Source: Flavobacteriales bacterium (GTDB lineage Bacteria > Bacteroidota > Bacteroidia > Flavobacteriales_F > PHOS-HE28). From it: DNA of 54,774 bases. The stretch is from the NCBI GenBank assembly GCA_046595075.1, contig JBKJPT010000052.1:1-54774 (forward strand), in the 5' to 3' direction. This document shows, piece by piece, positions 1 through 54,774 of the stretch. A program made the translations under genes and the position numbers. The notes beneath the pieces are model-generated. The model was not told the DNA's origin. It was given only the letters and a program-made list of their open reading frames with translations, and did not search any database. Each line of letters starts with the position of its first letter. Position 1 is the stretch's first letter.

Positions 1-165
1 CTTGCGCTGCTTCTCCTGCTTCTTCTGTGTTTCGCGCAAGCGGCCCTCTTCCTTCTTCAGTGTGTTGAGCGCGATCGTACTGGCCAACAGAGCGCGCTCA
101 ACACACTGAAGAAGGAAGAGGGCCGCTTGCGCGAAACACAGAAGAAGCAGGAGAAGCAGCGCAAG
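1..165. repeat. Perfect 73-bp inverted repeat at the window edge (1-73 vs 93-165); probable fold-back/chimeric assembly artefact
   Basis: The reverse complement of 1-73 is identical to 93-165, with a 19-nt loop. The right arm is normal in-frame coding sequence of the envC-like gene and the left arm is its antisense copy. Confidence 0.9.
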
Positions 166-711
166 GACCTGGAGGCGGCCATTCGCAAGGCGATCGCCGA
201 GGCCCTGAAACCGCCCAAGCCGAAGGCGGGAGATGCGCCCCCAAAACCTGGCAAAAGGGAACTAACGCTCACGCCCGAAGCGCGTGAGCTCAACGCCGAT
301 TTCGAGAAGAACAAGGGCAAATTGCCCTGGCCGGTGGAAAAGGGTGTGATCACCAGTCGTTTCGGCAAGCAGCCTCACCCGGTGCTGGCCGGGATCGTGA
401 TCGACAACAACGGCATCGACATCACCACCGAAAGGGGCGCAAGCGTAAGGGCGCTCTTCCGAGGCGAGGTGAGCAGCGTGATCGTGCTGCCCGGCGCGGG
501 CAAGGCCGTGATCATCAGTCACGGCGCCTACCGCACAGTGTACAGCAACTTAGGGGCGGTGAGCGTTACCAAGGGACAGAAAGTGGATACCAAGCAGAAC
601 ATTGGCACCGTGCTCACCGGTGATGATGGCGCCGTGGCCCATATCGAAGTGTGGAAGATCACCGCCGACGGTCTGGTGAACGTGGATCCGGCCGCGTGGA
701 TCTTCAGGTAA
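70..711 (+). CDS. envC: Murein hydrolase activator EnvC-like protein (coiled coil + degenerate M23/LytM domain), 5'-truncated
   Basis: The frame reads RDRTGQQSALNTLKKEEGRLRETQ... from 70. It has a coiled coil, then FEKNKGKLPWPV, NNGIDI and HGAYRTVYSNL. The zinc-ligand motifs HxxxD/HxH are degenerate, as in EnvC. Confidence 0.8.
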   Translation, partial: RDRTGQQSALNTLKKEEGRLRETQKKQEKQRKDLEAAIRKAIAEALKPPKPKAGDAPPKPGKRELTLTPEARELNADFEKNKGKLPWPVEKGVITSRFGKQPHPVLAGIVIDNNGIDITTERGASVRALFRGEVSSVIVLPGAGKAVIISHGAYRTVYSNLGAVSVTKGQKVDTKQNIGTVLTGDDGAVAHIEVWKITADGLVNVDPAAWIFR

Positions 712-825
712 CGGCAAGCGGCAAGTCCGGAATGGACGGGTGAGGCCACACATGAACCGGTCGACTTGCCTCTCCACGCTGTCCCCCGCGCCCTACCTTT
801 AGCGGCTGAACAAAGAACTCCGGTC

Positions 826-1023
826 ATGAGCTTCCTTCCTCTCTCCTTCCTACTAGGCATAATTGGTCCCTGGCAGATCGTGTTGATCGTGGCGGTGATC
901 CTGTTGATGTTCGGCGGCAAGAAGATCCCCGAGCTGATGCGTGGCCTTGGTCAGGGCATGAAGGAGTTCAAGGATGCCAAGGACGGCACCAATTCCAACG
1001 AGAAGAAGGAAGAGGGTAAGTGA
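826..1023 (+). CDS. tatA: Twin-arginine translocase subunit TatA/TatE
   Basis: [36 protein letters not shown] shows the TM helix, FG hinge and amphipathic helix. Confidence 0.95.
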
Positions 1024-1035
1024 TCCTTGTCCGTT

Positions 1036-1058
1036 GAGCGTGCGATGGTCGCACGCTC
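1036..1058. terminator. 10-bp perfect stem-loop between tatA and gatA (terminator/processing hairpin candidate)
   Basis: GAGCGTGCGA-TGG-TCGCACGCTC; no U-tract follows. Confidence 0.45.
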
Positions 1059-1078
1059 CGGGAACGTTGAACCATAGC

Positions 1079-2482
1079 GTGAGCACCGCGAAGACCTTGA
1101 GCGAAGCACGAGCAGTGCTTTCGGATGGCGGAAGTGTTGTTGCCGCGACCGAAGCGTCCACCGCTTCCGCAGAAGCGAACAAGGACCTCAACGCATTCCT
1201 TGAGGTCTTCAACAAGAGCGCACTGGAGCAAGCCGCGCGTGTGGACGCCAAACGCGCCACCGGTGATAGTGGTGCGCTCGCTGGCCTGCTGATCAGCATC
1301 AAGGACAACATCTGTTACAAGGACCATCGCGTAGGCGCCAGCTCGCGCATTCTCGAAGGCTTCACTTCGCTATACAGTGCCACGGTGGTGGAGCGCCTGA
1401 TCGCGGCCGATGCAGTTATCATCGGTCGCACAAACTGCGACGAGTTCGCCATGGGTAGCAGCAATGAGAACAGCGCCTATGGCAACGTGCTCAACCCGTT
1501 GGACAAGCGCATGGTGCCCGGCGGAAGCAGTGGTGGCGCCGCGGCGAGCGTGGCTGCTGGCATCGTGCATGCGGCGCTGGGCTCGGATACCGGAGGCAGC
1601 ATCCGCCAGCCGGCGTCGTTCACGGGCACCTTCGGCTTCAAACCCACGTACGGGCGCGTGAGCCGCTATGGGTTGATCGCTTTTGCGAGCAGCTTCGACC
1701 AGGTCGGTCCCTTCGCCCGTTCCGTGGATGACATCGCCGCGATCTACAATGTCATTGCCGGTCACGACCCCCTGGACAGCACCACCAGTCGCAAGGCAGT
1801 GGAGCCGGTCACGCTCGCACATCCCGGCAAATTGCGCATCGGCTTCTTCCGTGAAGGGCTGGAGCGCACGGGCATGGATCCCGAAGTGGTGGCACACTTG
1901 CGCGCACACATCGATCGCCTGAAGAGCGAAGGCCACACGGTGGAAGCTGTCGAGGTTCCGCTGTTGGATCACCAGGTACCCTCCTACTACATCCTCGCAA
2001 CGGCGGAGGCGAGCAGCAACCTCGCACGCTTCGACGGCATCCATTTCGGTCACCGCAGCAAGGAGGCCAAGAGCGTCGAAGAGACCTACCGCCTCAGCCG
2101 CACTGAGGGCTTCGGGCCCGAAGTGAAGCGCCGCATTCTCCTCGGCACCTTCGTGCTCAGCGCAGGTTACTATGACGCCTACTACGGACAGGCACAGCGC
2201 GTGCGCCGGATCATCCGCAACAAGACCTTGGAGGCTTTCGAGAAATACGACATCGTCCTCGGCCCTACCTGTCCCACCACGGCTTTCGCGCACGGCGCCA
2301 TCACCGATCCGGTGGCTATGTACCTGCAGGACATCTTCACCGTGCAGGCCAACCTCGCAGGGACACCCGCGATCAGCCTGCCCACGGGCACACACAGCAA
2401 TGGGCTACCCTTCGGTGTGCAATTGATGGCCAAGCCCTTCGATGAGACACGCTTGCTTGCGGCCGCTAAGAATTTGTTCTGA
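1079..2482 (+). CDS. gatA: Asp-tRNA(Asn)/Glu-tRNA(Gln) amidotransferase subunit A
   Basis: Amidase signature IKDNI, DEFAMGSS, GGSSGG, GSDTGGSIRQPA, plus GatA-specific EASSNLARFDG and GFGPEVKRRILLGTFVLSAGYYDAYY. GTG start at 1079 is inferred. Confidence 0.95.
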   Translation: MSTAKTLSEARAVLSDGGSVVAATEASTASAEANKDLNAFLEVFNKSALEQAARVDAKRATGDSGALAGLLISIKDNICYKDHRVGASSRILEGFTSLYSATVVERLIAADAVIIGRTNCDEFAMGSSNENSAYGNVLNPLDKRMVPGGSSGGAAASVAAGIVHAALGSDTGGSIRQPASFTGTFGFKPTYGRVSRYGLIAFASSFDQVGPFARSVDDIAAIYNVIAGHDPLDSTTSRKAVEPVTLAHPGKLRIGFFREGLERTGMDPEVVAHLRAHIDRLKSEGHTVEAVEVPLLDHQVPSYYILATAEASSNLARFDGIHFGHRSKEAKSVEETYRLSRTEGFGPEVKRRILLGTFVLSAGYYDAYYGQAQRVRRIIRNKTLEAFEKYDIVLGPTCPTTAFAHGAITDPVAMYLQDIFTVQANLAGTPAISLPTGTHSNGLPFGVQLMAKPFDETRLLAAAKNLF

Positions 2483-2562
2483 GCGCGTCCACATTCCTCT
2501 GTGGACGAACCGCCCGCATAACAAGTGCGCACTTCCTGCGTACTACAGATACCTTCGGCTCG

Positions 2563-4032
2563 ATGCGCTCCCTCTTCACCCTTTGCCTAGCGGCATGCTT
2601 TCCGGTTATGCTTCTTGCACAACCCGAAAGCACGGCCGTGCGCCTGAGCGCCGATGATCCGGTGATGGCACGGCTGGATGACCTTGCTGCCCTGCCATGG
2701 ATCCAGCGTTCTCTCTTCACCACCGATACCGCCGCACACAATGTGCATGGCTTCACGGCGGAGCAGGTTCCCATATGGTCACCTGCCGACGTGCAACACC
2801 GCTTGGCAGTGCTCGATGAACGCACGCCGTTCAACCTCATCTACAATGCTCCTGTGCAGGCGTACATCGACCTGTACACCGTGCGCAAACGCGAGATGAG
2901 TTCGCGCATGCTGGGCCTTGCCGAACTGTACTTCCCCGTGTTCGAGGAGGAACTGGACAAGCATGGGATACCATTGGAGATGAAATATCTCTCCGTGGTG
3001 GAGAGCGCGCTCAACCCTGCAGCACGTTCACGCGCGGGCGCTGTGGGCCTATGGCAGTTCATGCTGCCCACCGGCAAGATGTACGGCCTGCATGCCGACA
3101 GCTACATTGATGAGCGACACGACGTTTACCAGAGCACCGAGGCTGCGTGCAAGTACTTGAAATACCTGCATGGACTCTACGGCAATTGGGAACTCGCACT
3201 GGCCGCGTACAACTGTGGACCCGGCAATGTGAACAAGGCCATCCGACGCAGCGGTGGGGTAAAGGACTATTGGAAGATCTATGACCACCTGCCGCGCGAA
3301 ACCCGCGGCTACGTGCCCGCCTTCATTGCGGTGAACTATCTCTTCGCACATTACGCCGATCACAACATCTATCCCGTGGCGCCGACTTATTGCGCGTACG
3401 AGGTGGACACCGTGCAGGTGTGCTATCCGTTGGATCTTGCGGCCGTGGCAGTGCTCACGGGTGGCACCGTGCAGGAACTGCGGGAGCTCAACCCCACCTT
3501 CAAGCTGGGCGTGGTGCCGGATGTGCAACAACCGGTGGCGATCTATCTGCCAAAGGACGCGGCAGGGATCTTCGTGAGCAACGAGGAGACCATGCGTTAC
3601 AGCTATCAAGCGGCTCGCGCACTTGCATTACCCAATGCTCAGGAGGCAGCTCCCGTGCAAGTGGCTGAGTCGGTCGATCGCAAGCATACCGTTCGCTCCG
3701 GCGAATCGCTCGGCACCATTGCACACAAGTACAGCATTTCGGTGAGCGAGTTGAGGCGTTTGAACAGCTTGCGTGGCGACATGATCCATCCGGGACAAAA
3801 GCTGGTTGTGAAGCGCAGCCCGTTGAAGAGCGTCGAGCGCACAGCTAACGTCGAACCTGGTTCGAACAACGATGCGCTCTACTACACCGTGCAGCCCGGC
3901 GATACGCTTTGGAGCATTGCTCAACGTCACCCCGGCGTTAGTGTCGAAGACCTGCGTCGCTTGAACGCCGAACTCGATCGCGAAGGACTGAAGCCCGGTG
4001 CTCGGATCAAGGTACGGGTGCCGCAAGGTTGA
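2563..4032 (+). CDS. mltD: Lytic murein transglycosylase D-like (SLT domain + two LysM domains)
   Basis: Signal peptide; VESALNP, GAVGLWQFM, LAAYNCGPG, PRETRGYV; LysM motifs HTVRSGESLGTIA and YTVQPGDTLWSIA. Confidence 0.9.
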   Translation: MRSLFTLCLAACFPVMLLAQPESTAVRLSADDPVMARLDDLAALPWIQRSLFTTDTAAHNVHGFTAEQVPIWSPADVQHRLAVLDERTPFNLIYNAPVQAYIDLYTVRKREMSSRMLGLAELYFPVFEEELDKHGIPLEMKYLSVVESALNPAARSRAGAVGLWQFMLPTGKMYGLHADSYIDERHDVYQSTEAACKYLKYLHGLYGNWELALAAYNCGPGNVNKAIRRSGGVKDYWKIYDHLPRETRGYVPAFIAVNYLFAHYADHNIYPVAPTYCAYEVDTVQVCYPLDLAAVAVLTGGTVQELRELNPTFKLGVVPDVQQPVAIYLPKDAAGIFVSNEETMRYSYQAARALALPNAQEAAPVQVAESVDRKHTVRSGESLGTIAHKYSISVSELRRLNSLRGDMIHPGQKLVVKRSPLKSVERTANVEPGSNNDALYYTVQPGDTLWSIAQRHPGVSVEDLRRLNAELDREGLKPGARIKVRVPQG

Positions 4033-4114
4033 TCCTCGCCGAAATTTATTTCGTCAGCGAGTGTCCCCCCGAGCTCATTGACCTTCAGGCAATAGCATCA
4101 CGCGTGCTACCGTT

Positions 4115-4145
4115 TTATCCACAGCACGACACCCTGTGTTGAAAA
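4115..4145. promoter_or_regulatory. Inverted pair of DnaA boxes
   Basis: Perfect TTATCCACA at 4115-4123 (+) and TTTTCAACA at 4137-4145 (-), ~30 bp upstream of the TACTTTTCG promoter-like element at 4175-4183. Confidence 0.55.
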
Positions 4146-4197
4146 TTGGATTGGTGTCGCGCATCGCATCGCTCTACTTTTCGGTGCACGCACACGC

Positions 4198-4443
4198 ATG
4201 GACTTCGCACACATCCGCCAATTCGCACACCAACACTGCCGTTTCAAGCTGCGGGGTGGCAAGGAGATCTACGGCGTGGTGTGGGAAGTGGAGACCAGCG
4301 ACACCGCCGGCGGCCTACCCACCAAGCGGCTCTACTTCGCCAGCGTGCGCGACTACGAGTTGCTGCAACGCGATGGTGCGCCCGTGCATGTGATCCCCAT
4401 GCAACCCGAAGAGATCGTGGGCGTTGAGAGCTTGGCGAGTTGA
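4198..4443 (+). CDS. Small hypothetical protein (81 aa), possible Sm/LSm-like or SH3-like beta-barrel
   Basis: ATG start, GC3-rich codons typical of the window, own promoter-like motif. CRFKLRGGKEIYGVVWEVE resembles the Sm1 pattern. Confidence 0.7.
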   Translation: MDFAHIRQFAHQHCRFKLRGGKEIYGVVWEVETSDTAGGLPTKRLYFASVRDYELLQRDGAPVHVIPMQPEEIVGVESLAS

Positions 4444-4447
4444 TCGC

Positions 4448-6652
4448 TTACTCCGCCGTCCCCGCCTGCTCAAGGAAGAACGCGTAGATCAGCGCGACTT
4501 CCTTCAGCATTTCGAAACGACCACTGGCGCCGCCGTGCCCCGCTTCCATGTTCGTGAAGAGCAGGATCGGCGCCTTCGACTTCTGGTGTTCGCGCAAGCG
4601 TTGCACCCATTTGGCGGGCTCCCAGTATTGCACTTGGCTGTCGTGCAGGCCGGTGGTAACCAGTAACGAAGGATAGTTGGCGTCCTTCACGTTGTCGTAG
4701 GGCGAATAGGCCAGCATGCGATCGTAGGCCTCCTTCTCTTTGGGGTCGCCCCACTCATCGAACTCGCCCGTGGTGAGCGGTATGCTCTCGTCCAGCATGG
4801 TGGTCACCACATCTACAAAGGGGACTTCGGCACAGGCGGCCTTCCAGCGATCGGGTCGCATGTTCACTACGGCGCCCACAAGCAGGCCGCCCGCGCTTCC
4901 GCCGAGGCAGAACATGCGCTTGGGATCGCCGTACTTCATTTTGTCCAAGTGATCGGCGCAGTCGATGAAGTCCGTGAAGGTGTTCATCTTGTGTTCCATC
5001 TTTCCGTTGTCGTACCAAGCCCGGCCCAGTTCCTCTCCACCGCGGATGTGCGCAATGACGTAAACGAAGCCGCGATCAAGAAGACTGAGGCGTGCGCTGC
5101 TGAAGGTGGGGTCGATGCTGCTGCCGTAGCTGCCATAGCCGTAGAGCAATAGCGGCGCGCTGCCATCGAGCTTGGTGCCTTTGCGGTACACGATGCTCAC
5201 TGGCACTTTTGCGCCATCTCGCGCGGGCGCCCAAATGCGTTCGCTCACATAGTCATCCCGCTTGAAGCCGCCGATCACCTCCTGTTGTTTCAACAGTGTG
5301 TCGCTCGCCGTGTTGAGGTCGTGCTCATATACGCTGCCCGGGGTTGTGAGGCTGGTGTAGCCATAGCGCAACTTGTCCGTATCCCATTCCGGGTTGGTGC
5401 CGCTGTAGGCCACGTACGCCGGGTCGGAAAAGCCGATCTCGTGTTCCTTGCCATCGCTCAGTCGGCGCACCCGAATATGCGTGAGCCCTTCCTTCCGCTC
5501 GGTGAACACAAGGTGGTCTTTGAAGTTGTCCACGTCCTCAAGGAGCACGTCGGCTCGGTGCGGAACCACTTCTTTCCACTTGCTCTTATCGGCCGTTGCT
5601 CCTTCGGCACACTCCATAAGCCTGAAGTTCTGCGCGTTCCAGTTGGTCATGATATACCAATGCCCTGGCGCTTCCGGTGAAATGCCCGCCACATGCATCA
5701 CGCTATGCTCGTGTTCCTCTTCGCGGGGAAGGAAGGTCGTGAAGGCCCCCAGGGGCTGGGTCGCCGCGAGGTAGTGATGCTCGCTGCTCAGGGTGCTTTC
5801 GGTGGTGATCATAACGTACTGTTCGCTGCGAGCGCGATAGACATCACAGCTGAAAGCAGCGTCCTTCTCCTCGTACACGACCACGTCGGTCCTGGGGTCC
5901 GTGCCAAGCACATGGCGGTAAATGCGGTAACTGCGCAGTGTCTTGTCCTTGCGTGGGTAGAAGACGGTCTTGTCATCGGCCCATGCGCAACCACCGCCGG
6001 TGTTGGTGATCAAGTCGGGCAGTTCTTTGCCGGTGGTGGTGTCGCGGAAACGGATCTCGTATTGGCGGCGGCTTACAAAGTCCACGCTGTATGCCACAAT
6101 GTTGTTGCTTGGGCTCACCTCGAAATCTCCGAGGTCGAAATAGCTGTGCCCTTCGGCGAGCTTGTTCTCGTTCAGCAATTCCGTCCAAGCAGCATCCGCA
6201 TCGGAAGGGGTCGCTGCCCCTTCGGCCTTGGCGCGCACATGCACGGCGTACTCCTTCCCTTCATCGAACCGCTGCTGGTACCAGTAACCATTTTCGCGAT
6301 AGGGCACACTAAGGTCCGTCTCCTTGATGCGCGCCTTCATCTCCGCAAAAAGGTCCTCGCGCAGTTGCTTCACCGGCGCGAGCATAGCTTCGGTGTACGC
6401 ATTCTCGGCGTTCAGGTGGGCCACCACTTCCTTGGTGTGCGCATCAGGTGGGTCGGCCTTGCGCTGTTCCTCGGAGAGGCGCATCCAGTAGTATTCGTCG
6501 TTGCGCGTGTTGCCGTGGATGGTGATCTCGTGCGGACGTTTCTCGGCCACGGGTGGCGCGAGCAGGTCTATGGCGTTCATGGGTGAGGGTGCGTCCGTGC
6601 AGGCGGGGATCAACAATGCGAGCGTGAAAAGGGATCCGGCGGTGCGACGCAT
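4448..6652 (-). CDS. ptrB: Oligopeptidase B (S9A), with lipoprotein-like signal peptide
   Basis: DEYYWMR, YGYGSYG, HIRGGEELGRAWY, catalytic GGSAGG, HDSQVQYWEPAKW, AGHGG. N-terminus MRRTAGSLFTLALLIPAC. Confidence 0.93.
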   Translation of the reverse strand: MRRTAGSLFTLALLIPACTDAPSPMNAIDLLAPPVAEKRPHEITIHGNTRNDEYYWMRLSEEQRKADPPDAHTKEVVAHLNAENAYTEAMLAPVKQLREDLFAEMKARIKETDLSVPYRENGYWYQQRFDEGKEYAVHVRAKAEGAATPSDADAAWTELLNENKLAEGHSYFDLGDFEVSPSNNIVAYSVDFVSRRQYEIRFRDTTTGKELPDLITNTGGGCAWADDKTVFYPRKDKTLRSYRIYRHVLGTDPRTDVVVYEEKDAAFSCDVYRARSEQYVMITTESTLSSEHHYLAATQPLGAFTTFLPREEEHEHSVMHVAGISPEAPGHWYIMTNWNAQNFRLMECAEGATADKSKWKEVVPHRADVLLEDVDNFKDHLVFTERKEGLTHIRVRRLSDGKEHEIGFSDPAYVAYSGTNPEWDTDKLRYGYTSLTTPGSVYEHDLNTASDTLLKQQEVIGGFKRDDYVSERIWAPARDGAKVPVSIVYRKGTKLDGSAPLLLYGYGSYGSSIDPTFSSARLSLLDRGFVYVIAHIRGGEELGRAWYDNGKMEHKMNTFTDFIDCADHLDKMKYGDPKRMFCLGGSAGGLLVGAVVNMRPDRWKAACAEVPFVDVVTTMLDESIPLTTGEFDEWGDPKEKEAYDRMLAYSPYDNVKDANYPSLLVTTGLHDSQVQYWEPAKWVQRLREHQKSKAPILLFTNMEAGHGGASGRFEMLKEVALIYAFFLEQAGTAE

Positions 6653-6694
6653 GGGAAAATTTGGAGGCCGAAAGTACACCGCGCTCAATGCCGA

Positions 6695-7408
6695 TCAGGC
6701 CAGTGCGGCGTGCAGTACGGCGGGTGATCGCAGTTCGCCGAGGCCGTCGACGTGCAGGCGGAAGTACAGGAGCAGGTGGTCGAGGAGTTCGCGGCGTTGC
6801 GCGGTCGGGATCACCGAACCGTGGGAATGAAGGAGGTCCCGTCCAAGGAGCTCGATGAACACCGTGCTCAGCAGAGGACCCATGGTGTGGTTGTGAGGTG
6901 CATCGGCCCGGAGGAAGCATCCCTCTTGTAGGTCGAAGTGGTCCTCTCCTTCCTCCGGCATTTCGGGCATGAAGCCGAGGTGCCCCGAAAGTTTGATCAG
7001 GAACACATGCGGAAAACAGCGGAGGTCGTCAACGGTGTCCATCGCTTCCAATGCTTCGTGGAGGAAGTGGTCGAGCGATGGGTCGGCCGCTTCGGCTCGC
7101 AGCACGCGATGCAGCACTTCCTGCACGAAGAGGGCAATGGCTCCGCGTTCGGGGTCGCGGTGCAGGTTGATGTACGGTCTGGAAACGCGCAGTTCGCGCA
7201 CGCTTTGTAGCTCACGGTCGGCGCGTTCATCGGCCACCAGTTCCACCCTGTTCAACGGTTGAATAGCCGCCGCGCTGATGCCATTCTTCTTGCTGATGCG
7301 CACCACGTATGAGCGCAGGCCGGCCTGGCTTGTCCACGCCTTCAGGATCACCGTACCGTCGCCATGCGCGAAAGTCTTGAGCACGATTGCGCGCGTAGTG
7401 TTCAGCAT
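6695..7408 (-). CDS. recO: DNA repair protein RecO
   Basis: MLNTTRAIVLKT OB-fold start, FLIKLSGHLGFMP, FDLQEGCF, YFRLH..LRSPAVL; lies directly downstream of porZ. Confidence 0.9.
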   Translation of the reverse strand: MLNTTRAIVLKTFAHGDGTVILKAWTSQAGLRSYVVRISKKNGISAAAIQPLNRVELVADERADRELQSVRELRVSRPYINLHRDPERGAIALFVQEVLHRVLRAEAADPSLDHFLHEALEAMDTVDDLRCFPHVFLIKLSGHLGFMPEMPEEGEDHFDLQEGCFLRADAPHNHTMGPLLSTVFIELLGRDLLHSHGSVIPTAQRRELLDHLLLYFRLHVDGLGELRSPAVLHAALA

Positions 7409-7425
7409 GGTATAGCAAAGGACGT

Positions 7426-7448
7426 CCTTCGGCAGGCTCAGGATGAAC
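7426..7448. repeat. Single REP-like element half (CTTCGACAGGCTCAG family)
   Basis: CCTTCGGCAGGCTCAGGATGAAC in the porZ-recO spacer resembles a widespread extragenic palindromic repeat family. A more degenerate relative lies at 40941-40960. Confidence 0.45.
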
Positions 7449-7456
7449 ACCTTCGA

Positions 7457-9823
7457 TCATCGCACCACCAGCAACTTGGTGTTGCACTTGTAAGCGCCGG
7501 TGAGGTCGGTAGCGAATATCATGTACACGCCCGTGGCCACCCGGATGCCGCTCATGTCGGTGCCGTTCCAAATGGCCTGTCCGCCCAGCGATGTAGTGCG
7601 GTAGACGAGGTTGCCGCTCACATCGGTGATCTTCACTTCGCTATCGCGCACGAGGCCGGTGATCGCAATGGGGCCGGTGTAGCTCTCGCGCACGGGGTTG
7701 GGGAACACCTTCGCGCAGTTGGCCTCGTCACCACCGTCGGTGGCCTCGCCTCTAAAGCCGATGATCCCACGATCTGTACCGAAGAACACTTCGCCCGAGG
7801 AGCCATCGAGTGCGATGGAGGTGATGTTGTTGCTGGGCAGGGGGCTGTTCTCCTGCGTGAAGTGGTGGATCTGTTCGCGGCCATCAGCGCTCACGAGGTA
7901 GGCGCCGCTGGTCTGCGTGCCGATCCATTTGCGATTGGCACCATCCACGACGATAGAACTCACGGATTCGGTCTCGAGCAGGATCTGCACGTTGCCGTCC
8001 TGTTCGATCAGGATCTGCTGCGCATCCCAATTCCCCTCACCACTGAAGATGGCGTCGGGGGTATAGAACACAGCCACCCCCTTGGTGGTGCCTACCCAGA
8101 TCTGTCCTTCTTTGTCCTCGGCCACGCAGAACACGTCTGGTGCGGGTAGTCCGCCGCTGCCTTCACTGTTGGTCACGAGCTTCCACTGGTCATCCCCCGT
8201 TTCGGCGATGGTACCTGCGTTGTTGAACACGAGCAGTGCGTTGCCGCGCGGGCGCACTATCCACTTATAGCCATTGCTCGCCGCAAGCACCTCTGCGAGC
8301 AGCAAGTTGCCATTGAGCAAGGACCCCGGCGAGAAGCTGTACCAGCTTCCGTTGGCACTGCGCACAGATAAAGGCGATGCCGCCCACGCGTTGGTCACCC
8401 ACAAGTTACCGTCGATGTCGAAGGATAGACCTGCTATGTTCACCTTGCCCGAGTTGTCATTGGTGGCCAGGGCGAGCGAACTGTTGGCCTGTGTGTAGTT
8501 GGTCACGGTGACCCCATCGCGGAATTCGAGGAGCCCATCGTCCCAAGAACCAGCGAACGCATGGTTCGGGTCGTTGGGGTCAACGGCCACCGTCATCATA
8601 TCGTTGACGGCCCCCGCAAAGGCATTCCCTCCGGAAGCAAAGAAGGGGTCCGTTGGTGCGTTGATCGTGTGCCAGGCTTCGTCCTTGAAAAAATGCACTC
8701 CGTCCTTGAGGTACTTGTTGGCCCAGTTGCCTTCGACACTGCCGGTGGCCACATATAGTGCGCCTCCATTGGCATCCATGCGGTAACAGCTGGCATTGAG
8801 CGGGCCGTTGGGGCGCACGGTGATGCCTTGGTCGCCGCCAGTGGCTTTCGCCAGCCCGTGCGAGCGATCGGCCACCCACATGAAGCCGGGGCCGCGAATG
8901 GCCTTGGCGGGTTCGCTGGAAAAACCAGCATAGCCATAATAGTTGGCCACCACGTTGAGTCCCAGATCAAAGAGCTGAATATCGTTCTCGTGCGCAGTGG
9001 CCAATAGCTGTCCATCATCGCTCACGCTCACACCACGATTGCGCCGACCCACGGTACTGGGCACCCACTGCCAGGTGTTGTCGGCGGTGAGGATCAATAA
9101 GGTGTCGTTGTTGTTCAGCTCGCTGCGGAAGCCGATCACAGGTCTTCCGCCAAAAGCCACCGCGAGTTCAAATGGGCCGTTGGCCATTTGTGCACCCATG
9201 TCCGTGCGCTTGTGCCAGTTGTCGAAAGCCGCGAGGTTAGGGGCGGTGCGCGATGCGGTGTACAATCCAGTTGAGGTGGCAGCGTATATCGAGTCGGCGC
9301 TGAAGGTGATGGCGTTCACCTGCAGTTGGCCTCCATTGGGTCCGATGAACCAGGTCTCTTTCACCTCGCGACGTTCAAGATCCACCACCACAATGCCAAA
9401 GCCACAAGCGAGATACGCGATGGTGCCCTCGCAGTGTACCCCATAGATGGCCTTATCGCCGAGTATGCCGCTGCGCTCGATGTCGCCTAGGTTGTAACTG
9501 GTGTTGCCTTGCAGCAGATCGAGGTTGCCGTTGCCATAGTACACCATGAGCGTCTGCAGGGGCTCGTTCCATTTGAGGCCCCGGATGTCCACATCGCTGA
9601 GTGCGTTGGTCTTGTTGATGCGCCCCATTTCGCCAGAGGCTGGGTCGTAAGAGAAAAGGCCGGTGCTGGTGGCGCAATACACCAGTCCTGCACCTTGGGC
9701 CACGTCCACCATGCGGAGGTACGGGAGGTGGTCTCGCCATTGGCCTATGGCCTGTTGCGCCAAGCCTTTTGTCGTGCAAAGGAGCACGGTTGCGACCAAA
9801 AACAAGCGGAGCATCACGTTCAT
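7457..9823 (-). CDS. porZ: Type IX secretion system PorZ-like protein (two beta-propellers + CTD)
   Basis: Signal peptide, IGQWRDHLPY, propeller repeats (WVGTTKG, VDGANRKWIGT, FTQENSPLPSNNI) and CTD VFPNPVR...VKITDVSGNLV...ATGVY. Start is 9823 or 9814. Confidence 0.88.
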   Translation of the reverse strand: MNVMLRLFLVATVLLCTTKGLAQQAIGQWRDHLPYLRMVDVAQGAGLVYCATSTGLFSYDPASGEMGRINKTNALSDVDIRGLKWNEPLQTLMVYYGNGNLDLLQGNTSYNLGDIERSGILGDKAIYGVHCEGTIAYLACGFGIVVVDLERREVKETWFIGPNGGQLQVNAITFSADSIYAATSTGLYTASRTAPNLAAFDNWHKRTDMGAQMANGPFELAVAFGGRPVIGFRSELNNNDTLLILTADNTWQWVPSTVGRRNRGVSVSDDGQLLATAHENDIQLFDLGLNVVANYYGYAGFSSEPAKAIRGPGFMWVADRSHGLAKATGGDQGITVRPNGPLNASCYRMDANGGALYVATGSVEGNWANKYLKDGVHFFKDEAWHTINAPTDPFFASGGNAFAGAVNDMMTVAVDPNDPNHAFAGSWDDGLLEFRDGVTVTNYTQANSSLALATNDNSGKVNIAGLSFDIDGNLWVTNAWAASPLSVRSANGSWYSFSPGSLLNGNLLLAEVLAASNGYKWIVRPRGNALLVFNNAGTIAETGDDQWKLVTNSEGSGGLPAPDVFCVAEDKEGQIWVGTTKGVAVFYTPDAIFSGEGNWDAQQILIEQDGNVQILLETESVSSIVVDGANRKWIGTQTSGAYLVSADGREQIHHFTQENSPLPSNNITSIALDGSSGEVFFGTDRGIIGFRGEATDGGDEANCAKVFPNPVRESYTGPIAITGLVRDSEVKITDVSGNLVYRTTSLGGQAIWNGTDMSGIRVATGVYMIFATDLTGAYKCNTKLLVVR

Positions 9824-9892
9824 GGGTTCGGGTTGGACAATGCGGTCAACGCAATTGGGGGGCGATCGGTATGGACAAGGTAGGTAGGGAAC

Positions 9893-9923
9893 GGAAAAGC
9901 CCCCATCGCGATGAGGGCTTTCC
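9893..9923 (-). terminator. Rho-independent terminator after tRNA-Cys
   Basis: Minus strand GGAAAGCCCTCATCGCGATGGGGGCTTTTCC hairpin directly after the tRNA 3' end. Confidence 0.7.
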
Positions 9924-9924
9924 T

Positions 9925-9998
9925 TGGAGGTCACGAGCGGACTCGAACCGCTGTAGCAGCTTTTGCAGAGCTGTGCCTAGCCACTCGGCCACGTGACC
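9925..9998 (-). tRNA. tRNA-Cys (GCA)
   Basis: GGTCACG acceptor stem pairs with CGTGACC; D-arm GCCGAGTGGCTAGGC; anticodon loop CTGCAAA; T-loop GGTTCGAGTCC; discriminator U and encoded CCA; 74 nt. Confidence 0.97.
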
Positions 9999-10032
9999 AT
10001 GATGAGAAGAACGGCGGCGAAGATAGGAGGCA

Positions 10033-10383
10033 CTACCCCTCGAGCGCATACTCCACCTCGGTCACATCACCGTTCACCGGAGGGCGCTCCTTCACAACGC
10101 GCACGCGGAAATGGTAGGCGCGCGGCCATTCGTCCTTCAGGGCTTCGAGGATACGGCGCGCCACGTGCTCGATCAGCTTGCTCCGCACGGCCATCTGTTC
10201 CCTAACAATGGTGGTTACACGGCCGTAGTCGGCAGTGTCATCCAGGTCATCGCTGCTTTCGGCCTTGCTGAAGACGCTGTTGATGGCCACATCCACTCGG
10301 TACTGGCTCCCTATCCGTTCCTCCTCGGCCAAGCAACCATGGTAGGCGAATACACGGATTCCGGTAACGGTGATCACGCCCAT
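10033..10383 (-). CDS. folB: Dihydroneopterin aldolase
   Basis: FAYHGCLAEEERIG, SDDLDDTADYG, SKLIEHVA, VVKERPP. Confidence 0.95.
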   Translation of the reverse strand: MGVITVTGIRVFAYHGCLAEEERIGSQYRVDVAINSVFSKAESSDDLDDTADYGRVTTIVREQMAVRSKLIEHVARRILEALKDEWPRAYHFRVRVVKERPPVNGDVTEVEYALEG

Positions 10384-11909
10384 GCGCGACAGTGTTCGAG
10401 TCCGGCCCGCAGCCGAGCGATCACTTCTTCCTTGCCTAGGAGCGCGCTCACATCGAACATGCCCGGCCCTTGTGTGCGGCCCGCAACAAAGAGGCGGTAG
10501 ATCGGCATCACCTGCCCCACCTTCAAACCCTTCTCCTGAAGCACCGTATTGAACGTGTGCTCCATCTGGGGTGTGGTGAGAAGGGAAAGGGAGGAGAGTG
10601 CGGCGATGTAGGCTTCGATAGCCGGGGCCGCTTCCGGTTTCCAGCGCTTTCTCAATTCTTCGGCCGCCACTTCATTGTCCTTCAGTGGTGACCCGGTGGT
10701 GAAGAGATAAACGCCCTCTAGCATGTCGTCCACGAAAGTGGCGCGCTCCTTCAGCAAGGCAGCAGCGGCCGTGGCGCGCTCCAGCGAGGCTTCGATGCCG
10801 TTCGCCGTCAACCTCGCTTGTAGTTCCAAGCCGATCTCCCCGTCTGGGCGCATGCGCAGGTATTGCTGGTTGAACCAGTTGGTCTTCTCGGGATCGAACT
10901 TGGCGCCGCCCTTGTGCACCCGCTCCAGATCGAAGAGCGCGGTGAGTTCGGCAATGCTCATGATCTCCTGATCGGTGCCAGGGTTCCAGCCGAGCAGCGC
11001 CAGCATGTTGATGAACGCTTCGGGGTAATACCCGCGCTCGCGGTAACCGCTGCTCTTTTCGCCACTTACCGGATCGGTCCAATTCAACGAGAACACCGGG
11101 AAGCCCAAGCGATCACCATCGCGCTTGCTCAGCTTGCCGTTGCCATCGGGCTTAAGGATCAGTGGCAGGTGCGCGAAAGCCGGACGTTCCCAGCCGAAGG
11201 CTTCGTAAATGAGCACGTGCAACGGGGCGCTTGGCAACCACTCTTCGCCCCGGATCACGTGCGTGATGCGCATGAGGTGGTCGTCCACGATGTTGGCCAA
11301 GTGGTAGGTGGGCATGCCGTCGCTCTTGAAGAGCACCTTGTCGTCGATGTTGGCGCTGTGCACCACCACCCAGCCGCGAATGATGTCCTCGAAGCGCACC
11401 TCGGCATGGCGCGGCACCTTTAGGCGGATGACGTGTTCGTCGCCGCGAGCTAGGCGTTCCTTCACTTCATCGGCGCTGAGCGTAAGGCTGTTCCTCATGT
11501 GCTCGCGCGTGACCGCGTTATATGCGGGCGCAGCCACGCCAGCGGCCTTCAGGCGGTCGCGCATGGCGTCCAGTTCCTCAGGCGTGTCGAAGGCGTAATA
11601 GGCTTTGTCCTTCGCGATCAGCTCATCGGCGTACTGCTTGTAGAGCTGCTTGCGGTCGCTTTGGCGGTACGGGCCATCGGGCCCGCCCACCCACGGGCTT
11701 TCATCGGGCACAAGACCGCACCATTCGAGACTTTCCCTGATGTATTCTTCGGCGCCGGGTACGTAACGGGTTTGATCGGTGTCCTCGATGCGCAGCAAGA
11801 ATTGCCCACCATGCTTGCGCGCGAAGAGGTAGTTGTACAGGGCCGTGCGCACACCGCCCATGTGCAAGGGGCCGGTGGGGCTCGGGGCGAAACGGACTCT
11901 TACGGACAT
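10374..11909 (-). CDS. gltX: Glutamate--tRNA ligase
   Basis: VRVRFAPSPTGPLHMGG (HIGH), LRIEDTD, THVIRGEEWL, KLSKR (KMSKS). Confidence 0.97.
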   Translation of the reverse strand: MSVRVRFAPSPTGPLHMGGVRTALYNYLFARKHGGQFLLRIEDTDQTRYVPGAEEYIRESLEWCGLVPDESPWVGGPDGPYRQSDRKQLYKQYADELIAKDKAYYAFDTPEELDAMRDRLKAAGVAAPAYNAVTREHMRNSLTLSADEVKERLARGDEHVIRLKVPRHAEVRFEDIIRGWVVVHSANIDDKVLFKSDGMPTYHLANIVDDHLMRITHVIRGEEWLPSAPLHVLIYEAFGWERPAFAHLPLILKPDGNGKLSKRDGDRLGFPVFSLNWTDPVSGEKSSGYRERGYYPEAFINMLALLGWNPGTDQEIMSIAELTALFDLERVHKGGAKFDPEKTNWFNQQYLRMRPDGEIGLELQARLTANGIEASLERATAAAALLKERATFVDDMLEGVYLFTTGSPLKDNEVAAEELRKRWKPEAAPAIEAYIAALSSLSLLTTPQMEHTFNTVLQEKGLKVGQVMPIYRLFVAGRTQGPGMFDVSALLGKEEVIARLRAGLEHCRAWA

Positions 11910-11958
11910 GTGCTCATTTGCTCATGTGTGCATGCGGTCATGTGCTCATGATCGCATG
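11907..11958. repeat. Imperfect 8-bp tandem repeat (7 units) in the gltX leader
   Basis: CAT at 11907, 11915, 11923, 11931, 11939, 11947 and 11955; minus-strand consensus unit ATGAGCAC. Confidence 0.85.
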
Positions 11959-12024
11959 TTCCACGTGTGAAGGGTTGCGAAGATATCGGCGGCACGCACG
12001 CCGACCTTGGACACGAACCGCCCG

Positions 12025-12774
12025 CTACTGCTTCAGTCGCAGGTAGTAGTGCTTTACGTTGCCTTGTCCGGTGCTGCGCGCCTCCACCACCACACCATGG
12101 ATCGCCATGATCAGGTCGGTGAGTTTCTTGAATCCGTAGTTGCGCGGGTCAAAGTCCGATCGCTTTTTGAGCAACCCATTGCCAAGGCCGCCCATGTCCA
12201 ACCAGCCGCCTTCGTCGGCAAGGTCCTCGATGGTGCTTATGACGAGCGCCTCGAGTTCTGCGTTCCTGAAGATCTTGGTCTTCTCGGGCTGGCCTTTTGG
12301 ACCGGATCTCACCTGTGGCGGTTCAGGCTTCAGTACTTCGATGTAGATGAACTTCTCGCAGGCTTTGATGAACGGCGCAGCGGTCTTGCGTTCGCCCATA
12401 CCGAAGACGCGCAAGCCCTCTTCGCGCAAGCGGGTCGCCAAGCGCGTGAAATCACTATCACTGGACACGATGAAGAACCCGTCGACGCGTCGGGTGTAGA
12501 GGATGTCCATCGCGTCGATGATCAGCGCGGAATCCGTGGAGTTCTTGCCGGTGGTATAGCTGAACTGTTGCACGGGCACGATGGCGTGCTCGTTCAGCAC
12601 TTGCTTCCATCCACTGAGCGCTGTGTTGGTCCAGTCGCCATAAATGCGCTTGAAGGTGGGAGTACCGTACTTCGACATTTCCTCCATCATCTCTTTAACT
12701 GACCGGCTCGGCACATTGTCCGCGTCGATCAGCACCGCCAAGCGCAGGTCCTTGTTGGTGTTCTGGTCGGCCAT
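12025..12774 (-). CDS. NYN (LabA/DUF88, PIN-like) domain protein with C-terminal OST-HTH/LOTUS domain
   Basis: LAVLIDADN, KRIYGDW, GKNSTDSALIIDAMD, VSSDSDFTRLA, and C-terminal DFDPRNYGFKKL. Confidence 0.9.
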   Translation of the reverse strand: MADQNTNKDLRLAVLIDADNVPSRSVKEMMEEMSKYGTPTFKRIYGDWTNTALSGWKQVLNEHAIVPVQQFSYTTGKNSTDSALIIDAMDILYTRRVDGFFIVSSDSDFTRLATRLREEGLRVFGMGERKTAAPFIKACEKFIYIEVLKPEPPQVRSGPKGQPEKTKIFRNAELEALVISTIEDLADEGGWLDMGGLGNGLLKKRSDFDPRNYGFKKLTDLIMAIHGVVVEARSTGQGNVKHYYLRLKQ

Positions 12775-12806
12775 GCGGTGTAAGCTAAAAGGCCTAGGCC
12801 GAGCGA

Positions 12807-13133
12807 TCAGACCTGCACACCCTTGAGCAACAAGCGCTGCCAAGCCGTGTGCTTGCGCAGGTATGCCTTGATCACTGGGTGCGTGGGGATCAGCTTCAGC
12901 TTGTTCTCCTCCACCCACGTGAGCGTTTTCTCCATGAACACCTCGGCTACGCCAAGGTCTTGCACAGGTCGTGGGACGTCCAAAGTGCCCAAGAAGATGC
13001 GGTCGCCGTCGCGATCATATTCCAGCCGGGCTCGATGTTCGCCCACGCGCAATACGAATTGACGTGAATCTGGCTCGTCAATGATGTTGAGCGAATCCAG
13101 GTCGATGATAGCGGGGCTTTCCTTGCGTGCCAT
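12807..13133 (-). CDS. Small GNAT-like (YjdJ/Acetyltransf_CG-type) protein
   Basis: RQFVLRVGEHRARLEY...LDVP...LGVA...LKLIPTHPVIKAYLRKH follows the family pattern. Confidence 0.75.
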   Translation of the reverse strand: MARKESPAIIDLDSLNIIDEPDSRQFVLRVGEHRARLEYDRDGDRIFLGTLDVPRPVQDLGVAEVFMEKTLTWVEENKLKLIPTHPVIKAYLRKHTAWQRLLLKGVQV

Positions 13134-13246
13134 GGTAATGGTCCGCAAAAGTAACAGGCAATGGCCCTGCTTGCACGGCCGAAGTGCCCCCGTCGTGGCG
13201 CACCCCCTTTGGTCCTTCCCGTAGGCGCACGACATACCTTGGTCGC

Positions 13247-14806
13247 ATGGTCAAACAGCTGCTCGCCCTGTCGCTCCTGTTCCCCTTGGTCACCAGTGGC
13301 TACGCCCAGTGTGGCGCTTGTATGATCGGCGATACCTGCACTGTGGACCCTCCTCTTCCTACGGTTTGCCCCCCGTTCACTTTGCCTGGCACCGTGGGTG
13401 TGCCATACTCCTTGGATGTGACCTTTTGGATCCCTCCTAGTTTTCTGGACCCAATCACCCAACTCAATGTGGAGCTCGACCAGGTGGTATTGAACAGCCT
13501 GGAGAACCTTCCTTTGGGTTTCACCTACGAAGCAAGCAGCCCCAACCTCACCTATTACCCACAGCAGAACCCGATTGGTTGTGTGCGCATCTGCGGCGTC
13601 CCCATGGAAGCAGGCATCGACACCATTCAAATCCATGCCACCGTCCAGGGAACTGTGGGCGGCATCGCCACCACACAGACCTACGACATCAACTTGCCCG
13701 TGGTCGCATATCCTGCGGACCAGGATAGTGTAGCCGACTTCACCGCATCGGGCAATGCAGGATGCGAGCCGTTCGCTGTTTCGTTCGACCCGCTGATCAA
13801 CCCGCCCGGGTTGTCCAGCACGTTTGCGTGGGCCTTCGGGAACGGGAACACCTACGCTGGCGCTACCCCTCCCGACCAGACCTACTCCACAGGCAATTAT
13901 GAAGTGACCTTGCAGACAACAGTGGCCGGCGTCTTTCTCACACAACTCTCGATCACCGATGTGAACGAGGATTGGTGTGGCGATATCGATGAACCGAACC
14001 TGCCCTTCGTGGGTTGCACGGGACAGCCGGACCTCTACTTCACGGTGGTCGACGCCCAATTGGGTCTGTCCCGCTCTTCCGTTGCAAGCAACACGCAAAG
14101 CCACACTTGGAACGGTCTGTCGATCCCGCTGGGATTCCCCCCTTTCACCTTGACCGTGTACGATGATGATGGCATCAGCGCCGACGATGTGCTCGGCTCG
14201 TACACCTTCGACAACATCCCCGGCACTTTCCCGTTCAGCCAAGGCGGAACAGATGGGCAGCGCATGGTGCAAGTACAAACCGTGCATGTCTTCAGCTACT
14301 CCGACAGCATCAACGTGTTGCCTTCACCGAACACTACCCTGATCTTCAGCGGCAGTGCGCTATGTGCTACGGACGAAGACCTTAGCGCATACGGCTGGTC
14401 TCTCAATGGCGTATTGGTCGATGGCGAGTCCGGGCCTTGTGTACTCGCTTCCAACGGGAATTGGACGGTGACCGGCACGAACGCCGAGGGTTGTTCTTCC
14501 TCATCCAACTACCAAGTTATCGGTCTTGGGGTAAGCGAAGCATCCTCCAAGCCTTTGCTTGATCTGTTCCCCGTGCCGAACGCCGGGCACTTCACCTTGC
14601 GCGGCTCGGGCTGGGACTCCCCCTTAGTAGAACTCGAAGTACGCGATGCAATGGGCCGCTTGGTGCACGCGGAAACCCTGGTCTCACAAGCCCCTGCGTT
14701 CTCCCGTACGGTCGACCTAAAGAACGTGGCTGCGGGAACCTACTCGTTGCTGCTGCGTGATGGCGACGCCTCGATGATCCGCTCGTTCACAGTTGTTCCG
14801 CACTAG
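13247..14806 (+). CDS. Cys-rich secreted PKD-domain protein with T9SS type A CTD (paralogue 1)
   Basis: Signal peptide ending YAQ, QCGAC..C..C cluster, PKD WAFGNG...YSTGNYEVTL, CTD LFPVPN...VRDAMGRLV...AGTYSL. Confidence 0.85.
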   Translation: MVKQLLALSLLFPLVTSGYAQCGACMIGDTCTVDPPLPTVCPPFTLPGTVGVPYSLDVTFWIPPSFLDPITQLNVELDQVVLNSLENLPLGFTYEASSPNLTYYPQQNPIGCVRICGVPMEAGIDTIQIHATVQGTVGGIATTQTYDINLPVVAYPADQDSVADFTASGNAGCEPFAVSFDPLINPPGLSSTFAWAFGNGNTYAGATPPDQTYSTGNYEVTLQTTVAGVFLTQLSITDVNEDWCGDIDEPNLPFVGCTGQPDLYFTVVDAQLGLSRSSVASNTQSHTWNGLSIPLGFPPFTLTVYDDDGISADDVLGSYTFDNIPGTFPFSQGGTDGQRMVQVQTVHVFSYSDSINVLPSPNTTLIFSGSALCATDEDLSAYGWSLNGVLVDGESGPCVLASNGNWTVTGTNAEGCSSSSNYQVIGLGVSEASSKPLLDLFPVPNAGHFTLRGSGWDSPLVELEVRDAMGRLVHAETLVSQAPAFSRTVDLKNVAAGTYSLLLRDGDASMIRSFTVVPH

Positions 14807-14856
14807 GCCCACCGATCGAGCGCTGATAGCGCGGCTACCTTCGCCCACATACAGCC

Positions 14857-15858
14857 ATGGCCCATCCGCGTGTAACGGTCATCACCACGCTGTTCAACAA
14901 GGGGCCCTTCGTGGAGGAGGCTGTTCGCAGCGTGTTGAACAACACCTTCGGCGACTTCGAGCTTCTAGTTGTCGACGATGCGAGCACCGATGATGGGTTA
15001 GCGCGCGTACGCACGATCAACGATCCGCGCATCCAACTCATCACCAGCGCGGAGAACACCGGACGTGCCGCTGCCGCGAACCGCGGGTACGACTTGGCGC
15101 GTGGCGAATATGTCGCGGTGCTTGATGCCGACGATGTGGCGCACCCAGATCGCTTGGCGAAGCAGGTGGCCTTCATGGATGCGCACCCAGAGGTCGGTGT
15201 TTGCGGCAGCTATGCGCAAACCTTCGGAGAGAGGGACCACATTGCCCGCTGGCCATTGGAAGATGAGGAAGCTCGCGGTCTGTTGTTGTTCCAGGACCCA
15301 CTGCTTTACGGGTCGTGCATGATCAGGCGTACGGTGTTGGAAGAACATGGGGTCCGTTGCTTGTCGCACTGGCGCACGCCGGGTATGGACTATCTCTTCC
15401 TGCTGGCCATTGCGGCGCATGCGCGCACTGCCACGATCCCTGAACCACTGATGAACTATCGGCTGGGCGAACAGAACTTCAGGCATGGCCACGACCTGAT
15501 AGCTGTTCGCGCAAAGATCTACCGCGAGGTGTTCCGCTTCTACAGTATTCCAGCCACGGAAAAAGAGGTGGAACTGCAACTCCTCTTCCATCAACTCTAC
15601 CGCAACGTGCCGGACACGAACACGGTGCGCGGTCTCCATAGTTGGATGAAGAAATTGAAGGACATCAACCAAGAGAAGAAGCTCTTCCCTGTGGCCGTGT
15701 TCGAGAAGCGTCTGCGGCAGGACTGGGAGCGCTGGTTCTTCTTGCTCGCCGACAAGCGGCTTGCTGCCGCGCTTCTACACCTCTGGCTCACCGGTGGTTG
15801 GCCTGGCGCGCGTTTGCTATACCTGCTGAAGGTTCGCGTGCGAAAGGTGATGGGATAA
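14857..15858 (+). CDS. Glycosyltransferase family 2
   Basis: VTVITTLFN, LVVDDASTD, N.G...AANRG, YVAVLDADD (DxD). Confidence 0.9.
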   Translation: MAHPRVTVITTLFNKGPFVEEAVRSVLNNTFGDFELLVVDDASTDDGLARVRTINDPRIQLITSAENTGRAAAANRGYDLARGEYVAVLDADDVAHPDRLAKQVAFMDAHPEVGVCGSYAQTFGERDHIARWPLEDEEARGLLLFQDPLLYGSCMIRRTVLEEHGVRCLSHWRTPGMDYLFLLAIAAHARTATIPEPLMNYRLGEQNFRHGHDLIAVRAKIYREVFRFYSIPATEKEVELQLLFHQLYRNVPDTNTVRGLHSWMKKLKDINQEKKLFPVAVFEKRLRQDWERWFFLLADKRLAAALLHLWLTGGWPGARLLYLLKVRVRKVMG

Positions 15859-15907
15859 GCGGTCGCGGATCAACCTCCTACCTTGTCCTTCCATCGAGCC
15901 CTGTCGC

Positions 15908-17677
15908 ATGACACGAAACCTACCCTTCACCCTGCTGCTTTTCTCATCCACCCTGCTTTCGGCATCGGCCCTCGCCCAATGCGATGGATGTGTTCCAGAC
16001 CTAAGCTGCACGGTGGCCCCCCCCTTTCCAACGCTGTGCCCAGCGAACCCCCCTGATGCTACGGTTGGCGTGTACTACGTCGCAGACTTCACCTTTTGGA
16101 TGCCCGCAAGTTTCACCGATCCCGGTTCGGGTTTCTCGGTGGACTTGTTGCAGCTCACGATCACGGGAGTCAGTGGGCTTCCGTTCGGCCTGGACTTCAC
16201 CGCTAGTGAACCCAGTGGCGTGTATTATCCTCAGGAGAACGAATACGGTTGCGCCCGTGTGTGCGGCACTCCGCTCGGGCCGGGCACATACACTGTCAAC
16301 ATCAGTGTGCTCGCACACGTGAACGCGAGCGGTTTCGAACTGGATGTGCCGCAGGAATTCAACACGGTGATCGTCATTCTGCCGGGTGCTGGCGGTAACA
16401 CGAGCTTCAGCTACGCGCCCACCTCGGGTTGCGGCAGTGTCACCAGCACCTTCACTGCGCTGATCGATGCGAGCCCATCACCCATGAGTTACGCTTGGGA
16501 CTTCGGCAATGGCAACACAAGCAATGCTGCACAACCTCCTGCCCAGACGTATTCCTCGCCGGGCACCTATGTGATCACGTTGGAAACCACGATCGGCGGT
16601 TACGTTCTGAACGCGGTCAACTTGACCGGCGTGAACGGTAACTGGTGCGGTGATGTGGAGGAGCCCGACGTACCCTTCGTCGGGTGCACAGGTACTCCGG
16701 ACCCCTACTTCGTACTCACCAATGCGGGCGGTGGCACCTACACTTCAGGCACCGAGGACAATTCATCCACGGCCAATTGGGCCGACCTGAACCTTGTTTT
16801 GGACAACCCACCTTATTCCATCACCTTCTATGATGAGGACGCCGTGAGCCAGAACGATCAACTGGGCACTTACAACATCCCGGCGAACGGCGAAGGCACC
16901 TACTTCATCAATGTGGCCGGTGGCACAACGGGCAGCTTGCAGATCAGCAACGAGCCACAACAAGCTTACACGGATAGCGATACGGTCACGGTATTCGCTT
17001 TGCCCATTTTGGTGTTGTCCGCCGGCGGTGCTGGCGAACTCTGCGTGGAGGATGCAACGCTCACCAGCTACGCGTGGTCGCTGGATGGCGTTGTGGTACC
17101 CGAAGCGATCGGGGCCTGCTTCATGACCACCGGCCCAGGCCTGTGGCAAGTCCTTGGCACCAATGGCTTCGGCTGCTCGGACACGAGCAACACCATCGTC
17201 ATTTGCCCACAGTTCGAGATCGTGCAGAACGGGAATGTGCTCTTCGTGCCCAGCGGCTATATCTCCTACTCCTGGACCCTGGACGGAACGCCGATCGCTG
17301 GAAATGAAGCGTTCATTTTCCTCCAAGGTGATGGGTTGTACGAAGTGACTGTCGACGCTGGCAATGGCTGCTCCATCACCGATGGCTTCTCTTGGGACAC
17401 CAGCGGGGTCGCCAGTGTGTCCGCTACAGGTGCCCGCGTTGCTGTATTCCCTGTGCCGAATGATGGCATCTTCACGGTGGTAGTGGAGGGAATGAGCGGT
17501 GCTTGGGCCAACGTAGAGGTCTTTGACCTCACCGGCCGAGCGATCCTGCTTCAGCGTGTTGGTGTTGCTCGCGGGGCGATCCGCGCAGAGGTGTCCATTG
17601 ATGCCCCCCCCGGCGCATACGTGTTGCGGATCACCTCCGGCGAACAGGTCCTCAACACCCGCACGGTCGTTCGTTGA
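15908..17677 (+). CDS. Cys-rich secreted PKD-domain protein with T9SS type A CTD (paralogue 2)
   Basis: Signal peptide, QCDGC..C..C, PKD YAWDFGNG...YSSPGTYVITL, CTD VFPVPNDG...FDLTGR...PGAYVL; colinear with 13247-14806. Confidence 0.85.
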   Translation: MTRNLPFTLLLFSSTLLSASALAQCDGCVPDLSCTVAPPFPTLCPANPPDATVGVYYVADFTFWMPASFTDPGSGFSVDLLQLTITGVSGLPFGLDFTASEPSGVYYPQENEYGCARVCGTPLGPGTYTVNISVLAHVNASGFELDVPQEFNTVIVILPGAGGNTSFSYAPTSGCGSVTSTFTALIDASPSPMSYAWDFGNGNTSNAAQPPAQTYSSPGTYVITLETTIGGYVLNAVNLTGVNGNWCGDVEEPDVPFVGCTGTPDPYFVLTNAGGGTYTSGTEDNSSTANWADLNLVLDNPPYSITFYDEDAVSQNDQLGTYNIPANGEGTYFINVAGGTTGSLQISNEPQQAYTDSDTVTVFALPILVLSAGGAGELCVEDATLTSYAWSLDGVVVPEAIGACFMTTGPGLWQVLGTNGFGCSDTSNTIVICPQFEIVQNGNVLFVPSGYISYSWTLDGTPIAGNEAFIFLQGDGLYEVTVDAGNGCSITDGFSWDTSGVASVSATGARVAVFPVPNDGIFTVVVEGMSGAWANVEVFDLTGRAILLQRVGVARGAIRAEVSIDAPPGAYVLRITSGEQVLNTRTVVR

Positions 17678-17792
17678 ACTCCTCGCCGAACCATCGGCCA
17701 CGTCAAGGTGTACCGTAGGGCATGCCCCGCCCGCCCTGCCGTAGTTTTGTACCGTAAACACCCGGCGGGGTGTTATCATCTCCGAACAAGCC

Positions 17793-20700
17793 ATGCATAG
17801 CGACTACGAGCATCTGATCTCCAAGCTCGACGCCTTCATCCGCAAGTACTACAAGGATCGGCTGGTCCGAGGTGTCCTGTACAGTGTGGGGTTGGTGATC
17901 GGCGTTTTCCTTGTCGCTGCCTTGCTGGAGAGCTTTGGGAGATTCGGCACCGGTGTCCGTACAGCGCTCTTTTGGGCCGCCACCCTAACAATGCTCTTTG
18001 TTCTAGGCCGCTTCATCGCATGGCCATTGGTGAAAATGCTCCGCCTCGGCAAGGTCATCTCGCATGAAGAGGCCGCCGGCATCGTGGGTACGCATTTCGC
18101 CGAAGTGCGCGACAAGCTGCTCAACACCCTTCAGCTCCGGGACATGGCGGCACAGCAACCGCAGCAACGTGAACTGATCGAGGCCGCTATCGCGCAGCGC
18201 GGGCGCGAGCTCGGTCCTGTCCCCTTCGTTAACGCGATCGACCTCCGACGCAACAAGCGCTATCTCCGTTTCGCATTGCCTCCGCTCCTTGTGCTATTGG
18301 TCCTGCTCCTCGCGGCACCAAGTCTGATCACCGGCGGCGCAGAGCGGCTCATCGCGCACGGTCGCGAGTTCATTCCCGAGGCGCCATTCCGCTTTGTTGT
18401 GATCAACGACACCCTGCAGGTTCCCGAAGAACAGGACTTCGAACTAATCGTGGAACTAGAGGGCGATGCGATCCCGCAACAGGTCGATCTCGATGTGTCC
18501 GGGAAGCGTATTCCGCTCGTGAAGCAGGGCGCGTTGCGCTTCGTGCACCGTTTCCGCAATGTGCGCGAGAGCATTGATTTCGACCTGGTCGCCGAGGGCT
18601 ATCGCTCCCGCTCCTACACTCTGACGACGGTTCCCGATCCCCTCCTGCTGGATTTCGGGATGGCACTGGAATATCCGACATACTTGGGTCGGCCGAATGA
18701 AATAAAGAACAACACGGGTGACATCACGGTGCCCGCAGGCACGAGGATCACGTGGAGTGCGAACGCCCGTAGCGCGGACCACATGCGCTTGACCTTCGAC
18801 GACACCACTCTTCTTAGCAACGCTACCAACAATGGCGTTGGTCGCTCGTCGTTCCTGTTCGTGCGTCGCTTTCTACAAAGCCGCACGTACCAGCTTGTTC
18901 CTGGCAGTGGTGCACACGAAGGGCGTGAGGTCATGCGTCACCGCGTAGATGTCGTTCCTGACATGTACCCGACCATCGCCGTGGAAATGAAGACCGACAG
19001 CACCGCTCCGAAGCGCCTCTTCTACAGTGGCGAGATCGGCGATGACCACGGGTTCCGCCGCCTATTGTTCCACTACCGCTTTGTCGAAGGCGGCGACAGC
19101 GTCGCGGAAGACCTGCGCAGCGGTGTTCGCGAAATGTCCATCGACCCGAGAAATACGCGTCAACAATTCTTCCACAGCTGGGACCTCTATGATCTCACCA
19201 TCCTGCCCGGGGATCGCATTGAACATTGGTTCGAGGTGTGGGACAACGATGGCGTCATGGGCAGCAAGAGCGCTCGAAGCGCTCCACAGGTCTTCGCCGC
19301 ACCCACGCTGAAGGAGCTTGCCGAGAAGCAGAACCTGGAAGGCGAACTCATCAAGAAGGAGTTGCGAGAGAACATCCACGAGGCACAAGACCTGCAACGC
19401 GAACTGGACAAGTTGCGCCGTGATCTCATGGAAAAGAAGGAAATGGGTTGGCAAGACAAGCAGAACATGGAGAACCTACTTCAGCGCCAGCAACAACTGG
19501 AAGAACGCATCGAACACAACAGCGAGCAACTGCGTCAGAGCCACCAAGAACAAAGAGAATTCAGCCCACAGGACGAACGATTGGTCGAGAAGCAAGAGCA
19601 GGTACAAGAGCTGTTCGAGAACGTGTTGAGCGAGGAAATGAAGGAACTCTACCGGCAGATGCAGGAGATGATGGAGAAGGTGGACAAAGAGCAGTTGCAG
19701 GATCAGTTGCGTGAAATGAAGCTGGGCCAAGAGGACATCGAAAAGGAACTGGACCGTGCGCTGGAAATGTTCAAGCGCATGGAAGTGGAGCAGGACGCGG
19801 AGGACATCGCGAAACAGCTTGAAGAACTTGCGCAACACCAGGAGCGGTTGAGCGAGCAGACCAAGGAAGATCGCGCGCCGAACGAGGAGCTGCATAAGAA
19901 GCAAGAGGAGCTGAACAAGGAGTTCGAGGAGGTACGCAAGCAGATGGACGAACTGGAGAAGAAGAACGAGGCCCTCGAAGAGCCCCTGGCCCTGCCCGAA
20001 ACCGACCAACAAGAACAAGAGATCAAAGACCAGCAGCAACAAAGCAGCGAACAGCTCGAGAAGAAGCAGAACCAGAAGGCTGTTGGTTCACAAAAGAGCG
20101 CGGCGGAGAAACTGGAACAGCTGGCGTTCCAGATGAAGAGCGCCATTCAGAGCAACGCGGAAGAACAACAAGAAGAGGACATGGACGCATTGCGGCAATT
20201 GCTCGAGAACATCGTGCAATTGAGCTTCGATGAAGAGGCCCTGATGGTGGGCGTCGGCAGCACCAACGTAAAGGATCCGCGCTGGATCGATCATGGGCGT
20301 ACGCAGCGGAAGTTGCGCGACGATGCGCGGGTTATCGAAGATTCGCTCTTCGCTCTGAGCAAGCGAGTGCCGCAGCTGGAGAGCATCGTTAACCGCGAAA
20401 TGAACGCCGTGAACGACAACATGGACGAGGCAACACGCATGTTGGGCGAGGCTAGGGCGAGCGACAGGATGAAGCCTGCTGCGGCCGACAAGCAGCAGCA
20501 CGCCATGACCTCATTGAACAATCTCGCACTTCTCCTGGACGAAGCGCTCCAGCAAATGATGCAGCAAATGAACGCGCAGAGCAAACCCGGAAGTGGCAGT
20601 TGCAAAAAACCCGGCGGGCAAGGGGGCGGGGAAGGAAAGAAGCCAAGTATGGCTCGGATGCGCGCGCAACAAGAGGCCCTACAGAAGCAATTAGAAGAAA

Positions 20701-21209
20701 TGCGCAAGGCACAGCAGGAGGGCAGGAAGAAGGGTGAGAAGCCAGGACGGCAAAATCCCGGAAGTCAAGGCCTGCCCGGTATGAGCCAGCAAATGGCCCA
20801 GCTCGCGGCACAACAAGCGGCGATCAGAAAAGAAATGCAGCGCTTAGCCCAAGAGATGAACAAGGATGGTAGCGGCGCGGGCAACGGATTAAGCAAGTTG
20901 GCAGCAGAGATGGAGCAGCAAGAGCGAGATATCGTGAACAAGAGCGTAACGCCGGAGACCATGCGTCGCCAACAGGACATCATCACCCGGCTGTTGGAGC
21001 ATGAGAAGGCCGAACGAGAAAGAGAGCTTGAACAGAAACGCACCAGCAACGAAGGAGAAGACCGCCCCCCGGTCGATCCGGCTAGGTATTTCGAGCAACA
21101 GCGTAGCAAAGTCCGAGAGGCGGAACTTTTGCGGACCGTTCCGCCGGGACTCAAGCCATACTACCGCGATCGCGTGAACACCTATTTCGGTACTTTTGAC
21201 CGACCCTGA
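17793..21209 (+). CDS. DUF4175-like membrane-anchored long coiled-coil protein
   Basis: KLDAFIRKYY start, three hydrophobic segments, DKLLNTLQL, Ig-like middle, Q/E-rich coiled coil, C-terminal LKPYYRDRVNTYF. Confidence 0.75.
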   Translation: MHSDYEHLISKLDAFIRKYYKDRLVRGVLYSVGLVIGVFLVAALLESFGRFGTGVRTALFWAATLTMLFVLGRFIAWPLVKMLRLGKVISHEEAAGIVGTHFAEVRDKLLNTLQLRDMAAQQPQQRELIEAAIAQRGRELGPVPFVNAIDLRRNKRYLRFALPPLLVLLVLLLAAPSLITGGAERLIAHGREFIPEAPFRFVVINDTLQVPEEQDFELIVELEGDAIPQQVDLDVSGKRIPLVKQGALRFVHRFRNVRESIDFDLVAEGYRSRSYTLTTVPDPLLLDFGMALEYPTYLGRPNEIKNNTGDITVPAGTRITWSANARSADHMRLTFDDTTLLSNATNNGVGRSSFLFVRRFLQSRTYQLVPGSGAHEGREVMRHRVDVVPDMYPTIAVEMKTDSTAPKRLFYSGEIGDDHGFRRLLFHYRFVEGGDSVAEDLRSGVREMSIDPRNTRQQFFHSWDLYDLTILPGDRIEHWFEVWDNDGVMGSKSARSAPQVFAAPTLKELAEKQNLEGELIKKELRENIHEAQDLQRELDKLRRDLMEKKEMGWQDKQNMENLLQRQQQLEERIEHNSEQLRQSHQEQREFSPQDERLVEKQEQVQELFENVLSEEMKELYRQMQEMMEKVDKEQLQDQLREMKLGQEDIEKELDRALEMFKRMEVEQDAEDIAKQLEELAQHQERLSEQTKEDRAPNEELHKKQEELNKEFEEVRKQMDELEKKNEALEEPLALPETDQQEQEIKDQQQQSSEQLEKKQNQKAVGSQKSAAEKLEQLAFQMKSAIQSNAEEQQEEDMDALRQLLENIVQLSFDEEALMVGVGSTNVKDPRWIDHGRTQRKLRDDARVIEDSLFALSKRVPQLESIVNREMNAVNDNMDEATRMLGEARASDRMKPAAADKQQHAMTSLNNLALLLDEALQQMMQQMNAQSKPGSGSCKKPGGQGGGEGKKPSMARMRAQQEALQKQLEEMRKAQQEGRKKGEKPGRQNPGSQGLPGMSQQMAQLAAQQAAIRKEMQRLAQEMNKDGSGAGNGLSKLAAEMEQQERDIVNKSVTPETMRRQQDIITRLLEHEKAERERELEQKRTSNEGEDRPPVDPARYFEQQRSKVREAELLRTVPPGLKPYYRDRVNTYFGTFDRP

Positions 21210-21213
21210 AACC

Positions 21214-21651
21214 ATGGCTGCGATCACCGAAGACCTGGCATTCACCGAGCGGATCGAGTTCCCGGCGAAAGCCGAGAACATCTCCTTGGCAGAAAAGCTC
21301 ATTGATGAGGCTTGCGGCAAATACAACGTTCACGAGAGCCGCTATGGCAACATTTTGATCGCGCTCACAGAGGCGGTCAACAATGCTATTCATCACGGCA
21401 ATGGATTGGATCCGTCCAAAACAGTGACCCTTGGTTACGAGGTTCATCCTGATCGGATCGTCTTTGTCGTGAAGGACCAGGGCGCTGGTTTTGATTTCCA
21501 ACACCTCCCCGACCCCACCGATCCGCAAAACTTGGAAAAGCCCCATGGTCGCGGCGTATTCCTGATGCGTGCGTTGGCCGAAAGCGTAGATTTCGACGAC
21601 AACGGCGCGACCGTGGCTTTGTCGTTCGATCTGCAGCCCGTAAAGGAGTAG
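21214..21651 (+). CDS. rsbW: RsbW/SpoIIAB-like anti-sigma factor Ser kinase (HATPase_c_2)
   Basis: IALTEAVNNAIHHGN (N box), VKDQGAGFD (G1), GRGVFLM (G2); stand-alone ~145 aa. Confidence 0.8.
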   Translation: MAAITEDLAFTERIEFPAKAENISLAEKLIDEACGKYNVHESRYGNILIALTEAVNNAIHHGNGLDPSKTVTLGYEVHPDRIVFVVKDQGAGFDFQHLPDPTDPQNLEKPHGRGVFLMRALAESVDFDDNGATVALSFDLQPVKE

Positions 21652-21656
21652 CCCAA

Positions 21657-22073
21657 ATGGCACTTATCACGTTCGCGGCGCACGGTGTGCCGAACGTGTT
21701 TCGGGAAACTGATCGGCTAAGGCGCTGGCTTGCTGGTGTGGCCCGAGACCATGGTCAGTCGATCAACGAGATCACTTTTGTGATCATGGGTGATCCCGCA
21801 TTACTGGATTTCAACCAGCGCTACTTGGGTCACGACTATTACACCGATGTGATCACGTTTGCCGGACAAGTGGGCGCGGGCTTGAGTGGAGATGTGCTTA
21901 TGAGCTACCCGCGAATTCGTGAGAATGCAAAGACTTTTCAGGTACCCGTTCAACTCGAGTTGCGCCGCGTAATGGTGCATGGTGTATTACACCTATTGGG
22001 ACATGCCGATAAAACCAAGCGGGAGAAAGTGGCCATGAGAGCGCTCGAGGACAGGTTCCTCGACCGCTTCTGA
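21657..22073 (+). CDS. ybeY: rRNA maturation RNase YbeY
   Basis: NQRYLGHDYYTDVITF and HGVLHLLGH. Confidence 0.93.
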   Translation: MALITFAAHGVPNVFRETDRLRRWLAGVARDHGQSINEITFVIMGDPALLDFNQRYLGHDYYTDVITFAGQVGAGLSGDVLMSYPRIRENAKTFQVPVQLELRRVMVHGVLHLLGHADKTKREKVAMRALEDRFLDRF

Positions 22074-22664
22074 TCGTGTCCTTGCGCTCGGCGCGTGCGC
22101 TGCCGCCGCAGCGGGTTCTTCACCTTGTACAGCTTGCCCGCCAACTCTGCCTGCCTGGTATGCCCAAGGCCTTTGCTTTGTTAAGACTCGGCCCGAACTT
22201 GGTTTACGCGAAAGCAAACTTCTTTCAGGAGGTGTCACAAATCCACTGGGGTCAATGCCCGCTTTCTACCCCTATAGCTCTTCCCGCCCATGATTGGTGC
22301 TTGGATCTGGTCCGGACGACTGGTGTCTTTTTCAATCCACTTGGTCGAATATCTCCTTCTTGATAGCCCATGCCATTCACCACGGTTCTTAGGCCCCGAA
22401 GTGCTTATAGCCCTGCCCTTGAACACGAGTGGAATGCCCATCTTCCAAGACTCGTTATCGAACGCTTTGAGTGTGTTCCCCGTCCGCGACAAACAAGAAC
22501 TCCTCTTGTTCCGGTCGGCCATGATTGACTGATTGTTGCCGCGCCTTTGTTACGCAACACCACCATCCATTGACACGTCGATCTCTGCGGTCGATTTATT
22601 TCAGCGGGTCAGAAATGGCCCTTAGGGTAATCCTGTTGGCGCTATAAAATTGCCCTTGGGGCCA

Positions 22665-23036
22665 CTACTTCGCCATTCCGCCGAGGCTGATCGCCTTCGT
22701 CCGCACCAACTCCGCCTTGGTCCTGATCTCGGGCCACAATTCTTCGTTCGCGGTATTCACTGTTGTAAGCATCCCTTCAATCTGCGATAGGCACGTAACG
22801 AGGTCGCTCTGTTTGGCGCTTTGTTCCGGAGTTGCAAGAGAAGCATCCGGGCCGATCTCTTTCTTCAGAACACTGAGTTCTTGGCTTACCCCTCCGTATG
22901 CTTCTTTCAGCTGACCGCTCATTGTTCGGATCTCTTCTTGTACAGTAGGCGGTGCGTTGACCGTCGGCGCAGTCTGTGCCGTGGCGCTGATCGTGGCTAG
23001 TATGACTGCTATGCAAACAAGGAGGACGTGCTTCAT
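22665..23036 (-). CDS. Secreted small alpha-helical hypothetical protein
   Basis: Signal peptide MKHVLLVCIAVILATISATA-Q followed by amphipathic helices; lower GC than flanking genes. Confidence 0.7.
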   Translation of the reverse strand: MKHVLLVCIAVILATISATAQTAPTVNAPPTVQEEIRTMSGQLKEAYGGVSQELSVLKKEIGPDASLATPEQSAKQSDLVTCLSQIEGMLTTVNTANEELWPEIRTKAELVRTKAISLGGMAK

Positions 23037-23232
23037 CTTGGGGTTCTCGTTAAGGCGTAAATGTCTTGCTTTTGATCTATTCTGACAAGTACCAAGTATT
23101 TGCCTGCCGCGGAGACCTAGCGCTGCGTTGCTTCGGCCAAGGTCAAGTTTTCCTGAGCCTGGGTCCAAGGGTCGCGCTGGGATATTCGTCTTGACCAGCG
23201 CTTGCTCGTGGCTCGACTAGCTTTGGGCATTC

Positions 23233-25152
23233 ATGGTGTACCAAGAGAATTACGACGTTGTGGTGGTCGGCGCCGGGCACGCCGGTAACGAGGCAGCGGC
23301 AGCGGCGGCTAACCTCGGTAGCCGCGTGCTACTGATCACCATGAACATGGGGGTCATCGGCCAGATGAGCTGCAACCCCGCAATGGGCGGCGTGGCCAAA
23401 GGTCAGATCGTACGCGAGATTGATGCCCTTGGTGGATACAGTGGAATTGTAAGCGACCGGAGCACTTTGCAGTTCCGCATGCTCAATCGCAGCAAGGGTC
23501 CCGCCATGTGGAGCCCCCGCACACAGAACGACCGCGCGCGCTTCGCCGAGGAATGGCGCCTGATGTTAGAGCGTACACCCAATGTGCACTTCTGGCAGGA
23601 TAGCGTGGTGGAGATCCTCTCGGTGGGCGGCAAGATCACAGGCGTGCGTACCGGCTTGGGTATGGTTGTCCCCTGCCGTGCCGTGGTGCTAACTAGTGGA
23701 ACCTTCATGAACGGCGTGATGCACATCGGTGAGCGGCAACTTGGCGGTGGGCGCGCAGGCGAAAAGGCCAGCCATGGCATCACTGAGCAACTGGTCCAAT
23801 TAGGTTTCGAGGCTGGGCGCATGAAGACAGGCACCCCTCCGCGTGTAGATGGCCGAAGCCTCGATTACGGCCTCATGGAGGAGCAGCCGGGGGATGAGAA
23901 ACCGGGAAAGTTCAGCTACCTCCCCACTACCGCGCTCCTCCCCGTCGGGGGAAGGCTGGGAGGGCGTCAGTTGAGCTGCTGGATTACTTACACCAATCAG
24001 GAGGTACACGACATGCTGCGCGCCGGCTTCGACCGCAGCCCCATGTTCAACGGCCGCATCCGCGGCCTAGGTCCGCGCTATTGCCCGAGCATTGAGGACA
24101 AGATCGACCGATTCGCCGACAAGGACCGCCACCAGATCTTCGTCGAGCCTGAGGGCTGGGATACCATCGAGACATACATCAACGGCTTCAGCACCAGCCT
24201 GCCCGAGGACGTGCAGGTAGCGGCCCTCCGCCTCATCCCCGGCTTCGCACAGGCCCGCATGTTCCGCCCCGGCTATGCCGTGGAATATGACTACTTCCCC
24301 CCTACCCAGCTGAAACATACCCTGGAAACCAAGCTCGTGGACGGCCTCTACTTCGCCGGGCAGATCAATGGCACTACGGGCTATGAAGAAGCCGCCTGCC
24401 AGGGCCTCATGGCTGGCATCAATGCCCACTTACGTCTAACCGGAAAGGAGCCCTTCATCCTGCGCCGGGACGAGGCATACATCGGCGTGCTCATCGACGA
24501 CCTGATCACCAAAGGCACGGATGAGCCCTACCGCATGTTCACTAGCCGGGCAGAGTTCCGCCTGCTGCTGCGACAGGACAATGCGGATGTCCGCCTCACC
24601 CCGCGCAGTCACGCCCTAGGCCTAGCCAGCGATGAACGTCTGCGCAGGGTCGAGGAAAAGCTGCGTTTGTCTGCCCTGCTCGTGTCCGAAATGCAGTCCG
24701 AGGGGGTCGCCGCCGAGCGGGCCAATTCGGTCCTCGTTCCACGTGGAACATCTCCCGTTAAACAGAAGGTCAAGGTTTTCGACCTACTCCGTCGTCCGCA
24801 GGTTAACTATGACGATGTGGAGTCCTTGTCCCCAGTACTCCAGGCGCTGCGAAATAAGGCTCCCGAAGCCAGCTCAGACCCGTTGCTTTGGAACGAAGTA
24901 GTGGAGCAAGTTGAGATTAGGGTGAAGTACGACGGCTACTTGGAGAAGGAACGGGTGATGGCCGAGAAACTCACCCGACTAGAACATGTTCCGCTGGACC
25001 TAGGCCTAGACTACGGCCGCCTGACGTCTCTATCCATCGAGGCACGGCAGAAGCTCGACAAAGCGCGGCCCAGCACCATGGGTCAGGCCAGCCGCATAAG
25101 TGGCGTTTCACCCGCTGACCTCAGCGTGTTGCTGGTTTATCTCGGTCGCTGA
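23233..25152 (+). CDS. mnmG: tRNA uridine-5-carboxymethylaminomethyl(34) synthesis enzyme MnmG (GidA)
   Basis: [72 protein letters not shown]. Confidence 0.98.
24735..24750. promoter_or_regulatory. parS site (inside mnmG)
   Basis: CGTTCCACGTGGAACA matches the parS palindrome TGTTCCACGTGGAACA at 15/16. Confidence 0.85.
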
Positions 25153-25196
25153 AAAATAGCGACGAGCCAATCTCCTCACCCTGCTTTTCTGCTTCT

Positions 25197-26132
25197 TTGC
25201 ATCCTCTGTGGAAGTTGTTCCACGTGGAACCATCTGACTTGGAACGTCTCTCAGCCTGTCCAATTTGCGCGAGCACTTTCCTGTCTCCCGCGCTGCTGGT
25301 CGTGGATAGGTCCGTGAGCCAGGAGCTTTTTCACCTAGTGGATTGCCGCTCCTGTGGTTTCCGTTTTACCAACCCGCGCCCTGCCGCGAATGATCTTGAC
25401 CGCTTTTACCAGAGTGACGATTATATCAGTCACTCCAACGCGTCGCGTACCGTACGTGACCGATTATACCAGTCTGCTCGCAGGTGGACCCTTGAACGTA
25501 AACTCCGTCTTATCCGTCGCTACGAGCCTAGTGGGCGTGTGCTCGATGTGGGTTGTGGCACAGGTGAATTCCTCGCCCTGTTAAAGAGCCAGGGCTACCT
25601 CGTCAGGGGTGTAGAGCCCAGCGACAAGGCCCGCAAACAGGCAATCGCTAACCACGCGCTTGCCATTGTTCCGGTACTGGATGCCGTGCCACACTTAGAG
25701 CGCTTCCAGGTGGTCACGCTCTGGCACGTGCTGGAGCATTTGCCCGATCCGCACGAGACACTCAAAAAGCTCTTCGTGTTCGTATCCGATGGTGGGCTGC
25801 TTATCCTCGCCGTCCCGGATCGCGCCAGTTGGGACGCGTGGTACTATGGCTCTGATTGGGCGGCGTGGGATGTTCCACGACACCTTTCGCATTTTTGCCA
25901 ATTCAACATTCACGCGCTTCTGCGCGAACATGGTTTCGAAATCGTCCGCACCAAGCGTATGTGGCTCGATGCGCTCTATGTGGCCATCTTGAGCGAAGGC
26001 CATCGCGGCAGGGGAGCATTTGCCGCTCTCGTTTTCGGGGCATGTATCGGAGCGTTCTCAAATTTGGTCGCGCTTGTCCTGGGCCGCCCGGCCTCGAGCT
26101 CCTTGTACATCGCCCGGAAAACCGCTCCCTAA
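25197..26132 (+). CDS. Class I SAM-dependent methyltransferase with N-terminal Zn-ribbon
   Basis: CPIC...CRSC, VLDVGCGTG, TLWHVLEH, WAAWDVPRH. Start uncertain (TTG 25197 or TTG 25239). Confidence 0.85.
   Translation: MHPLWKLFHVEPSDLERLSACPICASTFLSPALLVVDRSVSQELFHLVDCRSCGFRFTNPRPAANDLDRFYQSDDYISHSNASRTVRDRLYQSARRWTLERKLRLIRRYEPSGRVLDVGCGTGEFLALLKSQGYLVRGVEPSDKARKQAIANHALAIVPVLDAVPHLERFQVVTLWHVLEHLPDPHETLKKLFVFVSDGGLLILAVPDRASWDAWYYGSDWAAWDVPRHLSHFCQFNIHALLREHGFEIVRTKRMWLDALYVAILSEGHRGRGAFAALVFGACIGAFSNLVALVLGRPASSSLYIARKTAP
25216..25231. promoter_or_regulatory. parS site
   Basis: TGTTCCACGTGGAACC, 15/16 match. Confidence 0.85.
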
Positions 26133-26331
26133 GTTTTCAGCAATTAGCACGCTTGCTGGGGCGCGGCGTAGGGACGGTCCTGATAGAGGCGGGCCAAGGC
26201 AAATCAACTGCCTCTTTTTCAGCGTATTACTGTCAATATGAGCACCCCGCGTAACCGGACAGGGGACTATCCCAAAAGGGCGAACCGTTGCATCCTACCT
26301 TCGCGGTTCGGTAACTCCTTCCTTCCCCAAT

Positions 26332-27894
26332 ATGACCCAGACCCTCACCCTTGAGCAGAACAAGATCGGCGATGTGCTCAAAGAACTTGGCGTGAATGCC
26401 ATCAGCGCTGGCGTGTCCACGGGTGTGAGCAGCATGCATGGGGAGGGTCTTGTTCTCAAGAGTACGAGCCCGGTGGATGGTGCTTTGATCGGAACTGTGC
26501 GCGGGGCCGGCCGCACGGAATACGATGCGGTAATCGTCGCCGCACAATGTGGCTTCGAAGAATGGCGCAAATGGCCCGCACCGAAGCGTGGCGAGGTGGT
26601 GCGGCAACTCGGCGAGGAATTGCGGAAGCACAAAGTGGCTCTTGGCAAGCTGGTTAGCTACGAGATGGGCAAGAGCTACCAGGAAGGATTGGGTGAAGTG
26701 CAGGAGATGATCGACATCTGCGATTTCGCCGTCGGTCTCTCTCGCCAACTGCATGGCCTAACCATGCACAGCGAACGGCCCGATCATCGCATGTACGAGC
26801 AGTGGCATCCGCTTGGCGTGGTGGGCATAATCAGCGCATTCAATTTCCCCGTGGCGGTGTGGAGCTGGAACACGGCGCTCGCCTGGGTGAGCGGTAATGC
26901 TTGCGTGTGGAAGCCGAGCGAGAAGACGCCGCTCTGTAGTATCGCCTGCCAGCACATCACCGCCGCCGTGTTCAAGCGTAATTGCGTGCCGGAGGGTGTG
27001 AGCTGTTTAGTGAACGGCGGACGCGAAGTAGGGGAGTGGATGAGCCACGATGTACGCGTTCCCCTGGTGAGCGCCACGGGCAGCACGCGAATGGGCAAGT
27101 CGGTTGGGGCTGCGGTCGGTCAGCGCCTGGGCCGTTCACTGCTCGAGCTCGGCGGGAACAACGCAATCATCATCAGCGACAAGGCCGACCTGGACATGTC
27201 GCTAATCGGTTGTGTGTTCGGGGCGGTGGGCACAGCCGGCCAGCGTTGCACCTCCACGCGCCGCCTCATTATCCACGATAAGGTCTATGACGCGTTCTCG
27301 CAGAAGCTATTGAAAGCATATGGGCAGTTGCGCATCGGCGATCCGCTCGACGAGAAGAACCACGTGGGTCCCTTGATCGATACACAGGCTGTGTTGATGT
27401 ACCAGAGCGCGTTGACGGCGGCGCAAGAGCAGGGGGGGCGGATGCTGGTGGAAGGAGAAGTCCTCGTCGGCGATGGTTACGAGAGCGGCTGCTATGTGAG
27501 GCCTGCAGTGGTGGAAGCCACGCCGAACATGGCCATCGTGCAGGAGGAGACTTTTGCGCCCATCCTCTATCTGCTGCGCTATAGCGGCGATGTGAATGAG
27601 GCTATCGCGATCCAGAACGGCGTGAAACAAGGATTGAGCAGCGCCATCATGACGCTCGACCTCCGCGAAGCCGAAAGATTCCTAAGTGCAGCAGGTAGTG
27701 ACTGCGGCATCGCCAACGTGAACATCGGCACCAGCGGAGCAGAGATAGGCGGCGCCTTCGGTGGCGAGAAGGAGACCGGCGGCGGTCGAGAAAGTGGTAG
27801 TGACGCCTGGAAAGCATACATGCGCCGTCAGACGAACACGATCAACCACGGCACTCACCTTCCCTTGGCCCAGGGCATCAAATTCGACCTTTAG
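26332..27894 (+). CDS. amaB: Aldehyde dehydrogenase family 7 (piperideine-6-carboxylate/aminoadipate-semialdehyde dehydrogenase-like)
   Basis: GEVQEMIDICDFAVGLSRQL, ISAFNFPVAV, LELGGNNA, GTAGQRCT, EETFAPIL, NIGTSGAEIGGAFGGEKETGGGRESGSD. Confidence 0.88.
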   Translation: MTQTLTLEQNKIGDVLKELGVNAISAGVSTGVSSMHGEGLVLKSTSPVDGALIGTVRGAGRTEYDAVIVAAQCGFEEWRKWPAPKRGEVVRQLGEELRKHKVALGKLVSYEMGKSYQEGLGEVQEMIDICDFAVGLSRQLHGLTMHSERPDHRMYEQWHPLGVVGIISAFNFPVAVWSWNTALAWVSGNACVWKPSEKTPLCSIACQHITAAVFKRNCVPEGVSCLVNGGREVGEWMSHDVRVPLVSATGSTRMGKSVGAAVGQRLGRSLLELGGNNAIIISDKADLDMSLIGCVFGAVGTAGQRCTSTRRLIIHDKVYDAFSQKLLKAYGQLRIGDPLDEKNHVGPLIDTQAVLMYQSALTAAQEQGGRMLVEGEVLVGDGYESGCYVRPAVVEATPNMAIVQEETFAPILYLLRYSGDVNEAIAIQNGVKQGLSSAIMTLDLREAERFLSAAGSDCGIANVNIGTSGAEIGGAFGGEKETGGGRESGSDAWKAYMRRQTNTINHGTHLPLAQGIKFDL

Positions 27895-27982
27895 CTCCCC
27901 CTATCCCGACCGGGCGTTTGCTTGTGGTTTCGAGGCTCCTTTGGCCTTGACCAATGCTTCTATCTTCACCGCCCCCGTCACT

Positions 27983-29233
27983 ATGCGCCTAATTAAACAC
28001 CTCGGGCTATGTGCTCTGCCGCTGGTCCTTTCCTGCGGAACAAATATCCCAACCGCGCCGTCACCCTTGCTAGGTGCTTGGCGCATGGAGCTGGATCTGA
28101 ACGGCACCCCGCTGCCCTTCACGTTCGACTTGGACAAGTCCGATAGTGGTGCATGGACAATGCATGTGCACAACAGCGTCGAAGACATCCCCGTAACCGA
28201 TGTTGATCTACGCGGTGACACAATTCATGTGCGGATGCCCTTGTTCGATTCTGAGTTCTTGGGCTCTGTTGTAAACGACAGCTTGATCATAGGTCGCTGG
28301 TACAATTACCTAAAAGGCCCAGACTACAGTATTCCGTTCCGCGCCAAGGCCGGCCAGAGTGGTCGGTTTCCCGGCAGCGGAGCACCCACTTCCGATATCA
28401 CTGGTACATGGCGCACGCACTTCAGCCCGGGCACCCCCGATGCGTACAACGCCATAGGAGATTTCGTCCAGGATACTACGGGCGGCGTGTCTGGCACCTT
28501 TATGACCGAAACCGGTGACTACCGCTTCCTTGAGGGTGTCATGCGCGGCGATTCACTTATGATGTCCAGTTTCGACGGCTCTCACGCCTTCCTGTTCCTG
28601 GCGCATCTCAGTGGCGACACGCTTCGCGGCCGCTACATGAGCGGGGTGCATTGGCAAGAACCCTGGCTTGCGGTGCGTGACGCTCAATATTCGTTGCGTG
28701 ACCCGGATTCACTGACCACCCTCCGCGAGGGATACAGCATGGTGGACTTCCGATTCCCCGATACGGAAGGCCGGGTCGTCTCCAGCGCGGATGCGTTGTT
28801 CCGCGGAAAGCCCCTTATGGTGCAGATCATGGGAAGTTGGTGCCCGAACTGTGTGGACGAGACTCGTTTGCTCAACGAGGTCTATGACAAGTACCACGGC
28901 CGTGGTCTGGAGATCCTGGCCATCGCGTTCGAGAAGTACGAGGACCCTGAAAGAGCAACAGAGGCATTGCGTCGATTCCGGTCCACATTGGGCGTGGGTT
29001 ATCCGGTGCTTTACGGTGGCCTAGCTTCGAAGGAAGAGGCCGGGAGCAAGCTGCCCTTTCTCGACCACCTTATGAGCTATCCTACGTGCATTTTCATCGA
29101 TCGCCGCGGGGTTGTCCGCCGGATCCGTACAGGGTTCTATGGGCCGGGTACGGGCGAGCACTATGAACACTACAAGCGAAATCTCGATGCCTTCATCGAG
29201 GAGTTGTTGAGCGAGGGAGTAGAGGTTCGTTGA
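27983..29233 (+). CDS. TlpA/ResA-family thiol-disulfide oxidoreductase lipoprotein with N-terminal beta-rich domains
   Basis: Lipobox LVLSC; C-terminal thioredoxin fold GSWCPNC and SYPT. Confidence 0.85.
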   Translation: MRLIKHLGLCALPLVLSCGTNIPTAPSPLLGAWRMELDLNGTPLPFTFDLDKSDSGAWTMHVHNSVEDIPVTDVDLRGDTIHVRMPLFDSEFLGSVVNDSLIIGRWYNYLKGPDYSIPFRAKAGQSGRFPGSGAPTSDITGTWRTHFSPGTPDAYNAIGDFVQDTTGGVSGTFMTETGDYRFLEGVMRGDSLMMSSFDGSHAFLFLAHLSGDTLRGRYMSGVHWQEPWLAVRDAQYSLRDPDSLTTLREGYSMVDFRFPDTEGRVVSSADALFRGKPLMVQIMGSWCPNCVDETRLLNEVYDKYHGRGLEILAIAFEKYEDPERATEALRRFRSTLGVGYPVLYGGLASKEEAGSKLPFLDHLMSYPTCIFIDRRGVVRRIRTGFYGPGTGEHYEHYKRNLDAFIEELLSEGVEVR

Positions 29234-29236
29234 ACT

Positions 29237-30751
29237 TTACTTCGCGCTCTTGTCCACCACGATGCGCGTTTCCTGATTAGCCAATATCCAAGCCGTTAGG
29301 AACACGAGTTCGGCTCGTTGGCGCAAGAGGTCGAACTGGATCTTCTCAACATCGTCCGCGGGTTTGTGATAATCCTCGTGCACGCCGCTGAAGTAAAAGA
29401 TGCTCGGAACCCCCTTGCGAGCGAAGTTGTAGTGATCGCTTCGATAGTAGAACCGGTTGGGGTCGCTCTCGGCATTGAAAGTATAATCCATATCGAGGCC
29501 CACATGTCTGTTGGCTCGTTCGTTGGCTTCGTGCAGGCCCGAGCTCAGACGATCACTGCCGATCACGTATACGTAAGGGGGCGAAGTCGTGTGTGCACTA
29601 TCCGTGCGGCCGATCATATCGATGTTCAGATCGGCGACGGTGTTCTCTAGCGGGAACACTGGGTGGTCGCTGTAGTACTTCGATCCGAGCAACCCCTTTT
29701 CTTCGCCGCTAACTGGCATGATCAACACACTACGTCGCGGGCCATGACCTTCGGCCTTGGCCCGGATGAATGCTTCAGCGATCTCCAGCAGTGCCACCGT
29801 GCCGCTGCCGTCATCGTCCGCACCATTGTAGACCACACCGTTTTCGACACCAATGTGGTCATAGTGTGCGGTAAGCACCACTACTTCGTCCTTCTTGTCG
29901 GTTCCTTCAATGAAGGCCAATACGTTCTCCGCCTTGATCATAGATCCGCTCTCTCGAGCGCTTATGACAAGGTCAACCGCTAATTCGTGACCAGATCTCT
30001 TTTTTCGCAGCTTCCTAAACACTCGCGTACCAAGGATCTCCTTCGTGGTGGCCTCTTCCATGACGATCAACTGACCTCCCTGTTTTGTTTTTGTTGTACC
30101 CGTCGACTCATACGCTAAGCTCAAGCTGGAACCATCGGCGTGTACTTGGTTCACGAGGCTGCCGAACTCGGGCATGCTCAAGAAGATAACAGCCGCACCG
30201 GCCCTGCGCACTGGTTCAAGCGCGGCGCGCAGCGGCCCGAGAACTGCATCGCCCTTTCCCATCCGGGATCCATCCAGTAGAACTAACTTGTTTGTGAGGT
30301 CAAGCCCCGTCGGTAGGTTATTTCCGCCGTCCAGGTAGATGAGCTCACTCACCACGCGGTCGCCTTTCAACACTTCGTTGAAATAAACCAGCCCGCTCAA
30401 CAGCCCAAGCGTTTTACCGTGGTGTTGAATGGTTAACCCACCCGTGCGCTCCTCTATCAGTTCATACTGCTGAAAATACCCCTCCACCACCCGTCCCGAA
30501 TACGGTGCGGGTACTGGTGGAATTCCGATTTCAGAGAAGTACTTCTTTATGTAGTCCGCAGCCATTTTCTGTCCCTCTTTGCCGGTATCGCGACCCATGA
30601 ACGAATCGCTGGCCAACACCTCCAAGTGTTCGCGCAATTCGGCAGCTGTGATACCCTTGGCGTAATGCCCTGCGAGCGTGTCACTCTGGGCTTGGGCCGC
30701 AACGAAGACAAGGACTGCGCACGCCAAAAGAACGAGAGGTCTTAACTTCAT
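29237..30751 (-). CDS. M28 family aminopeptidase with PA insert
   Basis: Signal peptide; TAHYDHIG, NGADDDGSG, GEEKGLLGS, NIDMIGR, RSDHYNF, DYHKPAD. Confidence 0.9.
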   Translation of the reverse strand: MKLRPLVLLACAVLVFVAAQAQSDTLAGHYAKGITAAELREHLEVLASDSFMGRDTGKEGQKMAADYIKKYFSEIGIPPVPAPYSGRVVEGYFQQYELIEERTGGLTIQHHGKTLGLLSGLVYFNEVLKGDRVVSELIYLDGGNNLPTGLDLTNKLVLLDGSRMGKGDAVLGPLRAALEPVRRAGAAVIFLSMPEFGSLVNQVHADGSSLSLAYESTGTTKTKQGGQLIVMEEATTKEILGTRVFRKLRKKRSGHELAVDLVISARESGSMIKAENVLAFIEGTDKKDEVVVLTAHYDHIGVENGVVYNGADDDGSGTVALLEIAEAFIRAKAEGHGPRRSVLIMPVSGEEKGLLGSKYYSDHPVFPLENTVADLNIDMIGRTDSAHTTSPPYVYVIGSDRLSSGLHEANERANRHVGLDMDYTFNAESDPNRFYYRSDHYNFARKGVPSIFYFSGVHEDYHKPADDVEKIQFDLLRQRAELVFLTAWILANQETRIVVDKSAK

Positions 30752-30755
30752 TGGC

Positions 30756-31190
30756 TCAAGGTTCTATCTTCTCAATTCTACGTTGGTGGCGCCCCCCTTC
30801 GAAAGAAGCGGTTAAGAACGCGTCAACAATGTCCAGTGCCCCTTGTTCTGTTATGAACCGCGCAGGCAGCGACAACACGTTGGCGTTGTTGTGCTCGCGA
30901 GCCAGCGAGGCCACCAGTGGCTGCCAAGCCAATGCGGCGCGCACGCCACGGTGTCTGTTTGCGGTGATGTTTACGCCGTTACCACTTCCGCAGATAAGGA
31001 TCCCCAGTTCGGCCGATCCACTGGCAACGGATCCTGCCACGGCATGTGCAAAATCCGGATAATCGACGCTGTCAGAGGTGTCGGTTCCCTTATTCTGCAC
31101 GACATGACCAAGTTTGGATAGGTGCGCTTCAACGGCGCTCTTCAGCGCCACGCCTGCGTGATCGCTGCCTATGACTATGCGAATGAACAT
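30756..31190 (-). CDS. rpiB: Ribose-5-phosphate isomerase B
   Basis: IGSDHAG, SVDYPDFA, ICGSGNG, REHNNANVL, FEGGRHQRR. Confidence 0.95.
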   Translation of the reverse strand: MFIRIVIGSDHAGVALKSAVEAHLSKLGHVVQNKGTDTSDSVDYPDFAHAVAGSVASGSAELGILICGSGNGVNITANRHRGVRAALAWQPLVASLAREHNNANVLSLPARFITEQGALDIVDAFLTASFEGGRHQRRIEKIEP

Positions 31191-31228
31191 GCGCCAAAGA
31201 TACCAGCAGCCCCACCTAGAGGGTTTTG

Positions 31229-31614
31229 AACGATCGGTCGGTTGATTACTCCGAATCATGGTGGATAATGAATGATAACCCTTCTCTTATCAACATCTTC
31301 CACGGACAGAACATCTTCGTGATCGAATAACAGTCAGTTCCTACCGATCATCAACCTCCAACGCACACCAACAAGTCCTCCAGCAACATTCAACTTATCC
31401 ACTAGGTCTGTACAACACCACTATCAACGATCGTTCATAACCCAAGAACAACCTACGCCTACCCCGCCTTTACCTATAACTGAACAGCCAAACGATCGTG
31501 CATGGATAGTGGACTAATTTTGAACTCCTTGAAATGCAAGAGAACACACCTCAGGATACCAACACTATCAACAGCACATACTACACTATCATCAATTCAT
31601 ATAAAGAATTAAGA
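31229..31614. other. Putative chromosomal replication origin oriC
   Basis: AT-rich divergent intergenic region with DnaA boxes TTATCCACC(-) 31260-68, TTATCAACA 31287-95, TTATCCACT 31395-403, CTATCAACG 31421-29 and tandem ATACCAACA/CTATCAACA 31556-73. These are followed by trio-like TACTACACTATCATCA and an AT-rich tract. parS sites and mnmG are nearby, with a local C-rich to G-rich switch. Confidence 0.8.
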
Positions 31615-33147
31615 ATGAAGAGGGGTGTGAACTGCGTGATGATGATGATGGGTTTGTGCATGTATGTTCGTGCTCAAGTTGGTGAGGATGGTTTAAAGCA
31701 ATACTTCCACCCCAATGGGATAGTGAGCAGCGAGGGGTATCAGATAAATGGTAAGCCAGAAGGTTGGTGGCGCACCTATTATGAAACAGGCGTGTTGCGA
31801 TCTGAAGGGGGGCGGAAGAATTTTCAGCTGGACAGTCTCTGGAAGTTCTATGCACCCAACGGCAGGATACAGAGCGAAACTTGGTACAAGGCGGACAAGA
31901 AGGAGGGAACAGCATTGCGCTATGACACAGCCGGTGTGCGGATAGAAGAGGAGAACTACATCAATGATCTGCGGGAAGGCACCGCGAAACACTTCCACCC
32001 CAACGGTGCTCCATTCCGCGAAGTCCCTTTCTTGAATGGAAAGGAAGAAGGAAAAGGAATAGAATATGCCGAAGACGGGAGAGTGGTGGCCGTATTGTAT
32101 TACGGCGCCGGAATGCTGCGAAAGCGCGAAGAGATAAACCGCATTGATGCGCTCGGATTGAGGCAAGGCCAATGGAAGGAATTCCACCCCAACGGCAAAG
32201 TGCGTTGGGAAGGCGGCTTTGTCGACGATCGCCGGCAGGGGATATTCAAAGAATACGATGCGCTCGGAAACCTGAAGGAATTGGTGAAGTATGACGGCGG
32301 CGAGATCGATGTGCGGGCACAGGAAAATCTCACCACCGAGATCAAACGCACTTTCCACCCCAACGGTCGCGTTGCCTCCATGGGCGGTTATTCCAAGAGT
32401 GGCAAACGAGAGGGCTTGTTCAAAGAGTTCGACTTAGAGGGAGGCGTTTCTTCAGCCAAGATCTACCAAGGCGACCTGCTCATCAGTTCGGGCACGGTGA
32501 ATGAGGCAGGCGCCATGGAAGGCGGTTGGGTGGAATACTTCATCACGGGGGAGAAGCGGGCCGAAGGATCATACAGCGGGGGCAAAAAGGAGGGCGAATG
32601 GACCTTCTATCACCGCAGTGGAAAAGTGGAGCAAAAGGGCAAGTATCTGAACGGGCTGGCGCAAGGCACTTGGCAGTGGTACTACGAGGGTGGTGCGCTG
32701 CACCGCGAAGAACTCTATCGGAAAGGAAAGGAGGATGGCGCTTCGGCGGAATATGATGAGGAAGGAAGGGTCATCACCCAAGGAGAGTACATTGATGGCC
32801 TGCGCGAGGGCAAGTGGACATATGAAGTGGGGGACCACAAGGAGGAGGGTGCGTACAAGGGTGGACAGAAGGACGGAGCATGGACCTACACGTACGCGGG
32901 TGGCCGCAAATATTTCACAGGCTCCTTTGTGGATGGCGAACCAGCGGGCAAGCACAAATGGTATTGGGCCAATGGGCAGTTGAAATTGGAGGGCCGCTAT
33001 GCCAAGGGCTTTGAACAGGGCGACTTCACGCACTTCGACCCCAACGGTAACATCACACTAGTGATCAAGTATAGCGATGGAGTGGAGATGCGGGTGGACG
33101 GCACGCGCATTCCCCCGCCGTTCCAAGCCGGAGGCGACCAACCCTGA
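31615..33147 (+). CDS. Exported MORN-variant (YwqK-like) repeat protein
   Basis: Signal peptide MKRGVNCVMMMMGLCMYVRA-Q; many G.W..Y/F..NG....EG.Y..G repeats. The ORF-track extension from 31534 overlaps oriC and is unlikely. Confidence 0.85.
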   Translation: MKRGVNCVMMMMGLCMYVRAQVGEDGLKQYFHPNGIVSSEGYQINGKPEGWWRTYYETGVLRSEGGRKNFQLDSLWKFYAPNGRIQSETWYKADKKEGTALRYDTAGVRIEEENYINDLREGTAKHFHPNGAPFREVPFLNGKEEGKGIEYAEDGRVVAVLYYGAGMLRKREEINRIDALGLRQGQWKEFHPNGKVRWEGGFVDDRRQGIFKEYDALGNLKELVKYDGGEIDVRAQENLTTEIKRTFHPNGRVASMGGYSKSGKREGLFKEFDLEGGVSSAKIYQGDLLISSGTVNEAGAMEGGWVEYFITGEKRAEGSYSGGKKEGEWTFYHRSGKVEQKGKYLNGLAQGTWQWYYEGGALHREELYRKGKEDGASAEYDEEGRVITQGEYIDGLREGKWTYEVGDHKEEGAYKGGQKDGAWTYTYAGGRKYFTGSFVDGEPAGKHKWYWANGQLKLEGRYAKGFEQGDFTHFDPNGNITLVIKYSDGVEMRVDGTRIPPPFQAGGDQP

Positions 33148-33174
33148 AGGCGCGACAAGAATTAAGTTAGGCGC

Positions 33175-36100
33175 ATGCAACTGGACGCGGGTACCGAGTT
33201 GGCGCAGGCCTATTTGGACCTGAAGCGGCAGTATGACGACCTCGTGAGCCGCAACCTCGCGGGCATTTTCCGCACTACGGTCGGTGGCCACTTCCTGGAA
33301 TGCAACGATGCCATGGCGCACATCCTTGGCTACGTCGACCGAGCCGACCTGCTCAAGCACAACGCACTGGACCTGTACCATACGCCAGAGGAGCGGGAAA
33401 GCTTCATCGAAGCGCTTGCTCGCGAGAAACGCCTGATCAATTACGAAATGCGGCTGAAACACCGCAGCGGCCGCGAGGTGTTCGTGCTAGAGAACGTCTT
33501 CCTCGACGAAGAGAGCGGCCGCAGCGCCACAGTGCAGGGCATGCTCATCGACATCACCGCCTACCGCCAGGCCGAAGCCGAGCAACGAGCTCTCATGGCC
33601 AGCTACCGAAGCCTTGTGGAACTTATCCGCGAAGGATTGATGGTGGTAGCACAAGGACGCGTGCTTTACGCCAACCCAGCAGCAGAACAACTTCTTGGGA
33701 ACCGCACCACGGGTCAAGACCTCCTTCCTCTGTTCCTTGCCGATGACCGGCCCGCGATCGAAGAAGTCTTGAGCGCAACACTTCCATCCAGCACCACCGC
33801 TCCGATACGCGTGAGGCTCATGCGCCACCCCGACCGCGAACTGCTCTTCACCTGTGTCGCCACGCTCCATAATGGCGCGCCCGCGGTACAGGTGACACTA
33901 CAGGACCAAAGCGCACAACAGCATCTTGTGCGCGAGCGCGTGCGGCTGCAAATGGCGGAAGAGGTGAACCAAGTGCTGCGCGAAGAGATCGCCGAGCACC
34001 GCAGGACACAGGACGCGTTGCGTCGGTCAAGGAGGTTTGCGCGCAACCTCATCGATAGTTCGTTGGACATGATCATGGCCGCAGACCCCGACGGCCTCAT
34101 CACCGAATACAATCCGGCGGCAAGCATGCGCTTCGGTTACGAAGCGGAGGAGGTGATCGGCATGGACACCCAGAAATTGTACGCCGACCCCAAAGAGTAC
34201 TTGCGGGTACAGCAAGAACTGGACACGCACGGCGCATATGCCGGAGAAGTGCGCAACGTGGACAAGTACGGCAACGGGTTCACCTCCTTCCTTGCTGCCT
34301 CACGCCTCTTCGATGAGGAGGGTCAGCCTATTGGTGCCATGGGCGTATCTCGGGATATAACGCGCACCAAACACGACCAAGAAGCACTGCGGATCAGCGA
34401 GGAGCGCTACCGTGACCTCTTCGAGAACGCCACCGACCTGATCCAAAGCGTGGATACTGATGGCCGGTTCGAATACGTGAACGATGCTTGGCGCCGGATC
34501 CTTGGTTATTCCCAGGAAGACGTGGAGCGCCTCACGATCTGGGATGTGGTTCACCCCGACCATCGCGCATCGTGCGAGGGCTTGTTCGAAAGGGTCATGC
34601 GCGGCGATGACCCCGGGCAGATCCGCACCGCGTTCCGCACCAAGGACCGACGTACGGTAATAGTGGAGGGAACCATCAACCTGCGCAGCAGCGAGGGTAG
34701 GCCTATGGCTACACGCAGCATCTTCAGGGACATTACCGGTGTACTTGCTGCGCGGCAACAAGTGCAAGAGCACGAAGCAAAATTGCGCGCGCTGTTCGAG
34801 AGCAGCGAACACATGTTCTGGACAGTGGGCCCCGGCGTGCGGCTCACCTCCTTCAACAAAGGCTATGGCGACATGATCGAGCGACTGCACGGAGGGCGTC
34901 CCGAGATCGATACCGACCCCGCGAGGCCTCGGAAGAAGTTCGCCAGCCAGAGCTACCACGATTTCTGGGAGACGAAGTACGCCGAAGCCTTCGCTGGCAA
35001 ACCCATCCGGTTCGAAACAGACCTCCTCGACAAGCGTGAAGAACGCGTGTGTAATGAGGTGTTCCTGAGTCCTGTTTTCGATACCGAAGGCCGCGTGACC
35101 GAGGTCTTTGGTGTGGGCCACGAGATCACCGAGCAAAAAGTGGCGGAGGACCTCGTGCGCGCACAGGCTGCGCGCCTGAAGGCCATCTTCGAAAGCTCGG
35201 CCAACATGATGATCTGGACCCTGGACAAGGAAATGCGCATCACTTCGTGCAACGAGCACTTCCTTCGCACGATCGAGCACACGCACGCTATTCGGTTCAA
35301 CGTGGGCGACCACTTCGCCGAACGCATGGCCGCCCGGATCGCTCCTGACCGCGCCAAGGTGTTGTTGGTGAACTACGCCAACGCGCTGCGCGGCAAACCA
35401 CAGCAGTTCGAAGTGGAACTCGTCGACCTGCATGGCCAGCCCGCATGGGTGGAGAACTTCCTCAACCCCATTGTTTTGGATGGCGAAGTTCAGGAGATCT
35501 CGTGCCTTGCATACGGCATCACCGATCGCAAGCAAGCACAGCGCGAACTGGAACAGGGCCTCAGCGAGAAAGAGGTACTACTGAAGGAAGTGCATCACCG
35601 CGTGAAGAACAACCTGCAGGTGATCAGTAGCATCATGAATTTGCAGAGTGCCAAAGTGGACGACGACCCCCGGCTGAAGGAGATCCTACACCATAGTCGC
35701 GACCGCATCCGCAGCATGTCGCTGATCCATGAAAGCCTCTATCAGACCAAGCAGTTCAGCCTCATCGACATGAACAGCTATGTCGAAGGCCTCGCGCGCA
35801 ATTTGGTGATGAGCTACAGCCTCAGCGGCCGGATCGAACTGTCACTGGACCTGCCGAAGGACCGGGTGTACCTGGTGCTCGATCAAGCCATTCCCTGCGG
35901 CCTCATCCTCAACGAACTTATAAGCAACTCGCTCAAGCACGCATACCCCGGAGATGGTAGCGGACCCGTGCGCGTATCACTGGGCCTCTCTGGAGAAAGC
36001 GTGCGGATCGCTGTCGCGGACGATGGCGTGGGGGTGGATGATAAGGCCGCACAGCGCGAGGGTAGCCTCGGTCTCGAACTCGTGGGCATGTTGGTGGAAC

Positions 36101-36219
36101 AGCTCGATGGTCACCTGGATCGCAGCGATCGACCAGGGGTAACGTATTTGCTTACTTTTGAACGTCTCAAGAACAACAGCAGAAATGGCGCAGACGAACG
36201 TCCTCGTAGTGGAAGATGA
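33175..36219 (+). CDS. Cytoplasmic multi-PAS sensor histidine kinase (HisKA_2/HWE type)
   Basis: About six PAS/PAC repeats and no TM segment; H box LLKEVHHRVKNNLQVI, N box LNELISNSLKHAY, DDGVG, SLGLELV. Confidence 0.9.
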   Translation: MQLDAGTELAQAYLDLKRQYDDLVSRNLAGIFRTTVGGHFLECNDAMAHILGYVDRADLLKHNALDLYHTPEERESFIEALAREKRLINYEMRLKHRSGREVFVLENVFLDEESGRSATVQGMLIDITAYRQAEAEQRALMASYRSLVELIREGLMVVAQGRVLYANPAAEQLLGNRTTGQDLLPLFLADDRPAIEEVLSATLPSSTTAPIRVRLMRHPDRELLFTCVATLHNGAPAVQVTLQDQSAQQHLVRERVRLQMAEEVNQVLREEIAEHRRTQDALRRSRRFARNLIDSSLDMIMAADPDGLITEYNPAASMRFGYEAEEVIGMDTQKLYADPKEYLRVQQELDTHGAYAGEVRNVDKYGNGFTSFLAASRLFDEEGQPIGAMGVSRDITRTKHDQEALRISEERYRDLFENATDLIQSVDTDGRFEYVNDAWRRILGYSQEDVERLTIWDVVHPDHRASCEGLFERVMRGDDPGQIRTAFRTKDRRTVIVEGTINLRSSEGRPMATRSIFRDITGVLAARQQVQEHEAKLRALFESSEHMFWTVGPGVRLTSFNKGYGDMIERLHGGRPEIDTDPARPRKKFASQSYHDFWETKYAEAFAGKPIRFETDLLDKREERVCNEVFLSPVFDTEGRVTEVFGVGHEITEQKVAEDLVRAQAARLKAIFESSANMMIWTLDKEMRITSCNEHFLRTIEHTHAIRFNVGDHFAERMAARIAPDRAKVLLVNYANALRGKPQQFEVELVDLHGQPAWVENFLNPIVLDGEVQEISCLAYGITDRKQAQRELEQGLSEKEVLLKEVHHRVKNNLQVISSIMNLQSAKVDDDPRLKEILHHSRDRIRSMSLIHESLYQTKQFSLIDMNSYVEGLARNLVMSYSLSGRIELSLDLPKDRVYLVLDQAIPCGLILNELISNSLKHAYPGDGSGPVRVSLGLSGESVRIAVADDGVGVDDKAAQREGSLGLELVGMLVEQLDGHLDRSDRPGVTYLLTFERLKNNSRNGADERPRSGR

Positions 36220-36940
36220 AAGCATTGTGAGCAAGGACATCCAGCACAGTTTGAAGAAACTGGGCTACAATGTGGTTGGCGCAGCGAGTACTGGCGAACA
36301 GGCCGTAGCACTGGCGACCGAGCACATGCCGGACATTATTCTCATGGACATCATGCTCAAGGGAGAGATGAACGGGATAGAGGCCGCCGACAACATCCGG
36401 CGCACCACGAACATCCCGGTGATCTTCCTCACCGCCTATGCCGACGAGAGCACGCTCGCGAAGGCCAAGGTGACACAGCCCTACGGATACATCATCAAGC
36501 CGTTCAAAGAGATCGACATCCACACGTCGATAGAGATGGCGCTTTACAAGCACAAGAAGGAGACAGAGGTGCTCAAGGAACGCGACCTCCTATACGCACT
36601 CGTGGAAAGCAAGGAGAGCGGCAAGGACCTCCTCTTTGTGAAGAGCAACAGCCGCTTGGTGAAGTTGAAGACGAGCGACATCTACTTCATCGAAGCTTTG
36701 AAGGACTACGTGGTGATCAACACGCTCAACACACGCTACACGGTGCACAGCACTATGAAGGATATCGAGGCGAAGTTGCCCGAAGTAGAGTTCATTCGCG
36801 TACACCGCAGCTTCATCGTGCGAGTGGACAAGATCATGGCGATCGAACAACCCAATCTGATCCTGGAGAACGACAAAAAGGCGATCCCCATCGGCGGTAG
36901 CTACAAGGACGACCTGGCCAAGCGCCTCAACTTGGTTTAG
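36185..36940 (+). CDS. LytTR-family response regulator
   Basis: REC domain VLVVEDE..LMDI..FLTA..YIIKPF; LytTR domain IYFIEALKDYV, FIRVHRSFIV. Confidence 0.92.
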   Translation: MAQTNVLVVEDESIVSKDIQHSLKKLGYNVVGAASTGEQAVALATEHMPDIILMDIMLKGEMNGIEAADNIRRTTNIPVIFLTAYADESTLAKAKVTQPYGYIIKPFKEIDIHTSIEMALYKHKKETEVLKERDLLYALVESKESGKDLLFVKSNSRLVKLKTSDIYFIEALKDYVVINTLNTRYTVHSTMKDIEAKLPEVEFIRVHRSFIVRVDKIMAIEQPNLILENDKKAIPIGGSYKDDLAKRLNLV

Positions 36941-36970
36941 CCCGAACGACAAATCTCGGAACCCGGTGGA

Positions 36971-39163
36971 TCAGCGTCGACCGGGTTTCCTTTTACCACT
37001 TGGTCGGCGCTCGAACTTGCCCGATGTGGTAATGGGTCCGCGCCCCTCCACGAGTACGAGGTCCACTGTGCGGCGGTCCATGTCCACGGCACGGATGGTG
37101 ACCATGATCTCATCGCCGAGCCTGAATTTGCGTCCTGTCCGTTGGCCGGTGATGCAGTAGTGCTCCTTGTCGAACCGGAAGAGATCTCCGGGGAGCTCTC
37201 GCAAACCGACCATGCCTTCGCACTTGTTCTCGCGCAGCTCCACATAGATGCCCCAGTTCGTCAAGCCGCTGATGATGCCCTCAAAGCTTTGTCCGATCCG
37301 GGCCAGCAGATATTCGGCCTGCTTGTAACGAATGCTCGCTCGTTCGGCATCTGCCGCTTGCTTTTCCATACGCGAGCTATGCTTGCAGCTCAGCTCCAGA
37401 GCTTCTTGGTCAAGGTGCGCGCCGCCCGCGAGGTAGTGCGCCAAGGCACGATGTACGATCAGGTCCGGGTAACGCCGGATGGGGGAGGTGAAGTGCGTGT
37501 AGTGCTCGAAGGCTAGGCCATAGTGTCCGATGTTCTCCGTGCTGTAGATCGCCTTGGACATGCTGCGTATGGCCACCTGCTTGATCATGTTCTCCTCCTC
37601 CTTACCACGCACATCGTGCAGTAGTCGATTGATCGCATGCGGAAGGTCCTCGCCCTGTTTGGTCACCAACGCATGCCCGAAGCTCTTAGCCAAAGAGCGA
37701 AGCTGTTCCACCTTCTCCGGGTCGGGCAGATCGTGGATGCGATAGACGAACGGCGGTACGCCGCCCTTCTTCTGCTTGCCCACCCAAGCGGCCACGCGCT
37801 TGTTGGCGAGCAACATGAACTCTTCGATAAGCCAGTTGGCTGGGCCCATCACCTTCTCATACACGTCGATCGGAGCGCCCTTCTCATCTAGTTTGAATCT
37901 CACCTCGTTGCCACCGATCTCCAGTGCGCCATTGGCAATGCGCTCCTTGCGCATCACTTGGGCAAGGCGGTGCAGCGTGAGCACCTCTTCTTTGAAATCA
38001 CCATCTCCGCCATCGATGATCGCCTGCGCCTCTGCATATGCGAATCGGCGCTGTGAACGCATTACCGTGCGCCCGAACCATTCGTTCGAGATATGCGCTT
38101 TCTCATCCAACTCGAAGATGGCGCTGAAGCTCAGCTTGTCGGTGTTCGGGTTGAGAGAGCAGAGGTCGTTGCTCAACTTCTCCGGAAGCATGGGCACCAC
38201 ACGGTCCACGAGGTAAACGCTGGTTGCGCGGCTCGCGGCCTCGATATCCAGTATGCCGCGCGCGCGCACATAGTGGCTCACATCTGCGATATGCACACCC
38301 ACCTCCCAGTGTCCGTTTTCGAGCTTGCGAAGGCTCAGTGCATCATCTAGGTCCTTCGCGTCATCGGGGTCTATCGTGAGCGTGGGGATCCTGCGCACGT
38401 CGCGGCGCTTGCCGACCTCTTCCGCCGTAACGCCGTTCGGGATCTCCTCTGAGGCCCGCACCACGCTTTCGGGGAATTCTAGCGGCAGGCCGAACTCCGC
38501 GAGGATCGCGTGCATTTCCACATTGTGCTCACCGGCTCGGCCAAGCACCCGCACCACTTTGCCACGCGGCACGTCGCGTGTATCCTTCCACTCGCCCAAC
38601 TCTATGATCGCTTTGTCGCCCTCTTTGGCGTTCATGGCCTCGTGTGGCGGAATGAAGAAAGGCTTTTGCACGCGCGGATCGTCAGCCACGAGCATCAGTC
38701 GCCCTTGGCGCTTATGTACCGTACCCACGAATTCTTTCCGTCGCCGCACAAGTACCTCAAGCACCGCGCCCTCGGCGCGCGAGCCCCTGGCGCTCAGCAC
38801 CTTGACAAGTACCCGGTCTCCATGCAGGGCCATGCCCACATTGCGGCCGTGCACGAAAAGGTCCTCTGTTCCGCCCTCAATGCGCACATACCCAGCCCCG
38901 CTGGTAATTATATCGATGGTTCCCTCCACAGCATCCTTTCCACCCTGCGCTGTATATCGACCCTTCTTGCCGCTTTGTATCCTGCCCTGGTCCAGCAATA
39001 TGTCGATCGCATCGAAGAGGAGGTACCGGTGGTCTTTGTCCTTGAAGCCCAATTGCAGGGCAAGCTGCTGGCTGGTAACGCCCGCATGACCAGCCTTCCT
39101 AACGGCGGCCAGTACATCTTGGGCAAGCTGGCCGGGAGGGGGCAGGGAATGGCTTTTGGGCAT
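36971..39163 (-). CDS. rnr: Ribonuclease R
   Basis: TIDPDDAKDLDDALS, VHIADVSHYV, ATSVYL, LIEEFMLLAN, YTHFTSPIRRYPDL, C-terminal S1 domain and basic tail. Confidence 0.95.
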   Translation of the reverse strand: MPKSHSLPPPGQLAQDVLAAVRKAGHAGVTSQQLALQLGFKDKDHRYLLFDAIDILLDQGRIQSGKKGRYTAQGGKDAVEGTIDIITSGAGYVRIEGGTEDLFVHGRNVGMALHGDRVLVKVLSARGSRAEGAVLEVLVRRRKEFVGTVHKRQGRLMLVADDPRVQKPFFIPPHEAMNAKEGDKAIIELGEWKDTRDVPRGKVVRVLGRAGEHNVEMHAILAEFGLPLEFPESVVRASEEIPNGVTAEEVGKRRDVRRIPTLTIDPDDAKDLDDALSLRKLENGHWEVGVHIADVSHYVRARGILDIEAASRATSVYLVDRVVPMLPEKLSNDLCSLNPNTDKLSFSAIFELDEKAHISNEWFGRTVMRSQRRFAYAEAQAIIDGGDGDFKEEVLTLHRLAQVMRKERIANGALEIGGNEVRFKLDEKGAPIDVYEKVMGPANWLIEEFMLLANKRVAAWVGKQKKGGVPPFVYRIHDLPDPEKVEQLRSLAKSFGHALVTKQGEDLPHAINRLLHDVRGKEEENMIKQVAIRSMSKAIYSTENIGHYGLAFEHYTHFTSPIRRYPDLIVHRALAHYLAGGAHLDQEALELSCKHSSRMEKQAADAERASIRYKQAEYLLARIGQSFEGIISGLTNWGIYVELRENKCEGMVGLRELPGDLFRFDKEHYCITGQRTGRKFRLGDEIMVTIRAVDMDRRTVDLVLVEGRGPITTSGKFERRPSGKRKPGRR

Positions 39164-39238
39164 GTGGTCGAAAGACTCCGGAAAGAACTTCCGAGGCGGG
39201 TGGCAAGATAGCCGGGGGCCGGGCCATGGCCTCACCGG

Positions 39239-39274
39239 CGATCGTTGATAACCCGCTGGGGATCTCTACATTTG
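39239..39274. promoter_or_regulatory. prs promoter (-7 TACATTTG) preceded by a DnaA-box-like site
   Basis: TACATTTG at 39267-74 matches Bacteroidota TAnnTTTG; TTATCAACG on the minus strand at 39243-51. Confidence 0.6.
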
Positions 39275-39299
39275 CGGCCCGTTTCCGAGACCCACCCAC

Positions 39300-40247
39300 A
39301 TGCTAGAAAGCGCTAAGATCTTCAGCGGTACCGCCACCCGGTACTTGGCCGAGCAGATCGCCGCAGTTGGTGGAGAGCGCTTGGGCGAGGTCACGGTGAG
39401 CCGCTTCAGCGATGGCGAGTTCCAACCGAGCTTCGAGGAAACCGTACGTGGCGACTTGGTCTTCGTCGTCCAGAGCACCTTCCCGCCGGCGGACAACCTG
39501 CTGGAGCTGCTCATGATGGTGGATGCCGCGAAGCGCGCAAGCGCCAAGCGGATCGTTGCGGTGATACCCTATTTCGGCTTCGCCAGACAGGATCGCAAAG
39601 ACAAGCCGCGCGTGAGCATCGGCGCAAAGCTGGTGGCCAACATGCTCACCGCCGCAGGGGTGGATCGGATCATGACCATGGACCTGCACGCCGACCAGAT
39701 CCAAGGCTTCTTTGAGGTGCCGGTGGACCACCTCTTCGCCAGCAGCATCTTTCTTCCGCATATCAAATCGCTCGGGCTTAAGGATCTGGTGATGGCTGCG
39801 CCGGATACGGGCGGCACCAAGCGCGCCAACGCATACAGCAAGCACCTGGGCTGCGACATGGCCATTTGCTACAAGCAGCGCAAGGTCGCCAACCAGATCG
39901 AGCGCATGACCGTGATCGGTGACGTGAAGGGCAAGAACGTGGTGCTCGTGGACGACATGATCGACACCGCCGGCACGCTCACCAAGGCCGCCGATATGAT
40001 GACCGATCTCGGGGCGCTCAGCGTGCGCGCTGTATGCACGCATGCTGTGCTCAGTGGCGAAGCCTGCCAGCGGATAGAGAAGAGCACGCTCACCGAACTC
40101 ATAGTTACCGACACCATTCCTCTCGGGCCGGAGAAACTGGCCCACACCAACAAGATCAAACAGATCTCCGTAGCCCAACTCTTCGCCGACGTGATCCGTC
40201 GCGTGCGCAGCCACGAAAGCATCAGCAGCCATTTCATCATCGCATAA
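39300..40247 (+). CDS. prs: Ribose-phosphate pyrophosphokinase
   Basis: RFSDGE, PYFGFARQDRK, MDLHADQIQGFF, LVDDMIDTAGT. Confidence 0.97.
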   Translation: MLESAKIFSGTATRYLAEQIAAVGGERLGEVTVSRFSDGEFQPSFEETVRGDLVFVVQSTFPPADNLLELLMMVDAAKRASAKRIVAVIPYFGFARQDRKDKPRVSIGAKLVANMLTAAGVDRIMTMDLHADQIQGFFEVPVDHLFASSIFLPHIKSLGLKDLVMAAPDTGGTKRANAYSKHLGCDMAICYKQRKVANQIERMTVIGDVKGKNVVLVDDMIDTAGTLTKAADMMTDLGALSVRAVCTHAVLSGEACQRIEKSTLTELIVTDTIPLGPEKLAHTNKIKQISVAQLFADVIRRVRSHESISSHFIIA

Positions 40248-40260
40248 CAACCGTTCGCAC

Positions 40261-40941
40261 ATGAACACCATAGCGCTCAGCGGCTCAGCCCGCCAACAGA
40301 TCGGAACCAAGAACGCCGCCCAATTGCGCCGGGCCAAACGCGTTCCCTGTGTACTCTACGGCGGTGGCAGCACCGTGCACTTCAGTGTGGAAGAAACCGC
40401 ACTACGTAAAGTGGTGTTCACCCCCGAGGTCAACAGCATCGAGCTGGACATCGACGGCAACAAGACGCTCGCCCTTGTGCACCAGAAGCAGTTCCACCCA
40501 CTGGGCGACCATGTGATACACGTGGACTTCATGGAGATCAAGGCCGATCGCGAAACCCGCGCACTGCTCTCGCTCCGCATCACGGGTCAGGCTCCCGGCG
40601 TGCGCGATGGTGGCAAGCTGAACCAGACCATGCGCAAGCTGCTGGTGAAAGGGCTACCAGCACACATTCCACAGCACGTGGATGTGGACATTAGCGGCAT
40701 GAAGCTGAACAGCAGTATTCATGTGAGCGACCTGAAGCTCGAGGGCCTCACCATTCTGGAGCGCCTCACCGATGTGATCGCTACCGTGAAGATGCCGAAG
40801 AAGGTGGAAGAAGTGGCGGCTACGGCCGCCGCCGTACCCGGTGCCGCACCTGTTGCTGGCGCTGCGCCAGCCGCTGGCGATGCCGCAAAGGCCGCCGACG
40901 GCAAGCCCGCTGCCGATGCCAAACCCGCCGGGAAGAAGTAG
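40261..40941 (+). CDS. rplY: 50S ribosomal protein bL25 (long Ctc form)
   Basis: LRRAKRVPCVLYG, QFHPL, HVDF, GVRDGGKL, IHVSDL; Ala/Pro-rich tail; located between prs and pth. Confidence 0.95.
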   Translation: MNTIALSGSARQQIGTKNAAQLRRAKRVPCVLYGGGSTVHFSVEETALRKVVFTPEVNSIELDIDGNKTLALVHQKQFHPLGDHVIHVDFMEIKADRETRALLSLRITGQAPGVRDGGKLNQTMRKLLVKGLPAHIPQHVDVDISGMKLNSSIHVSDLKLEGLTILERLTDVIATVKMPKKVEEVAATAAAVPGAAPVAGAAPAAGDAAKAADGKPAADAKPAGKK

Positions 40942-40975
40942 GCTTCGACGGGCTTGGCCCAACAACGACCATGAT

Positions 40976-41010
40976 CGAGCCCCTGACAATGTCGGGGGCT
41001 CGCTTCTTTT
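40976..41010 (+). terminator. Rho-independent terminator after rplY
   Basis: CGAGCCCCTGAC-AAT-GTCGGGGGCTCG followed by CTTCTTTT. Confidence 0.75.
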
Positions 41011-41019
41011 GCACCCGCA

Positions 41020-41583
41020 ATGAAGTTCCTCATCGTAGGCCTTGGCAACCCGGGCCCGGAATACGCCGGTACTCGGCACAACATCGGGTTCCAAGTGCTC
41101 GATCATTTGGCGGCGAGCGCTGATGTGCGTTTCGGACCCGAGCGCTATGGTGATCGTGCGGACCTGCGCCACAAGGGCCGTTCCTTCATCTTGGTCAAGC
41201 CCAGCACCTTCATGAACTTGAGCGGAAAGGCCGTGCGCTATTGGATGGACCAAGAGGACATTCCTTCGGAGCGCGTGCTGGTGATCGCGGACGACCTGGC
41301 TCTTCCGTACGGCACCATCCGCATCCGCAGCAAAGGAGGAGCGGGCGGGCACAAAGGGCTGACCAGCATAATTGAACTGATCGGCACGGAGGAATTCCCC
41401 CGCCTGCGCTTCGGCATCGGAAGTGATTTCAACAAAGGCCGCCAGAGCGAATACGTACTGGGCCTTTGGAGCGCCGAAGAGCAGAGAACATTGAACGAAC
41501 GCATCGAGCTCTCGGCCAAAGCGGTATTGCAGTTCGGGCTCCTTGGTGTTGCGAGTGCGATGAACAACTTCAATAAGCGCTGA
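41020..41583 (+). CDS. pth: Peptidyl-tRNA hydrolase
   Basis: LIVGLGNPG, TRHNIGF, KPSTFMNLSG, GGHKGL, RLRFGIG. Confidence 0.96.
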   Translation: MKFLIVGLGNPGPEYAGTRHNIGFQVLDHLAASADVRFGPERYGDRADLRHKGRSFILVKPSTFMNLSGKAVRYWMDQEDIPSERVLVIADDLALPYGTIRIRSKGGAGGHKGLTSIIELIGTEEFPRLRFGIGSDFNKGRQSEYVLGLWSAEEQRTLNERIELSAKAVLQFGLLGVASAMNNFNKR

Positions 41584-41633
41584 ACAAGGCCGGGCAGGCC
41601 CGCGTTACCTTCGAACCCCCAATACCAACGACC

Positions 41634-42152
41634 ATGCTTAGCAAGAAGATCGAAGCGGCGCTTAACGGCCAGGTTGCCACCGAAGCAATGAGCAGCCAGG
41701 CCTACTTGGCCATGGCCTCATGGGCCGAGAACCAAGGCCTGCAGGGCACGGCAGCGTTCCTTTACCGCCACAGCGATGAAGAACGCCAGCACATGCTGAA
41801 GCTGATCAAGTTCGTGAACGAACGTGGCGGCAAAGCGGTGGTGCCTGCGCTGAAGCAACCCAGCACCAACTACAACAATATCACCGACATCTTCAAAGCA
41901 CTGCTGCATCACGAGACCGCAGTGACCGAGGAGATCAACAAAGTGGTGGACCTTTGTTTGAGCGCCAAGGACTACACCACGCACAACTTCATGCAGTGGT
42001 ACGTGGGAGAGCAGATCGAAGAAGAAGCCTTGGCGCGCACGCTGATCGACAAGCTTAACCTCATCGGGAACGACAAGGGGGGCCTGTATCTCTTCGACCG
42101 TGACCTGGAAGGCATGACAGGAGGACCGGGCGCGAACAAACAAGGGCGCTAG
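41634..42152 (+). CDS. ftnA: Non-heme ferritin
   Basis: YLAMASW, EERQHM, HETAVT, FMQWYVGEQIEEE ferroxidase residues. Confidence 0.92.
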   Translation: MLSKKIEAALNGQVATEAMSSQAYLAMASWAENQGLQGTAAFLYRHSDEERQHMLKLIKFVNERGGKAVVPALKQPSTNYNNITDIFKALLHHETAVTEEINKVVDLCLSAKDYTTHNFMQWYVGEQIEEEALARTLIDKLNLIGNDKGGLYLFDRDLEGMTGGPGANKQGR

Positions 42153-42153
42153 A

Positions 42154-43638
42154 TCACCACGGCCAATCGCCCCCGATCCGCAAGGGTTGTTCCAGCCCAG
42201 CGGAGATCAACCGTTCACGTAACTGATCCGTGTTGAAATGTGGAGGAAGTGCTTCCGCCGCAGCGAGTCGATAGACCAACTGGCCAACGAAGCGCACATT
42301 GTTCACCATGGCCTGCGGATCCACTAGGTGGATATCGTCGCAGCTACTGTGATAACAACCATACACATGTTTGCCCAGATCGCTGAGCGGGTAGATCGTG
42401 GGCACACCTTGTAACAGGAACGGCTGATGGTCGCTGTGCAGCCACACCTCCTCGCTGAGTTTTCCTTCGAAGGCTGCCGTGTCGATCGCCGCGATCTCCT
42501 TCGATAATGCGCCGATCAACTGACCCCAATCATCGGGTCCCGCCACGCCGAACCCTTGTGGGTTGCCGCTCATATCCAGGTTGATCATGCACTTGATGCG
42601 CGCCAGCTCTCCGGTCTCCGCATAGTGTTTCACTAGCGCGCGTGAGCCGAGGAGTCCCTGCTCTTCACCCATGAAGAGCACGAAGCGCACGGTGCGTTCC
42701 GGCTTGATGGGGAACACCGCCATGGCGCGAGCGAGATCGAGGATGGAGAACGAACCGAGCCCATTGTCGGTAGCTCCTGTGGCAAGGTCCCAACAATCCA
42801 GGTGGCCCCCAACGAGGATCACCTCGTCGGGCTTTTTGGATCCCGGGATCTCCGCTATGATGTCGTGTGCGCTCACCATGGTGCTTGTGTTGCCCATGGT
42901 CAGTCGCGCGGTTGGTGTTTCTTGGCGTGCGAGACGTTCGCGCAGGTCTTTCCCGTCCTCGGTGGAAACACACGCCGCCGGGACCGGAATGATGGTGCCA
43001 TCGATCGATGCCGTGCCGGTTAGAAGAATGTGCCCTTCGACCTGATTGACGAAGATCAACATGGCCGCTCCGCGCTCCATGGCCAGGGCAGCCTTCTCGC
43101 TCCGATGAAGGTTCTTGGTGCCCTCGGGAGCTCCCACGAGGCCTAGGTTGATCAGCAGCGCGGACCCCTTCGCGCGAACACCCAGCGAGTCGAGGTCGGC
43201 GGGCAACCCATTGTACGCGTCAACAATTGGCGCCTCCACCTGCGCTTGCAATGGAGTGTTGGCCAACGCCACTGCGGCCATGTGCGTGGCGCCGGAGGTG
43301 CCGCTCACGGTGAGCTGTATGGTTCCGCGGGACCAAGCCTGGGCCGTGAAGGGGAAGCGACCCACCACGGGCAGTTCGTTCGCACGGAGCAAACTATCGG
43401 CGAGATCCTCGGCCCGCACACCGTTCAAGCTGCCGGTGAGGCGGTGTCCGATGTGCTCGGTGCTCCAGCGCAACCATTGGTACCCCTGGGCCTCTTGCTG
43501 CACGGAAAGATCGAACTCTGCTGCCCCGGGGAACTGCGCGCATACGTCAACACCCGCGTGTTGACAGATGCACAAGAGCAGCAGGGCACGCAGCCCCCGC
43601 AGTCCGATACTTTGCCAAGTGTTGATGTTGTTCGGCAT
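42154..43638 (-). CDS. M28 family (carboxypeptidase Q-like) peptidase
   Basis: IGHRLTGS, GGHLDCWD, GATDNG, GEEQGLLGS, HSDHQPF, YHSSCD. Confidence 0.88.
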   Translation of the reverse strand: MPNNINTWQSIGLRGLRALLLLCICQHAGVDVCAQFPGAAEFDLSVQQEAQGYQWLRWSTEHIGHRLTGSLNGVRAEDLADSLLRANELPVVGRFPFTAQAWSRGTIQLTVSGTSGATHMAAVALANTPLQAQVEAPIVDAYNGLPADLDSLGVRAKGSALLINLGLVGAPEGTKNLHRSEKAALAMERGAAMLIFVNQVEGHILLTGTASIDGTIIPVPAACVSTEDGKDLRERLARQETPTARLTMGNTSTMVSAHDIIAEIPGSKKPDEVILVGGHLDCWDLATGATDNGLGSFSILDLARAMAVFPIKPERTVRFVLFMGEEQGLLGSRALVKHYAETGELARIKCMINLDMSGNPQGFGVAGPDDWGQLIGALSKEIAAIDTAAFEGKLSEEVWLHSDHQPFLLQGVPTIYPLSDLGKHVYGCYHSSCDDIHLVDPQAMVNNVRFVGQLVYRLAAAEALPPHFNTDQLRERLISAGLEQPLRIGGDWPW

Positions 43639-43675
43639 GGGATCGGCGAAGAGCGCCGCCAAATCTAAAGGCACC

Positions 43676-44221
43676 TTGTGGTCATTGGGCAGGTATGCGC
43701 GCACATTGGTGCTGATCCCGCTGGTGGTGTGCGTAGCCGCCACCCCACAGCGCGATGCTGAGAAGGACACCACATCCATCCTGCAGGCCAACTACCTCTA
43801 CAACATCGCCAAGCTGGTGGAGTGGAAGGACCCCGCGATGCGGAGCGGCAATTTCATCATCGGCGTGATCGGCGGAGCCAACCTGTACCAAGAGCTGATC
43901 AAGCAGTACAGCACGCGCACCATCGGCAAGCAACCGATCGAAGTGCGCAAGCTGCCGCGTTCAGCCGAAGTGGAGCGCTGCCATATGCTCTTCGTGGGCA
44001 AGGCCGACTTGGCGATGCTGCCGGAGATCTATAAGCGCATGAAGGACCAACCTACGTTGGTGATCACCGAATACGCAGGCGCGCTCGACGATGGTTCGGT
44101 CGTGAACTTCGTGAAGGTGGACAATCTGTTGAAGTACGAACTGAGCATGGCCAACGCCAAGGGCCATGGTCTTGTCGTTGGACTCACACTTAAGAACCTC
44201 GCACACCGCGTGGAAGAATGA
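43676..44221 (+). CDS. YfiR/HmsC-like (DUF4154) periplasmic protein
   Basis: Signal peptide, then LQANYLYNIAKLVEW, FIIGVIG, ERCHMLFVG, TLVITE, VVNFV, LKYEL, LKNLA (YfiR pattern). TTG start uncertain (43676 or 43685). Confidence 0.8.
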   Translation: MWSLGRYARTLVLIPLVVCVAATPQRDAEKDTTSILQANYLYNIAKLVEWKDPAMRSGNFIIGVIGGANLYQELIKQYSTRTIGKQPIEVRKLPRSAEVERCHMLFVGKADLAMLPEIYKRMKDQPTLVITEYAGALDDGSVVNFVKVDNLLKYELSMANAKGHGLVVGLTLKNLAHRVEE

Positions 44222-45102
44222 ACAACCGCCTCCTCATAGCGCTCGTGAGCTTGTTGCTGGCACCACTGGCAATGGCACAGGACCCCTTCGTGGAGGCGCT
44301 GCGCCGCTACCAAGCAGGCGAGCTTGGACAGGCACGCGCACTGATCGACGAGGCCGTGACCATGCCCGCTCACACGGAGAACCCCGAGGCGTGGCTTTTG
44401 CGCGGTTTCGTTTACAAGGACCTGTACAAGGCCGCAACCACCCCGGCCGATGCGGACCGCTCACGCGACGAAGCGCTGAACAGTTTGTTCACATGCCTGG
44501 AGCTGGACAAGGACTCCGCCTACGCCGAGAACGCCACACAAGCATACGACTACCTCGCGCGGTCGTGCTTCAACGAAGCAGCCAAGGGGCTCAATGAGGG
44601 TGACGAAGTGCGCGCCACGGAATTGTTTGCGAAGTATAAAGCCGCTGTGTTGCGCCTGGACCCCAAGGCCGACCTGCGATCGCGTGAAGCGGAGTTCTCG
44701 AACGCGCTGGGCACGGTGTACACCAAACGCTTCAATCAGGACCGCACCCAGTTGCAATGGTTCGAAGAAGCGGTGGACGCTTACCAAGCCGTGCTCGTAC
44801 TGGACCCGGAGAACTACGGCGCCAACTACAACCTCGCCACACTGTACTACAACCTCGGCGTGTACCGCATCCGCGCCATCAAGGCCGATGACGACATCCC
44901 CAGCATACAGCAGATCCAGGAGGCCGCGCGGGAATACTTCAATCTCGCACTCCCCTTCATGCTCAAGGCGCATGACATGAACCCCACGCGCCGCGAGACG
45001 CTATTGGGGCTGGAGGGGATCTACTACAGCCTGCAGGACGAAATGAACTCCGAAAAATTCCGAGAGCTCTTCGATCTGTTGCCCCCGGAAGAAAAGCGCT
45101 AG
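44218..45102 (+). CDS. Exported tetratricopeptide repeat protein
   Basis: Signal peptide; EAWLLRGFVY, NALGTVY, LDPENYGANYNLATLYYN; ATGA overlap with the yfiR-like gene. Confidence 0.85.
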   Translation: MNNRLLIALVSLLLAPLAMAQDPFVEALRRYQAGELGQARALIDEAVTMPAHTENPEAWLLRGFVYKDLYKAATTPADADRSRDEALNSLFTCLELDKDSAYAENATQAYDYLARSCFNEAAKGLNEGDEVRATELFAKYKAAVLRLDPKADLRSREAEFSNALGTVYTKRFNQDRTQLQWFEEAVDAYQAVLVLDPENYGANYNLATLYYNLGVYRIRAIKADDDIPSIQQIQEAAREYFNLALPFMLKAHDMNPTRRETLLGLEGIYYSLQDEMNSEKFRELFDLLPPEEKR

Positions 45103-45106
45103 CACC

Positions 45107-46894
45107 ATGGCCATGCGCATGACCATCGGGCGGAAGATCGGAATGGGCTTCGGTCTGTTCATCTTCTTCGCCTTGCTCGTGGTGGTGCTCACCAATCGCA
45201 CACTGGAACGCAGCCGGGGTATCAACGAGGAGATCAATCAGGTTTATTCCCCCTCGGTGGATGCGCTCGTTCGCCTGCGCAACCTCACCGTGAGTACGCA
45301 TATGCTGATCAAGCACTGGGCTTTGCTCGAAAGCCGCGCGGACGCACCGGAAAAGACAGAGCTGGTGGAGATCACCACGCAGGACCTTCCGCAACTGCTC
45401 GATCGCGTGGACACCCTGATGGCGCACTGGGGTCGCGATGAAGTAGCGTTGATGAACCAGGTCTCTGCCGAGCTCGACGCGCTCTTCGTGTTGCACGAGC
45501 AGATCAAGACCATGTTGCCCTCACTGGAAAGCTATCGAGACCCGTTCGTGCACATGCAGCGCAATGATCTCGCCGAAGAAGGCGGTCCGTTGGATCAACA
45601 GACCCGGAAGGTGCTCGACGAACTGGACCACCTGCTGGAGTTGCAGGAGACCAAACGACGTGAACTCGGCGGCGGGATGATCCGCAGCTTCGACTCGCTC
45701 AAGTTCTTCGTGCTCTACATGGGCATTGCGTTGGTGGTGATCGGCCTCATCGTGGCCTTCGTCATCGTGCGCGACATCGTTGCGCCGGTGCAACGCCTGC
45801 GTCTTGTGCTCTTGAGCCTTGGCCGCGGCGTGTTCCCGCGCACCAAGGTGCGCACCACCAACGACGAGATCGGCGATATGAGCAAGGCGCTCACCTCGCT
45901 GGTGGAGGGGTTGCGGCGCACTACCGACTTCTCACACTCGGTGGCCGCGGGCAACTTCGAAGCGAGCTACCAACCGTTGAGCGAAGAGGACGTGTTGGGG
46001 CATGCGTTGCTAAAGATGCGCGACGAGCTCGGCCAACGCGAGCGCATCTTGGAACTGAAAGTGGTGGAGCGCACCGAGGAGGTGGTTCGGCAGAAGGAGG
46101 AAGTGGAACGGCAGAGCCGCAAGGTGGTTGAACTGTACAAGAACGTTACCGATAGCATCCGGTACGCGAAGCGACTACAGGAGTCCATACTGCCACCGGA
46201 GCGACGGATAAAGGAGATGCTACCGGAGACCTTCGTGTACTACAGACCAAAGGACATCGTGAGCGGCGACTTCTATTGGTTCGAACGCATCGACGATAAA
46301 ATTGTGTTCGCTGCGGTGGACTGCACCGGGCACGGCGTGCCCGGTGCTTTCATGAGCCTGATCGGCCACAATGGACTGAATCAGGCCGCGAAGGAGCGTA
46401 ACCGATCCCGCCCGAGCGAAGTGCTCGCTGACCTCAACCGCATCGCCTACGAAGCCCTGCACAAGGACCGGGAGCAATACCTGGTACGCGACGGCATGGA
46501 CATGGCCCTTTGCAGTTACGACCCCGCACGCGGCGTGCTGGAATATGCAGGAGCGAACTGCCCCCTGTATCTCGTTCGCGAAGGACAGGTGCTTCCCTTC
46601 GCGCCGGACAAGAACGCCATTGGCAGCTTCGACCTCACGGGACATGCATTCACCGACCACCGCATCCGGCTGCAATCGGGCGACATGGTGTACATCTTCT
46701 CCGATGGGTATCCCGATCAGTTCGGAGGTCCAAAGGGGAAGAAGTTCCTCTACCGTCGCTTCCGCGAGCTGCTGGTGGAGATCAGCACGTACCCTGTGGA
46801 TCGCCAGCGCAACATGCTCAACGATGAATTCAATGCGTGGCGCGGCGCCCACGAACAAGTGGACGACATCCTTGTGATCGGGATGCGCGCTTGA
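45107..46894 (+). CDS. Membrane sensor PP2C/SpoIIE (RsbU-like) phosphatase: TM-periplasmic helical sensor-TM-HAMP-SpoIIE
   Basis: Two TM segments, HAMP (PVQRL...DEIGDM), YAKRLQESILP, KDIVSGDFYW, DCTGHGVPGA, DGMD, FSDGYPDQFGG, DDILVIG. Confidence 0.9.
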   Translation: MAMRMTIGRKIGMGFGLFIFFALLVVVLTNRTLERSRGINEEINQVYSPSVDALVRLRNLTVSTHMLIKHWALLESRADAPEKTELVEITTQDLPQLLDRVDTLMAHWGRDEVALMNQVSAELDALFVLHEQIKTMLPSLESYRDPFVHMQRNDLAEEGGPLDQQTRKVLDELDHLLELQETKRRELGGGMIRSFDSLKFFVLYMGIALVVIGLIVAFVIVRDIVAPVQRLRLVLLSLGRGVFPRTKVRTTNDEIGDMSKALTSLVEGLRRTTDFSHSVAAGNFEASYQPLSEEDVLGHALLKMRDELGQRERILELKVVERTEEVVRQKEEVERQSRKVVELYKNVTDSIRYAKRLQESILPPERRIKEMLPETFVYYRPKDIVSGDFYWFERIDDKIVFAAVDCTGHGVPGAFMSLIGHNGLNQAAKERNRSRPSEVLADLNRIAYEALHKDREQYLVRDGMDMALCSYDPARGVLEYAGANCPLYLVREGQVLPFAPDKNAIGSFDLTGHAFTDHRIRLQSGDMVYIFSDGYPDQFGGPKGKKFLYRRFRELLVEISTYPVDRQRNMLNDEFNAWRGAHEQVDDILVIGMRA

Positions 46895-46897
46895 GCG

Positions 46898-47737
46898 CTA
46901 TTGGAACGTCCAGCCGCCGCCGGAGCCGGTGTCGCGCGGGTTCATGCACATCACCGGGATCTGAGCTTCGTTGGTGATCACCTCCTGCTCGTAGGGCACC
47001 CCAAGCACACCGAAGATGTTTCCTTGCGAAAGGTTCATGATCGCAATGAGGTCGGCATCCATGGCCACGGCGTGCTTCACCACAGCCTCTACGAAATCGC
47101 CGCTGTCCTTGTCCGCGATGGTGGCGTCGTGCGTAATGCCGCGGCCATCCAAGTACTGGTTTGCGAACTTGATATGGTTCACCAACTGCTTGTGCAAAAA
47201 TTCATCCTCCTCCTTCGGCGTGATCAGGTGCACCTTGCTGTTGAAGTACTTCGCCATGTCGGCCACAAGCGTAAGCTTCTGGCGGGTCTCTTGATGCAGG
47301 TCCAAGGGCACCACGATGGAATCATAACCACCGTCCTTTATCGGCCGCTCTTGGACCACCACGAACGGAACATTGCTGCTGGTGATGACGCGCAACGCAC
47401 GGCTACCGGTGAGGAACTGCATGCCGCGCATGCCATGCGTACCCATCACGATCAGGTCGGCGCCGATCTCCGAAGCCGCATCGCCGATATCATCGAAAAT
47501 GCTTCCTACACGAACCAGCTTGAACACCGGGACCGCAACGTCTAGTTTTTGGGCCCGAGCAACTTCCATTTCCAGCTTGCGCCGCGTGTCGTCCACATCG
47601 TCCTGGGAGGGCACAACATGCAGCAGGTACACCTCACCCTTGGTGTGCGAAGCAAGCTTCATGGCATGGCCGATCGCATTGTCGGCAACGTGGGTGAAAT
47701 CCGTGGGAACAAGGATCTTGGTCGTCTTGCCGCTCAT
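46898..47737 (-). CDS. Tandem-domain universal stress protein
   Basis: KILVPTDF, LLHVV, ADLIVMGTHG..GS; second domain SIVVPLD...ADLIAIM...IPVMC. Confidence 0.9.
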   Translation of the reverse strand: MSGKTTKILVPTDFTHVADNAIGHAMKLASHTKGEVYLLHVVPSQDDVDDTRRKLEMEVARAQKLDVAVPVFKLVRVGSIFDDIGDAASEIGADLIVMGTHGMRGMQFLTGSRALRVITSSNVPFVVVQERPIKDGGYDSIVVPLDLHQETRQKLTLVADMAKYFNSKVHLITPKEEDEFLHKQLVNHIKFANQYLDGRGITHDATIADKDSGDFVEAVVKHAVAMDADLIAIMNLSQGNIFGVLGVPYEQEVITNEAQIPVMCMNPRDTGSGGGWTFQ

Positions 47738-47840
47738 CTTCCGGTCGTTTGCTTGTACGGGTCGCGCTTCTTGCAGGCGTTTTCCCCGGTTCATCGGGGG
47801 CGGCTAAAGTAGCGATCAATACCCCTTGAGCAGGCGTCCG

Positions 47841-47917
47841 ACAAACGGCGGCAAACGCCAATGAACGATTACAAACGACGAACGGACGGATCGCCATTCC
47901 GCAACGCCGCTGCTTTG
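47841..47917 (+). promoter_or_regulatory. Four 10-bp-phased boxes plus degenerate -7 element upstream of ssb-1
   Basis: ACAAACG 47841, GCAAACG 47851, ATGAACG 47861, ACAAACG 47871; TTTG ends at 47917. Confidence 0.7.
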
Positions 47918-47963
47918 TCCCCGGAAGTCGGCAGGGTGCCGGCAACAACAAAAACCAACGACG

Positions 47964-48317
47964 ATGAAGAACAAAGTGCAACTGATGGGACACCTAGGCA
48001 ATGAGCCGGAGCTGAAGAAACTGGAAAGCGGGCAACACCTGCTGAAGCTGAGCCTGGCCACCAACGAACGCTTCCGCAGCGGCGAAGGTGAGTGGAAGGA
48101 GGATGTGCAGTGGCACCCGATCGTGGCGTGGGGCAAGCAGGCAGAACGCCTGGCCGCCATGGTGCACAAGGGTACCGGCCTGTTGGTGGAGGGCCGCCTC
48201 GTTCACCGGAAGTACGAAACCAAGGAGGGCGAGAAGCGCACGTTCACGGAGGTGGTGCTCACGGACTTCTATCTGCTCGCTGCCAAGGAGGCGGCAGTGG
48301 CGGAATTCAATGCTTGA
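47964..48317 (+). CDS. ssb: Short single-stranded DNA-binding protein lacking the acidic C-terminal tail (paralogue 1)
   Basis: NKVQLMGHLGNEPE, LATNE, QWHPIVAWG, VEGRL..RKY, TEVV; 117 aa with no DDLPF-type tip. Confidence 0.92.
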   Translation: MKNKVQLMGHLGNEPELKKLESGQHLLKLSLATNERFRSGEGEWKEDVQWHPIVAWGKQAERLAAMVHKGTGLLVEGRLVHRKYETKEGEKRTFTEVVLTDFYLLAAKEAAVAEFNA

Positions 48318-49503
48318 TGATGCGGATCACCGAAGAGCGTTCGGGTGTTGAGAGGTGCAACAAGTACGGACCCGCCTCAAGCGAGGAGAGGTCCAGCCTT
48401 GCGCTACCAACGCCCGCGCTTTTCGGTGGTGTGAGCGCCGTGCGCCCGAGCGCATCAAGCACAACGGCTCGCGCAAGTAGCGCATCGGCACCGATCACCA
48501 TTATCACGTCGGTGCACGGGTTCGGGAAAACAACCCAAGAGTTGTTCGCAGAGGGTTCCTCTAGGCCCACGAGTTGTGGCCATACCGTATGGCACACGGT
48601 GCTCACGCAAGTGTCGCCCAAGAGAGGTCCCCAAGCGCGTAAGGTGCCGCATAATTGGAACTCGCCCTCAACAGGGTACGCATGCACGGCTACGCTGCCT
48701 GTGGCAAGTGCACCATCGCCGAAGTCCCACTCAATGGAGCTATACATGCCCGAGGTGCGCGAAGTGTCCAGCACGCCGACCAAGTTGTCCGCTTGCAGTA
48801 GCCAATAACCCTGATCGATCAATTGCGCACACTCCACATTACCCGGCCCCAAGTACAACCACTGGCACAAGGTGGCCGAGCAGTAGGGGTCCGAACTCAT
48901 TAAGGTGAGGCAGATCTCGAAAGGACCCGGCCCGACGAAAGTGTTAGTAGGGGTGGAGGTGGTGGCTCCTGCACCGTCGCCAAAGGACCATGTCTCCTGA
49001 TCGATCAAGCCGGCGAAGGTCGAGGTGCTGACGAAGGTCACGGTTTGGCCATCAACGGCGGCGATGTCGAAGTTGGCTACGAGCGATGTACAGAGCACGT
49101 CAGAAACGGGAGTGATCAGGTCGCACACCGTGGTGCTGCAGGGTTGCTGTGCCTCCAGATCATAAGCGTTCACAGTAAGGCACACGGGGTACTCTTCCTG
49201 CCAAGGGAAGTACAACTCGAAGGGAGTATTGTACGCTTGAGTGAAGGTCCCATTGTAGTAGTAGGTCCACACCAAGTCCTGCACTTGGGTTGACCCCGGA
49301 ATGATCACTGGATCGAACACGCAGTTGTATCCATTGAGCAAAGTGGTGGCAATGCTCACGTGCATGGAAGTATCGCAGGTCTGCAGGGTGCCGCCGCCGC
49401 GTTCTTGCGTGCGGTCAGAGTATAGTTGCGCGTGCGCTATGGAGCTGGCGGCGAAGCAAGCAGCCACGGTACAGGATCGTATGTGACGGGGTAAGCCGAT
49501 CAT
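48307..49503 (-). CDS. Cys-rich PKD-domain protein with T9SS type A CTD
   Basis: Signal peptide, WSFGDG and WDFGDG PKD motifs, CTD VFPNPC...LDALGR...AGPYLL. Confidence 0.85.
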   Translation of the reverse strand: MIGLPRHIRSCTVAACFAASSIAHAQLYSDRTQERGGGTLQTCDTSMHVSIATTLLNGYNCVFDPVIIPGSTQVQDLVWTYYYNGTFTQAYNTPFELYFPWQEEYPVCLTVNAYDLEAQQPCSTTVCDLITPVSDVLCTSLVANFDIAAVDGQTVTFVSTSTFAGLIDQETWSFGDGAGATTSTPTNTFVGPGPFEICLTLMSSDPYCSATLCQWLYLGPGNVECAQLIDQGYWLLQADNLVGVLDTSRTSGMYSSIEWDFGDGALATGSVAVHAYPVEGEFQLCGTLRAWGPLLGDTCVSTVCHTVWPQLVGLEEPSANNSWVVFPNPCTDVIMVIGADALLARAVVLDALGRTALTPPKSAGVGSARLDLSSLEAGPYLLHLSTPERSSVIRIIKH

Positions 49504-50903
49504 AGGTAGTGGCAAAGTTGAAAACGGATACCGAGTCTTTCAGGGGTTGCCTGCAATGCCCCCTGCGCGCCCGGTACGAAACCGCGCGCATAGTGTGGTG
49601 TTGCCAACAATGTCCAGCGCTCGTGCAATGCAAAGCCGAGGTCGGCACCAATAAGGCCGGTGACGCAAGTGGGGTAGCGGGCCGCAACGACTTCAGCGCT
49701 CAGCGCAGTAGAATAGATGTGACCATCCTCATCGGCCTGCACCAATGAAGAGGTCGAACGAACGCGGTTGATCTCTGCCATGGTACCAACGCGCACTCCC
49801 AACACCCAGCGGCGCAAGCCCACATGCCAGTAGGCCTCCAACGGAACACGAACCGTAGTGCGTTGATCCAGTCCTTGAGCGTCGTACTCGCGCACTACGT
49901 TGTTGCTTAGCGTGTCGTAGACCATGGCGATCACCGTGGTGTTAAGGGTGACCATGTTGGCGATCACGGTGTGCTCTTGTACGATGTTGTGCTCGAGGTG
50001 CCGGTAGGCCTGCTCGGTCTGCTCCACTTCCACCCCAAGCCCGGCACCCAAGCCCGAACGCCAGCGCCTGCCGACCATGATGCCCAAAGCGGCGGAAGGG
50101 CTGAGGCTCTCCGCTTTGTTCAGCGCATCTGCCAACCGCGTCGAAGTACCCTCCCAGTTGTGCTTGGCCGCGTATGCGCACAGGTGTGACGCCAGCCACC
50201 AATCGCCATGAGGCAGCACGTAAGTTTCGGGGATCATCGCACGATGAACTTCCCCGGCAATGACCGCGGGTTCCAGACCAACATGATTCCCCATCAAGCG
50301 GAACGCATCTTCGGTTTCAATTGCAACGACAGGAACCCCTGGGGTTAGCGCCAGACCGCCGTTGTTGACCTCGGCTGCGGTCCCGAGCTCATTGGGCGAG
50401 CTCAACGGCTCTTCATGGACTACGCCCAGTTGCGTAGCAACCCCTTCGTCACCAACCGGAACAGTTGTCGGAAGTGTACGAGCCTCTTGCCCACCGGAAA
50501 AGTTCCTAGGCCGCGGTCCTTCGGCACCAGGTCCACTGCGCACGTGTGTGTCGGGTACATCTGCTGTTGATGGATGGACGCCTTCCTCCAAGTGAATGAC
50601 CGAGGTCTCTGCGCCGCTCGTTTTCGGAGCCCGCAACCCAACGTCGTTCGCAAGATCAACAGCGGACACGCCCGAGCCTTGCTCAACCCTGCCTGCACCA
50701 TTGTTCACGAACCAATATCCAGCGGGGCTAAGCAGGAGCAATAGCAGAGCAAGGGTCATGCGCGACCGTTTGCGCCACAGCGTGCGTTTATATCCACGCT
50801 GTGCCCCAGCGAGGATCGCTGCACGCAGGCGCGCTGGAGGCTCAGCGGGTATCCCGCTCAGCTCGTGCTTGAAAAAGTCATCAATGGGATGCTGCTCCCG
50901 CAT
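49500..50903 (-). CDS. Putative anti-sigma factor: N-terminal ASD, TM helix, disordered linker, C-terminal outer-membrane beta-barrel
   Basis: IDDFFKHEL..AEPP; TM LALLLLLLSPAGYW; ~150-aa low-complexity linker; alternating amphipathic strands ending LGIRFQLCHYL; overlaps the ECF sigma gene. Confidence 0.7.
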   Translation of the reverse strand: MREQHPIDDFFKHELSGIPAEPPARLRAAILAGAQRGYKRTLWRKRSRMTLALLLLLLSPAGYWFVNNGAGRVEQGSGVSAVDLANDVGLRAPKTSGAETSVIHLEEGVHPSTADVPDTHVRSGPGAEGPRPRNFSGGQEARTLPTTVPVGDEGVATQLGVVHEEPLSSPNELGTAAEVNNGGLALTPGVPVVAIETEDAFRLMGNHVGLEPAVIAGEVHRAMIPETYVLPHGDWWLASHLCAYAAKHNWEGTSTRLADALNKAESLSPSAALGIMVGRRWRSGLGAGLGVEVEQTEQAYRHLEHNIVQEHTVIANMVTLNTTVIAMVYDTLSNNVVREYDAQGLDQRTTVRVPLEAYWHVGLRRWVLGVRVGTMAEINRVRSTSSLVQADEDGHIYSTALSAEVVAARYPTCVTGLIGADLGFALHERWTLLATPHYARGFVPGAQGALQATPERLGIRFQLCHYL

Positions 50904-51444
50904 AGGCCGGTGTGTTCTTGGCGTGGATCTTCAGTTGCAATAGTCGTCGGGCCTTTGCCAATTGGCTGCGCGAGGTGCTTTCACCGCAGCCCAGTAGGTC
51001 GGCGATCTCCGCATGGTCATATCCCTCGATCGCGAAGAGATTGAACACCGTGCGGTAACCGTCCGGAAGCGAGGCGATCATGTCCAATAGCTCCTGTTGG
51101 CCCAGCCGGCCCATGGCATCAGCTTCCACAGGCTCCTCTGGCAGGCGCTCCAGCCCAAAGCGCTCTTGCTGGAAGGATTTCTTGCGGTAGTGGTTGATCG
51201 CAGTGTGGACCATGATCCGGCGGACCCAGCCCTCCAAGGACCCCTCCATGCGGAAATCCTTCAGCCTCTCGTACACCCTTATGAATGCTTCCTGCATGAT
51301 GTCCTCAGCCTCCATTTCGTGCCGTGCGTACCGCAAGCACACTGCGTACATGCGGCGCGCGAAGCGGTCATAAAGGGTTTCCTGGCAGCGACGATCGCCG
51401 CTCAGGCATCCCTTTATCAGTTCGTGTTCGGTGGGTTCACGCAA
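50881..51444 (-). CDS. ECF RNA polymerase sigma factor
   Basis: MYAVCLRY, AEDIMQEAFI, SLEGWVRRI, LPDGYRTVFNLFAIEGYDHAEIA, TSRSQLAKARRLL. TTG start at 51444 is inferred. Confidence 0.93.
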   Translation of the reverse strand: MREPTEHELIKGCLSGDRRCQETLYDRFARRMYAVCLRYARHEMEAEDIMQEAFIRVYERLKDFRMEGSLEGWVRRIMVHTAINHYRKKSFQQERFGLERLPEEPVEADAMGRLGQQELLDMIASLPDGYRTVFNLFAIEGYDHAEIADLLGCGESTSRSQLAKARRLLQLKIHAKNTPAYAGAASH

Positions 51445-51572
51445 CCGGTGGCCTCTTAATGCACAAGACAACGCACCTATGCTGGATGCTGCCCGGAGCT
51501 AGAGACTGCATACAAGATAGGAATCCGGGTACTGCGGTTGGCTGAACGGCGTAGAAGTCCGGGGACCGGTCA

Positions 51573-51649
51573 ACAAATGACAGCAAACGGCTGTAATCGC
51601 CTACAAATGAAAATCGACCGGCTCCCCCTTCTTCCCCAGCCAACGTTTG
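51573..51649 (+). promoter_or_regulatory. Four 10-bp-phased boxes plus degenerate -7 element upstream of ssb-2
   Basis: ACAAATG 51573, GCAAACG 51583, GTAATCG 51593, ACAAATG 51603; TTTG ends at 51649. Confidence 0.7.
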
Positions 51650-51711
51650 CATCGGCTCCGGTTTCAGCACCGGGTCAGCAACGAAAAGTCGAACCCTAAA
51701 ACACAAGTCCC

Positions 51712-52068
51712 ATGAACACGCTGAAGAACAAAGTGCACCTCGTTGGCAACCTCGGTTTCGATCCCGAAGTGCGGGAGATCGCCAAGGGGCGAAAGGTTGC
51801 CCGCCTCTCGGTAGCCACCAATGACAGCTACCGCAATGCCAGCGGCGAGCGCGTTACCGACACCCAATGGCATACCGTGGTGGCCTGGGGCCAAACCGCC
51901 GAAATGGTGGAGCGCTTGCTGCGGAAAGGATCGCCCGTGATGCTGGAGGGGCGATTGGTTCACCGCAGCTACGAAGCCAAGGATGGCAGCAAGCGTTACA
52001 TCACCGAGGTAGTGATGAACACCTTCCAGGTCTTGCCGGGCAAGCAAGAGGGGGCGGCGGCAGCTTAA
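51712..52068 (+). CDS. ssb: Short single-stranded DNA-binding protein lacking the acidic C-terminal tail (paralogue 2)
   Basis: NKVHLVGNLGFDPE, VATND, QWHTVVAWG, LEGRL..RSY, RYITEVV; 118 aa. Confidence 0.93.
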   Translation: MNTLKNKVHLVGNLGFDPEVREIAKGRKVARLSVATNDSYRNASGERVTDTQWHTVVAWGQTAEMVERLLRKGSPVMLEGRLVHRSYEAKDGSKRYITEVVMNTFQVLPGKQEGAAAA

Positions 52069-52093
52069 GGGCGACCATTGGTCGGCGGACAGA

Positions 52094-52125
52094 AGAAGGG
52101 GCGGCCATCATCGGCCGCCCCTTCT
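52094..52125. terminator. Probable bidirectional terminator between convergent ssb-2 and the PKD gene
   Basis: 13-bp perfect stem AGAAGGGGCGGCC / GGCCGCCCCTTCT. Confidence 0.75.
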
Positions 52126-52152
52126 CATTTATTGAAGCTCAACGCCCACTGT

Positions 52153-54774
52153 TCATTCAATAGCGACCCGCCTCCATAGGCTTCCCTCGGCGGTCCGCAC
52201 TTCCACCGAGTAGATCGCGGGAGCAAGTGTTGTAACGTCCACCATCGTGCGCGCACTGTTGGTGCGTTGCGCCAGTACCAAGCGACCCTCTGTGGAGAAG
52301 ACCCGTAGGTCCGCCCCCAAAGGAGCACCGTCGATGATGAACGAGTTATGCGCAGGGTTAGGGAACAAATGCACCAGCCCGATCGCAGCCTCGTTGATCC
52401 CTACATCGAACGGGTCGATCTCCTCACAATGTTCGGCCCAGCAGGTGTCTTGTGTGGCGTTGTTCCAGTACCAAGCCGCAAGGCACACATTGTATGGGCC
52501 GGGTGGCTCGTAGAGGTGCGTGATCACTTGGCCGTATCCCTGGTCGCTTCCATCGCCGAAGAACCAGATGTAGCCCACCACCGGAACGCTGGAGGTGGCT
52601 TGTAAAATGGTTGCCGTGCCTTGAGAGGTCGCAGTGAAATCTATCTCGAACGGCTCGCAACCACCGGGCCCCTCGACCACAATGGTCGTGCAGGTTGTGT
52701 CGGTGCAATTCTCCCAATAGGCCGTGAGGCACACCTCGTAGGTGCCTGGCCCTGCATAGGTGTGATCGGCGTTGATCCCGCCACTGGTCGCACCGTCTCC
52801 GAAGTTCCACAGGTACTGGATGTTGGTGTTTGGCGATGTGCAGTTAACGAAGTAGAAGCTGTTGTTGTCGATCACCGTTGTGGTGAAGCAGGCTTGGAGA
52901 TCATCGCAGGGATCGCCACCTCCCTCGATCGTGACTTCATAGCAAGTGGTGTCGGCACAAGTGATCACGCCGCCACCGGCAAGTTCATAAATGCTCACAG
53001 CTGTGAGGCACACCACGTAGACGCCGGGCTCGAGGTAGGTATGGAAAGGCTGCGCGTCATCGCTGATGCCACCATCGCCGAAAGTCCAATACCAGTTCGT
53101 TTGGAAACCGACGCCCACCGTTCCATTGCTGAACTGCGTACCGTTCGGCGTGGTTGTCCAGGTGAAGCCAGCTTCAAGGCCATCGCAAGGGTCGGTGCCG
53201 CCACCGGTGACCGTTATTGTTGTGCAGGTGGTGTCCGTGCAATTTCCCCAATAGGCGGTGAGGCAAACCTCGTAGGTGCCGGGCTCGCTGTAGTTGTGGT
53301 CGGGGTTCACGCCGCCACTGGTCGCGCCATCGCCGAAATTCCACACGTACTGGATGTTGGTGCTGGGTGTGGTGCAGTTGACGAAGTAGAAGCTGTTGTT
53401 GTCGATCGCCTCTGTGGTGAAGCAGGCTTGGAGCTGATCGCAAGGATCACCACCGCCCTCTATCACCACGTCATAGCAAGTGGTATCGGCACAAGTGATC
53501 ACGCCGCCGCCGCTCAGTTCGTAGATGCTCACCACCGTGAGGCACGCCACGTAGACACCGGGCTCGAGGTAAGTGTGCACCGTTGATTGAGCGGTGCTCG
53601 TTCCACCATCACCGAAGTTCCAGTACCAAGTGGTCTGGAAGCCGGTGCCATTAGAGCCGTTGAGGAAGTAGGTGCCGTTGGGGGTTGTGGTCCAGGTGAA
53701 GGCCGCTTGCAATCCATCGCAAGGATCGGTGCCGCCACCAGTAACGGTCACTGTGGTGCACGTGCTGTCCACGCAATTCCCCCAATACGCGGTGAGGCAC
53801 ACTTCGTATGTACCGGGTTCAGCAAAGCTGTGTTCGGCGTTCACGTCGCCGCTGGCGCTACCATCGCCGAAGTGCCACTCGTATTGAATGTTGGTGCCTG
53901 GCGTTGTGCAGTTCACGAAGTAGAAGCTGTTGTTGTCGATCACTTCCGTGGTGAAGCAGGCTTCGAGATCGTCGCAGGGGTCACCTCCAAGAATGGTCAC
54001 CAACTGGCAACTTGTTTCGGAACAAGTGTCCTGCGTTGTGGGATCCCACGCCCAAACCGTGAGGCACATTTCATAGGTGCCTGCAGCGGCATAGGTGTGC
54101 GTGCCTTGTGGGCCGTTGTCCGAATAGGTGCCATCGCCGAAACTCCAGATCCAATTCGGGCCAGCGCCTGTGGTCGCGGAATAGAAGATGCTCGCCGGAT
54201 CACCGCCGTTGTTGCCGAACCAGAATTCGGCGCTGAGCCCATCACATGGATCCGCGCCGCCGTCGATCACAACAGCATTGCAGGTCGTATCCGCGCAAGT
54301 GAGCAACACGCCGCTGCCCGTGTTGTACACCGTGAGCGCGTACAGGCACACTTCATAGGTGCCCGGCGCTGCATACGTGTGGAGGGGTTGTGCATCGTTA
54401 CTCGTGCCGCCGTCGCCGAAGGTCCAATACCAGGTGGTCGACTGTCCTGTCCCGGTGGTGCCATTGCTGAACTGCGTTCCGTTCGGCGTGGCGGTCGAGG
54501 TGAATCCAGCTTCGAGTTCATCACACGGATCAGTGCCGCCCTGCACCACTAACGGCAAGCAGAACGTGTCCTCACAACCATTGCCATAAGCGGTCACGCA
54601 AACCGTGTAGGTGCCGGGCTGATCATAGATGTGCGTGGGCGCAGTGCCCGATCCATTGGCGCCGTCGCCGAAGGTCCACAGGTATTGCGTGTTGGTGCCG
54701 GGCTGCGAGCAGTTGAGGAAGGCGATGGTGTTCGGGTTGGTCTGCAATGCTTCGAAGCACGCCTCGAAGCCGTC
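52153..54774 (-). CDS. Large Cys-rich poly-PKD repeat protein with T9SS type A CTD, 5'-truncated by the window edge
   Basis: Frame open to 54774 (DGFEACFEALQTN...); at least 9 PKD modules (WxFGDG...HxY..PGxYxVCL); CTD LFPNPA...FSTEGR...PAIYSV. Confidence 0.9.
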   Translation of the reverse strand, partial: DGFEACFEALQTNPNTIAFLNCSQPGTNTQYLWTFGDGANGSGTAPTHIYDQPGTYTVCVTAYGNGCEDTFCLPLVVQGGTDPCDELEAGFTSTATPNGTQFSNGTTGTGQSTTWYWTFGDGGTSNDAQPLHTYAAPGTYEVCLYALTVYNTGSGVLLTCADTTCNAVVIDGGADPCDGLSAEFWFGNNGGDPASIFYSATTGAGPNWIWSFGDGTYSDNGPQGTHTYAAAGTYEMCLTVWAWDPTTQDTCSETSCQLVTILGGDPCDDLEACFTTEVIDNNSFYFVNCTTPGTNIQYEWHFGDGSASGDVNAEHSFAEPGTYEVCLTAYWGNCVDSTCTTVTVTGGGTDPCDGLQAAFTWTTTPNGTYFLNGSNGTGFQTTWYWNFGDGGTSTAQSTVHTYLEPGVYVACLTVVSIYELSGGGVITCADTTCYDVVIEGGGDPCDQLQACFTTEAIDNNSFYFVNCTTPSTNIQYVWNFGDGATSGGVNPDHNYSEPGTYEVCLTAYWGNCTDTTCTTITVTGGGTDPCDGLEAGFTWTTTPNGTQFSNGTVGVGFQTNWYWTFGDGGISDDAQPFHTYLEPGVYVVCLTAVSIYELAGGGVITCADTTCYEVTIEGGGDPCDDLQACFTTTVIDNNSFYFVNCTSPNTNIQYLWNFGDGATSGGINADHTYAGPGTYEVCLTAYWENCTDTTCTTIVVEGPGGCEPFEIDFTATSQGTATILQATSSVPVVGYIWFFGDGSDQGYGQVITHLYEPPGPYNVCLAAWYWNNATQDTCWAEHCEEIDPFDVGINEAAIGLVHLFPNPAHNSFIIDGAPLGADLRVFSTEGRLVLAQRTNSARTMVDVTTLAPAIYSVEVRTAEGSLWRRVAIE
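52700..53990 (-). repeat. Intragenic 534-bp-period tandem duplication (two-PKD unit)
   Basis: GTGAAGCAGG at 52883, 53417 and 53951 (534-bp spacing); repeated IDNNSFYFVNCT and GGGVITCADTTCY blocks. Boundaries approximate. Confidence 0.85.

Follow-up and report, generated by a model that had tools for sequence, protein, structure and literature searches.

The two short ssb genes of this window, the whole 54,774-nt stretch of Flavobacteriales DNA analysed here, are preceded by the same arrangement of repeats, which raises the question of whether these arrays form a dedicated promoter and, if so, which factor would act on it. The genes encode proteins of 117 aa (ssb-1, 47964..48317, forward strand, ATG at 47964; PF00436, E 5.9e-31) and 118 aa (ssb-2, 51712..52068, forward strand, ATG at 51712; PF00436, E 9.5e-33). 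Alignments revealed that both products comprise the OB domain only, with the linker and the acidic tip absent, and that the short SSBs keep the invariant W-H pair of the SSB signature. The two proteins share 46% identity (52/113), close to the one half estimated in the preliminary description. A canonical third SSB of 144 aa, with the C-terminus ...DDLPF, is encoded elsewhere in the genome (contig C169). In a quick tree, the short SSBs of the genus formed one clade (SH-aLRT 99) and the ssb-1 type was nested within it.

Direct reading of the window confirmed the promoter anatomy that had been described for both genes: four RYAAAYG-type boxes at an exact 10-bp period, followed by a TTTG whose last base lies 46 nt from the first base of box 4. 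The ssb-1 array (47841..47877, forward strand) consists of the 7-bp boxes ACAAACG (47841-47847), GCAAACG (47851-47857), ATGAACG (47861-47867) and ACAAACG (47871-47877) and was aligned with 48 orthologous sites; the module model matched positions 47840-47923 with E 1.6e-15. The ssb-2 array (51573..51609, forward strand) is formed by ACAAATG (51573-51579), GCAAACG (51583-51589), GTAATCG (51593-51599) and ACAAATG (51603-51609), and the model matched 51571-51656 with E 8.1e-18. Alignment columns and counted distances placed a fifth, degenerate element directly behind the ssb-1 array (47878..47891, forward strand), whose CG (47887-47888) occupies the pair of columns that are invariant in the module and lies 29 nt upstream of the G of TTTG, the position of the Bacteroidota -33 element. 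The equivalent ssb-2 element (51610..51623, forward strand) carries CCGG at 51618-51621, and its G at 51620 is again 29 nt upstream of the G of TTTG. The -7-like elements are CTGCTTTG for ssb-1 (47910..47917, forward strand, TTTG ending at 47917) and AACGTTTG for ssb-2 (51642..51649, forward strand, TTTG ending at 51649). As previously claimed, both 8-mers lack the leading TA, which was found in 0/49 aligned orthologous sites, and in the same 49 sites the -33 TTTG is replaced by CCGR. The core promoter deviates from the Bacteroidota sigma-A consensus at -33 and at the TA of -7, which is compatible with factor dependence. In F. psychrophilum, the sigma-A -7 box is described as spanning -12 to -5, with TTTG as a sigma-A hallmark (PMC9723704), and by analogy with this placement the transcription starts are predicted at about 47922 for ssb-1 and about 51654 for ssb-2.

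The predicted leaders (47918..47963 and 51650..51711, both on the forward strand) would each contain a hairpin, at 47927-47943 in ssb-1, followed by an A/C-rich tract. The small hairpins noted earlier do fold in both leaders, but their stability was no greater than that of shuffled sequences when whole leaders were folded (-10.8 kcal/mol, z -0.05 for ssb-1; -11.5 kcal/mol, z -0.46 for ssb-2). For 47 orthologous leaders, folding of the initial 42 nt gave a mean z of -1.44, with z < -2 in 14 of them, and RNAalifold found no consensus pairs in the orthologous leaders. A terminator-like hairpin of 13 pairs, 10 of them G-C, with a T-rich tail follows ssb-2 (52094..52125, forward strand).

Both strands of the whole 3.67-Mb genome were scanned for the array. 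Four RYRAWYG boxes at a 10-bp period matched the two ssb sites only, and so did three RYRAWYG boxes and even two RCAAAYG boxes at that period, while chance would yield 4e-5 four-box arrays per genome if base composition is used, and 5e-4 if the calculation starts from how often single boxes were observed. The module model likewise found the two ssb sites only at E <= 1, which runs counter to the proposed regulon including comEC/dprA/recA/radC-type genes. The module as aligned consists of three to four direct copies of (T)RYAAACG with a 10-bp period, one more, degenerate repeat 11-12 bp beyond the last box that carries the invariant CG 29 nt before TTTG, and a TA-less TTTGC at -7. Conservation was invariant or nearly so at the C and G that close ...AACG and at the CG of the -33 position; box 4 was followed by TTTG at +46/47, and the spacing between CG and TTTG was constant. 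The module preceded 49 of the 52 short-ssb starts examined (genus ssb-2 and ssb-1 orthologues plus five loci from other families), as had been anticipated for orthologous genes, and was truncated or interrupted at the other three. Phase and distance were kept across the genus orthologues and many other families while spacer bases varied, in line with the selection that the preliminary description had invoked.

Within the genus, the model matched in 41/41 genomes, and all the strong matches that were checked sit at ssb loci. The few box-only matches in the genus were module halves separated by an inserted element or lay on a short phage-like contig, and of the further weak matches, those inspected turned out to be split modules, a phage-like contig or a repeat element. 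In the class sample, matches at E <= 0.01 were obtained in 66/151 genomes and 48/100 genera. In all 29 best loci of this sample, an ssb homologue in the same orientation followed the module, its ATG about 40-150 nt away in 28 and about 830 nt away in the remaining one (L068). No module was found outside the class in the phylum sample. As far as these sequences go, the module appears to be carried by no gene class other than short ssb, and the inspected strong matches in class and genus, all of which precede ssb, lend no support to a multi-gene competence or repair regulon.

The genes around the two arrays were then considered. A universal stress protein gene (46898..47794, reverse strand; PF00582, E 1.8e-25) is divergent from ssb-1 and counts as a neighbour only; the sequence 'ggctaaagata', conserved between it and the boxes in orthologous loci, reads TAtcTTTAg on the other strand, a -7-like motif for the stress protein gene. 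Divergent from ssb-2 is an ECF sigma factor gene identified by Pfam (50881..51471, reverse strand), and behind it comes a 467-aa ORF without a family assignment (49500-50903); these neighbours recur in the genus loci (L065-L067) and are absent from other families, which makes the neighbourhood specific to the genus. The sole recurrent neighbour family in the 29 class loci was a basic zinc-ribbon protein of about 120 aa that belongs to no described family. Roughly half of the genomes with the module have the gene for this protein in divergent orientation beside it: the ORF adjoined the module in this orientation in 14 of the 29 loci, and match tables placed a module match less than 2.5 kb from the gene in 33/66 module-bearing genomes. 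Among 80 named Zn-gene loci, a short ssb was found within 1.5 kb in 36, always divergent, and the module lay between the two genes in 34 of these; in three Flavobacterium species and a Salinimicrobium, the module was 1.6-4.8 kb from the Zn gene.

The Zn gene was present in 65/66 module-bearing genomes of the class sample (the exception, G174, is an assembly of 410 contigs) and in 17/17 of the phylum sample, and among the first 30 families listed it occurred in all 19 with the module, which was absent in all 7 without the gene, all these counts being drawn from related, hence non-independent, genomes. The class sample also comprised 27 genomes with the Zn gene and no detected module, some of which may be filter losses, and 58 with neither; no Zn gene was found outside the class in the phylum sample. 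In the genome studied here, the Zn-ribbon gene (contig C117:20271-20624) is unlinked to the ssb genes and lies 48 nt behind a TraB/GumN-like ORF. It has no boxes of its own, so that autoregulation, common in dedicated regulators, was not seen in this genome. The protein (median pI 9.25) has its CxxC...FCxDxC zinc ribbon at the N-terminus, then a long basic helix and, C-terminally, an alpha/beta part, and its alignment showed an invariant Zn-ribbon with GR.DKK.C.D.CR and the basic helix NNILRKNRRIL. Its structure model reached a pLDDT of 87, and Foldseek returned no structural relatives; the best VIA-align Z was 4.6, under the tool's own noise level. Searches of Pfam, NCBIfam and PDB gave no above-threshold match for it, and neither this protein nor either SSB matched the PADLOC defence families. 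It looks like a putative nucleic-acid binder, and its linkage to ssb would be equally expected of a regulator, of a partner that works with the SSB, or simply of a divergent gene under shared control.

We consider it an even proposition that the arrays are copies of one ancient module, a dedicated, factor-dependent promoter for tail-less SSBs of the class Bacteroidia, with the Zn-ribbon protein as the likeliest factor. Response-regulator sites are typically tandem direct repeats at helical period, and another regulator, for instance a response regulator of the OmpR/PhoB or LytTR type, might bind the boxes, while the Zn-ribbon protein would be the working partner of the tail-less SSB in a two-protein unit handling ssDNA or RNA, both genes sharing a bidirectional control region. 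A gene for a genuine REC-LytTR protein lies within the window (36158-36940), contig C117 carries an OmpR-type regulator ORF, recognised from its translation only, close to the Zn gene, the module remains with ssb where Zn gene and ssb are separated, and the Zn protein could be assigned to none of the recognised DNA-binding families. However, nothing ties the LytTR regulator, which had been suggested for binding tests, to the boxes, and no response-regulator gene was conserved beside the module in the 29 class loci. The 10-bp period also differs from the 11 bp of pho boxes and the approximately 21 bp of LytTR sites, and the module essentially never occurred without the Zn gene, which makes this alternative unlikely, if still worth weighing.

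The array could also be a repressor operator, bound by the Zn-ribbon or another protein, such that a filament over -80 to -33 would shut a self-active promoter until a signal de-represses it. The last element extends over the -33 position, and TAnnTTT[GA] was present on the Zn-gene strand between the array and the Zn ATG in 8/12 divergent loci, so that array and presumptive Zn-gene promoter overlap, an arrangement known from divergent regulators that repress themselves. There is a precedent in several Bacteroidetes species, for which phylum-specific control of ssb by a non-canonical LexA is described (PMC8565304). The SOS sites described there are palindromic repressor sites common to many repair genes (PMC8565304), whereas the ssb module is built of direct repeats and confined to short ssb, and these palindromes were found upstream of neither ssb-1 nor ssb-2. 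Moreover, TA and the -33 TTTG are missing in 49/49 sites, which would be unexpected of a promoter that is strong once de-repressed, and the array lies mostly upstream of the polymerase footprint. Activation is favoured by where the boxes lie (about -80 to -33) and by the weak core elements, and a repressor operator seems improbable.

A promoter without a dedicated factor is more doubtful still. AAA tracts at a 10-bp period can bend DNA, and those of the array might strengthen a weak promoter by intrinsic bending or in the manner of an UP element, but the A runs are just three long and the conserved letters, C and G of ...AACG and CG at -33, lie beyond them. An ECF sigma factor, as encoded divergently from ssb-2 in this genus, might instead read the promoter; yet that neighbour is missing from the loci of other families, and the gap between CCGR and TTTG is 24 nt against the approximately 16-17 nt of ECF promoter spacing. 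TTTG is, rather, the reported hallmark of sigma-A (PMC9723704). Both variants are very improbable. In Firmicutes, secondary SSBs belong to competence regulons, which would suit the idea of a regulon in which one set of phased boxes activates short SSBs and genes for DNA uptake or repair alike. SOS regulons described for several Bacteroidetes also include ssb (PMC8565304). This idea is nevertheless hardly credible and largely refuted at the sequence level by the scans of this genome and of the 41 genus and 151 class genomes, in which the inspected strong matches preceded ssb and the inspected weak ones were of the kinds listed above.

Known systems offer partial likenesses to the dedicated promoter that we favour. 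The pho-box promoters of E. coli PhoB (e.g. pstS) also have 7-bp tandem direct repeats about one helical turn apart; these extend into the -35 element of a promoter whose upstream hexamer is poor, take the place of that element, and differ in number among promoters. Unlike them, the ssb module has a period of 10 rather than 11 bp, another motif (RYAAACG) and a Bacteroidota -33/-7 architecture, implicates no OmpR-family regulator and serves one gene family instead of a regulon. The ComK-dependent ssbB (ywpH) of B. subtilis likewise encodes a secondary tail-less SSB beside a canonical tailed one, and the module may be likened to its promoter, where a dedicated activator occupies helically phased A/T-rich boxes; ComK boxes, however, are AAAA-N5-TTTT dyads of a large competence regulon, in contrast to direct repeats at ssb only. 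PriB of beta/gamma-proteobacteria is an SSB-derived OB-fold protein of about 100-110 aa that also lacks the acidic tail and coexists with a canonical SSB. It is a constitutive dimer encoded in the rpsF-priB-rpsR operon, whereas the short SSBs keep the SSB signature and have their own, putatively regulated promoter.

In the reading that we favour, the core promoter on its own would be a poor sigma-A promoter. A sequence-specific protein, most likely the Zn-ribbon protein, would line the phased repeats in head-to-tail order as far as -33, all of them on one helix face because of the 10-bp period, and in response to a presumed inducing signal would recruit or position RNA polymerase, so that the promoter fires only then, an activation of class-II type like that of PhoB at pho boxes. 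The nested position of the ssb-1 type suggests that, in the lineage of this genus, ssb was duplicated along with the module and that both copies have retained it since. As a guess, such tail-less SSBs may provide a transient coating of ssDNA without recruiting tail-binding partners, for example under stress, after damage or during DNA uptake.

Both short, tail-less ssb genes of the window are preceded on the forward strand by four heptamers, as read from the sequence. At ssb-1 the boxes ACAAACG, GCAAACG, ATGAACG and ACAAACG start at positions 47841, 47851, 47861 and 47871, and at ssb-2 ACAAATG, GCAAACG, GTAATCG and ACAAATG start at 51573, 51583, 51593 and 51603. A TTTG ends 46 nt past the start of the last box in each case (47917 and 51649), and the start codons lie at 47964 (ssb-1) and 51712 (ssb-2). 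The exact 10-bp period and the fixed distance to the TTTG, which the preliminary description had reported, are thus borne out at both genes. When both strands of the host genome (3.67 Mb, 298 contigs, 59% G+C) were searched for four copies of RYRAWYG at a 10-bp period, the ssb-1 and ssb-2 sites were the only matches, and the same two sites alone were returned by three copies of RYRAWYG and even by two copies of RCAAAYG at 10 bp. From the observed frequency of single boxes, about 5e-4 four-box arrays per genome would be expected by chance.

We searched 40 relatives for SSB genes and took the upstream DNA of the ssb-2-type and ssb-1-type genes, anchored on the boxes. Three or four SSB matches were found in 22 of 24 same-genus genomes: orthologues of ssb-2 and of ssb-1, which lie a few kb apart on one contig, and the canonical gene. 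The upstream regions could be aligned over 89 nt at 49 of 52 genes, the other three being truncated or interrupted. The aligned sites carry three or four boxes of the consensus ACAAACG / GCAAACG / ATGAACG / ACAAAYG, each usually preceded by a T. In the window, both copies have a box period of 10 bp, as do most of the 49 sites; in a minority the first two boxes are 11 bp apart. The boxes are followed by ACTGGCCGRAT or GATCRACCGRAT, in which the CG is invariant. From the G of this CG to the G of the TTTG the distance is a constant 29 nt, the widest usual spacing between the -33 TTTG and the -7 TAnnTTTG of Bacteroidota promoters; the CCGR element therefore occupies the -33 position, where it stands instead of TTTG at all 49 sites. 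The copies differ by one base, with the TTTG at +46 or +47, and this difference falls between box 4 and CCGR, so the latter is placed relative to the core promoter and not to the boxes. The -7 element reads nnnnTTTGC, its TT being invariant and its TG nearly invariant, and none of the 49 sites has a TA at its head, which extends to the whole alignment the earlier remark that the leading TA is lacking. Measured against the Bacteroidota sigma-A consensus, -33 TTTG / -7 TAnnTTTG as given in PMC9723704, these promoters retain the TTTG of the -7 element and lack both its TA and the TTTG at -33. Because the sigma-A -7 box of F. psychrophilum spans -12 to -5 (PMC9723704), transcription is predicted to start near 47922 for ssb-1 and near 51654 for ssb-2, which would place the boxes at about -80 to -44. 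At many of the aligned sites a box-like word in the same orientation, TGAAYG, lies directly 5′ of TTTGC and overlaps the -7 element (51642-51645 in the window), some 25 bp or 2.5 turns from CCGR; it is mostly absent in the ssb-1 clade.

Small hairpins had also been noted in the leaders. They are present in both, but their stability does not exceed that of shuffled sequences (z -0.05 and -0.46), and RNAalifold returned no consensus pairs from 35 leaders. An Rfam scan of 47700-52200 at E <= 1 gave two sub-threshold matches at chance level, both outside the promoter regions; STAXI, a published ssb-associated motif (PMC2864571), was therefore ruled out as the identity of the module formed by the boxes, CCGR and the TA-less -7 element.

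The proteins encoded by ssb-1 and ssb-2 are SSB OB-fold domains (PF00436, E 5.9e-31 and 9.5e-33, both above cut-off; TIGR00621, 112 and 116 bits vs a cut-off of 54). In an alignment with 16 further short SSBs, the C-terminus falls 8-17 residues past the OB fold in all of them, and the flexible linker and acidic tip (D-D-[DL]-P-F type) with which a canonical SSB recruits partner proteins are absent from both window proteins. The third SSB of the host genome, on contig C169, has the linker and ends in ...DEVDDLPF; judging from translations, its gene sits between a mutY-like ORF and a gldE-like (CBS/CorC) ORF. Two tail-less, diverged paralogues, as first described, are thus confirmed as OB-fold-only proteins at 46% identity. 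The idea that a short SSB substitutes for absent cold-shock proteins was dropped, since the host genome has CSD genes (two above cut-off).

The preliminary description had taken the shared phase and distance of the two promoters as a sign of selection. In a quick tree of 81 rows and 113 columns, which did not include the window's own ssb-1, all short SSBs of the genus grouped together (SH-aLRT 99) and the ssb-1 type fell within this clade, which suggests that the likeness of the two promoters starts from common descent, through a duplication that included the promoter. The case for independent conservation is stronger when drawn from the orthologues: both copies keep boxes, phase and distances genus-wide, while the two proteins fell to 46% identity and the spacers diverged.

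The gene neighbourhood of the two window copies has a stress-signalling flavour that is genus-specific. Just upstream of ssb-1 lie a HAMP-SpoIIE (PP2C-type) phosphatase gene (45107-46894, + strand) and a tandem universal-stress-protein gene (46898-47794, - strand), and upstream of ssb-2 an ECF sigma gene together with an ORF of 467 aa without family assignment. The window also encodes two PKD-repeat proteins on the - strand: the smaller (48307-49515) weakly matches, below threshold, a C-terminal sorting domain of type-IX secretion (23.2 bits vs a cut-off of 27), and the larger (52153-54774), which exceeds 864 aa and runs off the end of the window, shows near-identical repeats of about 90 aa in translation.

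The distribution of the module was followed with R1, a sequence-only covariance model of the 49-site alignment that contains no coding sequence; searches over more than 40 genomes used stricter filters, at which weak matches are lost. R1 gave only the two ssb sites in the host genome at E <= 1 and one to three strong matches per genome in 41 genus genomes. The extra strong matches that were fetched (5 loci) each lay upstream of further ssb copies. At several loci (L021-L023, L065, L066, L072, L090 and L169) the short ssb is tandemly duplicated in two or three head-to-tail copies, with the module before the first copy only. Four weak box-only matches were inspected, of which two were the upstream halves of split modules, one preceded a 134-aa ORF and one lay inside a long ORF. 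In the split modules (L035 with L057 in genome G017, L009 with L058 in G023) the boxes are about 4 kb from the CCGR/TTTG half and both junctions bear the same inverted end (…ctatataccagttgggacagg), and it looks as if an inserted mobile element cut the boxes off ssb-1 in G017 or off ssb-2 in G023. The array before the 134-aa ORF (L059, G049:C317:458-491) consists of three perfect ACAAACG boxes at a 10-bp period that end 3 nt before the ATG; it lies on a 1.85-kb contig with no CCGR/TTTG part beside the boxes, and is possibly phage DNA or merely an A/C-rich translation leader.

Beyond the genus, R1 matched at E <= 0.01 in 66 of 151 genomes of the class, from 48 of 100 genera, and a same-strand ssb homologue lay downstream at all of the best 29 class loci. 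A phylum-wide sample of 151 genomes gave matches at E <= 1e-4 in 17, all of the same class. The motif had been proposed to mark an activator regulon joining short SSBs with uptake and repair genes, and the test suggested for it came out half favourable: at the matches inspected in genus and class genomes, the motif lay upstream of ssb orthologues and of no uptake or repair gene. In two genomes of other families (G112, with 23 R1 matches, and G164, with 13) many ATAAACG-type arrays at a 10-bp period occur in a dispersed repeat, some at contig ends and some with flanking G/C-rich hairpins (for example L174-L181); they may represent decoys for a binding protein, a MITE or simple 10-mer microsatellites.

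Clustering of the ORFs around the 29 class loci yielded one recurrent family besides ssb, a basic Zn-ribbon ORF of about 120 aa, which at 14 of the 29 points away from ssb, the module lying in the 160-260 bp that separate the divergent genes. The host genome has a single, unlinked copy (C117:20271-20624), 48 nt behind a TraB/GumN-like ORF and without boxes. The Zn-ribbon gene was found in 92 of the same 151 class genomes, a count that includes G134, which is flagged unpublished. By hand count from the tables, over genomes that are related and not independent, it was present in 65 of the 66 module-bearing genomes, the exception being G174 (410 contigs); 27 genomes had the gene and no detected module, and 58 had neither. 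In 33 genomes out of these 66, gene and module match were no more than 2.5 kb apart. At family level, over the first 30 families listed, the gene is present in each of the 19 that carry the module, and the module is missing from each of the 7 that lack the gene. In the phylum sample, the gene was present in 17 of 17 module-bearing genomes and was not found outside the class. The relatedness of the genomes means that these counts overstate independence; the pairing nonetheless recurs in many families despite an otherwise fluid gene order in the class.

The same arrangement was seen from the side of the Zn-ribbon gene. At 80 named loci from Flavobacterium, Cyclobacteriaceae, Saprospiraceae, Chitinophagales, Bacteroidales, Mucilaginibacter and others, a short ssb lay within 1.5 kb in 36, divergent every time, with the module between the two genes in 34 of those 36. 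The module is 1.6-4.8 kb from the Zn-ribbon gene in F. anhuiense, where a GNAT-nitrilase-like ORF stands between them, F. ginsengiterrae, F. succinicans and Salinimicrobium sediminis. A -7-like motif for the Zn-ribbon gene lies between the array and its ATG at 8 of 12 divergent loci, so that the array probably also touches the promoter of this gene. At two further loci (L182 in G119 and L183 in G183) a short box array between the Zn-ribbon gene and the divergent ssb lies directly upstream of the former and in its orientation, and the usual ssb-oriented module is weak or rearranged.

The Zn-ribbon protein, annotated at source as 'hypothetical' or 'predicted nucleic acid-binding Zn ribbon protein', has the pattern CxxC...GRxDKKFCxDxCR, a basic helix (NNILRKNRRIL), a C-terminal FCYxYGY region and a median pI of 9.25. 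It reached no cut-off in Pfam or NCBIfam; the best scores were 20.5 vs 26.8 bits for DUF2116, 17.9 vs 22.4 for zf-FCS and 14 vs 79 for YacG, and membership of these families was rejected, the likeness being confined to the CxxC...FCxxxC ribbon. A PDB profile search gave no usable assignment, its neighbours in the ESM Atlas were unnamed Bacteroidota clusters only, and its PHROGs matches were limited to the zinc-ribbon stretch of HNH-endonuclease families and one unnamed 121-position family (E 4.6e-5). PADLOC anti-phage defence models gave no family for the Zn-ribbon protein or either short SSB at E <= 0.01. In the AlphaFold model, which is confident (pLDDT 87), the zinc ribbon is accompanied by two helices, of which the second is long and basic, and by a small domain of alpha/beta type. 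Foldseek found nothing in the PDB at E <= 0.001. The VIA-align list consisted mostly of winged-helix domains (cullin WHB, Stn1, DpnI, ChxR, DrrB, OmpR-C, IscR and Rpa2), of which DpnI, ChxR, DrrB, OmpR-C and IscR are DNA-binding and Stn1 and Rpa2 are partners of OB-fold proteins; its best match (Z 4.6, rmsd 2.9, 64 aligned) is rated common background by the tool itself, and that the modelled C-terminal part may be winged-helix-like is no more than a lead. A predicted complex of the short SSB with the Zn-ribbon protein scored 0.00 in a run without controls, which speaks neither way.

We propose that the short ssb would be driven by a factor-dependent sigma-A promoter, at which a protein bound head-to-tail along one DNA face, from about -80 down to -33, would compensate for the missing -33 TTTG and TA. 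Since conservation falls on the C and G of AACG and on the -33 CG, it follows that the module should be a protein-recognition site rather than bent DNA. Activation is modestly favoured over repression, given the position of the boxes and the weakness of the core promoter. The Zn-ribbon protein, being linked to and co-occurring with the module, is a candidate for the binding factor to which we give slightly less than an even chance. Clearly more tentative is the proposal that the tail-less SSB, the 10-bp-phased operator array and the divergent Zn-ribbon protein constitute an undescribed two-gene unit arisen in the class Bacteroidia. Here the Zn-ribbon protein would found a new transcription-factor family whose members assemble head-to-tail along one DNA face and take the place of the -33 element, and the unit would give the class an inducible response of its own for protecting ssDNA (upon damage, DNA uptake or replication stress), alongside the non-canonical LexA system.

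Among known systems, pho-box promoters and the B. subtilis ssbB promoter, which depends on ComK, are functionally similar to the module, but it belongs to neither kind. Pho-box or OmpR-PhoB-type sites consist of 7-bp direct repeats that are separated by 4 bp (period 11 bp), lie beside the -10 and have a cognate OmpR-family regulator; the module has a 10-bp period, and no response regulator is a conserved neighbour at the 29 class loci. A LytTR regulator, whose sites are pairs of 9-bp direct repeats some 12-13 bp apart (period about 21 bp), does not fit boxes recurring every 10 bp, and the LytTR gene is unlinked to ssb in the loci of other genomes. The REC-LytTR regulator named in the preliminary description is real (36158-36940), but nothing ties it to the boxes; at 33175-36940 (+ strand) a multi-PAS HisKA_2 histidine kinase gene (1014 aa) overlaps the start of this response regulator gene (260 aa). 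Membership of the Bacteroidetes SOS regulon was rejected because neither known non-canonical LexA palindrome, GGA-N5-TCC or CTAA-N5-TTAG (PMC8565304), occurs in either upstream region (47795-47963 and 51472-51711). Full-text literature searches turned up neither the box array nor the Zn-ribbon family; the supplementary regulon and TSS lists of PMC8565304 and PMC9723704 might include a short ssb.

We rate the module as a putative direct-repeat, factor-dependent promoter whose motif is new, whose restriction to a single gene is unusual and whose candidate regulator would represent a new family. Little of the transcriptional control of Bacteroidota has been charted apart from sigma factors, hybrid two-component systems and the non-canonical LexA, a recent discovery. 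The module constitutes a sharply defined and easily tested cis-element, conserved in roughly half of the sampled Bacteroidia genera, and naming a candidate regulator outside all described families assigns a testable role to a protein that is class-wide but uncharacterised. Cultivable carriers include Flavobacterium anhuiense, F. succinicans, F. ginsengiterrae and Salinimicrobium sediminis, so that these predictions are directly testable. The finding raises the question of what purpose is served by an SSB without a recruiting tail, and it presents tail-less SSB paralogues as a regular, separately controlled part of Bacteroidia DNA metabolism.
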